Position numbers and translations under genes: made by a program. The notes under the pieces were generated by a model. The model did not search any database and was not told where the DNA came from. It worked only from the letters and a program-made list of their open reading frames with translations. A DNA stretch of 64,000 nucleotides from Mobula hypostoma (Eukaryota): positions 167,402,001-167,466,000 of the forward strand of contig NC_086097.1 of assembly GCF_963921235.1 (NCBI RefSeq), written 5' to 3'. Within the stretch, counting starts at the first letter, position 1. Every line of letters begins with the position of its first letter. Shown here piece by piece: positions 1 to 64,000 of this stretch.

Positions 1-797
1 TTAATATGAGAATAAAAGCGAGCTAATTTATCTTCGGACATATGTGCTCTATGAACAACTTTAAATTGAATTAGGGAATGTTTAGCACAAATAGAGGAAG
101 TATTGACTAATTGTAAAATCTGCCCCCAGTCATCCACGGAAATGATAGACCCCAATTCCTGTTCCCAATCTACCCTAATCTTATCAAATGGAGCTTTCCT
201 AAGTTTCATAATAATATTATAAATCATAGCCGATGCACCTTTCTGACATGGATTAAGGTTAATTATAGTATCTAAAATGTATGTAGGAGGAAGCATTGGA
301 AAAGAAGGAAGTATAGTACTTAGGAAATTTCTAACTTGTAGATATCTAAAAAAATGTATTCTTGATAAATTATATTTATTAGATAATTGTTCAAAAGACA
401 TAAGGGAACCATCTAAAAATAAATCCAAAAACCGTGAAATACCCTTAATCTTCCAAATTTGAAAAGCACGATCCGTAAAAGAGGGAGGAAAAAATATGTT
501 ACCTAAACTAGGAATCGCTAGCCCAAATTGGTTAAGATCAAAAAATTTTCTGAATTGAAACCAAATACGTAAGGTATATTTAACTATCGGGTTAGATACC
601 TGTTTGAGGCGTTTCAAATCAAAAGGAAGAGAGGAACCTAAAATAGATCCAAGTGTATAGCCCTGAACAGATTGTAATTCCAATGCTACCCATTTAGGGA
701 TGGATAGTATATCCTGGTCAAGTAAGCAAAATTTCATACGTCGAATATTAATTGCCCAATAATAAAATCTAAAGTTGGGTAATGCTAAACCTCCATC
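1..797 (-). mobile_element. L1-clade (fish L1/Tx1-like) LINE, 5'-truncated ORF2 C-terminal region, running off the window edge
   Basis: Minus-strand frame open for ~265 codons to the window edge (missing from the ORF track because it has no stop): DGGLALPNFRFYYWAINIRRMKF...LRIWFQFRKFF...FQIWKIKGISRFLDLF...HFFRYLQVRNF...WEQELG...CAKHSLIQFKVVHRAHMSEDKL, typical of the post-RT/zf-RVT part of L1 ORF2. Confidence 0.9.
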
Positions 798-807
798 GAG
801 ATATTGG

Positions 808-2887
808 TATCACAGTTGAGCAAACAGGCATGAGAGAGGAGCTGGCCAAAGCTAATTATAAAAGGACACTAGTGAGGATTGTGCTAGCTTTTTAAAGATT
901 AAAAATTAGCTTTATTAGCCACATGTACATCAAAACATGCAGTGAAGTACATTGTTTGCATCAAATCAAATCAATGGGGATTGCGCTGGGCAGCCTGCAA
1001 GTGTCACTACACATCCAGTGCCAACATAACATGTCCACATCTCAATAACCCTAACCATACAACTAGGAATGTGGGAAGAGCAAAGGCTGGAGTTTCTTGG
1101 AGTAATTTTGAACATGCAAGATTGGTTCATCCCAAAGAAGATGAAACCTTTAAAGGAACAATTAGGTAACAAGGAAAGTCAAGAATCAAAAGAGAGGGCA
1201 TACAATATAGCAAAAGTTAGTGAGAACTTAGAGGTTTGAGAAGCTTTTAAAAACCAATGGAAGGCAACATAAAGCCAGAAGAGAAAAGACAAAATACGAA
1301 GATAACCAGCCAATTATATAAAAGAAGAAACCTTTTTTTTTCAGATATATGAAGAGGAAAAGAGAAGTGAGAGTGGATATCGGACCACTGGAAAATGACA
1401 CTGGAGAAGTAGTAATGGGGAACAAAGAAATGAATACAGTATGTATTTTGCATCAATTTTCATCGTGTAAGATACCAGCAACATGCCAAAAATTCAAGAG
1501 AGTCAGTTTGTAGAACAGAGAGTAGTGACTACTGCTAAGGAGAAGGTGCCTGGGGAGCTGAAAGGTCTGAAGGTAGATCAGTTATGTGGACCAGATGAAA
1601 TACACCCCAGGATTCTGAAGGGGCTAGCTAAAGGTATTGTGGAGACATTAGTAGTGATCTTCCAAGAATCACTAGATTCTGGAATAGTTCCGGATGACTG
1701 GAAAATTTCAAATTTCACTCCTCTGTTTAAAAAAAAAGGAGGCAAAAGGCAGGAAAATGGACGCCAGTTAGCTTGACTTCAGTGTTTGGTAAGATGTCAA
1801 AGTCTAGTATTAATGATGAGGCACTGGTGTACTTTGAGGCACATTATATAATAAGCCAAAGCCACCATGACTTTCTTAAGGAAATCCTGACAAATCTGTT
1901 GGAAATATTTCAGGAAGTAATGCAGTACAGACAAAAGAGAGTCAGTGGATGTTGTTTACTTAGATTATCAGAAGGCCTTTGAGAAGGTGCTGCACACGAG
2001 GCTGCTAAACAAGTTAAGAAACCATCATAATACAGGAAAATACTTACGTGGTTAGAAGATTGACTGACTGGCAGAAAACAAAGAGTGGGAATAAAGGGGG
2101 CATTTTCTGGTTGACTGCCTGTCACTAGTGGTGTACCGCAGAGCTTAGTGTTGGGTCCATGTTTTCCATGTTATATGTTAATAATCTGGATGAAGGAAAT
2201 ATAACCTTGCGGCCAAGTTTGCAAATGATACAATGAAAGGTAAAGAGGCAGGTAGTGTTGGGGAGTCAGGGAGTCTGCAGAAGGACTTGGACAGATTAGG
2301 AGAATGGGCAAAGAGGTAGATGGAATAGCGTAGGGAAGTGTATGGTAACGCACTTTGGTAGAAGGAATAAAGTTGTTCCTATTTTCTAAACTGGGAGCAA
2401 CTTCAGAAATCAGATTTGCGAAGGGTCTTAGGAGTGCAAGTGCTGGATTCCCTAAATGTTAACTTTTGAGGCGGTAGTAAGGAAGGTAAACGCAATGTCA
2501 GAATTCATTTCCAGAGGAATACAATATCAAACAAGAACGTAGTGTTGAGGCATCATAATCTGTTGGTCAGCCAAATTTGGAAAATTGTGAGCAGTTTTGG
2601 GCTCCATAACTAGGTTTACAAGAATGATCCCCAAAATGAAAGGGTTAGTGTATGAGGAGTGTTTGATGGCTCTGGGCCTGTACTCACTGGAGCTTAGAAG
2701 AATGAAGTGGGAATCTCATTGAAACCTACTGAATATAGAAAGCCTGGATGAAATGAACATGGAGAGGATATTTCCAATAGTAGGAGAGTCAAGGACCAGA
2801 GAGTCCAGTTTCAGAACAGTGGAGCAGACTCGATGAGTCAAGTGACCCAGCTCTGCTCCCAATCCTTATCAGCTTAATGTCTTATGG
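808..2887 (+). mobile_element. CR1 LINE, decayed ORF2 (linker, RT, 3' end)
   Basis: Fragments GPDEIHPRILK, WKISNFTPLFKKKGG, TNLLEIF, ccgcagagcttagtgttgggtcc ([12 protein letters not shown]), aagtttgcaaatgataca (KFADDT-like); many stops and frameshifts; interrupted by a SINE at ~894-1080. Confidence 0.9.
894..1080 (-). mobile_element. SINE 3' fragment (same family as 59040-59350) nested in CR1
   Basis: Shares cagtgaagt..tgtttgcatc, gctgggcag..cacaag and aaccctaacc..ggaatgtggga segments with the SINE at 59040-59350; splits the CR1 coding sequence. Confidence 0.6.
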
Positions 2888-5463
2888 ATGGGAGGCTTGG
2901 ATATCATCATTTCATTATATATTAAGAGGAGGTTATTTGATTCACCCTTGTTGACAAGTTTTCGGTGGTTGAGATGAAAAATTTGCCAAAATTCCCACAA
3001 TATAAGGTAATTGGTCCACCATTTCCAAACCCTGGCACTTTTTATCTGATGAGGATGTGGATAGAGAATTGGATAAGATATAACTGGGGCAGTTTTAACA
3101 ATTCATTAGGCAGGAAACTAGTGACTCATATGGAAAATTGGTCCAAACTCTCATGAATAAAATGGCAATTCAGATGAGTGAGAAAAACCTTTAAGAGAGG
3201 AGACCTCAAGGAGAAAAAAAGAAGCAAAATTCTTCCGAGATGATGTCTCTTTAAAAGAATCTGCTGACTATTATTCAACGACTCATATTCCTGAGGGTGA
3301 AGAGATTGGGATTTAACATTGTTAAATCAGTACATCAATAGCTTTCAGAGAATGCATTGAGCATACTTAGGAAGGAATTGTGTGGACTTTGGGTGAACAT
3401 AAAAACGTCTATGGACAGCATTAATTTTCCTTTATGAGTACTAGATGCAGTTTTGTTGCCTGATAGTTTGAACAGTAACGAAGAGTAATGCTGAGAGGGG
3501 AATAACGTGGGCATATATAGAATGACACAATCTGAAAGAAAAGTGCATTAATCTGCTAGGATTAGTAACATATTAAAACATAATTCCTTTTCATACAATT
3601 ATACCCAGCACTCGGGAGATTTGTAATATCCCAAGAAACAGGAAATTTTGATATATTAAATTCTCTTGTTTATATGGGCTCAAAATCTTTCTGCATTAAG
3701 ATTCAAATGGTTGAAGTTAATATCAGAGAATATATACAGTATACAATCTGTAGATGGGTAGATATTTAAAACACACTTGTGGTGAAGAAGTGATACAAAA
3801 TAGACTTGGTGATGTAATCACTTGCCTTGTGCTTTGTCTGCTCAAATGGGGAATGCTATTTAGTTCCAGAATGCATTTCCATGCTTATCTGCATCATTGA
3901 GAATTGTATCTATTGCAAACCCTTTGTGACAAAAGTCCTTGCTCTCAATGGCTAAGCTTTAATTTTAAGCTTATCTTAAGCTTATCTTCTTCTGTTCTGG
4001 ATTCCCAACCAGAGGAAACAGTTTCTCCTTGATGTAGAATTGTAAGATTGTGTGATGTATACAAGGCTATGTGCCCTGAACTGATATCTACACAGATAAA
4101 ATTTGACTGTCTAAAGTACTTCAGTTAAATCTAGTTATTGGCTGACTGGCTTCATTTACTAACTACATTGAACAGAGGGCGTAATCGAACTAACCTGGCT
4201 TCTCTCTGGATTTTACTCGGTATAATTTAAAAGTGAAGTAAGAGCAAGTTGAAGTGACCCAGCAAGGAGGCTTCACCCCAACATACAGTCGATAATGTAC
4301 CTAGTGGCTTATTTTGAAATTGAATGAAAAATCAAACTAACAGATGCTGATTTAATTGAAGATATGATTGGATACTTAATTGAAGATGCAAACAAATACT
4401 GCACATTTTAAAAAAGAATATTTCAGTACTGAACAAATAATGTTCAACAGTTAGTCCAACTGTATATCTTCATCATACTGATATCATTCAATAATTGTAT
4501 AATCTAATTTTCCTTGTCAACATTGCCACTTATTTAATTATATATAAATTCTTCAAGTTGCACATTTTCAACCCCTATCAATTGCCTTCTCTCACCTCAA
4601 ACTGGGAATGTGTTGATTAGATCAGTCTATTTTCACCTTATTTTTCTCTTTGGCACAGCAATAATCTGTAAAAGCTCAGGCATCTAATTTCAAATCTGTA
4701 GCTTAACCATTAAACCTTTGCCTTTCTCTCTCCATCTTTCTCCTTGTTTGAATCTTCTTATAAACTTATCCCAAAAGAAGTAAAGATGGAGGCATAATTT
4801 AAAGCCCTTATCCTCCACTCCTACCTGTCTATTCTTTGTTTCTCTCACTGATGTCTCCACCTTCCTCAGCTTCAACAGAATATCTGCTCAGACTTCCCTC
4901 CAGTTTTTGCTTCTTCCCTCTTTGGGTCACTCCCTGATTTTCATAAAACTCATCAACTCTATCAAGCTTGGCTTGATCCTCAATTACTTCTCAGGTTCTT
5001 CTACCAAATACTTCTTCCTAGCTGCTAACATCATCAATCTCCAAACCATTATCTCTTAAAAGATCTTAATTCCCTATGTTCTGCAATTTATCATTCTTCC
5101 ACAAATTCCCTCTCACTCTTTAGAGACACTGGGGCATATGACAAGCACAGTAACAGCCCAGCTCATGCATGCTAACTGTGATGCCCAAATGATCTTCAAA
5201 ACCTATCCCAACCATGCACCTGTCCAAATGCCTTTTTAAATGGAATTAATGTATTGGCCCCAACCCCTTCCTCTGGCAGCTTGTTACATATAGTCACCAC
5301 CCATTGCATAAAGAAGTTGCCCCTCAGGTCCCTTTTAAATCTTTCCCCTATCACCGTAAATCTCTACCATCTATCTTTGGTTCCCCAACCCTGGCAAAAG
5401 GACTGTGTACATTCTCCTTACCTTTGTTCCTCATGATTTTTTTCTGCCTCTACAAGATCACCT

Positions 5464-6278
5464 TTCAAAGATTCAAAGATTCAAAGATTCAAGATTCAAA
5501 AAACTTTATTGTCATTCTAACCGTACATCGGCTCTGCAGGGCAGAATGAGACAGCGTTTCTCAAAGGCAGTGCAATCATAACATAACAAAGGCAACACTA
5601 AATAATAAACATAACAATAAATAGTAAAACACAACAGCCACATCTCAGTTAAAATCAGTTATAAGTGTCCAATGCAAGTTAAAAGTGTCCAAAGCAGAGT
5701 CCGGTAGAGCAGCTATTTAGCAGTCTGACTGCCTGTGGGAGGAAGCTGTTTAGTAGCCTTGTGGTTTTAGTTTTGATGCTCCTGTAACGTTTGCCTGATG
5801 GCAGAAGAACAAACAGTTCATGGAGGGGTGTGAGGGGTCTTTAATGATGTACCGTGTCTTCTGGAGGCATCGACTCTGAAAGAGGTCTTGAACAGAAGGT
5901 AGGGGGACCCCAATAACCTTCTCTGCTCCCCTAACCACCCTCTGCAAGGCTTTTTTGTCGATAGCACTGCAGCTGGAGTACCAGGTTGTGATGCAAAAGG
6001 TCAGCACACTCTCAACCATGCCTCTGTAGAATGTAGTTAAGATGTTAGTGGGCAGTAATGCTTGTTTAAGCTTCCTCAGAAAGTGCAATCTCTGCTGGGC
6101 CTGTTTCACAATCCCAGTGGTGTTCCTGGACCAGGTGAGATTGTTCGAGATCTGCACCCCAAGGAACTTGATGTTTTCCACTCTCCACTGTGGAGCTGCT
6201 AATGCTGAGGGGTGTGTGCTCAGGCTGAGACCATCTGAAATCGACAATCGTCTCCTTGGTTTTGGTGACATTAAGCAT
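5464..6278 (-). mobile_element. Rex1/Babar-type LINE, 5'-truncated (RT C-terminus, DUF1891-like region, 3' UTR, GAATCTTT tail)
   Basis: LNVTKTKETIVDFR and VENIKFLGVQISNNLTWS..QRLHFLRKLK..FYRGMVESVLTFCITTWY; 3' ATGACAATAAA followed by tandem (ttcaaaga)n on +. Confidence 0.88.
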
Positions 6279-7131
6279 CAAGTTGTTATCCCAGTCTCCT
6301 ATGCTTCATGGAATGAAGCCCCCTCCACCTCTTTGCTCTCAATGCTGAAGCTTCACCATAAAAAATGGATTGAGTTTGAAAGGAAAAGGTTTGCTGGACC
6401 AAGGTCCATTGTAAGTGTGTGAACACAAGCTGATAACTGAACAGGATTTCATGCAAGATAGCACATGGGCAACCGAGGTTCAACTGGGCTCATGGATGTT
6501 CCAATGAAGGCAGTTGGCCAGGCAGGTATTTAAGTATTTTAGCCAAAAATAACATTCATGGATGATTTGATTTCCACTGCTTATTCCTGTGAACAGCACG
6601 TTCAACATCCTGATTGAAACGATTGGTGGTATTCATTCCTGTCAACTTGTAAACCAGTTCTGTGTTCTCTCAAAAAAAGTTTAACACAACCCTGGGCTTC
6701 TCCCAGAGTGGTTAAGTAACTCAGTTTTATGCTACAAACTAGTCCTTCAGATGGTTGTGAAACTGAGCTGGAGAAAAATAAATTGTACAACAAAATTGTT
6801 AAAGATCTGGAAATTACTCCATGGCGTACGAGCTATGAAGTTAAACAGATGGTTAAGCCAATTGATTTTGTTGTTGTACTTTACATTAAACACCAAGGCA
6901 CATTTTTCCCTAAATTAACTCAAAAAAATCCTGCAGTTCCTGGGGGATAGAAAGAACTCTGTGTTCACCCTATCTTATGCCTCTCATTTTCTCACTTCTG
7001 TCTGCCATGCTCCAAGGTAGGTAGTCTAAGACTTCCCAAACTCTCCATAAATTCAGGCCCTTGATTTTTGGCAATATTCTCATAAATCTTCTTTAACTCT
7101 CACAACACTTTGTTATTCTCATGATCTTAAA

Positions 7132-7595
7132 GTCATAGAGCACGGAAACAGTCCCTCTGGCCCACTGAGTCCATACCAACATCATAACAGTCTGTCTGGC
7201 CCACTGAGTCCATAGTAATTTCATAACAGTCCCTCTGGCCCACTGAGTCCATAGCAACATTATAACAGTCCCTCTGGCCCACTGAGTCCATAGCAACATT
7301 ATAACAGTCCCTCTGGCCCACTGAGTCCATGGCAAAATCATAACTGGCCCATTGAGTCCATAGCAATTTCCCTCTGGCCCACTGAGTCCATACCAACATC
7401 ATAACAGTCTGTCTGGCCCACTGAGTCTGTAGCAACATCATAACAGTCCCTCTGGCCCACTGAGTCCATAGCAACATCATAACAGTCCCTCTGGCGCACT
7501 GAGTCCATACCAACATCATAACAATCTCTCTGGTCCAGAGTCCATACCAATATCGTAAGAATCAGTCTGGCCCTCTGAGTACACCCCAACACCAT
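7132..7595. repeat. 39-bp minisatellite, ~12 units, derived from a CR1 3' terminus
   Basis: Unit ACAGTCCCTCTGGCCCACTGAGTCCATAGCAACATCATA, starts at 7148, 7187, 7226 etc., with shortened and diverged units towards the middle and right end. Confidence 0.95.
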
Positions 7596-7647
7596 AGCAA
7601 TTCAATATTATTCCTATTTTATTCTCCCCATCAACATCCCTATGGTG

Positions 7648-8120
7648 TCATAGATTTATACAGCACAGAAAATAGTCGTTAGACCAACTCGTCCATGCTA
7701 ACCAAGATATCTACCTGAGCTTGTCACATTTGCCTGCATTTTGCCCATATGTCTCTGGAGTTTTCCTATCTATGTACCTACCCAAACGGGCTTTTAAAAG
7801 TAATTGTATGCATCTCTGCAGCTTCCTCTGGCAGTTCATTCTATATACCCACTGCTTTCTTGTGCCAAATTCGCCCATCAGTTCCTTTTAAGATCTGTTT
7901 TATCTCTCTGTTAGTTTTAGACGTCCCTACCCTGGAAAAAAATACTGTATCTATCCACCTTATCCATGCCCAGCATGATTTTATACTCCTCCATAAGGTC
8001 ACCCCTCAGTCTCACACATTCAAGGGACAAAAGTTTCAGCTCATCAAGTCTCTCCTTATATCTTAAGCTTTCCAGTCTCAGTAAAATCGTCAATAATCTT
8101 TTCTACACCGTTTCCAGGTT
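7648..8120 (-). mobile_element. Old CR1 3'-end relic
   Basis: tcatagatttatacagcacagaaa tail, ctcttctggcagttcattc-like block, acctatccatgccc..atgattttatac, all matching CR1 3' ends elsewhere in the window. Confidence 0.65.
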
Positions 8121-8388
8121 TTGTGCATAACTTTTCTACCACTGCTGGTTTGAGTGGATTCAGGCTTCCATCTTCCACATTTCAGAAACAGAGCTCAGAA
8201 GGACTTTTAGCCTCCCTTCAGAGGCTGCCTCTATGGTTTCATATTCTTCTGTGCGTAATGCACAGCGATGTTCCAAGGCAGTGAATCTAAGTCCTATCTA
8301 TTCAGAAAGCTTACAAGCAAACAGAGCTACACACATCAAAGTTGCTGGTGAACGCAGCAGGCCAGGCAGCATCTCTAGGAAGAGGTAC

Positions 8389-8424
8389 AGTCGACGTTTC
8401 GGGCCAAGACCCTTCGTCAGGACT
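8389..8424 (-). ncRNA. Minimal type I hammerhead ribozyme motif in PLE
   Basis: Minus strand AGUC-CUGACGA-A-GGG(UCUUGG)CCC-GAAAC-GUC-GACU: CUGANGA and GAAA core, stem II, stem I AGUC/GACU, GUC cleavage triplet. Confidence 0.8.
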
Positions 8425-9315
8425 AACTGAAGGAAGAGTGAGTAAGAGATTTGAAAGTGGGAGGGGGAGGGGTAGATCCAAAATGATAGGAGAAGACAGG
8501 AGGGGGAGGGATGGAGCCAGGAGCTGGATAGGTGATTGGCAAAAGGGATATGAGAGGATCATGGGACAGGAGGCCTAGGGAGAAGGAAAAGGGGGGGGGC
8601 GGAACCCAGAGGATGGGCAAGGGGTATAGTCAGAAAGACAGAAGGAGAAAAAGGAGAGAGAGAGAAAGAATGTGTGTATAAAAATAAATAACAGATGGGG
8701 CACGAGGGGGAGGTGGGGCATTAGCGGAAGTTAGAGAAGTCAATGTTCATGCCATCAGGTTGGAGGCTACCCAGACGGAATATAAGGTGTTGTTCCTCCA
8801 ACCTGAGTGTGGCTTCATCTTTACAGTAGAGGAGGCCTTGGATAGACATATCAGAATGGGAATGGGATGTGGAATTAAAATGTGTGGCCATGGGGAGATC
8901 CTGCTTTCTCTGGCGGACAGATGAAGCCACACTCTGGTTGGAGGAACAACACCTTATATTCCGTCTGGGTAGCCTCCAACCTGATGGCATGAACATTAAC
9001 TTCTCTAACTTCCACTAATGCCCCACCTTCCCCTCGTACCCCATCCATTACTTATTTATATATAAATATTCTTTCTCTCTCTCTCCTTTTTCTCCCCCTG
9101 TCCCTCTGACTATACCCCTTGCCCATCCTTTGGGTTTTCTCCCCCCCCCCACTTTTCCTTCTCCCTAGGCCTCCTGTCCCATGATCCTCACATATCCCTT
9201 TTGCCAATCACCTGTCCAGCTCTTGGCTCCATCCCTCCTCCTGTCTTCTCCTATCATTTCGGATCTCCCCCTCCCCCTCCCACTTTCAAATCTCTTACTA
9301 GCTCTTCCTTCAGTT

Positions 9316-9351
9316 AGTCCTGACGAAGGGTCTCGGCCCGAAACGTCGACT
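9316..9351 (+). ncRNA. Minimal type I hammerhead ribozyme motif in PLE
   Basis: AGTC-CTGACGA-A-GGG(TCTCGG)CCC-GAAAC-GTC-GACT; predicted cleavage after C9347. Confidence 0.82.
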
Positions 9352-10584
9352 GTACCTCTTCCTAGAGATGCTGCCTGGCCTGCTGCGTTCACCAGCAACT
9401 TTGATGTGTGTTGCTTAGATTTCCAGCATCTGCAGAATTCCTTGTGTTTGCGAAGCAAACAGAGTTGATGTGTGTACAATGAATAAGGGGTTTGCTAAAG
9501 ATGATTAAAGATTTCAGTAAGATAGTTAATACTGCAGATATGACAGGCTGAATGAGCTCCTGCTTTATAATCTGCCAACTACCTTTAGTTGTTAATGCAC
9601 TCTATGTGTCACAGGGTGTACAAACAGATGACTGTGTGGAGGAACAACAGACTCCCATGTTGAAATAGAAACAAGAGTTTATGCGTAGGAATCCATGGCT
9701 TGACTGAGAGACACCATGAGATCAATCATTCTTGAAACACAAGGTCCTTGCGATGAGCGCAAATTGAGAGTCCAATTTAAATACTCATAGTATGCTGAAA
9801 CCCGTGGCAGTCAAAATAAATCTGACAGGATTAACTAGAAAGAACAAGGACTTAATGACTCTCAATAAGACAACAATTACCAAATACAGGTACATAGTCT
9901 CACAGGACTGATGACACCATGACTTGCTGCTGCCTCCTGGATATGCTTATATTTGGCCAAGAGGCGATATTGATTGGAATATTAGGATCTGCTGGTTCCT
10001 TCGGAGAACCAGCACAGGCAAGATTGGCTAAATGGTTACCTATTATGTCTTGTGATCATACATGACACAAATATATATTTTAAATTGCTGCATTTCACAA
10101 CCCCCATTTGCCTCATGCTCCTCACCTTTCTGCTATTCCAATCAATTAGAAATATTTTCCCTTGATGTAAATATTCAAGGAAATAGAATTTCATCCTCTG
10201 CCACCTGTGCTAAACCCAAAAATAAAGTAGAAACTTCATACTCTAGTTCAGAATTCAGTTCCTTCAACATCAAGTGATCAAGAGCAAATTTTATTCCTCA
10301 GTTATTCAGGGCTGAGTTGCTCCCAACCACCATTTCAGAACTTGTAATAAAGCATCATAAATCTATCATTCTGCATTGCTGATTAGTTTAAAAAGCTGCA
10401 GTTATTTCTTATTAGTCCAATGGAATCAGTAGAGATTGGATGCTACAAACCAGAAACCGCACAGGTTAGATACAGTTTATTCCCTTGTAGACCATTGCTC
10501 AATCTGAATCTCTCTTTGCAATACAATTCCAGATGATATATTTCTGAACAGCTGTACAGTGGAAATAGAATAGAAGGTGAGTTA

Positions 10585-13372
10585 TACCATAAGACATGGG
10601 AGCAAAATTAGGCCATCTGGCCCATCGAGTCTACTCCGCCATTCAATCATGGCTGATCTTTTTTTTAATCTCCTCCTCAACCCCAGTTCCCAGCTCTCTC
10701 CCCATAACCTTTGATGCCGTGTCCAGTCAAGAACCTGTCGATCTCTGCCTTAAATACACCCAAAGACCTGGCCTCCACAGCTGCATGCAGCAACAAATCC
10801 ACAAGTTCACCACCCTTTGGCTAAAGAAATTTCTCTGCATCTCTGTTTTGAAAGGGCGCCCCTCTATCCTGAGGCTTGTCCTAGACTCTCCCACCATGGG
10901 AAATATCCCTTCCACATTTACTCTGTCTAAGCCTTTCAGCATTCAAAATGTTTCAATGAAATCCCCCCTCGTCCTTCTGAATTCAAGGGAGTCCAGACCC
11001 AGAGCCATCAAACATTCCTCATATGATAACTCTTTCATTCCTGGAATCATCCTTGTGAACCTCCTCTGGACCCTCTCCAATGCCAGCACACCTCTTCTAA
11101 GATGAGGAGCCCAAAACTGTTCACAATACTCAAGGTGAGGCCTCACCAGTTCCTTATAAAGCCTCAGCATCACATCCCTGCTCTTATATTCTAGACCTCT
11201 TGAAATGAATGCTAACATGGCACTTGCCTTCCTCACCACCAACTAAACCTGCAAGTTAACCTTCAGGGTGTTCCGCACAAGGATTCCCAAGTCCCTCTGC
11301 ATCTCAGATTCCTGGATTTTCTCCCTGTTTAGAAAATAGTCCGCACTTTTATTTCTACCACCAAAGTGCATGACCATGCATTTTCCAACATAGTATTTCT
11401 ATTGACACTTCCTTGCTCATTCTCCTAGTCTGTCTAAATCCTTCTACATCCTACCTGTTTCCTCAGCATGACCTGCCCCTCCACCGATCTTCGTATCATC
11501 TGCAAACTTGGCAACAAAGCCATCTATTCCATCATCTAAATCATTTATATATAGCATAAAAAAGTGGTCCTAATACTGACCCCTAAGGAGCACCACTAGT
11601 CACTGGCAGCCAACCCGTAAAGGATCCTCTAATTCCCACTCACTGCCTCCTACTAATCAGCCAATGCTCTAACCATGCTCTCAACTTTCCTGTAATACCA
11701 TGGGCTCTTAACTTGATAAGCAGCTTCACGTGTGGCACCTTGTCAAAGGACTTCTGAATGTCCATATATACAACATCCACTGCATCCCCTTTATCTATGC
11801 TACTTGTAGTCTCCTCAAAGAATTCCAACAGGTTCATCAGGCAGGGTTTTCCCTGAAGGGAACCATGCTGACTTTGTACTATCTTGTCCTGTGTCACCAA
11901 GTACTCCATCACCTCATCCTTAACAATTGACTCCAACATCTTCCCAGCCACTGAGGTCAGGTAACTGGTCTATAATTTCCTTTTTCCTGCCTTCCTCCTT
12001 TCTTAAAGAGTGGAGTAACATTTGCAATTTTCCAGTCCTCACACCATGCCAGAGTCCAGTGATTTTTGAAAGATCATCTCTAATGCTACCTCTTTCAGAA
12101 CCCTAGGGTGCAGTTCCTCTGGTCAGGGTGACTTATGTACCTTTAGGTCTTTCAGCTTTTTGAGCACATAACAGCACCCACTTCTGTTCCTCTCACACTC
12201 CTGAGATCCATTACCAACCTGATTTTCACAATCAACTTGCATGTTAAATCTCTCATGACCTGTATAACATTGCCCTTTTGAATCGCCTTTTCTATTTCCT
12301 GTTGTAATCTGTGGTCCACCTCCCAGCCACTGTCGGGAGGCCTGTATATAATTGCCATCAACATCCTTTTACCCTTGCAGTTTTTTAATTCAACCTACAA
12401 GGATTCAACATCTTGCAGTCCTATGTCACGTCTTTCTACTGATTTGATGCCATTCTTTACCACACCACCCCCTCTGCCTACCTTCCTATCCCTCCTATAT
12501 AACGTGTAACCTTAGACATTCAGCTCCCAATTACAACCATCCTTCAGCCATGATTCAGTGATGGTCACAGCATAATACCTGGCAATCTGTAATATTGCAA
12601 CAAAATCATCCACCTTATTTCTTATACCACACGCATTTAGATACAACACCTTGAGTACCGTATTTGCTGTCCTTTCTGACTCTGCATCCTAATGATTTGA
12701 TACTCAGCCTGTTGGCTGCAACTGAATCCGATCACCTGCCTGCCTTTCCTGGCAACCTGACTGCACGCTACCTTTACTTTTTTCCCATCCGTCCTTTCCT
12801 GAGTCCCTTCACTCCAGTTCCCACCCCCTTGCCGTTAGTTTAAACCCTCCCCAACAGCTGTAACAAACTTGCCCGCGAGAATATTGGTTCCCCTTGGTTT
12901 CAAGTGCAGCCCATCACTACCTCCCCCAGAAGAGATCCCAATTATCCAAGAACCTGAAGCCCTGCCCCAGCACCAGCTTCTCAGCCACGCATTTATCTGC
13001 CAAATCATCCTGTTTCTACCCTCACTGGTGCGTGGCACAGGCAGCAATCCAGAAATTACTACCCGGGCAGTCCTGCTTCTCAGCTTTCTGTCTAACTCTC
13101 TAAATTCTCTTTTCAGGACCTCATTGCTTTTCCTTCCTATGTCATTGGTACCAATATGTACCAAGACATCTGGCTGCTCCCCCTCCCTCTCCAAGATGTT
13201 GTGGACATGATCTGAGACATCCCTGACACTGGCACATGGGAGGTAACATACCACCTGGGTGTCCTGTTCACATCCACAGAATCTCCTGTCTGTTCCCCTC
13301 ACTATCGAATCCTCTATCACTACCAGTCCCTTCTTCTGTCTTTTTCCCTTCTGCACCACGGACCCATGCTCT
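10585..13372 (-). mobile_element. CR1 LINE with SGNH-esterase ORF1, endonuclease start, RT and 3' UTR; internally deleted
   Basis: ORF 12835-13431 has VVIEDSIVRG..LVHIGTNDIG..VVISGLLP..INAWLRSWC..DGLHL (GDS/GxND/DxxH blocks); IYRPPDS (EN); QHGSLQG..NLLEFFEE..FDKVPH; LYKELVRPHLEYCEQFWAP; ccataaga tail. Confidence 0.93.
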
Positions 13373-14541
13373 GTTAACAGGCATATGGGCAAACTTAGAG
13401 AGACATTATCAGTGGCATGCATAAAAATCACTTAACTGCTGTTAATCTGAAATTCTGTTGACATGCAGTGTACAACATTACAGCAGATAAATTGTATTTC
13501 AGTGATTAATAACAATTTCCTTATCAGTAAAACACTAAGCATTTGCAGCCAGCTAATTCATAATAAATCAATGCAACAAATGAACAAATAATCATATCTT
13601 CTTTGAAACATTGCTCGGATTCTAGTTTTAAGTTGGAACTGCATTGTCAATGTCTTCAAATTGCTGGAACCCAATTGACTATTTGTCTGACTGTTACAAA
13701 ACTGAAACATTGCTAACAAGTGAAGCATTCATGTTAAAAAAACAACTCTCAACCTAAAAAGTCTTCGTTCAAATTAATGTAGAATATAGACTTCCTCACT
13801 ATTTCGGTCCACTTACAACATTAGATGGAGGAGCAACACTGCGATTGGAATTTCCCCACTGACAAGATTCCATGAGGTTCTAGGTACTGGGTACAAATTA
13901 CATCTTCTAAATTACAATAGATGTTTAACAGCACCATAAATATTGATCAGATTAAATATTTTGTTCCCCTCAAAATTTCAGTGTGTTCCACTGGAATGAT
14001 GGTTAGCACTCAGATCTGGTCTTAATTTATATCAGTGGTGATAGATGACTTACTACTGTATCAGTGACATTTATTGGCAACTACAGAATTTCAGAAAGGA
14101 AGGTGGAAGAACAAGTAAAAAGGAACAACTGTGACATAACCAAGAAAGATTTATCCAACTAAAGCTTCAATTACAATTGGCTTTTTTTGAGTGTGTCAAG
14201 ACATTCAGTTAGTGGACAAGTTTTGAGAGTAAAATCTGAGGACAGTTTAGGGAGGGGCATGTTAATACAGGACCGTCAGCATAAATGGAGATCATGTTGC
14301 CCTAACCTAATTGGAGATTTTGAAAAGGTAACAAAGGATCTCTGTAAGTGTAGCTTATTTGACATCATCTACATAGAAAGTGGTAATGTTCGACCCATGG
14401 CAGATTGAATAAGAAAGTAAAACCCTCTGGAGTTCAAGAGAAATTCAATAATTGGATCCAAACTTCAAGAAAAAGATGGATTTTTGTCTATTACAGGAAT
14501 CAAGGGATGTGTATTTGTTTCAGGAAAAGGACACTGCAGGA

Positions 14542-14902
14542 AACATAGAAACATTGAAACATAGAAAACCTACAGCACACTACAGGCCCTTCAGCCCTCA
14601 AAGTTGTGCCGAACATGTCCTTACCTGAGAAATTACCTAGGGTTACTCATCACCCACTACTTTTCTGAGCTCCATGTACCTATCCAGGAGTCTCTTAAAA
14701 GACCCTATCATATCCGCCTCCACCACCTCTGCCGGCAGCCCATTCCACGCACTCTCCACTCTCTGGGTAATAAACTTACCCCTGTCATCTCCTCTGTACC
14801 TACTTCCAAGCACCTTAAAACTGTGCCCTCTCGTGCCAGCCATTTTAGCCCTGGGAAAAATCCTCCATCCACACGATTAATGCCTCTCATCATCTTATAC
14901 AC
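14542..14902 (-). mobile_element. CR1 3' fragment, well conserved, with (CATAGAAA)n tail
   Basis: MAGTRGHSFKVLGSRYRGD..KFITQRVESAWNGLP; closely similar to the 3' end of the CR1 at 20730-21090. Confidence 0.9.
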
Positions 14903-16382
14903 AGGAGCAGGTCAGTCATGATGTTATTGAGTGATGAAGATGACAAGAGAGGTTGAATGGTCCATTCCTGCTTTTATGTCTTATGTTTTCCAGGCTGGTA
15001 TTGCAGGATGTAAAGGTTAAGAGTTAATGGTTTTGATTGTAACAGCAGGGTTCCATTTTGTCCATTGCTGTATCCCTTGCTTTTGATGGTATACATCAAT
15101 TACTTGGGCTTAATTGTGAAGGGCATGATTAAGAAATTTGCTGATGATACAACAAAAATTCAGTTCAATAGTGAGGAACCAATAGACAGTATGAAAATAT
15201 CAAGGGACCAATTATGAGATGGTGAAAAATGAGAAATTAAATTCTAGAAATGTAAAGGAATCCACAGTGCAATGGAAAACAGAGCAATGCACAATAGCTA
15301 GTTGGATGCCAGACAATGCAGAAGAACAGAGGGACCTGTCCTTGTCCACAGATCCCTGAAGGTAGCGGAGTGAGAAATCAGGGGATTATTTGGTCTCTAC
15401 CTATGCTTTTAATATCAGCAGCACTATGATTCTTTGACTTAAAGTTTATCCTTATTCTGAAATAAGCTCTTGGTCCTCTACACCTTTGAATACCTTCCTA
15501 TGTTGTCCAGCTTGTTGAAACTCAGATTAACACCAGTATTGCATTCTTGCTTAACTTTGCACAAATGATGCTGTTCTTGCCCCTAAAATGTCCAGCACAC
15601 AGCAAACAGAACAAGATAGGGCTTTTGTCAATTCATCCAAGTTAATTGCAGGTGTCAATAGACAAGTATGATTTCAGCTCACTGATTCTAACCATTTAAT
15701 GGAATCCCTCAAGGAATGAAGAATTTGCTATCTTAATCTGAGTCCTGTTTGGCTCTCATAATTAAAGGCCATGCTCACAACTAAAATATATAGAGATTTT
15801 ATGAAAATGACCCAAGGTCAATATGCCAGCATAATATGCTGAGCTCTTACAAGAGCATCTTTAAGCAACTTGACATAAAATTGTTCATTTTAATTTATCA
15901 CACAGTCTACTAGTGTAGGTTGTCCGAGTGCTGAGAGAGTGAGTAACCTGCAGCAACGTTAAAAAAATGAGAAAATCCCTATCTGAGATGTTATGGTCGG
16001 TGGTCATGGGACATCTTCATGAGGACATGAATAACGAATTTCCACCATTTTATGTTGGAAGCCCAACAATGGACCTTTCTGAGATGTCTGTGCTGCCATT
16101 TGGGGTTATATCCCTTCAGAAATATTCTTTAAGTCATAACATGGGACTAAGTCTATAAACATTACTAAGCAAGAGGTATGAGTGGTTTCAAGGTGCTTAA
16201 AGGTGGATAAATTTCCAGGACATGACCAAGGTCCCATGACATTGTGAGAAAGAAATTTGATATGGCTAGGGACCTGGCAGAGATTTGTGTCTTTGTCAGC
16301 CCCTGGTGAGTAATGAATGTCTAGAGGGTGAGTAATGCTGTGTCTTTATTTGAAAAGGGCTGTAAGTACAAGCTATGGAACT

Positions 16383-18275
16383 ACATAAGACCATAAAATG
16401 TTGGAGCAGAATTAGGCCATTCAGCCCATCAAGATTGCTCCGCCATCCTATCATGGCTGATCCCGGATTCCACTCAACCCCATACACCTGCCCTCCTGCC
16501 GTATCCTTTGATGCCCTGACCAATCAGGAAACAATCAACTTCCGTTTTAAATATACCCATAAACTTGGCCTCCACCACAGTCTGTGGCAGAATTTCAACA
16601 CCGTCCCAACCACTGAAGTCAGGTTAACTGCCCAAACATATCCTTTCTCTTTGTTTTTCTCCCTTCTTAAAGAAGGAAGGGACATTCGCAATTTTCCAGT
16701 CCTCCAAGACCACGTCAGAATCAAGGGTTTCTTGAAAGGTCATGACCAATAGATCCATTAACTCTTCAGCTTCCTCTCTCAGGACTTTGGGATGTAGTCC
16801 ACCTGGTCCCAGTGACTACCCACCTTACGACCTAGTACTTTTTCCTTTGAAATGGTAATGGCAATCACTCCTGCTTCCTGACACTCACAGACCTCTGGCA
16901 CACTGCTAGTGTTTTCAACAGTGAAGACAGATGCAAAGTACTCATTAAGTTCATCTGCCATTTCTTTGTTCCCCATTACTACCTCACCAGCATCATTTCC
17001 AATGGCCCAATATCAATTCTCACCTCCCTTTTACTCTTCATATATTGTAACTGAAAAAAACTTCTGGTATCCTGCATTAAATTATTGCCTAGTTTGCCCT
17101 TATATTTCATCTTTTCCCTTCTCTTGGCTTTTATAGTTGCCTTTTGTTAGATTTTAAAAGTTTCCCAATTATCCAACTTCCCATTCACTTTTGCTACCTT
17201 ATCTGTCCTCTCCGTGGATTCTATGCACTCCTTAATTTCCCTTGTCAGCCACACTGTCTACCCCTGCCATTTCAGAACTTCTTTTGTGGGACATACAGTG
17301 CCTCTAAAAAGTATTCACCATCCCTTTGAAATTTTCATGTTTTATTGTTTTAAAACATAGAATCATAGAGTGTTTAATCTGGCTTTTTTGACACTGATCA
17401 ACAGAAAAAGACCTTTTTGTGGCAAAGCGAAAACAGATCCCTACAAAGTGATCTGAATTAATTACAAATATAAAACACAAAATCACTGATGCTTAAGTGT
17501 TCACCCCCTTTAATATGAACACCAAATCATCACTGGTGCAGCCAATTGGTTTTAAAGGTCACATAATTAGTTAAATAGAGACTATGGTCTGATGAAACCA
17601 AATTTAAGCCTTTTGACTATCAGACTAAACGTTATGTTTGGCATAAGCTGAACACCACACACCAAAAACCTACCATGAAGCATGGCGGTGCCTGCACTGC
17701 AACAGGCCCTGGAAGGCGTGTGAAGGTGCGGGGTAAAATGAATGCAGCAAAATACAGGGAAATCCTGGAAGAAAACCTGATGCAGTCAGGTTAACTGTGA
17801 CTTGGGATGAGATTTGTTTTCCAGCAAGACAATGACTCCAGCAAGACTCCAGCAGAAAGCTAAAGCAACACAGGAATGGCTTAAAAACAGCAAAGTTAAT
17901 GTCCTGGCGTGGTGAAGTCAGAGTCTAGACCTCAATCCAATTGAGAATTTGTGGCTGAAATGAAAAAAGGGCTGTTCACTCATATGTGTCAAAAAAGCCA
18001 AATTAAATCCACTGTGATTCAATGTTGTAAAACAATAAAGCATGCAAACTTCCAAGGCGGGTGAATACTTCTTATAGGCATGGTGTCCATCCTGCACCTT
18101 GTGAACTATTCCCAGAAACTTCAGCCCCTTCCGCTCTGCTGTCATCCTCCTCCAATCCACCTGGGCAAGCTCCTCTCTCATGCCTCTGTAATTCCCTTTA
18201 TTCAATTGCAATACAGATATATGTGACTTATGCTTCTCCCTCTCAAATTGCAGTATGAATTCAATCATATTTTGA
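16383..18275 (-). mobile_element. CR1 LINE, internally deleted, host of a Tc1 insertion
   Basis: DQNMIEF..GNYRGMREELAQVDW; MGNKEMADELNEYFASVFTVE; jumps from LTSVVG almost directly to the 3' UTR at ~16590; cataagaccataa tail. Confidence 0.85.
17296..18083 (+). mobile_element. Tc1/mariner (DD34E) internally deleted DNA transposon
   Basis: Left TIR CAGTGCCTCTAAAAAGTATTCACC after TA; right GGTGAATACTTCTTATAGGCATGG; ~100-bp imperfect inverted termini; transposase remnants WSDETK (17585), TMKHGG, FQQDND (17819), DLNPIENLW (~17928). Confidence 0.9.
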
Positions 18276-21090
18276 TCCTGGAAAGGTGTAATAATAACAG
18301 AGTTGTTGTGATGGGAGATTTTAATTTCCCAAATATCGATTGGCATCTCCCTAGAGCGATGGGTTTAGATGGGGTGGAGTTTGTTAGGTGTGTTCAGGAA
18401 GGTTTCTTGACACAATATGTAGATTAGCCTACAAGAGGATAGAGTGTATTTGATTTGGTATTGGGAAATGAACCTGGTCAAGTGTCAGATCTCACAGTGG
18501 GAGAGCATTTTGGAGATAGTGATCATAATTCTATCTCCTTTACAATATCATTGAAGAGAAATAGGAACAGACAAGATAGAAAAGCATTTAATTGGAGTAA
18601 GGAGAATTATGAAGCTATCAGGCAGGAAATTGGATGCTTAAAGTGGGAACAGATGTTCTCAGGGAAAAATATGGAAGAAATGTGGCAAATGTTCAGGGGA
18701 TATTTGTGTGGAGTTCTGCATAGGTATGTTCCAATGAGACAGGGAAGTTATGGTAGGGTACAGGAACCATGGTGTACAAGGGCTGTAATAAATCTAGTCA
18801 AGAAGAAAAGAAAAGCTTACAAAAGGTTCAGAGAGTTAGGTAATGTTAGGGATCTAGAAGATTATAAGGCTAACAGGAAGAAGCTTAAAAACGAAATTAG
18901 GAGACCCAGAAGGGGCCATGAGAAGGCCTTAGCAGGCAGGATTAAGGAAAACCCCAAGGCATTCTACAAGTATGTGAAGAGCAAGAGGATAAGACGTGAA
19001 AGAATAGGACCTGTCAAGTGTGACAGTGAGAAAGTGTGTATGGAACTGGAGGAAATAGCAGGGGTACTTAATGAATACTTTACTTCAGTATTCACTAGGG
19101 AACAGGATCTTGGTGATTATAGTGATGACTTGCAGCAGACTGAAAAGCTTGAGCATGTAGATATTAAGAAAGAGGATGTGCTGGAGCTTTTGGAAAGTAT
19201 CAAGTTGGATAAGTCACCAGGACCAGATGAGATGTACCCCAAGCTACTGTGGAAGGTGAGGGAGGAGATTGCTGAGCCTCTGGAGATGGTCCTTGAAAGA
19301 TCAATGGGGACGGAAGAGGTTTCTGAGGATTGGAGGGTTGCGAATGTTGTTCCTTTAGATTATGAGAAAACTCAGTCCTCTTTTATTGTCATTTAGAAAT
19401 GCATACATGCATTAAGAAATTATACAATGTTCCTCCGGAGTGATATCACAGAAAACAGGACAGACCAAAGACTAACACTGACAGTACCACATAATTATAA
19501 CATATAGTTACAGCAGTGCAAAGCAATACCATAATTTGATGAAGAACAGACCATGGGCACAGTAAAAAAAAGTCTCAAAGTCCCGAGTCGATCGACTCCC
19601 AAGTCCCCGACAGCAGGTGGTAAAAGGGAGAAACTCCCTGCCATAAACCTCCAGGCACCGTCAAGTTGCCGATGCCTTGGAAGCAGCCGACCACAGCCAA
19701 CACTGAGTCCATCCGTCCGAAAAATTCGAGCTTCCGACCAGCCTCTCCGATACAGCCTCCCGAGCGCCATCCTCTGCCGAGCACCTTCAACCTCTCCCCA
19801 GCCGCTGAAACATGCAAAACTGAGGATTCGGGGCCTTCAGCTCTGGAGATTCCAGTTACCACACAGTAGCAGCGGCAGCGAAGCGGGCATTTCAGAAATT
19901 TTCCAGATGATCAAACCAGAACTGTGCACGGTCCCCTACTTTTGATAAGTTACCCCATGCCAGGCTTATTGAGAAAGTAAGGAGGCATGGGATCCAAGGG
20001 GAAATTGCTTTGTGGATCCAGAACTGGCTTGCCCACAGAAGGCAAAGAGTTGTTGTAGACGGGTCATTTTCTGCATAGAGATTAATGACCAGTGATGTGC
20101 CTCAGGGATCTGTTCTGGGACCCTTACTCTTTGTGATTTTTATAAATGACCTGGATAAGGAAGTGGAGGGATGGGTTAGTAAGTTTGCTGATGACACAAA
20201 GGTTGGGGGTGTTGTGGATAGGGTGGAGGGCTGTCAGAGGTTATAGCGGGACATTGATAGGATGCAAAACTGGGCTGAGAAGTGGCAGATGGAGTTCAAC
20301 CCAGATAACTGTGAACTGGTTCATTTTGGTAGGTCAAATATGATGGCAGAATAATGGTAAGACTCTTGGCAGTGTGGAGGATCAGAGGGATCTTGGGGTC
20401 CGAGTCCATAGGACGCTCAAAGAAACTGCGCAGGTTGATGCTGTGGTTAAGAAGGCATACGGTGTATTGGCCTTCATTAATCATGGAATTGAGTTTAGGA
20501 GCCGAGAGGTAATGTTGCAGCTATATAGGACCCTGGTCAGACCCCACTTGGAGTACTGTGTTCAGTTCTGGTCAGCTCACTACAGGAAGGATGTGGAAGC
20601 CATAGAAAGGGTGCAGAGATTTACAAGGATGTTGTCTAGATTGAGGAGCATGCCTTATGAAAACGGGTTGAGTGAACTCGGCCTTTTGTCCTTGGAGTGA
20701 CGGAGGATGAGAGGTGACCTGATAGAGGTGTATAAGATGATGAGAGGCATTGATCGTGTGGATAGTCAGAGGCTTTTTCCCAGGGCTGAAATGGTTGCCA
20801 CAAGAGGACACAGGTTTAAGGTGCTGGTGAGTAGGTACAGAGGTGATGTCAGGGGTAAGTTTTTTACTCAGAGAGTAGTGAGTGCGTGGAATGGGCTGCC
20901 GGCAACGGTGGTGGAGGCAGATACGATAGGGTCTTTTAAGAGACTTTTGGATAAGTACATAGAGCTTAGAAAAATAGAGGGCTATGGGGAAGTCTAGTAA
21001 TTTCTAAGGTAGGGACATGTTCAGCACAACTTTGTGGGCCAAAGGGCCTGTATTATGCTGTAGGTTTTCTATGTTTCTATGTTTTCTATG
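18273..21090 (+). mobile_element. CR1 LINE, relatively young, 5'-truncated in the endonuclease
   Basis: VVVMGDFNFPNIDW, VGEHFGDSDHNSI, 313-aa open ORF to [52 protein letters not shown], tail tttctatgtttctatg. Confidence 0.95.
19355..19910 (-). mobile_element. CpG-rich non-coding retroposon with a Rex-type 3' end, inserted in CR1
   Basis: Interrupts CR1 RT; minus-strand 3' end AAATGACAATAAA...ATAATCTAAA like the Rex tails in this window; no credible ORF. Confidence 0.7.
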
Positions 21091-21790
21091 ATCGCTGCCT
21101 CCTAAGGGTTCATTTACAGTAAGCTCCCTAATAAGATCTGGGTTTTTACACAACACCCAATCTCAGAAAGCCTTTCCCTGAGTGTTAATGATTTGGAAGA
21201 GAAGATAGGTGCCATAATTAAAAGATTTACAGAATTTACAGGTGTTTGTTCCTCAAAATTGGTGGGTTTTGTCCACTGATGAAGCTTGTCTAAGGTTATT
21301 ACAAGATCTAGATCAACTGGAGAAGTTTGAAAAGAAATGGTTGAGGGAATTTAACTCAGACAAGAGCAAAGGATTGTATTTTGGGAAGTTAAACAAGGCC
21401 AGGATATAAACTGAGTAGCAGGACCCTTACTGCCGATAATTACACTTGAGTATAATTGTATAGCTGGACCTTGGAGTAATAGTGCATAGCTCCCTGAAAC
21501 TCGAATACAGCTAGTAGTATAGTAAAGAAGGCATTTGATATGCTTACCTTCCTCAACAAAAGCATTGTATATAAGAGTTGGGTGGCACCTTGCAGCTGTA
21601 TAGGTTGTAGGCTGGGCCACAGTGAGAGAATGGCGTGCAGTTCTAGTCTCTAGGCTCTATGAAAGAGATGATGATTAAGCTTGAGAGAGTACAGAGAAGA
21701 TTCACAAGGATTTTTCTTGGACTGGAGGGCTTGAGTCATAAGGAGAGATTGGATTGGCTGAACTGTTTATCCTGGAATGAAGGAGGTGTA

Positions 21791-23620
21791 GACCATAAGA
21801 CCATAAGACAAAGGAGTAGAGATAAGCCATTAAGCCCATTGAGATTTCCCCATTGCTCCATCATGGGTGATTTATTATCCTTGCTGCTTTCTCCCTGTAC
21901 TTTTTGACATGATGACTAATCAAGCACTTACCAATCTCCACTTTAAACGTGCCCAATAACTTGGCCTCCAAGCGATCTGGAGGAATGAATTGTTGAACAG
22001 AATCACAACCCTCTGGCTAAAGAAATTCCTTCTCATTTCTGTTCTAAATGGACATCCCTCTGTTCTGAGTCTTGCCATCCAGTACTAGACTCCCACAGTC
22101 TAGGAAACATTCACTCAATCTAGGCCTTTCAATATTGGATAAGTTTCAATGAGATCCATGCTCATTCTTCTAAACTCCAGCGCGTACAGGCCCCAAGCCA
22201 TCAAATGCTTCTCATGCATAAACCCTTTCATTCACAAAATCATTCTCATGAACCTCCTCTGGACCCTCTCTAAAGCCAATGCATCTTTTCTTAGATAAGG
22301 GGCCCAAAACTGTTTTAAGATACTCCCCGCGCAGTCTGAACAATGCCTCCGCATTACATCCACGCTTTTATATTCTGGTTTTCTTGAAATGAATACAAAC
22401 ATTGCTTTGTTTTCCCCACCACTGACACAACCTGCAAGTTAACCTTTAGGGTATCCTGCATGAGGACTCGCAAGTCCCTTTGGACATCTGATTTTTGAAT
22501 TTTCTCCCCATTTCAAAACTAGTATATGGCTTTATTCCTTTTACCAAAGTGCATGACCATACACATCCCTACATTATGTTCCATCTACTACTACTGTGTA
22601 CATTTTCCGTATCTGTCCAAGTCCTTCTACAAACTCCCTGCTTCCTCAACACTACATGCATCTCCACCTATTTTTTGTATCATCTGCAAACTTGCCCACA
22701 AAGCCATCAGTTTTATCATCCAATTCATTGACATATAACATGTAAAGTGATCCTAATACTGACTCTGCAGAACACCACTAGTTACTGGCAGCCAACCAGA
22801 ACAGGTCCTCTTTATTCCCAGTTTTTGCCTCCATCAATGCTAGTATCTTTCCAGTATTACCATGAATTTTTATCATGTTAAGCAGCCTTATGTGCAGCAC
22901 TTGTTAAAAGCCTTCTGAAAATCCAGGTAAACAACATCTATAGACTCTCCTTTGTCTATCCTGTTCATTATTTCCTCAACCAATTCCAAAAACTTGTCAG
23001 GCAAGATTTCCCTGTAAGGAAACCATGCTGACTTTGGTCTATTTTACCATGTGCCTCCAAGTACCCCAAAACCTCATCCTTAATAATGGACTCCAACATC
23101 TTCCCTACGACTGAAGTCAGTCTAACTATCCTACAATTTCCTTTCTTCTTCCTCCCTCCCTTCTTAAAGAGTGTAGTGATATTTGTCATTTTCAAGTCCA
23201 CCGGTACCATTCCAGAATCTATTGATTCTTGAAAGATCATTGCTAATGCCTCTACCATCTCTTCAGGTACCTCTTTCATAACTCTCGGGTGTATTTCATC
23301 TGGCCCACGTAATTTCCTGTTGGTAATAGCAACAACACTCTCTTTTGCCCCCGACACTCTTGAAATTCTGGCATACTGCGGGTGTCTTCCATAGTGAAGC
23401 CTGACACAAAATACATCTGTCCGTTATTTCTTTATCTCCCATTACTACCTCTCTAGCATCATTTTCCAGTGGTCGGATATCCACTCTCACCTCTCTTTTA
23501 CTCTTCATATGTCTGAAAAGACTTTTGATATCCTCTTTTCTATTATTGGGCAGTTTACCTTCATATTTCATCTTTTCTCTCCTTATGGTATTTTTATTTG
23601 CCTTCTGTTGGTTTTTTTAA
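21791..23620 (-). mobile_element. CR1 LINE, decayed ORF2 3' half
   Basis: GPDEIHPRVMKE..LFKKGGRKKKGN..LTSVVGKMLESIIKD..QHGFLTGKSCLT; gaccataagaccataaga tail. Confidence 0.9.
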
Positions 23621-24662
23621 AATTTCCTAATACCCTAACCTAATCATTTTTTGCAAGGGCACCCGGACTGTACAGCAGAGTCCGTGGTTGTGACCTGAGC
23701 TTCTTCGACCCACCCCCCCCGCCAATTTGTTGGGGAGTTTAAAACTAGAGGGCTTCGGTTTAAGGTGAGGAGAGAAAGAAGATAATCTGAGGGGCAAGCT
23801 GTTCACACAAAAGAAAGAGAGAGAATGGAAACAGACCCTTTGGTTCACTGAGTCTACACCAACAATCTATTGCCTGTGTTCTGGACTGTCATATTACAAT
23901 ATATTCATTACTCTGGTCTATCCCTGAATTCCCCATCTATTCACTTCTCCAAACACTGTGATGATATATGGCTACAGGGTTTCAATGATTAGAAGTAACA
24001 TCACTCAAGCAGTTGTGTGATTTCCTGTACAGAAGTCTGCTATTATTTAGTATTGACAGATCAAAAGGACCCTTTAAAAATAACACATTGGCCATCGTGC
24101 AGCACAGGCCATCCCACGGCTAATAAAAGAAATCTATAAACACTTCTTCCTCATGGAAGAGGCAAGTTCCATCAAGCTGACTTGTGCATACTTGACTGGG
24201 ATTTCCATCATCTCTTTTACTCTGCACACTTCTGGCAGTGGAACAGAACAAGATACTTGGTGGTTACTGTGATTGACATGTTGCTGCTGGAATCACAGAG
24301 ATCTGCAACTGAAAATAGACAGTATGAACAATATTCCCACAACTCCTCTATCATCACCGTAACTGATGACTTATCCACACACGAAGTACTTGTTGCTCGC
24401 TGTGTGAATCTGTAATCTGCAGTGAGAGAATATCTCTGAAAGTCTAACTGTATCCACCAGTTCCTTGCAGAAAAGTTCCATTCCCAAAAATCCAATCATA
24501 GACCATAACAAAAATGATTGTGAGGCTTTTATTGGGATCTTCTCAGAGGTGCTCTATTCAAACCTTCCTCTCTCCTCCAGCAGCAGCTCGAGTCCAACTT
24601 GAATTGGTCTCGAAAAGGATATAAGAGGAGAACTAACGGAATTCATTCAGCAACTGGACTTA

Positions 24663-27385
24663 CTCATAGAGTCATAGAGCACAGAAACAGGCACTTCAGC
24701 CCATCTAGTCCATGCCAAAACCATTTAAACTGCCTAATTCCATCAACCTGCACCAGGAACATATCCCTCCCTACTCCTACTATCTATGTACCTGTCCAAA
24801 CTTCTTTTAAATGTTGAAATCGAGCTCACATGCACCACTTGTGCTGGCAGCTCATTCGACACTCTCACAACCCTCTGAATGAAGAAGTTTCCCCTCATGT
24901 TCCCCTTAAACTTCTCACCTTTCACCCTTAAGCCATGACCTCTGGTTGTAGTCCCATCCAGCCTCAGTGGAAAAGGCCTGTTTGTATTCACCTTATCTAT
25001 ACCCCTCATAATTTTGTATACCTCTATCAAATCTCCTCTCAATCTTCCATGTTCTGAAGAATACAGTCCTAACTTATTCAACCTTTACTTACAATTCACA
25101 TCCTTCAGACCCAGCAACATTCTTGTAAATTTTCTCTGCACTATTTCAACCTTGTTTGGACCTTTCCTGTAGGTAGTTAACCAAAACTGCATATAATACT
25201 CCAAATTAGGCCTCACTAATGTCTTATACAACTTCAACATAACATCCCATCTCCTGTACTCAATACATTGATTTATGAAGGCCAGTGTGCCGAAAGCTTT
25301 CATTACGCCCTATCTACCACTTTCAATGAATTATGGACCAGTATACACAAATCCCATTGTTCTACCACACTCCTCAGTGCCCTACCATTTACTGTGCAAG
25401 ATCTACCCTGGTTGGCCCAACCAAAAAGTGAAACCTCACATTTGTCTGCATTGAATTCCATCTGCCATTTTTTTAGCCTATTCTCCAGCTGATTCAAGTC
25501 CCTCTGCAAGCTATGATAGCCCTCCTCACTGCTCAGTACACCCCTAATCATGGTGTCATCCGCAAAGTTGCTGATCATATTATCATCCAGATTATTGATG
25601 TAGATGACGAACAACAAAGGACCCAGCATCGATCCCTGCGGCACACCACAAGTCACAGGCCTGCAGTCAGAGAGGCAACCCTCTACTACCACTCTCTGGC
25701 TGTTCCCGTAAAGCTAATGTCTGATCTAATTTACTACCACATCCTGAATGCCAAGTGACTGAACATTCTGGACCAGCCTTCCAGGCGGGACCGTGTCAAA
25801 AGCCTTGCTAAAGTCCATGTGGACAACATTCACTGCCCTATTTTCATCCACTTTCCTGAAAAACTCTGTAAGATTGGTTAGACATGACCTACCATGCAGG
25901 AAGCCATGCTGACTATCCTTAATCAGTCCATGTCTATCAAAATACTTATATTTCCTATTCCTTAGAATACCTTCCAATAACTTTCCCCCAACTGATGTCA
26001 GGCTCACCGGCCTATAATTGCCTGGTTTATGTTTAGAGGTTTTTTTAAACAGCTGAACAATATTGGCTAGCCTCCAATCCTCTGGCACCGCACTTGTGGC
26101 TGAGGATGATTTAAATATCTCTGCTGGTACCCCGGCAATTTCTGCGCTTGTCTCCCACAGGGTCCAAAGGAACACCCTGTCAGGCCCTGGGGATTTACCT
26201 ACCCTGATTTGCTTCAGAGTAGCAAACACCTCCTCCTCTGTAATCTGTACTGGATCCATGGAATTGATGCTGCTATGCCTCACTTCTATAGACTCTGTCT
26301 CCATCTCTTGAGTAAATACAGATGCAAAGAATTAATTTAAGATCTCCCCCATCTGTTTTGGCTCCACACATGGATTACCATTCCGGTCTTCCAGAGGACC
26401 AATTATGCCCCTTGCAGTCCTCTTGCTCTTAACATATCTCTAGAGTCCCTTAGGATTCTCCTTCACCTTGTCTGCACAAGTAACTTCATGCCTTCTGTTG
26501 GCCCTCCTGATTTATTTCTTAACTGTTCTCTTGCATTTATTGTGCTCCTTAAGAACCTCATTTATTCCTACTTGCTTACACCTGCTACGCACTTCCTCTT
26601 TTCTCTTAACCAGGGCCTCAATAGCTCTTGAAAACTGGGGTTCCATACACTTGTTATCTTTACCCTTTATCCTGACAGGCGCATACAAGATTTGTACTCT
26701 CAAAATTTCACTTCTGGGGGCCCCCACTTACAAGTACACCTTTGCCAGAGAACAGCCTGTCCCAATCCACACTTGGCAATCATTTCTGATACCGTCAAAA
26801 TGGGCCTTCCTCCAATTTTGGAATCTCAACCCACAGACCAGACCTATCTTTCCTCATATTTACTTTGAAACTAATGGCATTGTGGTCACTGGATTCAAAG
26901 TGTTCCCCTACACCAATTTCTGACACCTGCCCTGTCTCATTCTCTAATAGCAGATCCACTGTCACACGCTGTCTCATTGGGATTTCTAAGTACTGATGAA
27001 GGTAACTTTCTCGAACACATTTGACAAACTCTATCCCATGCAATCCTTACCCAGTATGGGATTCCCAGTCAATATGTGGAAAATTAAAATCACCTACTAC
27101 AGCATCCTTATGTTTCTTACAACAGTCTGTGATCTCTTCACAAATACGTTCCTTTAAATCCCTCGGACAGTTGGGTGGTCTGTAATATAGCCCCATTAAC
27201 GAGGTCATACCTTTCTTATTTCTCAGTTCCACCCATTACGCCTCACTAGGCGAGTTCTCCCATTTGCTCTGACTAGTAACACCACTTCTCCACCTTTAAT
27301 TCTGCCCACTCTGTCACATCTAAAACAACGGAACCCCAGAATATTGAGCTGCCAGTCCTGCCCCTCCTGCAACCAAGTCTCACTC
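24663..27385 (-). mobile_element. CR1 LINE (EN, RT, 3' UTR), decayed
   Basis: YYRPPN..VVGDFNFPHIDW; SDHNAI; KSPGPD; NYRPVSLTSVGGKLLE; VPQGSMLGPLLF..FADDT; catagagtcatagag tail. Confidence 0.93.
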
Positions 27386-27799
27386 CTGGTGAAAAAAGCG
27401 TAATTTTGTGTGTATTTTCATGTATTGAATGTAAATTGGATGAATAAAATTGTAAGAAAAACAAAAAATAGTCCAAGAAAGCCATTCTTTGTCAGGCAGC
27501 ACCTGTGAAGGGAAAATCATGTTAACATTTCATTAGAACTGGAAATAATTGCAGTGAGCTGTTTCAAATTAGCCAAGGAAATTAAAGGAGTGAATTTTGG
27601 TGAAGGGTCTTTGACCTGAAATGTGACCTCTGTTTCTCTTTCCACAGGTGCTGCCTGGTCCACTGCGTGTTTCCAGCATTTTCTGATTTTATTGCTGTGT
27701 TTCTGCATCTGCAGTTTTTTTACATTTGCAAGCAATGGAATGGCTGGGAGTGGAATGAGGAACAACAACAATGAAAAGACAAAACAGAACATATTCAAC

Positions 27800-28435
27800 A
27801 AGAACAACAGGAATTCTGCAGATGCTGGAAATTCAAGCAACACGCATCAAAGTTGCTGGTGAACGCAGCAGGCCAGGCAGCATCTCTAGGAAGAGGTGCA
27901 GTCGACGTTTCAGGCCGAGACCCTTCGTCAGGACTAACTGAAGGAAGAGTGAGTAAGGGATTTGAAAGTTGGAGGGGGAGGGGGAGATGCAAAATGATAG
28001 GAGAAGACAGGAGGGGGAGGGATAGAGCCGAGAGCTGGACAGGTGATAGGCAAAAGGGGATACGAGAGGATCATGGGACAGGAGGTCCGGGAAGAAAGAC
28101 AAGGAGTGGGGGGACCCAGAGGATGGGCAAGAGGTATATTCAGAGGGACAGAGGGAGAAAAAGGAGAGTGAGAGAAAGAATGTGTGCATAAAAATGAGTA
28201 ACAGATGGGGTACGAGGGGGAGGTGGGGCCTTAGCGGAAGTTAGAGAAGTCGATGTTCATGCCATCAGGTTGGAGGCTACCCAGACGGAATATAAGGTGT
28301 TGTTCCTCCAACCTGAGTGTGGCTTCATCTTTACAGTAGAGGAGGCCGTGGATGGACATGTCAGAATGGGAATGGGATGTGGAATTAAAATGTGTGGCCA
28401 CTGGGAGATCCTGCTTTCTCTGGCGGACAGAGCGT
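27800..28435 (-). mobile_element. Penelope-like solo pLTR-like unit
   Basis: Same GIY-YIG C-terminus (RSVRQRKQDLPVATHFN...FSNFR) and downstream sequence as 8327-8920. Confidence 0.9.
27900..27935 (-). ncRNA. Minimal type I hammerhead ribozyme motif in PLE
   Basis: Minus strand AGUC-CUGACGA-A-GGG(UCUCGG)CCU-GAAAC-GUC-GACU; one G-U pair in stem II. Confidence 0.78.
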
Positions 28436-28887
28436 ATTGTTATATTTAAAAAACACAAAGGCAGCACATGATGAGGTGCAACTGGTTACAGCAAAGGCGA
28501 GCCAGCACAAGCTGTGGAATATAATGGACAAGTGTTAGGAGATGTGCAGAGGGTCAGGCAATTGATGAAAAGCAGAGGCTCAAATCCTTTCTGCTCTGTC
28601 TCAGAGATTTTAATGGTGGTGAATTTGGCAATGGGAAGTTGTCCATCTGAGAAAAGACCCTATACATTTTTCACTGCATCAATCGTATACTACAATCATT
28701 ATATTCATAATTTAAATTAATTTGGAATTGGAATTGGAATTGATTTATTTAGAGATACAGCACATTAACAGGCCCTTCTGGCCCTACAAGCTCAATTACA
28801 TCCATGTGACCAATGAAACTACTAACACGTATGTCACTTTTTAAACCATTTGGTTCTTGTGGGAGTTTGTTTGCAGTGGTGACATAA

Positions 28888-29190
28888 TTTAGATTAGATT
28901 AGATTAGATTCAACTTTATTGTCATTGTGCCAAGTACAGATACAAAGCCAATGAAATGCATTTAGCATCTGACCAGAAATGCAAAGAATAGTGTTATTTA
29001 CAAAATAATTGCGAATAAAAAAAGTGCTACAGCACACAAATATAAAAGTACTGAGACAGTACAATATGGATGCAATACTGCTTAGCGCTGTGATGTGAGG
29101 TTCAGCAGGGTCACAGCCTCAGGGAAGAAGCTCTTCCTGTGCCTGCTGGTGCGGGAGCGGAGGCTCCTATAGTGCCTGCCGGATGGGAGG
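28888..29190 (-). mobile_element. Rex1/Babar 3' fragment with (ATCTA)n tail
   Basis: (ttaga)4 + tttattgtcatt on +; minus frame LPSGRHYRSLRSRTSRHRKSFFPEAVTLLN. Confidence 0.85.
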
Positions 29191-29440
29191 AACTGGTTTG
29201 GTTTTGATTTAATTGGAATTGGTTTATTACTGTCACTAGAATGCAACACACTCTGCTGGAAGAACTCATGGGGACTATAAGAAGAAAGAAATCGCTGACA
29301 TTTTGGGCCAGAATCTTGTAATAAGGACTTAAATAAGCATTTTTATCCCTGTTTAAATGGTAAAGGACAGCTAACCAACAGTGACAACCTTAGTTAAGTC
29401 TGGCAACATTTATGGAATGAGAAATAAGTTTTAAGTTCTT

Positions 29441-29540
29441 CTTTTTTTTTAAATTTTATTTTTATTTGGATAAGGAATTCACAATTATCATGTACTTTTT
29501 TCACACATATAACCTTTTCCATTTTTTTATATGTATAAAA
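29441..29540 (-). mobile_element. Short L1-type 3' end with poly(A) and probable 7-bp TSD
   Basis: Minus strand ends AATAAAAATAAAATTTAAAAAAAAA; AAAGAAG on both sides. Confidence 0.55.
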
Positions 29541-30355
29541 CTTCTTTACCAGGCATCTCTAGAGATGGCGCTCATTAGCCCCTCGCTAACAGCCACAGGA
29601 CTCATTGGTGAAAAAACCATCTTTCACAGACTCTATATGTCTAGGGTTAATATGACTTGGGTCCCACCAAACCTGGGAAGTTGGGATATCTCTCCCACCC
29701 GAACCCCGATCTGTGCGAATACTGTAAAACTATGGGCCTCATGCAATTACCCATCAGCAAGAAATAACACACTACATTAAATTATACAGAAAGTATATTT
29801 ACAATTGTCAGCTTTATCAAACAGTCAGTAGGAAAAAAAGGGGGGAAAATGGTCCCTTACACTTAACCCAGTCCAAATGTGCACATACATTGGAGCTCAT
29901 CTTGAAGTTGTCTTTAACTCACGTGCTGGACCCATGGTCTGCGTGAAAGCACACACCGCCTTCTGAGTGTCACTTGAAATCCATCTCGAACAAATGGGCT
30001 CCTCCACGGGAGTATTGGTCCTTCCTACTTGAAGCCATTCGACTGCACCAGGCACCTTGTGCTACAGGGATGACATCCTCAGCCATCTTCCCTCCTGTCT
30101 TCTCCCAGCTCCTGCCAAAAACACTCTGACTCACACCAGTGTCCATCACAAAAACCTCTCCACCCAGCAAATCTAAAACCTTCTCCCAATTCTACCATCC
30201 TGGTTGGCTGACACAACATTCCTTAGTTGAACAACATAGTTCCTTACCTTTAGCTCAAACCCAAACATGCTAAAAGCAGAACAGGCTGTTCTTACAGAAC
30301 TGCTAAAATGAAATACCTACAGCATAGCAGTAAAAATCTTAACCAGAGTGTTACA
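29541..30355 (-). mobile_element. Probable solo LTR
   Basis: Begins abruptly with TGTAACAC on minus strand inside a Rex 3' UTR; ~0.8 kb non-coding, composition differs from flanks; 3' CA end and TSD not resolved. Confidence 0.5.
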
Positions 30356-30915
30356 CTACCTTGAGATTTATTTTCTTGCGTGCATTTAAAGGAAAATAAA
30401 AATACAATAGAATGAAATGAAAACAAGCAAAGACTGACAAAAAAGCACTGTGCAAAAAGAAGACAGACTGCAAATAAAAATAATAATGTGAACATTAGAT
30501 GTGGAGTCCTTGAAAGTGGGTCTGGAGATCATAAAGTCAGATTACAGTGGTCTTGAATGAAGTTATCCACACCAGTTCAGGAGGCTGATGGTTGTCGGAT
30601 AATAACTGTTCCGGAATCGGATGGTGTGGGACCTAAGTCTTCTGTATGGTAGTAACGAAATGGAGGCACAGCCTAAATGTTGGAAGTCTTTGATGATGGA
30701 TGGTGCTTTCTTGTGGCAGCAGTCCATGTAAGTGTACTCAGTGATAAGAAGGGCTTTGCCTGTGATGGACTGGGCTGTATTCACCATTTCCTGTAGAGTT
30801 TTCTCTCCTGAACATTGAAGCTTAAATAAATGGCCATGATGTATCTAGTTAGGATACACTCCACCATACATCTATCGAAATTTGTCAAAGTGTTTGGAGA
30901 CATGCCAAATCTATG
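30356..30915 (-). mobile_element. Old Rex1/Babar 3' fragment
   Basis: VNTAQSITGKAL..KKAPSIIKD..RFRNSYYPTTISLLN plus 3' UTR. Confidence 0.75.
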
Positions 30916-30921
30916 CAAATA

Positions 30922-31155
30922 AAGTTCTGACAACGTCTTCAAACTGAAACATCAACTCCATTTCGCTTTCCACTGATACTGCCTAATCTGCTGAGTATTT
31001 CCAACATATTTTGCCTTTATTTCAGACTTCCAACAAGGTTCTGACAAAGATCTTCAACCTGAAACTTTAACTCTGTTTCTCACAGGTGCTGCCAGACATG
31101 TTGAGTCTTTCCGGTGCTTTCTGTTTTCCAGCATCTGCAGTATGTTTTGTTTTCA
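30922..31155 (+). repeat. Tandem dimer (114-bp period) of degenerate PLE hammerhead-bearing units
   Basis: ttCTGAcaa..tcttcaa.ctGAAAc at 30927 and 31041, each followed by the cagatgctgcc..ctgctgagt..ttcc block seen after the intact PLE hammerheads. Confidence 0.65.
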
Positions 31156-31844
31156 TTATTTACGCATTGGAACTTTCAATTTCCATGGATAAATATTTAA
31201 TAAATATTAATATGCATTTTATTCAATCACAAAATGATTATTTGCCCCATTCTTCATGCTGTAGAAAGAGCAGAATTTACAGTTAAATTATACAAATACT
31301 TGCAGCAATTGGCATGGATTATAAATGTAGTTTATGCTTCAGGGATCTGATCCAGGCTCAGTTTTGAAACAATAGATCTCTTGATTTAACTAATGTGTGC
31401 ACAGACATTGGATTTTCTGTTTAATTGGTGCTCAGAACTCTATCTCAAGCAGATAGCTTTGGTCAAGGTTGTTTTTTTTCTGGACTGATTGTGATATATT
31501 ATCCATTAGGTTCCTACAAGTGCAGGGTAAAGAACATCTAAAAACCACACCGGATTTGTGAGAAACCTATTTAAACTGGGCACATCATATTTCAATTTTG
31601 CATTGATAAAAGTCATGAATAAAAACAATTAGCCAACTATTTAGAAATTGGCTTTTAGTGAGAGCTATGTTTAAAGATTGTTTTATGTAGTAGATTTCAT
31701 CATTATCAGGTTTCACTTTTTGAAACAGTCAGCAGTTTCGTAATGTCATAGTCATTAACATGGCTACTTTAATATAGGGATGCCAGAAGTATCATTTGCT
31801 TTGTCCTGTACTAATCTAATATTATGTTAAATATTATGTTTAGA

Positions 31845-34800
31845 AACTGGGTGACAGTCAGGAAGGAGAAAGGGGTTAAGGGGCAAGTGCAGAGTGCCCC
31901 TGTAGACATCCCCCTCAACAACAGGTGTACCACTTTGGAGGAAAGTCACAGCGGTCAGGTCTCTGGCACAGGGTCTGCCTCCGTGACTCAGAAGGGAAGG
32001 GGGAAGAAGAGGTTTGCTGTGTGATCGGGGATTCATTAGTTAGGTGAGCAGACAGGAGGTTCTGTGGGCGAGAATGAGATTCAGGGATGGAATATTGCCT
32101 CCAAGGGCCAGGATCCAGGATATCTCAGATCGAGTACTCTGTATTCTTAAGTGGGAGAGTGAACGGCCTCAAGTCGTGGTTCGTGTAGGTTCCAATGACA
32201 TGGGTAGGGCACGTGACAAGGATCTGCATGCGGAGTTCAGGGAGTTAGGTGCCAAGTTCAAGGGTAGGAACTCCAGGGTTGTGATCTCAGGATTGCTACC
32301 CATGCAATGTGCTAGTGAGGCCCGAATCAGGAAGATTATACAGTTTAATACATGGCTAAGAAGTTGGTGTAGGAGGGACGGCATATATTTTTGGATCTTT
32401 GGGCTCTCTTCCAAGGAAGGTATGATCTGTACAGAAGGCACAGTTTGCAGCTGAAATCCAAGAAGGCAGTTTGTTGCTAGTTTTGTGGGGTGGGGGAATT
32501 TAAACTAGAGGTCTAGGAGGATGGGAGGCAGGCTCCAGAACATTAGCAGAGAGTTTATGAAGATGGATATTGTATGAAGATGGATATTGTTAGGGCCTCA
32601 GACAAAGTATGGAATCAAAAGGCTGGTGTGACCAAAATCCTGAGCTGCATTTATTTCAATGCAAGAAGGCAGATAATAGTGCTGAAGATGAGGTAGCTGG
32701 TTTACAGACAGAGGCAATGTGTAATGAGGAGAGGCTGTTGAGAGGGCAAAATTGCAGTCAACAGGATGACTTGCAATGTAAAAGGCGGACAAAATTGAAA
32801 GGGTGAAGGCAGGACTAAAGGTGCTGTATTTGAATGTGCACAGTATATGAAATAAGGTAGATGAACTTGCAGCACAGTTGCAGATTGGTAGACATGATGT
32901 TGTAGACATCACTGAATCATGGCTGAAAGATTATAGCTGGGAGCTTAATGTCTAAGGATACACATTGTATTAAAAGGACAGGCAGGAAGGCAGAGGGGGT
33001 GGCATTGCTCTGTTGGTAAAAAATTAAATCAAATCATTAGAAAGAGGTTGCATAGGGTTGGAGGGTATTGAATTATTGTGGATAGAGCTAAGAAACTGCA
33101 AGGGTAAAAAGACCCTGAAGGGAGTTGTATACAGACCCCCAAGCAGTAGTAAGGATGTGGTCTACATATTACAATCAAGTGCTGGATTCCAGGAAGGGGA
33201 ATTTCTAGAGTGCCTACGAGACAGCTTTTTAGAGCAGCTCATGTTTGAGCCCATGAGGGGATCGACTATTCTGGATTGGGTTTGTGCAATGAATCAGAAT
33301 TGATTAGAAACCATAAGGTCAAAGAAACCTTCAGGACAAGTGACCACAATATGATCGAATTCACCCTGAAATTTGAGAAGGAGAAGCTAAAATCAGATGT
33401 GGCAGTATTGGACTGGAGTACAGGGAATTACAAAGGCATGAGAGAGGAGTTGGCCAGAATTGACTGGATCAGACCATTAGCAGGGATGACTGCATTGCGG
33501 CAATAAGTGGAATTTCTGGAAGGCACGGGATATATGCATCCCAAAGAGGAAGAAGTATCTGAAAAGAAAAATGACACAACAAGAGAAGTCAAGTCCAACA
33601 TAAGGCAGAGATGACATATAATAGAGCAAAATAAGTGGGAAGTTAGTGGATTGGGAAGCTTTTAAAATCAACAGAAGGCAACTAAAAAAGTCATTAAGAA
33701 GGTAAAGAAGGAAATGAAAATAAGCTAGCCAATAATATTAAAGAGGATACCAAAAGTGTAAAAGACTGGTGACAGTGGATATCAGACTTCTGGAAAATAA
33801 TGCTGGAGAGGTAGTAATGGGGAACAATGAAATGGTGGATGAACTGAATAAGTATTTTGCAACAGTCTTCTCTGTGGAAGACACTAGCAGTATGGTGGAA
33901 GTTCCAGGCTTCAGAGATCATGAAGTGTGTGAAGTTATGGTAACTAGAGAGAAGGTTTTTGGGAAACTGAAAAGGTCTGAAGGTAGATAAGTCACCTGGA
34001 CCAGATGGTATACACCACAGTGTTCTGTAATAGGTGGCTGAAGAGATTCTTCAAGAAACTCTTCCAAATCTTTCAAGAATCATTAGATTCTGGAATGGTT
34101 CTGGAAGATTGGAAAATCACAAATGACATTCCACTCTTCCAGAAGGAAGAGAGGCAGAAGAAAGGAAAGTAAAGGCCAGTTAGTTTGACCTCAGTGGTTG
34201 GGAAGATGTTCAAGTCAATTATTAAGAATGAGTTCTCAGGACACTTGGGGACACATGATAAAATAGGCTGTGGTCAGCATGGTTTCCTCAAGGGAAAATC
34301 TTGCCTGACAAATCTGTTGGAATTCTTTGAAGAAATATCAAGCAAGATAGATGAAGGAGAATTGGTTGAGGTTGCGTATTTGGATTTTCAGAAGGTCTTT
34401 GACAAGGTGCCACACATGACACAGTTTGATACAGAACAAGACCATGGAACTGTGTTACAGGAAAGATTCTTCCATGGAAAAAGCAGTAGCTGATTGGTAG
34501 GAGCCAAAGAGTGGGAATAAAGGGAGCCTTTTCTGGTTGACTGCCGGCAACTAGTGTTGTTCCCGAGGGGTCTGTGTTGGAACCGATTGCTCAGACTCAA
34601 TGGATATTGTTTACTTGGATTTTCAGAAGGCCTTTGACAAGGTACCCCACATGTGGCTGCTACACAAGGTAAGAGCCCATGGTATTATATGAAAGATACT
34701 ACCATGGATAGAAGATTGGTTAACTGGCAGAAGGTAAAGACTGCGAATAAAGGGGGCTATTTCTGGTTGGCTAGTGGTATTCCACAGGGGCCAGTGTTGG

Positions 34801-35775
34801 GGCTGCTTCTTTTCACATTATATGTCAATGATTTGGATGATGGAATTGATAGATTGATGTCCAAGGCTGTAGAAGATACAAAGATTGGTGAAGGGGCAGA
34901 CAGTGTTAAGGAAGCAGGGAGTCTGCAGAAGGACAGACAGATTAAGCAAATGGGCAAAGAAATGGCAGATGGAATGTAGTGTGGGGAAGTGTATGGCCGT
35001 GCACGTTGGTAGAAGGAATAAAAGGGTAGACTGTTTTCTAAACTGGAAGAAAATTCAGAAATTAGAGGTGCAAGGGGTTTTGGGAGTCTTTGTGCAGGGT
35101 AACATAAAGATTAACTTGCAAGTTAAGTCGGTGGTAAGGAATGCAAATGTAATGTTTGCATTCATTTCAAGAGAACTAGAGTGATATAATGCTAAGGTTT
35201 TATAAGGCATTGGTCAGATCACATTCCTTGCATCATTAGCAGTTTTGGGCCCCATATCCAAGAAAGAAAGTGCTGGTATTGGAAAGTGTCCAAAGAAGGT
35301 ACACGAGAATAAACCCAGGAATGAAAGTGTTAACGTATGAAGAGCATTTGATGGCTCTGGGCCTGTACTGTCTGGAGTATAGAAGAATAAAAGGTGATCT
35401 CATTGAAACCTATAGAATATTGAAAGGCCTAGACAGAGTGGATGTGAAGAGGATGTTTTCTATAGTGGGGGAATCTAGGACCAAATGGCACAACCTCAGA
35501 ATAAAAGGACGTCCCTTTACAACAAAGGTGAAGAGGAATTTCTTTGGCAAGAAAGTGGCGAATCTGAGGAATTCATTGCCCTAGATAGCTGTGGATGCCA
35601 AGTCATTGGGTATAGTTAAAGCTGAGGTTGATAGGTTCTTGATCAGTCAGGGCATCGGATGTCATGGGGAGAAACTAGAAGAATGGTGTTGAGAGGTTTA
35701 ATAAATAAGCCATGATGGAATTATGGAAGAGACTTGATGGGCTGAATGGCCTAATATTGCTCCTACATCTTATGT
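31845..35775 (+). mobile_element. Near full-span but decayed CR1 (ORF1 esterase + ORF2), with internal deletion and a duplicated RT segment
   Basis: VVVRVGSNDMG..VVISGLLP..FNTWLRSWC; IELRNCKGKKT..VYRPP; SDHNMIEF; LTNLLEFFEE..DFQKVFDKVPH present twice (~34380, ~34615); 3' UTR. Confidence 0.92.
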
Positions 35776-36093
35776 TGGTTCCAAGAATAATTTCCCCATC
35801 TTATTGCTAGAGTCCTAGAGTCCAAATTGAACATGCTGAACAAGATTCCCACTTAAGCTAATCCCATTTGCCTGCATTTTACCCATATCCCACTAAACCT
35901 TTCATATCCCTCAATCTGTCAAAATGCCTTTTTAAGTTCTATTATATTCCTGTTATTATAATAAGTGAGGACTTTGCTTATCTTAAAAATGTAATGTAAT
36001 AATCATAGTTTATCAATGGAACTCGTGAAATACAAACATTGGCCTGCAAATTGTTCTGTGCCAGGAAATATATATCAAACCTGGACTTACAGG

Positions 36094-36118
36094 ACACACA
36101 CACACACACACACACACA
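36094..36118. repeat. (AC)n microsatellite
   Basis: About 12 uninterrupted AC units. Confidence 0.95.
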
Positions 36119-37587
36119 TGTGTGCACAATAGAAGGAACTCTGGGCATCACAATGCTGTGATTTTTGCCAAACATGCAATATAAAACTTTGACAAACCAA
36201 TCTCTAAAAGCAACTGGCTGCATATTATTTATTATCATGCTGGATAACAGAATATCAAGGCATCATTATTGTGTTTCATTGTCAGTCTTTGGACATAGGC
36301 AAAGTTTTGTCATTTGGTGTTTGAGTGCATGAGTTTCCATTGTTAATAGGCTACTTTTCTTTCATTCTCAGTGTCAAAATGTGACTTTGCTTTCAGTTTT
36401 GAGCAGTCATAGCCTCATCTCAGAGTGTAAACATCTCTGCAGACCATTGTGACAGTGGAGTGTTCTCCAAATTCATTATTTAATGTTCGGTAGGTTACTG
36501 ACACTCAGTCCCTTCCTTTCTCTGGGTATCTCGAAGAACCCACAATGCAAGCAAGCCTGAAGACTCTGCACCACTCTTACTATAGGAGCCATTAAAAACA
36601 GCTGTGTATGTCAAGCCAATCTTATTGGCTGGAATAATGATGGCCAAAGCCAGAGAAGGATCCCTGACATCAGTTAGTCTACAGATCCTTCCATTACTTC
36701 ACACTATTCTCCAAGGAACGTGCCCAAAGCCATGGAGTTAATGTCTTCCAGGTGGCTGGATGGTATTTTAGCATTATTTTTAAATAGAGAAACAGCAAAC
36801 CTAGAATGCAAATAGAGAGCCCAATTAATGTCGTCAGCCCATTTCTGCTGTGGATGAGCATCAAAGCATGAACAGTATTATCCACTACTTCGTATTGATT
36901 AGTTCAAATGTTAGATTAAAGGGCAGATGATTATATTACATAGAACAATTTAATAGCTCTCTTGTGCTGTTATTTTCAGGATTTAATTGAGAAAGTGACT
37001 CCATTTATATCAGCACAAAACTAATGAACTTTGTTTGCATTTTGAAAGTGCTGCTGTGTACGGAATAAGGAAGTTTGAGGGAAAAAAGTGGTGCTTATGC
37101 TGATTAATAGGATTCTGCTTCAGACTATATTAAGAGGGAAACAAGATAGGATTATATTTTGGAGACACAGAAGTCTACAGGTGCTGGAATCTAGAGCAGC
37201 AAACAATCTGCTGCATAAGTCCAGATGCAGGGTTTTGACCCAAAATGTCAATAATTTCCTTTCTCTCACAGATGTGTTCCATCCGCTGGGTCCCTCTACT
37301 GCTCTAACAAATTGACTTAATTGTTTTAAGGCCAAACTTTTCACCTCCGTTTTCTGGCAGCATTTCGAAGATACCTGAGACTTTGACCCGGCTTCTCCGT
37401 CTCACTTTATTGGGCCAAGAAATGTATAATCTCAGTCAGTAACCTGCCTGAAACAGGGGCTTCTTTAGTTATTGAAGAATAGGCAATAAACAGTGGCTTT
37501 GCCAGTGACCTCTGTGGCCTTTGAAGAAATACATATATAATTCAGCACCTGCTGCTTCCTTTCTGTGCACCTGTGTTGATTGCTGAT

Positions 37588-38820
37588 CAAGTTCAAGTCA
37601 AGTCAAGTCACTTTTTATTGTCATTTCGATCATAACTGCTGGTACAGTACACAGTAAAAAAGGAGACAACGTTTTTCAGGACCATGGTGCTACATGAAAC
37701 AATACAAAAACTACACTGAACTACGTAAACAACACAAAAACTACACTAGACTACAGTCCTATCCAGGACTGCATAAACTGCACAAAACAGTGCAGGCATT
37801 ACAATAAATAATAAACAAGACAATAGGCACAGTAGAGGGCAGTAGGCTGGTGTCAGTCCAGGCTCTGGGTATTGAGGAGTCTAATGGCTTGGGGGAAGAA
37901 ACTGTTACATAGTCTGGTCGTGAGAGCCTGAATGCTTCGGTGCCTTTTTCCAGATGGCAGGAGGGAGAAGAGTTTGTATGAGAGGTGCGTAGGGTCCTTC
38001 ATAATACTGTTTGCTTTATGGATGCAGCGTGTGGTGTAAATGTCTGTAATGGCGAGAAGAGAGACCCCGATGATCTTCTCAGCTGACCTCACTATCTGCT
38101 CTAGGGTCTTATGATCAGAGATGGTGCAATTCCTGAACCAGGCCGTGATGCAGCTGCTCAGGATGCTCTCAATACAACCTCTGTAGAATGTGGTGAGGAT
38201 GGGGGAAGCGGGGGAGATGGACTTTTCCCAGCCTTCGCAGAAAGTAGAGACGCTGCCGGGCTTTCTTTGCTATGGAGCTGGTGTTGAGGGACCAGGTGAG
38301 ATTCTCCGCCAGGTGAACACCAAGAAATTTGGTGCTCTTAACGATCTCTAAGGAGGAGTCGTCGATGTTCAGCAGAGAGGGTCGCTCTGTGCTCTCCTGA
38401 AGTCAACAACCCTCTCTTTTGTCTTGTTCACATTCAGAGACAGGTTGTTGGCTCTGCACCAGTCCGTTAGCCGCTGCACCTCCTCTCTGTATGCTGACTA
38501 ATCGTTCTTGCTGATGAGACCCACCACGGTTATGTCATCGGCGAACTTGATGATGTGGTTCGAGCTGTGTGTTGCAGCACAGTCGTGGGTCAGCAGAGTG
38601 AACAGCAGTGGACTGAGCACACAGCCCTGGGGGGCCCCTGTGCTCAGTGTGATGGTGTTGGAGATGCTACTTCCAATCCGGACTGACTGAGGTCTCCCAG
38701 TCAGGAAGTCTAGGATCCAGTTGCAGAGGGAGGTGTTCAGGCCCAGTAGGCTCAGCTTTCCAATCAGTTTCTGAAGAATGATTGTGTTGAATGCTGAACT
38801 GAAATCTATGAACAACATTC
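37588..38820 (-). mobile_element. Rex1/Babar LINE, 5'-truncated RT to 3' tail (TGACT)n
   Basis: [55 protein letters not shown]; aagtcaagtcaagtca + tttattgtcatt. Confidence 0.92.
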
Positions 38821-39240
38821 ATACTTGACTTGAACTTCAACTTCAATTTCAAGTTTACTGTCATCAGTATATTGACGTAGGGTATAAATGCCATGAAATT
38901 GGCTTTTTGTAACAGCACAGTATATTATAAAATTATAAGTATGAGTTAACATAAATTTAAACTAGCATAAGTTATACATAATTTCTGACAAAATAAACAT
39001 AATGATGCAAGAGCAATTTGAGAGAGAGAGAGAAAGAGAAATATAGTCTGAATAACATACAAAGTGCTGGAGGAACTCAGCAGATCAGGCAGCACCTATG
39101 GAAAGGAAAAAAGAGCTAAAACTTCAGCCTGTAAAGCAAACTCTTTATTCCTTTCCACAGATGCTGTCTCACCTGCTGGGTTCCTGCAGCATTTTGTGTG
39201 TGTGATGCTGGATTTTCAGCATCTGCAGAATCTCTGGAGC

Positions 39241-40316
39241 CTCGTGTGGGTGGGCAGCAACATCTCTTGTCCCTTTACACTGAGCACTGGCGCTCCCCAA
39301 AGCTGTGCGCTCAGTCCACTGCTGTTCACACTGCTGATGCATGACTGTGTCGCAGGATCCAGCTCAAACCGTGTCATCAAGTTAGCGGGATCACACAACA
39401 GTGGTTGGCCTTATCAAGAACAGTGATGAGACAGAGTTTAGAGAGGACGTGGAGCAGCTGGTGGGTTGGTGCAAGAGTGACCTTAGCCTGAATGTGGAGA
39501 AGTCAAAGGAAGTCATTGTGGACTTCAGGAAGGTGCAGATGAACCATCCCTCTCTGCGAATACACGACTCCTCTGTAGAGAGAGTTAAGTGCACCAAGTT
39601 CCTGGGAGTTCACATCATGGATGACCTCACCTGGTCCTTAATTTCACCTCCCTGAACAAGAAGACATAGCAGTGCCTCCACTTCCTAAGGAGATTGAGGC
39701 GAGCAATGCTCCTCCCCCCATCCTTTACAGGAGCACCACTGAGAGCATCCTGGCAAGTTGCCTCTCCATCTGGTGTGGGAGCAGTTGAGCATTGGATCAG
39801 ATGTCCCTACAAAGGACTATGAGAACAGCTGAGAGGATCATTGGGATCTCCATTTCATTCATCGGGACATTTATCGGGAGCACTGTGTATGCAGGACCCT
39901 TAGTATTATTAAGGATCCCACCCATCCATCCAACATGCTCTTTGACTTTCTACCATCAGGCAGAAGATTATAACGCATTAAAACAAGAACTGTCAGGATG
40001 AGAAACAGTTTCTCCCTCCAGTCCATTAGGCTTCTGAACTCCCTGCTGCATCATATTCAAAGTGCAACTGGTTAATCTATACTGTACCTTACAATGTTTA
40101 AGATTAATGCACTCTAGTTTATTATTTATGTGTGATTCATCTGTAGATTTTATCCCTACTTTCATAAGTTATCATGGTGTTATTGTACTATTGTGCTTTA
40201 CACCCTGGTTCAAAGAAACAGTGTCTCATTTATACGTTTGTATATACATAATATGGTTAAATATGTTAGATACATGCATATAGTTAAATGACAATAAACT
40301 TGACTTGACTTGACTT
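39241..40316 (+). mobile_element. Rex1/Babar LINE, 5'-truncated
   Basis: [50 protein letters not shown]; ends aatgacaataaacttgacttgacttgact. Confidence 0.9.
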
Positions 40317-43300
40317 ATAGATTGAGGTAATATAAGGATATTCAGGTTGGTTTGAGAACCTGATGGCAGTGGGGAAGATATTGTTGAACCTTGAAGTGTG
40401 GTTCTTCACCTCCTTGTACCTCCCGCCTGATAGCAGCATTGAGAAGAGGGCATAACCCACGTGGTGAGGTCTCTGATGTTGGATGCCACCCTTGTAAGAC
40501 ATTGCTTCTTGAAGATGTCCTTAGTGGTAGGGAGAGCAGTAGTGTGATGGAATGGGCTGTGTCTACAACAAAATTCGGGAAAGTCTTCTGGTATCTACTG
40601 CCTTCAACCAACTGGCCATCCTACCACAAATGGTAGATGCAGAGACAATTTTAGATACTTTCTAGTATGTGCATCCTTTGACTTTGCTTCTGAAGCAAAT
40701 GACAGCAAAATAGCAAATAGATTGAGATACCTCTACATTTTACCGAAGCTAATCACAGTTACAGTTCCTCCTCAGAAAGAGAACTGCTAGGGTTAAAAGA
40801 GAAGGATGTAAAACATGCTGGGTGTGTAGCATTATTTTCTACCTACAACCCACACAGCCTGGCCAATCTTTCCCAAAAACTCAAACTCTCTAGTCCTAGC
40901 AACACCTTGGTCAATCACTCTGTGTTCTTTCTACAAATGTTTGTAGTTTAACCATGTCTTTCCTACAACAGGGTGATCAAAACTGTACGCAGTGCTCCAA
41001 GCACAGCTTCACCAATAGCTAGGACAACTGCAACACGTTACATTGGCGTCTGTTTTGAATTTGACCTCCGGCCAATAAGTGGGGAAGCTACTGAATTATT
41101 CAGACAGTGTAAGATAACTAAATTTAATTAACTACCTTTTTTGCTGTTTCTGAGTCAATCATAAACACATTGCTAAGGCTTTAAAATTATGTTTCAGGAA
41201 ACAAGAAATTCCATCCACAAAGGATGAATTTTTAATGTTGCATCATGTTGTTAGAAGTATTGAATCTGTTAGTAAAAATGTCCGAAATCCAAAGATTCAC
41301 TTACAACTTAGTAATTAGAGTTTTCAAGCTTAATATCCATGAATTGGCTGTTGAGGACCTCTAGGAACAAATTGTGCAATGTAGCATCAGCAAACCTGAT
41401 GTTGGCAGCCTCTTCAAGATTCATTCTTTGGCCTGGAAATTCAATTCCGTAATGCTGTATTTTCATTATTACGCAACTGAAGATGGATTATTTCGCAGAT
41501 CAAAGGACAACAATGACGGCTTTTGGCTGGGTTTGTCTCTCTTGTAAATTCCTGTGACAAGTTATCCTCAGGTGACTTCCTCATCAGGGCATAAGGGATG
41601 ATATAATTCCCTAAGCCAAGCTCCTTCAGGTGCAATCCAAGGAAACCGAGATCACTGTCTATAGGGCACCGGTCACAGGGGCATAGAGGCACACAGCCCG
41701 GAAACAGGCTGCTTGGTCCACAATGTCCATGTTACCCAGTGAGTGCATATTCTTATTCATCCCATCTTCCAGTGTTTGACCTGCAGCCTTCTGTATCAAC
41801 GAGACACCATTCAAGTGCTCAACAAGACATGTTATAAATTCTGCTACTTATGCTGCTTTCTCTGACATTGCATTCCAAATACTCTTTGCTGTTTGGGTGA
41901 AGATAGGCCCCTCAGATCCCCACCAAGAGGTGGACCATAGTATTCTGTTGCCAAGGTATTATTAGGTTGGTTCAAGAACCTGGTGTTTGTAGGAAAGTAG
42001 ACGTTCCTGAGCCTCCTGGTGTGGAACTTCAAGCTTCTGCATCTCCTATCCATAGTATCCACGGTATCCATAGTACCTATGGTATCAGCAAGGTGAGACC
42101 TGGATGGTAGGTGTCTTTGACGATTGATACCACCTTCTTGCTTTTGATGGTGGTGAGAGCTGTGCCTGTAATAGACCGGACTGAGTCCACAGTCTGTACA
42201 GTTTAGGTATAATCATTTTCTCTGTGTTGACTGAATCTATATGCCTCTGATGCTGTTGCAAGCAAGATTTTCATAGTACCTTACCTCACCTGATGACAAT
42301 AAGCTTAACTTGCAGGTTCCTACAGTCTACCCTGTCTATGTCACTTATAATTTTATATATGTCAACCATGGCCCCTTTTAACCACACTTTAGAGTGCTCA
42401 TTTCAGTTCTGGTCATATGGGAAGGAGGTGGAAGCTTCTTCCCATATGACCAGACAGGGTGCAGGGAACATTTATCAACATGCTGTCTGGATTAGAGCAC
42501 ATCTTATGAGGAAAGATAGAGTGAGCTAGGGCTTCTCTCCTTGGAACAAAGGAGGACAAGAGATGAGTTGACAGGCTAAAAGGTCAGAACAACACTAGGG
42601 GCTGAAGGGCCTGTATTGTGCTGTGCTGTTCAATGTTATATGTAAACTGCTCTAGTGTAATCCAGTCCCAAGCTTCTCTGTGCATAGAAAAATAAAAAAT
42701 AGGAGGAATAGGTTATCTGCACCTTCAAGCCTATCCCAACATTCATCAGTACCACAGCCAATCTCCTACCTCAACACAACTTGTCAGTGCTGTCACCATA
42801 TTCTTATATTTCCTTTGCATCTAGAAATCTATCCATCTCTATTTTCAATATGACCTAGGCCTCCACGTAGTGGAGAATTTCTACATGAATTACAATCCAA
42901 CCCATTTTATTCTTCCTGTATAACCATCAACAGCCCCCACTTTCTTCTGCTCACATTCACCAGGGACTGCTTACAGTGGCCAAATAGCATACCAACCTGC
43001 ATAGTTGCTATGATGTGGAAGAAACTCAGAACACCAGGGGGAATCTCATCTTGTCAAGTCACTGAGAATTGACAGCAGCCATCCTACAATTTTCCAGTGC
43101 ATCCTGGTGTTTGCCAACTGTCTGCATTCTGAAATAAGTCCTTTTGCGCAATAAACAATTCTTCAATGGTTCAAAAACTTCTGCGAGACAACGGAAATAT
43201 GATCAGGACAGCTCTCAATTCAGTTCTGTATCCATGAGTGGGACTATGCAAAAGGCCTAGACTGGGAATGACATTGACACCCAAGTCTGGGACCTACTTT

Positions 43301-45729
43301 GATGCAAGTTTATCAGTTGGTTACAGCTGAGTGACTTGTTAGATTATTTCAATATAGTGAACAATCATACATATATTGTGTGGATTGGAGTCTTATATAA
43401 ATTCAACTAAGCAAGGATGGTGGTTTATTGCTAACTCGGAGTGCTTTATGATGACTTACTCTGTTTTAAAAGTGTTATTAAGTATGCTGTATGTAATGCC
43501 AAGAGATTAATTGGTTCCTTCTTTAACCAATATTTGTCAAGGCATGGTGCCACACTTTGGACAGAGAAAGTGAAACAGTTTTCAGAAAAGCTCGTGTGAA
43601 TAAGTGAATAGGTTGATATTTAAGTTCACATGAATAACCTTGTTTGACCAAGCATAAATAAGTCTGGATAAAACATATGTGAAAGAAATGAGTTAACTGA
43701 AACAGGTTGCATGCCAAATATCACAGACTTCAAAAGAAAGCACAAGGAAAGGAGTGCATTTACATAGCACCATTCACTTAATCCCAAAATGATTTACAAC
43801 CAGCAAATTGTATTTGAAGTATAATCACTGTTATAATGTTAAAGAATAACATACAGTACAGGAAGTTGCTAATTTTTTAGCAATATTTATTGAGCAAAAA
43901 GTAGTGTTCAAAATCCTGGGGTGTTATAGGATCTCTATAACTGATGGTTATACAGGAAGAATAAAATGGGTTGGATTGTAATTCATGTAGAAATTCTCCA
44001 CTCTGTGGAGGCCTAGGTCATATTGAAAATAGGTAGATGCAGTACAGAGAATCATAGATAACCACACTGAAGGAGGCTACTTGGCCCTCTTGTCAATACT
44101 GACCAAAAGTAGATCTTAAATTAATCTAGCTTCTTAGCTCTTGTTTCATTTCCCTTCAGGTTTTGGCTCTACAAGTAAGTATCCAGGTAGATTTTAAAGG
44201 GTTGCTGATTTGAGCACCCTGTCAGTGAGTAAGTTCCAGATCTCCATAGTTCCTTAAGTTCTGTTGCAAAAGTGTCACATTTCAACACCTTGACTCTGTT
44301 GGCCCACTTTTACTGCAACCTTGTAGCCTCCAAGTTTGCAAGTATGACAATTCTCTTCCACCAGCTCTGTAGACAGAATTTTAATGATAGGAACACCCTC
44401 TGGGTGAGGTGGCCTGAAAAATGGATAGCTATAGTTTGACCAGGGGACAATTTTCCACACCATCCTTCATCAAAGGAGCCAGAAGAATCTAAAAAATTAA
44501 TTTTGCTGGACTGCTGTACTTTTTCTGAGTTGATCAGATAAGAATTTGAGAACTGGCCTGGGCTCAGGTCTAGCAGGATTGTTTCATTAATTTCGAGAAC
44601 ATCTTCTGATGGTTTGTCCTTGGAAGACCTCAAAGGATTCATTGGTTTTAGGGAATCGAACGACAAATAAATAGTTTTGGCTATAAGCTCATACCAAATG
44701 GATCAGTATTGTAATAGGACTAATTAATTTTCTACGTATATAAGTTGCTCGGTATCACATCTGGGACAGCTGTAAAAGGAGAAGACAACATGGTGAGTTT
44801 GCAGCTAGACAGTTATATACTGGTCATAGGCTGAATATACGTACAACTCTGCCGGTGAATGGGAAATCGGGTACTTCCTTTTGGTCTTTTGAATTTGTAG
44901 TGAATTTAGTAGTTTGTGTTTAAAGAAAGAGGCATAGGTTGTGCATACTTCTGGGACCAGTAGATGTACAACAGTGTTGTAATCTCTCGCTGATTTTAAT
45001 TGTCACTCGGTGCTGAGATGTTGTTGTTTATGACATATTTTAACAATTTGGATGTGAATGTAGGATATATGATTAGTAAGTGTGTGGATGATATGAAAGT
45101 TGGTAGTGTTGTGCATAGTATCCCTGATAACCGATGCCACCTTCCTGAGAATTGCCTCCTGATGGTAGGGAGATCTACACCAATGATGGAGTTGGTTGAG
45201 TTTGTCATTCTCTGTAGCCTCTTGCTAACTTGTGCATTTGAATTTCCACACCATGATACAACCAACAGAGTGTCTTCTATGGCACATGTGCAGAAGACAT
45301 GACATGCTGAATCCCCGTAAACTTTTAAGACAGATGCTAGCAAACTTTCTATCTGATTGCATCTATGTCCTGGTCCCAGGATGGGTTCTCCAAGATGTTA
45401 ACAATAAGGAACTTGAAGCTGCTCACTCTTTCTACCTCAGACTCTTCAATGAGGACTGGGGTGTACTTACCTGACTTTCCCTTTGTAAAGTCCACAATCA
45501 ACTCCTTGGTCTTGCTGAAACTGAGTGCAAGGTTGTTACAATACAACTCAACCAGCTGACCAATCCCACTCCCGCACCCTGCCTCGTCACCATCCATGAT
45601 TCATTGGTGTCATTGGTGAATTCTACCCCTCCTTCAGAAGAGATCTTTGCCTTGAGATCTCTTTTGATTTATTAGGGATCATCTTATACTTAACATTTCT
45701 TAGTTACCTACCCTAAGTGCTATAGCAAT

Positions 45730-47378
45730 GTAAGATATAGGAGCAGAATTCGGCCGTTTGCCCATCGGGTCTGCTCCACCATTTCATCATGGCTGAACCA
45801 ATTTTCCTCTTAGCCTCAATCTCCTGCCTTCTCTGCGTATCCCTTCATGCCCTGACCAATCAAGAATCTATCAACCTCTGCCTTAAGTATACATAAAGCT
45901 GCCGGAGGCAAAGAATTCCACAGATTTACCACTCTCTGGCTAAAGAAGCTCCTCCTCAGCTCTGTTCTAAAAGGATGCCCTTCTATTCTGAGACAGTATT
46001 GTCTGGCCTTAGACTCCCCACCATAGGAAACATCTGTTCCACATCCACTCCATCAAGGCCTTTCACCATTCGAATGGTTTCAATGAAGTCATCCCTCATT
46101 GTTTTGAATTGTATACAGGCCTAGAGCCATCAAAGGCTTTTCTATGACAGGCCATTCAATCCTGGAATCATTTTTGTGAACCTCCTTTCACTCTTCTCCA
46201 GTTTCAGCACATCCTTTCTAAGGTAAAGGGCCCCACACTGCTCACAATACTCCAAGTGAGGCCTCACCAGTGCTTTATAAAGCCTCAACATTACATTCTT
46301 GCTTTTATATTGTGGTCCTCTTGAAATAAATACCAACATTGCATTTGCCTTCCTCACCACAGACTCAACCTGTAAATTAACCTTTAGGGAATCCTGCAGA
46401 AGGACTCCCAAGTTCCTTAGTGTCTCAGATTTTCAAAAATATTTTCTCTCCATTTAGAAAACAGACAACCCTTTCATTTCTTCTACCAAAGTGCATGACC
46501 ATACACTTCTCAACACTATTGTATCTGCCACATCTTTGCCCATTCTCCTAATCTGTCTAAGTCCTTCTGTACCTTCTTTACTTCCTCAAAATTATCCACC
46601 CCTCCACCTATCTTCATATCACATACAAACTTTGCAACAAAACCATCAATTCCATCATCCAAGTCATTGATGCATAATGTAAAAGACTTCTCTTGTCAAC
46701 CACGGTTGCATCCTTTTTCCACTCGAAAATTTCTTCTTCTTTGGAATATACCTGTCTTGCACATTCCTCATTTCCCATATAAACTCCAGCCACTGCTGCT
46801 CTGCTGTCTTTCCCGCCAGTGTCCCTTTCCAGTCAACTTTGGCCAGTTCCTCTCTCATGCCACTGTAGTTTCCTTTACTCCACTGAAACACCGACACATG
46901 AGATTTCGGCTTCTCTTTTTCTAATTTCACAGTGAACTCAATCATGTTATGATCACTGTCTCCTAAGGGTTCCTTCACCTCAATCTCTCTAATCACCTCC
47001 GGTTCATTACACAATACCCAATCCAGTACAGCCAATCCCCTAGTGGGCTCAACGACAAGCTGTTCTAAAAAGCCATCTCGCAGACATTCTACAAATTCTC
47101 TCTCTTGAGATCCAGTGCTGACCTGAATTTCCCAATCTACTCGCATGTTAAAATCCCCCACAATTATCATAACACTGCCCTTCTGACAAGCCTTTTCTAT
47201 TTCCAGTTGTAATTTGTAGTCCACATCCCTGCAGCTGTTTGGAGGCCTATAAATAACTGCCATCAGGGTCGTTTTACCCCTGCTATTTCTTAGTTCAACC
47301 CATAAAGATTCTGCACCTTCCGATCCTATATCACCTCTTTCTAATGATTTAATATCATTTCTTACCAATAAAGCCACT
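45730..47378 (-). mobile_element. CR1 chimera or deletion derivative: intact endonuclease segment joined to decayed RT 3' end
   Basis: 237-aa open EN frame (LWVELRN..IYRPPN..VGDFN..LDWVLCN..LGDSDHNMIEF..MQPWLTREV) jumps at ~46683 to the INDLDDG/KFADD-like region. Confidence 0.88.
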
Positions 47379-49446
47379 TATATCAATAAATAATAAACTT
47401 GTAATAAACTTATATCAGATTCATCGACTGAGCTCATGTATTTGCTCAATCGTGATTAGTGTTCACAGCATTTTCTGAAGAATTGTCATGGTGTGCACTA
47501 ACAAGTGACTGAATTACTAGATAAGTGACAACTAGATAAGACAACAATTAACCAATACAGGTGCTCAGGCCTGCAGGGCTCATGACAGATATAATTGATA
47601 ACACTACTTTGTGGGGTTTCCAGCTGATGGATGGTGAGGGCCCATTCAGATTTTGAACAAGACTATAGTAATGAATCTTGAAGTTAAAAACAGCGAAATT
47701 ATTGTTGCACAGAGGGAGCAATTTAGCCCATTGAGTTTTGCTTGTTTTCCCAAAGCAATCAATCAAATCCCTTCCTTGTGTTCTCCCCATATCTCTATAA
47801 ACGATTCTCTTTCAAATGTCTGTTTAATTCCCTTTCAAAAACTCTGATTGCTTCTGTTTTTTGTCCCATATAGGTAGTGAATTCCAAGTCTAAACTACCA
47901 AGAGTAAAAGTGGTCCTTTTACTAATAGTAAAAATAGTTCATCCTCACATCTCTAATTCTGTCTTATCAGGAAAGGTTCAGCGAGATGGCACTTTTTTTG
48001 GAGTGAAGGAACATGTGAGGCAATGATAGAGGTGTATAAGATTATGAGAGGTATAGATCATGTGGACAGCCAGCGCCTTTTTCCCATGCTGGCAATGGCC
48101 AATATCATAGGATATCCATTTAAGGTAAATGGAGGCAAGTTTAGGGATTGATCATGTAGGTTTATATAGTTTGGCGCCTGGGAGAAAGGACCCATACCAT
48201 GCTCTATGTTCTATACTCCCTCATTTATAACTTTTCTCTAAGTTTTAAACCTGGACTGTGAATCGTCCATTAGAACTAACAGTTTACCTCTATCTTTTAC
48301 TTCTCCATCAATTCCCCTCTTAAAATGTTTTGCTTCAGTATTATCAGCTCCAGCCTCTGCAATCCAAAATCACCATGAAAACCATCTCCTGCCTGGAATC
48401 AACCTAATCATTTTTTTCTGCACCTTTTCTAGAACCTTCACATTCTTCCTGAAGCATGGCAAACACAAAAGAGTGAGAGGACACTTTGCAAATGTTTAAA
48501 TAACTTTACTACTTTTCTACTTTGTGGAAGCGATGGATAAAGGGCCATATTGGACAATCCCCAAATGGTGCCTTGAGAAGGATTCTGTTGAGACAGTGTA
48601 CCTGGACGACACTTGCTAGACTGAGATTGCAAACTCTCTGTGTATCGTAATTAGAGCAATTGTGTATTTTAAATAATCATAGACACTTACAGCACATAAA
48701 GAAGCTCTTCTCACCTTGATCATGCCAAACATCAACCACCCATCTCCTCGAGCAGAACTCAGCCTGTTGCCTATCGTACCTGTCCCGCAGCTTTTTCACA
48801 AATTTGATGGAAGCATCTTGAAACTGCCATTGAGAAACTACATGAAATACTGTCATAGGAAAGAATCATCCATCATCAGAGATCCTCAGCACCCAGACCA
48901 TGCCATCAGCTAGAAGGTACAAGAACCTCAGGTTAAAGAATAGTTACTACCCCACAACAAAGGGGGATAACTACACTCACTGGCCCATCTATTGAGATGT
49001 TCCCACAACCAATGATCTCACTTTAAGGACTTTTTATTTCATTATCTCATGTTCTCATAATTTTTGCAATTTATTTATATTTGCATTAGCACAGTCTGTT
49101 GTCTTCTGCACTTTGGTTGATCTTTCATTGATTCTGTTATAGTTACTATTCTATAGAATTGCTGCATATGCCCACAGGAAAATGAATCTCAGGGTTGTAT
49201 ATGGTGACAGATATATGGACATAGATAATACACTTACTTCGAACTTTGTATTCTTCATTGCCATTTTTAACTGTATCCCTTTGATTAATTACAGGAATGG
49301 ATTGATTACCCTGAAGAGTTAGATTATTCTATTTCATTTGACTACTACTTTCCTAATTCGTGAAAATACCCTTTCTGAGATAGTAGTGGCACAAGAAGGA
49401 ACCTTACCCATCCCTTCTCAGGAATATTTAAGAGTGAATATTTCAG

Positions 49447-49632
49447 GCGGTTGTGCCAGCCGGTGGGGCACATTATTTTGAGGTCATGAGTTCGAATCCA
49501 GCCAGCTCCTTGCACGCTTTCTATCCATGCTGGGGTTCACGTGGAGCTAGCAACCTGGACTCATAAAAAACAAGTTAAATGGGAAAAAAATGCTGCCTGA
49601 TACGCCACAAGGCAGGAAAAGGAACAACAACT
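49447..49632 (+). mobile_element. tRNA-derived SINE with (ACA)n tail
   Basis: B-box GAGTTCGAATCC at ~49488; ends aggaacaacaac. Confidence 0.6.
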
Positions 49633-51609
49633 TAAGGCTGTTCTTGCAGTGAGATTATGGTCCCGAAAGAAGAAAGTAAATGCTTCTTTGCATTAATGCA
49701 TAGCATAAGTAAACTCTGTAGTTCTAGATATTTAAAGTTCTAATGAAAGGTCCTAAGCCTGAACTGTTAACTTTTTCTCCTCCACAGATGCTGACAGCCT
49801 TCTAAGTGTTTCCAACATTTTCTGTTTTTTTTTATTTCAGATTTCCAGTACTATTTATAGGAACTGGTTCTCCAGCTCTTGGGTTTTATTGACAAACAAT
49901 CTGCTGGAAGAACTCAGCGGGTCGAGCAACATCTGTTGAGGGGAAGAAATTATCAATGTTCTGGTCAAAACCCTGCCTTGGGATGAATGATGCCAGGCTT
50001 TGACCTGTAACATCAACAAATCCTTCCTCAACCTCTCCCCAACCCCTTGCCCCGTGAACCGATGCTGCTCAACCTGCTGATTTCCTCCAGTAGATTGTGT
50101 CTTGCTCGAAACTACAGCATCTGCAGATCTTGTGTCTCCTTGGCTCTTATCAGACTGCACCTGCATTAAAGGGTTTGATTAGGACAGGAAGATAATATGC
50201 ACTTTAGATCGAGATTTCATATACCAAGCCATATGGAATGTAGTGAGAAAATCTTGTCTGTTCCTTATCAACTGATACTAACAATATTAGAATATCAATT
50301 TAATCTTTGTTTCAACTGAATTATAAATGGAACACCCTGTAATTTTCATTAGTCACACAGGAAATAATTAAATGAATATTACACTGGTAAGTTATTTGAA
50401 GGCAGAGTGAGAAAATGTTTACCATAAAGGATGTTATCAGGCATCATGAATTTTTAAAATACAAAAATGTTGATTGCATTACCAAGGTCATTGAATATTA
50501 CCTGGAAGTGGTTACCAACTACAGTGAATAAGAGTACAAATTAAGCATTCTGTTATTATCACATAAAAACAGTAATGTTTATATGCTCATAAAGTTCTCT
50601 ATAGAGTAGCAGTTTCTCTGGTGCCAGAAATCAAATCTGTGCCCTGAAATATTATAAAGGGATACAATGCAGTGAAATTGCCTGTGCTCCTGAAATGACA
50701 GAGGTATGAGATGATTCAACAGGCTCCCTGATTTTGTCTCACCATGAAGTGTAACAAGGTGGACCAATTCCTTGTGAGCTTGCAGCACCGTCGGGAAAGT
50801 TCTGAAGGCTTTCAGCATGTCAGGCAGCATTGGTAGAAAGAGAATTCTTGTGAATGTTTTGTTTCTGATGATACTGTGATACTGCTGAAAGTAAGTTTTT
50901 CATTGCAGCAGTGGATATACTCACATGTACATAAGACAATAAACTCAACTTTGATTTTGAGACACTGGGTTAATGTTTCAGGTTCAATACTCTTCGTCAG
51001 ATTTGAGAAAAAATTAGAAAGACTAATCCCAATTCTGATGAAATATCAATCTGTAACGCTAACTCTCATTCTCTTTTCATAGAAGCTGCCTGACCTGTCG
51101 GGAGTTTCCGGGACTTTGTTTTATTTCATAAATCCAGCATTTTCAGCTTATGTTTTAATTTTAATTTTCTCCTCATTATCTATGTCTAATGAAAAGCTTA
51201 TTTTGCTTAGAGTCCCAACCTGGCTTAATGTGCTATTCCATCACTATGATATTATTTTTAATATTAATTGTTATTGATCTTAAATTGGCTTACAATGTGA
51301 GTATAGAAAAGAAGTGATATTGTCTGACTTTGTTTAAATAAAACATTCAAAGGCAAATTCATTCTTTATTTTAAAGGCAAAGGCAATAAACATTGTTACT
51401 GTCCCAAAATGAATGTACTGTAGCTTTTCAACCCTTTCCACATTTCTAGTCTCCACATTATGAAAATAATATATATTGCAAAATGGTAAATGCTGAATAG
51501 ATCTACACATTGCAATCAAGTGTTCAGAAAAGCCTGAACAGGTTGGAAGGCTTTTTTTAATAGAAAAAGAGGCAACATCATTTTAAGATGTTCAAAAAAA
51601 ATCTATATC

Positions 51610-52570
51610 TACATCAGGCTGCTGTATGTTGATTACAAATCAGCATTCAACACCATCATCCCTTCAGTATTAATCAACAAACTCCAAATCCTGGTCCTCT
51701 GTACCTCCCTCAGCAACTGGATCCTTGACTTCCTCATCAAGACACCACCATAAATGTGGACTGGAAACAACATCTCCTCTTCACTGACAATCAACACTGG
51801 CGCATTTCAGCGATGCATGCTTAGCCCTCTGCTCTGCTCTCCCTACACCTTTGACGATGTGTGTAGGCACAGCTCAAACACCATCTATAAATAACACAGC
51901 TATTCTTGACAGAGTTTCAGATGGTGACGAGGAGGCATACGGGAGTGAGATGGGTTATCTGGTTGAGTGGCATCAAAGCAACAACATTCCACTCAATGTC
52001 ATTCAGACAAAGGAATTGATTGTGGACTTCAGGAAGAGGAAGTCGAGGGAATACACTCCAGTCCTCTTTGAGGGATCCTCAGTAGAAAGGGTGAGCAGTT
52101 TCAAGATCCTGGGTGTCAACATCTCCGAAAATCTAGGCCCACATATTGATGCAAGGAAGGTACAACAGTGGCTATATTTCATTAGGAGTTTGAGCAGACT
52201 CGGTGTGTCACCAAGGACCCTTGCAAATTTCGACAGATGGACCCGTGGAGAGCATTCTATGTGGCTGTATCACCATCTGGTATGGAGACATCACTGCACA
52301 GGATCAGAAAAAGCTCAATCGTGAGCACTAGCCTCCCCAACATTGAGGTTATGTTCAAAAGGCAATGTCTCAAAAAGGCAGCATCCTTCAATAAGGACCC
52401 TTATCACCCTGGAAATGCCCTCCTTTCATTGTCACCATCAAGGAAGAGGTATAGGAGCCTGAAGACACACAGGAACAGCTTCTTCCCCTCCACTATCAGA
52501 TTTCTGAATGGATAATGAAACCATGTACACTACCCCACTATTTTTTTCTCTTTTTCGCTCTCTTTTTGCA
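51610..52570 (+). mobile_element. Old Rex1/Babar LINE fragment
   Basis: SAFNTII, WILDFL, LNVIQTKELIVDFRK, VERVSSFKILGVNI, NSFFPSTIRFLNG. Confidence 0.85.
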
Positions 52571-53197
52571 CTAACTTTATATATATAGTGTATTCATTAT
52601 TTGCACTACATGTCTGCACTGATCTTGTTCATTTACAGGCAATGCTGCATACATTGGGTGAATTCTTCGATTGATAATGATTAGGAACTAATACATAGTT
52701 TTATAGAGCTGTATCAATACTGGTAGTGTTATAATTTGTTCTGTATTTCATTTAGATGCATCATTTTTTACTCAGTTAAATGGTACTTTGTTTTCATGAA
52801 ACTTCATCTAATTTGGACAGCCACTTTATTGGGCCAAGATATACTGACCTTGATAAATTTCAAATTTTTCAAATTAACTGGAATCCACTGTATATTGTAA
52901 ACTGTAGTTTTTATATATATAAAAACTACAGAGAGAGAGAGAGAGAGAGTTAAGTATTGCAATGCACTGCTGCCACATAACAACAAATTCCATGATATAT
53001 GCCCGTGATATTAAACCTGATTCTGATTCACAAGAGAGAGACCTGCTAGTCTAGAGTATTAATTTAAAACCCAACCCAAATCCTAGTGTGAAGCCAACTA
53101 ATCAAGTCCAAAACAAGCCATAAGATTTTTGCCCAGAAGTCAGTTCCCAGCTATATAATTTGCTATGGTATGGAAGTAAAAAGCTAGTCTACTGCCC

Positions 53198-53482
53198 TCA
53201 CAGTGTGCGTGTGCAAAACTAAGAAGAGAGTTAAAGACCTTCTCAAAAATCACTGAAGCTAGAAGCTTCTTTCAGGGAATTTGACAAGGTATGAAATCTT
53301 ACTTGTTGTTTCAAGGGCAAATAAAGAGGAAATGGAGATGCATGTCTTTCTACATCGTGTGCTTCAAGTCGAAAAATTAACCCACCCGGGAAATCATATA
53401 AAAAACAGCTTACGTAGAGGAAGTGAAATTCATACAAACTGAACTGCTTACAAAACGAACTGCGCCTCTAGAGGCCGGAACA
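53198..53482 (-). repeat. 3' LTR of the BEL/Pao element
   Basis: Direct repeat of 55425-55698 (shared blocks accttctcaaaaatcac, tgtttcaagggcaaat, atgtctttctaca, aaacagcttac, cctctagaggcc). Confidence 0.85.
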
Positions 53483-55424
53483 CTCCCCGGCTGGCATCCA
53501 TGGGGTGTCAACTTAACCACTGAACCTAAAAGTCAAATAACATTTCATTATGTCTTTGGCAAAAGAAGGACAGTCTTGGAAACTGGTTTTGAAAACAGTC
53601 CTACTGCGCAGTTTTTAACCAGAATGATGATTCGGTGAGGTATCTCTGAAGTGAGCTGTGTCCTCTTAATCCATCCTCCAACTCACAGTAGCCCCTCAGA
53701 GTCGAGAAAGGGACAGAGTTCACTCGGGTAACTTTGGATTGGGAGAGGCTCCTACTTCGTGATGCGCTGCACTTCCTCCGCATGCAAATGTCTTCAAACA
53801 ACAGGAAGGATTCGAACCTTTGCCTAATTAAGTTACTCAGCGTTGAGAGGTTGCTGACAAATGTGCCAACCACTACAGGGACTTTCATGGCTACTCCTTC
53901 AATCTTCTCTTTCATATAGGTACCACTTCCACGGGGCCTGAAGTGACTTCGGCGCCCGTTCTCCAGGACACGAGTGTTAAGTGCGCTGACAGTGGGCTGA
54001 TGAGGACTATCAAGGCAGACTTTACCTCCTCTCACCCAACCCAGGACCAGTCATTGGGCATAATGTGCCTCGTGCCAACCATTGTGCATAGATGGGGTCT
54101 CCGCAAAGCAGCAGAAGAGTTGGTGGGGGGAGGGGAAGGGGGGATGGGGTTCTTGTCAGCTTAAAGTTTGAATGACTGTGCCGTTTCAGGATTTGGATTT
54201 CATCCCTATTGTTGGGAATATGGTCGCACTCTACGAAGGTTGACAAGGGTAAGCAGATTTCACCTCTTATTGGTTCCATGACAAATCCACTGGCTATTCA
54301 TCCAGAAACTTCTGATGTTCCAGAACATTTGTATGAGGAAGTAGCTACATCTGACAGGTGCTCAGCTGGTTCTCCGCTGTGCTCCTACACAGTTGTGCTA
54401 GAACCAGTAGTAGCCCGCCCAAGGTGCTGGCCCTGAATCTACAGCTGTATCTGGGCCTTATTCTTCTGTAGTGCCAATAGGTTCTTTGCTGTTTCCTGGA
54501 GACAACTGGTGCTTGCTACACCATGTGTCCATCTGTTTTCTACAATATATCATTACTGTTTCTCCAGTTCACCTTGCTGCCGTCCCCAGATTCCTCACCA
54601 CTCTCCAGATGACTGTCTTGTCTACATTTGAAGGCTTCTCCGGCCAGATTCAGCATCTCACTCAAACTGTTGTCCAATTGGTGATTTATCACCACAGCCT
54701 GGTGCAGCGAGTGAGGGCCGTGCAGTTGGTTTTGTAGTAGCTTCTGTTGAAAGGTGAGCCACTGATGCACACAGTGCACTGTTCAGCCTTGTCTGCTCTT
54801 ATTAACTGGTGAACACCCACGTTTTCCAATTTGGGTGACCTTTGGCACTTCTCACTTTCTACCTTAAATGAGGGTTCATCTTTCTTTAGGTTTGAATCTG
54901 AAGCAAAGAATACAAGTTCAAGAGGAGGACTGGGGAGAAATATGCTGTGAAGCATGACAGGAAGCTGGTTCCTATCTTTGTCTACTAGTTTCATTTCACC
55001 GCCTGTAGAGCAACATGTCATATTAGAGGACTTGAACTCAGTCATGTTCCCAGAGAGACAATCAACACTAAGTCAGCTGCTACCTCGTACACCCTCGCCT
55101 CTGCTTCACGCTTCCCCCTAGAGCATCCTCAGTGTAGCCTGTACGTAAGGTTTCTCCATCTCTGTGCCAGCTTTCTCCATTTGCACTTCAACTTTGTGCT
55201 CAGCATACTCTGCTCTCCTTTTTGTTGCTTCAGCTGTGGCGCAGGGTCGTGCAGCGGCTATACAAATTGTGGCTTTGCAAAGGCACGATCGATGCCCAGA
55301 TCAGAAGCTGACATTCTGCCCCGACTTCCAGAACTCAGCGATCGACATTGCCCAGATCAGAAGCTGACATTCTTGTGTACGGCGTCCAGTCCACAGGCGA
55401 TGCTTTTGAAGATGAGTTATCTTT

Positions 55425-55698
55425 TCACAGTGCACTCGTGCTCCCTTCACAAGGGAGTTAAACACCTTCTCAAAAATCACCTGAGCTGGAAGCTTTCTTC
55501 AGTGCTGTTAATGAGAACTTATTTGTGAAAAGATATTGCTGTTTCAAGGGCAAATGAAGAGGGGGTGGATGTCTTTCTACACAGTGTGCTCCAAGTTGAG
55601 ATCCAAGTTAATTCACAAAGGATGTGATATAAGAAACAGCTTACATACAGGAAGCGATGTTCATACAAAATGAACTGCACCTCTAGAGGCCAAGAACA
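55425..55698 (-). repeat. 5' LTR of the BEL/Pao element
   Basis: Direct repeat of 53198-53482; starts TGT on the minus strand; followed by GTGAAAAGA at the start of the internal region. Confidence 0.85.
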
Positions 55699-57449
55699 GC
55701 TGGTGAAGCCAGAGTAGGCCATTTAAGGAGAAATACATAGTAGAAAGGAACAGAAAAGCTTGTTGTCCAGATGAGATGAAAGTAGGTATAGAAAGAACAT
55801 AGAACTGTACAACACTGGAACATCTCCATTGGCCCACGATGTTATGCCAGTCTAATTTAACTAGTGATTAAACACCTCACTAAACTAATCCTTTCTGCCA
55901 ACACAAGGTCCATATTCCTCCATTCTCTACAAATTAATGTGCCCATCTAAGAACTTCTTGAATGTTTGCCTCTACCATCACCCTTAGATCGCTTTCCAGA
56001 CACCCACCATTCTCTGTGTACAAAGCTGACCCCATACTTCTCCTTTGGAATTACCCCCCTCACCTCTCTCTAGTATCAGATATTTCAACTTGGCAAAAGG
56101 ATACCGGCTACCTACGCTGTCCAAGTCTCTCATAATCCTAGAAATTTTTATCAGATCCCTAAGCCTTAACTGCACCAGAGAAAACATCTCAAGTTTGTCC
56201 TCCCTTTCTTGTAGCATATACCACATAATGCAAGAATAATCCACATGTGGATTATTTATTAATGTCAAATAGATCAGTTGGACAAAATCATGTGTTTTTA
56301 AGCAATTAAAACTTAGAAACATATGCAATAGTTTCAAGCAGGTGAAATCCTACAGTCCCTCTAGCCCGTCCTTCAACAATATTTTCCTGGAATATCTTTC
56401 TGATAACCTTCAATCTCATTTGTTAACAATTACCTGCAAGTTCCTTTTTGAAGCACTTTATTGTTCTTTTATTGACCACTCATACTACACACCAACTTTC
56501 CTTTCAGTGTGAAAGTATCTCATGCTTTTTCCATGTTTTTAACTCTCTCCTTAATTTGTAAATTCGTTTTGTGTTGACATTCAAAGTGCAGCAGTAATCT
56601 TCACTCACATCCCATTTATCCCAACTTTCCATAATTTAGACCAATTTCACCATATTCCTTGCCTAATCTTTCAAGATCAGGCTGGTTAATCTTTCTTCAA
56701 ACGTCATCCCCTTGAGTTCTAGGATCAACTTTATAGCCCTGATCTTTATAGCTGCCAATATCTTTTGAAATGAGAAGCCTTAAGCTACCAGATGTGGTTT
56801 CATCAGGGCCAAATACAAACTTGAAGTCGTTTCTTCAGAGTCATAAACTAATCCGCTACATGGAACGCCAACATTTGGTTGCTCCCCCAGCCACAGGATA
56901 TGTTGAATGGAGATTAAAATGCTAGATCATAATCCAAACGTCTGCATGCGAGACAAAACTTGAAAGTGTACTAATTGACTTTAAGGAGATACAGACACAA
57001 TAGGGGAATGGACAGCTAGGTGGCAGATGAAATTTAATGCTGAGTGTTTATATTTGGGAGGAGGGAGGAAAAGAGGCAAGATAAGCTAGAGAGCACTCTT
57101 CTAAGCAGGAACAAGATCAAAATGTACTAGCAGAGCAAGTTGAGAAAGTGACTAACAAAGTATATGGGATTCTGGGCTTTACAAATGAAGCCCATGGTGA
57201 ACCTTTAGAAAACTCGGCTTCTTGGTGCCATGCTTTAGTAAAAATATAAAAGCTTTAGATATTTACTAAAGTGAATCTGAGAGTATGTGGATTGACTAGT
57301 GAGGTTAGGATTATTCTCCTTTGAAATGAAAAGACTGGGGAATAATAGAAGGATTTAGACAAAGTGCGTAGAAAGAGGCTATTGGTATTAGTATTGACTT
57401 ATTGTTGTCATGTGTACTAAGATGCAGTGAACAATTTTACATGTCATCC

Positions 57450-57714
57450 GGGTGTATCACCGTAGCATAGTAGTTAGTACAACGCTTTACAGTACCGGTA
57501 AGCCGGGTTCAATTCCCTTCACTGTCTGTAAAGAGTCTGTACATTCACCCGGGGCCATGTGGATTTCCTCCCACAGTCCAAAGACGTATCAGTTGGTAAG
57601 TTAATTGGTTATTGTAAATTGTCCCATAATTAGGCTAGGATTAAATTGGGGAACTGCTTGGTGGCGCAGCTCAAAGGGCCAGAAGAGCCTATTCCACGTT
57701 GTATCTCAATAAAA
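57450..57714 (+). mobile_element. tRNA-derived V-SINE (HE1-like)
   Basis: A-box-like GTAGCATAGTAGTT, B-box GGGTTCAATTCC (57505), V-domain-like tgtctgtaaagagt..tttcctcccacagtccaaagacgt..ttaattgg..tgtaaattgtccc, CR1-like 3' end gggccagaagagcctattcc. Confidence 0.85.
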
Positions 57715-57904
57715 TTTTTAAAATTTAAAAATCATACTGTATAAGAAAAACAGGTTGTGGAATTTGGTCATAAGGTCCTTTGTTCCATCTAGTCCATGCC
57801 AAACCATTATTCTGCCTAGTGCTATTGACCCACACCTGGACCATGGTCCTCCATACCTCACCCATCCATGTACTTATCCAAACTTCTCTTAAATATTGCA
57901 ATCA

Positions 57905-58375
57905 ATCAATTTTCCATCCTTGGACTCACTTTACACCGCACGCTGTCAGAGCAGTGCTGCTAGGATAATCAAGGACACGACCCACACAGCCAGCACACTT
58001 TTTGTCGCTCTTCCCTCCAGGAGAAGGCTCAGGAGCTTGAAGACTCGTACGGCCAGATTTGGAAACAGCCTCTTTCCAGCTGTGATAAGACTGCTAAATA
58101 GATCCTGACCCGGATCGGGGCTGTACCCTCCAAATATCCGGACCTGCCTCTCAGTTTTTTTGCACTACCTTACTTTCCATTTTTCTATTTTCTATTTATA
58201 ATTTATAATTTAAATTTTTAATGTTTACTAATTTTTACTATTTTTAATGCTTTTAATATTTAATATTTGTAATCCAGGGAGCAGGAAGTGCAGAATCAAA
58301 TATCGCTGTGATGATTGTACGTTTTAGTATCAATTGTTCGGCAACAATGAAGTATAAAGTAAAGTACAGTAAAGT
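57905..58375 (+). mobile_element. Rex1/Babar 3' fragment with (AAAGT)n tail, inserted in a CR1 3' relic (~57740-58620, -)
   Basis: LYTARCQSSAARIIKDTTH..LPSRRRLRSLKTRTARFGNSLFPAVIRLLN; tail aagtataaagtaaagtacagtaaagt. Confidence 0.85.
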
Positions 58376-59039
58376 ATCCATCACTTCCACTGACAGCTCA
58401 TTCCACATTGCGCCATCCTTTAAGTGAAGAAGTTTCTCCCAGGTTCCCCTTAAATATTTCTAACTCAACCTCAGTGGAAAAAGTCTGCTTGCATTTATCC
58501 TACCTATACCCATCATAATTTAGATATCTCCATTAAATTTCCTCATTCTTTAACACTCCAGGAATAAGTACCTAACTTATTCAGCCTTACCCCATAACTC
58601 AGGTCCTCAAGTCCCAGCAAATGTTGTGTTCCAGTTACAGAGAAAGTGCATAGCAGGTAATCAATGAAGTGTAAGGGTTGCAACAATGTAGACTGGGAGA
58701 TCATGAATTATCCTCAGCATTTGAGAAGTCCATTCAAGAGGCATGAATATGTAAAGGGAGAAGACAGGGAAGTAGGACTATCTGGACAGCATTTAGAGAG
58801 AGCAGGGATGGGTTCAATATTTTGTCATTTTATGATTTGATAATGGTCTGGGGCATCAATTTACACCCTCCATGATGGTCAGGGAACTTGAATTCAGCGT
58901 TTCAGATAAAAATGTAAACAGCAACTGGATTAATGTTAAAACTCACTTGGTAGACCAGTGTTATGTGATTGTAGATCCACCAATGTCTCCTAACAGCCCT
59001 CCGGAGTGCCCTAGTAACCACTGTGTTCAGGAGCTTTAA

Positions 59040-59350
59040 GATTTAAAATGTGCATTATTTATCACATACATAAAAACATACAGTGAAGTGTGTTGTTTGC
59101 ATCGAGGATGTGCTGCGGGCAGTCCACAAGGGTCATCCCACTTCCAGCATAAGCATAGCATGCCCACAATTTACTAACCCTGACCTGTACATCTTTGGAA
59201 TGTGCAAAGAAACTGGAATACCTGGAGGAAGCCCACACGGTCACAGGGAGAACATACAAACTCTTTACAGTCAGCCACAGGAATTGAACCCCAGTCTCTC
59301 AGCCGGCAATGTAAAGTGCTACGCTTACTGTTATGCTTACAGCATAACAC
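59040..59350 (-). mobile_element. tRNA-derived V-SINE with a different 3' tail
   Basis: Minus strand B-box GGGGTTCAATTCC, then ctgtaaagagtttgtatgttctccctgtgaccgtgtgggcttcctcc..cacattccaaagatgt. Confidence 0.8.
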
Positions 59351-59429
59351 TGTTAAGCTGCTCCAGCTGCATCCCAAAAACCAAAGACAAAATGTACAAT
59401 TGTCATGTTGATAGTTTTAATGACATATC

Positions 59430-60098
59430 AGGACAGCTCTAAGAACTCCTTCCTGCTCCAGTAGTCCAATTACTGGCAGCCCATGGACCTAACAATTCCA
59501 AGCAGTGACCAAATTCTGATCCCAGTAATGGAATCCAGTTTTGCAGACTTGCAGTACTCGAGTAGTAAAAGACTACTCGTTCACCCAGTATTCAACATAC
59601 CACAAGCTCTCTCTCTCCCTAATAAGGGAGAAAGAGGTGTCTCCATTTCACAACGAGAGGGGAGACATAACAAACAACTCGCTGGTTTACGAAGTTAAAA
59701 GTCTGTTGCGAAGCTTTTTCCAAGCTCTGTGCCCAAAGATCTCAAGTCTCCGGGCACACAGCCTTACATCTTCCGACTCCCATAACACACCAATCTCCTG
59801 CCCCGACACTGACCTTCAATCCCCCCGTCTCCAAAGCCAAGAAATCTCGGACTTCCGAAGCCCAGTGAAGCTCTTAGCCCACGTGCTTGGCGTACCGAAT
59901 AATAGCCAGTTGTGAAACCCCGAGAGCGGGTCCCATTCTTGTAAAGAACCATAGTCAGCGTGAAACACCAGGTCAGGGTCTTCAAAAGAGCCCTGAAAGG
60001 GAAAAAGAGAGATATTAAAGACAGAAATAGAGCTGTTTCTGAAGACGCAAGCAAAGGAGTCGCTGTTAGGCGCCATTGATTCTCCTAAGCTCCTCCTT
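59430..60098. mobile_element. CpG-rich non-coding interspersed element (unclassified)
   Basis: Abrupt GC/CpG-rich block without a recognisable ORF; resembles a retroposon 5' region on the minus strand. Confidence 0.4.
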
Positions 60099-60119
60099 TT
60101 CAAAGAAACCTCAAAGATA

Positions 60120-60405
60120 AAATCACACATATCCTGTCCCATTTAAGATATCACAAAGAAATGTGGTACTTTTCTGATGATGGAAATTCAGCAGTTAATT
60201 TGTACACAGCAAACTCCCAAAATCTGTAATTATCCTGTATGCCCAGATCCTCAGTTTTATTGATGTTGATTAATGGATAAATAGTTACAGTACTATGAAA
60301 AGCAGCACCTCTAGCAGGTGTGACACTCTCTCACTGCCACACTGAGGATTGTTGCCATCAAGTCTCTGGAATGGGACTTAAACCCAGAATCTTCTTATCA
60401 AGAGA
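60120..60405 (-). mobile_element. Old Deu-domain SINE relic (SacSINE1/AmnSINE-like)
   Basis: agcagcacctct..gtgacactctctcactgccacactg..caagtctctggaatgggacttaaaccca resembles the DeuSINE tRNA head and Deu domain in reverse. Confidence 0.55.
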
Positions 60406-60955
60406 GTTCCATGTGTAACAAGACATTGGTCAGGCTGTATTTAGAATAATGTGGTCAGTTTTGGTAACCCTGATATGGGAAAAAGTGCTATTAAGCAGGA
60501 AAGAGTACAAAGGAGATTTACAAGGATGTGGCTGGAACTCAAGAGCCAAAGTTATAGAGAGAGGTTGAGCAAACTGGAAGAATTTTTCGTTAGAGCATAG
60601 ACGATTGAGAGATGTATGAAATTATGAGCAGCATAGTTAGAATGAATGTGCAGTCTTTTTGCCCAGAGTGGGGGAATTAACGACTGGAGTGAGAGGAGAG
60701 CAATGGAATAGGAATCTGAGGGACTTTTTTTTTCATCCAAAAGGAGGTCAAGATATGGAATGAGCTGCTGAAGGAAGAGCTTGAGGCTGGTACATTAACA
60801 TTTAAAAGGTGCTTGGACAAAACTATGGACGGGAAATTTTTAGAGGGACATGGACCAAATGCGGACAAAGGAAACCGGCTTAGAATGGAACCTCAGTTGG
60901 CATGTATCAGTTGGGCCAAAAGGGCCTGTTTTCTTGCTGTATGACTCAATGAATC
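60406..60955 (+). mobile_element. CR1 3' relic
   Basis: KTLVRLYLE-like, ERVQRRFTRM, gggccaaaagggcctgttttcttgctgtatgactc 3' end. Confidence 0.85.
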
Positions 60956-61925
60956 CACAACTCTACCCAATATATAAATGAAAATGAGTATCAGGATTGT
61001 ATGTGGTATCATATATGCACTTTGATAATAAATTTACTTTGAACTTTAAATAAGTTTTACAACAGATGGGAAGGTGAGATGAGTTGAGTTCCAGCAACAT
61101 CCTTGTAAATCTCCTTTGTACTCTTTCCTGCTTAATAGCACTTTTTCCCATATAGGTAGGCAGATGGGTTTTGGCCCAAAACATCGACTGTACAATTTTC
61201 CATAGATGCTGCCTGGCCTGCTGAGTTCCTCCGGTATTTTGTGTGTGTTTTGCAACTAGATGATCTTTTAGGTAGGAGGATTGAAAACTAACATGAAAAG
61301 AGATTTAAATTCAGAATTATTATGACTTCAAAGAAAACAAAATATATTTTTGTGTCCTAATCAGAAAATGGACCAGAAAGAAGGATTGCTTTTATCCAGT
61401 CAGCATATGGACAATGGACCAAATTGCCTCCTTCAATTTAAGATGATTCTATAACAGAATACAGGCATTCCCTGTGCCGCTCATACACCTCCACAATACT
61501 TTCAAACACGTAATTCTAGTGTCAGAGAAATAACATTGAAGTGATTTGATTTTACTGAGACCAATTATGTTTCACAACTCATACTTCAGCAAGGACCTTG
61601 AGCCTGTTTGCATTCTGGATATTGCAGAATAATGATTCTGGTGTTCCAATAATACTTGTCATCAGCACATTATTATGGATCCATATCACTTTATTTAAGT
61701 GTTCCAAAGATAAAATTACATAGCTCTGCCAGTTTGAAGCTATTGTGCAGTCATTTGTTTCAGGCAGTTCAGGACTAATTTGTGAAGATAATTACTCCAA
61801 ATTGGAATTCTGAGAGGTAGTGTGGGTCAATCATCATTTAACCAGTGTATTCCTGATCATTGCTGATATTTCAGATAATTACACCCTGAATTACAATATC
61901 TGATTACATTCCTCGTACATACTAA

Positions 61926-62185
61926 CAGTGGCCACTTTATTAGGTACCTCCTGTACCTAATAAAGTGGCCACTGAGTGTATGCTCACAGTCGTCTTTTGT
62001 TGTAGCCCATCCACTTCAAGGTTTGACATGTTGTACGTTCAGAGATACTCTTCTGCACACCACTGTTGTAATGCATGGTTATTTGAGTTACTGTAACCTT
62101 CTTATCAGCTTGAACTAGTCTGGCCATTTTCCTCTGACCTCTCTCATCAACAAAGTATTATCACCCACAGAACTGTTTCACAGGA
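61926..62185 (-). mobile_element. Tc1-like non-autonomous element end: TIR palindrome plus transposase HTH remnant
   Basis: Perfect 22-bp inverted repeat 61926-61947/61953-61974; minus frame VDERGQRKMARLVQADKKVTVTQITMHYNSGVQKSISERTTCQTLKWMGY (Tc1/Tc3 second HTH). Confidence 0.85.
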
Positions 62186-62191
62186 AACAGT

Positions 62192-63237
62192 TATAGTCAT
62201 AGAGTCATAGAGAAGTACAGCACAGAAACAGGCCCTTTGGCCTTTCTGAAATCATTTAAACACTCTACACCCATCGACCTGCACTGGGATAATCGCCTTC
62301 CATACTCCTACTATTCACTTACCTAACCAAACTTCCCTTCAACATCAAAATCGAGCTCACAGGCACTACTAGTGCTGGCAGCTCATTCCACACTCTCGTG
62401 ATCCTCTGAGTAAGAAGTTTCCCTTCATGTTCTCCTTAAACTTCTCACCTGACACCTGTAACCCATGACCTGCTTGCATTTCCCTATCTATAGCCCTCAT
62501 AATTTTGTATACCTCTATCAAATCTTCTCTCAGTCTTCTATATTCTAAAGAATACAGTCATAACCTATTCAAACTTTTCTTATAACTCAGAGTTAGCCAC
62601 ATCCTACCCAGTTTCATTCCCTTATAGCAGATCCAGTATTGCACGCTCTCTCATTTTGACTTCTACTTTCCTGCACATATTTGACAAACTCTATCCCATC
62701 TAGTCTATCCCATACTTTTACAGTATGGAAGTCCCAGTCAATATGTGAAAAGTTAAAATTATCTACTATAACAATATTATCTTTCTTGCAATAATTTGCG
62801 ATCTCTTTACAAATTTGTTCTTCTAAATCCCTACGACTGTTGGGTGGTCTGTAATACAGCTGCCTTAACATGGTCATACCTTTCTTATTTCTCAGTTCCA
62901 CCCATAACACCTCGCTACTCGACTTCTCCCGTCCATCCGAATGGATCACTGCCGTGATATTTTCCATGACTGGTAATACCATCCCTCCCGCTCTGTCACA
63001 TCTAAAACAACAGAAACCCAGAATACTGAGCTGCCAGTCCTGCCCCTCCTGCAACCAATCTGTCTTTCCCATGATACTTTTTGCGTTGAAATATATGCAG
63101 CTCAGGACAGTAGTCGCACCAAGCTCAACCTTTTGATTCTTGACTTTGTCTGAGGTCTTGCCAACATATGCCTCCACAACCTCTCCACTACCTGTTCTGG
63201 TACTCTGATTCCCATCCCCCTGCAACTCTAGTTTAAA
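62192..63237 (-). mobile_element. CR1 deletion derivative (ORF2 start/EN joined to 3' end)
   Basis: CIYFNAKSI, LWVELRNKKG..YYRPPNS..DNFNFSHIDW, then directly the 3' terminal region with a catagagtcatagag tail. Confidence 0.88.
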
Positions 63238-63329
63238 TCTAGGATGTTTTTATTGGGTTTTTTTTTTGCATTATTCTCTGTAAACCCTAGAGACAGTACT
63301 GAAAATGCCAAGAAACCAGCAGTTTCTGA

Positions 63330-64000
63330 AGAGGACGGCAGCAGTAATAGTGGACTGTTTAGTTAGCAGGACAGATAGGCGAATCTGTGGGTGTGAAAAA
63401 GGAAGAAGGATAGTAGTTTGCCTCCCAGGTGCCAGGGTTTGTGATGTTTCTGAATACATCCACAATATCCTGAAGTGGGAGGGTGAGTAGACAGAGGTCG
63501 TGATACATAGTAGTACCAACGACATCGGTAGAAAAAGAGAAGAGGACCTAAAAGCAGAAAACAGGGAATTAGGAAAGAAGCTGAGAAGCAGAACCTCAAG
63601 GGCAGTAATCTCGGGATTGCTGCTTGTGCCACACAACAGTGAGTACAGGAATAGAATGAGATGGTGGATAAATGTGTGGCTGAAGGATTGGAGCAGGGGG
63701 CAGGGAATCAGATTTCTGGATCATTGGTACCTTTTCTGGGGCAAGTGTGACCTATACAAAAAGGACACTTGGACCTGATGGGGACCAATATTCTTGCGGG
63801 GATGTTTGCTAATGCTATTGGGGGGGGTTTAATTTAGATTTGCGGGGGCGGGGAAACTGAAGTGAAGAGGCAGAGGATGGGGCAGTTGGCTTACAAGTAG
63901 GGACAGCTGGCAGGGAGTTTGTGAGGAAGGATAGGCAGATGATAGAGCAAAGATACACTCTGCTTGATGGTTTGAGTTGTGTCTATTTTAATGGAGGGAG
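63330..64000 (+). mobile_element. CR1 ORF1 (SGNH esterase) remnant and ORF2 start, runs off the window
   Basis: AAVIVDCLVSRTDRRICG..VVCLPGARV; IHSSTNDIGRK..AVISGLLLVP..INVWLKDW. Confidence 0.9.

Follow-up and report, generated by a model that had tools for sequence, protein, structure and literature searches.

Minimal hammerhead motifs in 5'-truncated insertions of a very abundant Penelope-like family of Mobula hypostoma, predicted to be inactive in place

The three hammerhead motifs found in the window (the whole stretch of Mobula hypostoma DNA that was analysed, 64,000 nucleotides long) are, with high confidence, minimal hammerheads of a very abundant Penelope-like family, carried by 5'-truncated and protein-less insertions in which no activity is predicted for them and their decay is likely neutral. 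The motif, its place in the pLTR beyond the endonuclease stop codon, and the inverted layout of two of the copies, with a target duplication and one tail, are observed directly. A core-pattern search of the window returned three matches, compared to none in 100 shuffles, and a structure-aware scan, which required the core together with a stem I and a stem II of at least 3 bp each, recovered the identical three sites and none in 200 of 200 dinucleotide shuffles. All three motifs claimed by the initial annotation are therefore present where it had placed them; they are given below, with hammerhead B also divided into its parts.

8389-8424 (-): minimal hammerhead A, predicted cut 8393/8392; one CpG change, at 8406 in loop II
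9316-9351 (+): minimal hammerhead B, predicted cut 9347/9348
9315-9319/9348-9352 (+): stem I of hammerhead B
9320-9326 (+): CUGACGA of hammerhead B
9327 (+): extra A of hammerhead B
9328-9331/9336-9339 (+): stem II of hammerhead B
9340-9343 (+): GAAA of hammerhead B
9343-9346 (+): ACGU of hammerhead B
27900-27935 (-): minimal hammerhead C, predicted cut 27904/27903; C11.1>U at 27912, a CpG change

The consensus of the three copies reads AGTC-CTGACGA-A-GGGT-CTYG-GCCY-GAAAC-GTC-GACT. The core elements CUGANGA, GAAA and UH stand in type I order in 3/3 copies, one extra base separates A9 from position 10.1 (the A at 9327 in hammerhead B), and stem III consists of the ACGU palindrome only in each of them. 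Stem I comprises 5 bp with a terminal U-G pair, and stem II comprises 4 bp, closed by a U-G pair and capped by a 4-nt loop, where the initial description had 3 bp and a 6-nt loop; the predicted cut of the plus-strand copy is the very scissile bond proposed earlier, 9347/9348. The motif lies about 300 nt beyond the endonuclease stop codon and about 100 nt short of the 3' end of the element. Changes of the G10.1-C11.1 pair slow hammerheads. A and B keep this pair, and the C11.1>U change of C yields G10.1-U11.1 as the first pair of stem II. Because the change in C hits a pair reported, in the part of PMC4209133 that is available, as highly conserved in minimal hammerheads, the earlier statement that the core is unchanged is restricted here to the unpaired core bases, which are intact in all three copies; it also holds for A, whose change falls in loop II. 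The accessible part of PMC544870 gives no figure for a G-U pair at 10.1-11.1.

The initial count of three copies holds for the motifs and not for the insertions, which number only two. A and B are the arms of a single insertion, as a 12-bp duplication stands around both of them and a tail is found at one end. The features of the two insertions are as follows.

8315-8326: target-site duplication, left copy, 12 bp, AAGCAAACAGAG, exact repeat of 9453-9464
8327-8921 (-): arm A, 5'-truncated Penelope-like copy with the end of the endonuclease ORF and the pLTR, tail-less
8724-8921 (-): endonuclease domain GIY-YIG of arm A, last 66 codons; stop codon at 8721-8723
8919-8921: head-to-head junction, 3-nt microhomology AGA common to both arms
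8919-9452 (+): arm B, shorter 5'-truncated copy with the last 32 endonuclease codons, pLTR and tail; stop codon at 9016-9018
9412-9452 (+): tail of about 40 nt, in arm B and copy C, missing from arm A
9453-9464: target-site duplication, right copy, exact repeat of the left copy
9465-9475 (+): flank matching the element end, 11 nt identical to 9401-9411, where tail-less arm A ends
27803-28436 (-): copy C, same family as A/B, solo and 5'-truncated, with tail

As a control for the 12-bp duplication, 5000 pairs of 40-nt windows were compared, of which 2 shared 12 or more identical bases. The arms are asymmetric, with a joint devoid of palindrome; they differ from each other at 27 of 487 sites (5.5%), share the less common allele at 9167 and differ at 9051. 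A contig labelled as a second species spans the right junction with 6 differences over 234 letters and, because only 23 of these letters fall inside the element (threshold 31), it gives a hint only of an old insertion shared by the two species. 'Opposite strand' contig joints at 8840-8859/8919-8926 were considered as an inversion hot spot and rejected, as ordinary copies give such joints because the query stretch itself contains the inversion. Copy C differs by 7.2% from arm A and by 8.7% from arm B, and no clear target duplication was seen by eye in its flanks. The 5' truncation points of arm A (8921) and copy C (about 28436) fall within 5 nt of each other, perhaps reflecting a preferred stop or a pLTR boundary.

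Older pLTR ends in a decayed state, roughly a dozen and several of them clustered, are also present in the window; none of these older remnants passes the intact-core scan. They include the following.

27593-27715 (+): older pLTR end, decayed, from a related subfamily, E 1e-7, with a broken core; placed tail to tail with copy C at a distance of about 90 bp
30924-31147: older pLTR end
37216-37292: older pLTR end
39060-39239: older pLTR ends, a head-to-head pair, overlapping
49736-50133: older pLTR end
50813-51102: older pLTR end
61153-61248 (+): older decayed pLTR end, the best of the older remnants, E 2e-14; core broken

The family was identified through its endonuclease piece. The 66-residue end of the reading frame of copy C shows 95% identity to P0001, a predicted protein of Mobula hypostoma, in a search that gave 19 matches among 22 candidates and in which the next named were from Hypanus, Rhinoraja and Hemitrygon, a set that by itself makes a myliobatiform ray the likely host; the endonuclease tail of arm A is identical to the C-terminus of P0001 at 61 of 66 residues (92%). 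P0001 carries YIDD in its RT, a CxxxxCxxC linker (by eye) and a weak GIY-YIG match with an E value of 4.6e-4 and 20.9 bits, under the cut-off of 22.6. GIY-YIG was matched in 3 of the 5 relatives scanned, and Pfam matched 0 of 2 when the endonuclease pieces of the window were used alone. According to the accessible part of PMC8557442, a CX2-5CxxC linker between RT and endonuclease marks Neptune or Nematis. As the window copies have neither RT nor linker and retain only the last 66 aa of the endonuclease, it is the relative P0001 that makes the element likely Neptune-clade, Nematis having the same linker. Taken together, the motif, its position and the relatives of the endonuclease bear out the initial description of minimal type I hammerheads with a palindromic stem III in Penelope pLTR units. 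It should be noted that the endonuclease tail is also matched by predicted ray proteins named as host genes (P0003, P0006, P0008, P0013 and P0019, with the names DIPK1C, ATP synthase C3-like, NMUR1, VKORC1L1 and ABHD14A isoforms), which may be exonised copies or annotation errors.

This Penelope-like family is plainly very large. Two DNA runs yielded 120,804 and 197,585 contig records on 1161 bases, and the summed contig depth, which is not a copy number, reaches millions over the motif, whereas in the unique flank it is about 10 and 100. Two further runs, guessed to be RNA, contain contigs of the family and leave the unique flank 9464-9580 without cover, which is not evidence on expression. 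Contigs of related repeats join the sequence at 9316, the first base of stem I as initially drawn, in 4/4 runs (678, 706, 131 and 64 contigs) and, among the matches listed, leave it at 9353 in 3/4 runs (506, 497 and 64 contigs).

Among the three young copies, the motif shows no measurable excess conservation over its flanks, the criterion named by the initial annotation: 2 of 36 sites vary in the motif (5.6%) compared to 50 of 449 elsewhere (11.1%, p=0.41), in a test that is weak at n=3. Variable sites amount to 3/92 in the endonuclease piece, 45/297 in the upstream non-coding part and 2/60 downstream, and the comparison of the motif with the upstream non-coding part alone gives p=0.14; both changes within the motif (8406 and 27912) are CpG transitions. 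An alignment of 12 copies was built from the three young copies and 9 of 15 older stretches, the other 6 being dropped as their ribozyme part was missing or unrecognisable. In this alignment 78.5% of the stem cells pair vs 74.4% in shuffles (27/500 as high) and 18-46% when the stems are slid, and the covariation score is modestly above that of shuffles (19/500 as high), a value inflated by the kinship of the copies. The pair 1.1-2.1 is U-A in 6 of the aligned copies, C-G in 4, U-G in 1 and unpaired in 1. A metagenome scan with a 20-nt motif downstream of the ribozyme, which aimed to gather copies without selecting on the core, returned 32 loci, none of which (0/32) had an upstream hammerhead and which appear to be chance matches. 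The motif is likely maintained in master lineages and decays once inserted, the data from the three copies being compatible with weak selection. Because conservation appears only between subfamilies, it is probably selection on active masters, and not on the present copies, that retained the motif across subfamilies.

Two other conserved features lie next to the cut. Young and old copies alike retain, about 20 nt beyond the cut, a pyrimidine run followed by AG-ATG/GTG-CTG (9352-9376, +), which could be a splice acceptor or a start codon; the ATG frame at 9368 ends after 16 codons. The cut site itself lies inside a 6-nt palindrome (9345-9350) that reads GUC/GAC in young copies and GUU/AAC, or is decayed, in older ones (30927, 31041, 49740). 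Across young and older copies this palindrome and stem I change together.

Selection on masters need not be selection for cutting. Even in active masters the motif might be a selfish or vestigial passenger, or be kept for a non-cutting role such as protein binding, RNA pairing, or a splicing or start signal. This explanation is about the masters and does not conflict with the one preferred here for the genomic copies; it is a real possibility that we nevertheless hold to be doubtful. Ribozyme mutants of the Anolis element were without effect on insertion in vitro (PMC11167929, in the part available), Naiad elements thrive without canonical motifs, for which parasitism is raised by the authors (PMC8557442, in the part available), and the conserved block reaches about 60 nt beyond the motif. 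By contrast, the similarity between subfamilies begins precisely at the first base of stem I, the stems show compensatory pairs, and the Anolis motif does cut, only when the protein of the element is added, core mutants losing activity in the experiments accessible in PMC11167929.

By analogy with the literature, two sense motifs of an active tandem element would pair through ACGU, thereby forming stem III, and would be cut after GUC, weakly and probably with the help of the protein of the element. The copies of the window are predicted to behave otherwise. In nearest-neighbour models, whose energies leave out core tertiary contacts and protein help, the isolated 38-mer prefers a hairpin between GACG of the core and CGUC of the cleavage site (-12.9 vs -8.9 kcal/mol), and stem I forms with P<=0.03 when 60 nt of flank are included. 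The modelled active dimer reaches -16.7, vs -25.8 for two monomers and -20.5 for a dimer that pairs by means of the GUCGAC palindrome spanning the cut site; the 6-nt palindrome would thus offer an inactive dimer competing with the active one. The modelled fold of the 8327-9452 read-through RNA has an energy of about -1010 kcal/mol, the motif being paired with its antisense copy with P=0.97 (+) and 1.0 (-) and stems I and II having P=0. In either direction of read-through the antisense arm is made first and the single sense motif after it, and a duplex of about 500 bp is predicted to enclose this only sense motif, which would therefore be buried. Transcription started inside an arm and heading outward would escape the duplex. 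As for copy C, its stem II would be weakened and a partner would be lacking in its vicinity.

These predictions bear on the proposal of the initial annotation that the copies could cut a host pre-mRNA or lncRNA read through them, whether as monomers, through the distant A-C minus-strand pair or with partners in trans. We consider such cutting very improbable. The inverted layout argues against it, as the transcript contains a single sense motif, which follows the antisense partner and should, by prediction, be fully paired; this applies to minus-strand A, and C carries G10.1-U11.1. In the accessible parts of the published work, single minimal motifs showed no cleavage and dimers little (PMC4209133), no reads in the Anolis RNA data ended at the cut site (PMC11167929), and only 1/9 Xenopus dimers was cut, 8/9 remaining uncut (preprint bioRxiv 10.64898/2026.07.22.740005). 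Moreover, no host coding exon was found by Pfam among 203/203 reading frames of at least 72 aa, a threshold at which short exons would be missed. The matches obtained with these 203 frames (RT, AP endonuclease, SGNH-type ORF1, ALKBH8_N and one DUF) are all taken here to be retrotransposon domains. On the other side, the unpaired core bases are intact in 3/3 copies, the minus strand carries both A and C, at a distance of 19.5 kb from each other, and the family is very abundant, so that partners in trans may be conceivable. In addition, related hammerhead repeats are depleted from Xenopus introns and exons in the available part of the same preprint, and predicted host proteins among the 19 matches carry the endonuclease tail, which indicates that gene models run through such copies elsewhere. 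Were host cutting to occur, a very abundant repeat would cleave host transcripts; the present locus argues against it. Finally, that the resemblance to a hammerhead is due to chance is a negligible prospect: Rfam gave no hammerhead match, either across the window at the gathering score or within 8200-9600 at E<=10, and folding z-scores are only -1.2 to -2.0, yet the structure-aware scan, unlike the Rfam model, finds all three motifs and none in 200 shuffles, and they present all the listed features of the published minimal motif at the published position. Five weak Rfam matches in 8200-9600 were put down to the inverted repeat or to chance.

Some other features of the window should be mentioned. 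Two inverted repeats (42839-42929 and 43942-44032) of 91 nt, 98% alike and 1012 nt apart, may belong to a young non-autonomous DNA transposon (42839-44032), and a tandem array with a unit of 39 nt occupies 7074-7576. The open frames 3-809 (-, 269 aa) and 18443-19393 (+, 317 aa) have no Pfam match and are presumably pieces of LINE reading frames.

The well-kept anatomy of the inverted insertion is the useful part of the locus, as it bears on how head-to-head insertions form and on when the ribozyme meets its partner, two subjects treated in the available parts of PMC3846280 and PMC11167929. The 11-nt flank match adjoins the right target duplication directly, an observation made after the fact. 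Of 4815 control flanks, a set that may include older remnants, 7 show a match of at least 11 nt; compared with arm A (8329-8339), the flank 9465-9475 gives a match of 12 nt when arm A's own letter is used, and the 11 nt include a short TG run of the kind favoured by these elements. A template switch, or a preference for target sites resembling the element itself, may explain this match. From what is accessible of the two papers, PMC3846280 prefers self-priming on antisense RNA, argued from palindromes at the joints, and PMC11167929 reports that both strands are nicked and extended, that two start sites bound the tail and that a protein dimer is predicted. Because the flank match and the nicking, start sites and dimer of PMC11167929 together permit a two-nick origin, at one locus, we put forward, as a speculative and rather unlikely scenario, that 8315-9464 could be the fossil of a two-nick, two-RNA reaction, in which a dimeric RT-endonuclease would have nicked the two strands 12 bp apart beside an 11-nt look-alike of the end of the element, each nick priming the copying of a pLTR RNA. 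One copy would then start at the tail start and the other at the tail end, the two being joined by 3 nt. If this were true, the particle would hold two pLTR RNAs, where minimal hammerheads could pair via ACGU and cut, and antisense self-priming would be unnecessary for head-to-head insertions. A literature search found no statement of a two-nick model, which is weak evidence. The abundance of the family would allow both the formation of head-to-head insertions and the ribozyme partner to be tested by counting insertions.

As found, the locus is of little consequence beyond the addition of a ray family to the known hammerhead class described in 2014. No report on this hammerhead family was found in a literature search, in which 'shark' meant a motif shape. 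In the part available of the preprint bioRxiv 10.64898/2026.07.22.740005 one cartilaginous fish was sampled, and the supplements of this preprint and of PMC4209133 may already list relatives of the motif.

The closest known motifs are the minimal hammerheads of metazoan Penelope-like elements (Cervera and De la Pena 2014, PMC4209133), compared here with the accessible part of that paper, in which cartilaginous fishes are not named. Both are of type I, with a helix I of 4-5 bp and one extra base 9/10.1, and both have G10.1-C11.1 (in A and B), palindromic 15.2-16.2, no loop 3 and a location in the pLTR; both also occur mostly as single motifs in truncated copies and as opposite-strand pairs. They differ in helix II, which has 4 bp here and 7-8 bp in Schistosoma, in the spacing of the motif pair, 892 bp here and about 100-700 bp there, and in the G10.1-U11.1 pair of copy C. 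Regarding the insertion, the inverted-pLTR Penelope insertions described in the available portions of Arkhipova 2013 (PMC3846280) and Craig 2021 (PMC8557442) are likewise head-to-head and 5'-truncated, with a tail of 30-40 bp at one end in both cases and a duplication of 8-10 bp vs 12 bp here; by contrast, the present insertion has no joint palindrome and shows a 3-nt microhomology, unequal arms and the 11-nt flank identity. Neptune-clade elements differ from the window copies, which are without RT and linker, the linker being seen in the relative P0001 only. With the Poseidon element of Anolis, PAc (Frangieh 2024, PMC11167929, accessible part), the family shares a hammerhead in the pLTR and two 3' end points that define a tail; PAc belongs to another clade, and its motif overlaps the start codon and was assayed, whereas ours was analysed in silico. 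Lastly, the non-LTR retrozymes of the preprint cited above also have a type I hammerhead, placed, in the part available, in short repeats derived from pLTRs. Identity with them was rejected, since they form direct tandem arrays, whereas the copies of the window are an inverted pair and a solo copy, each with a piece of the endonuclease.
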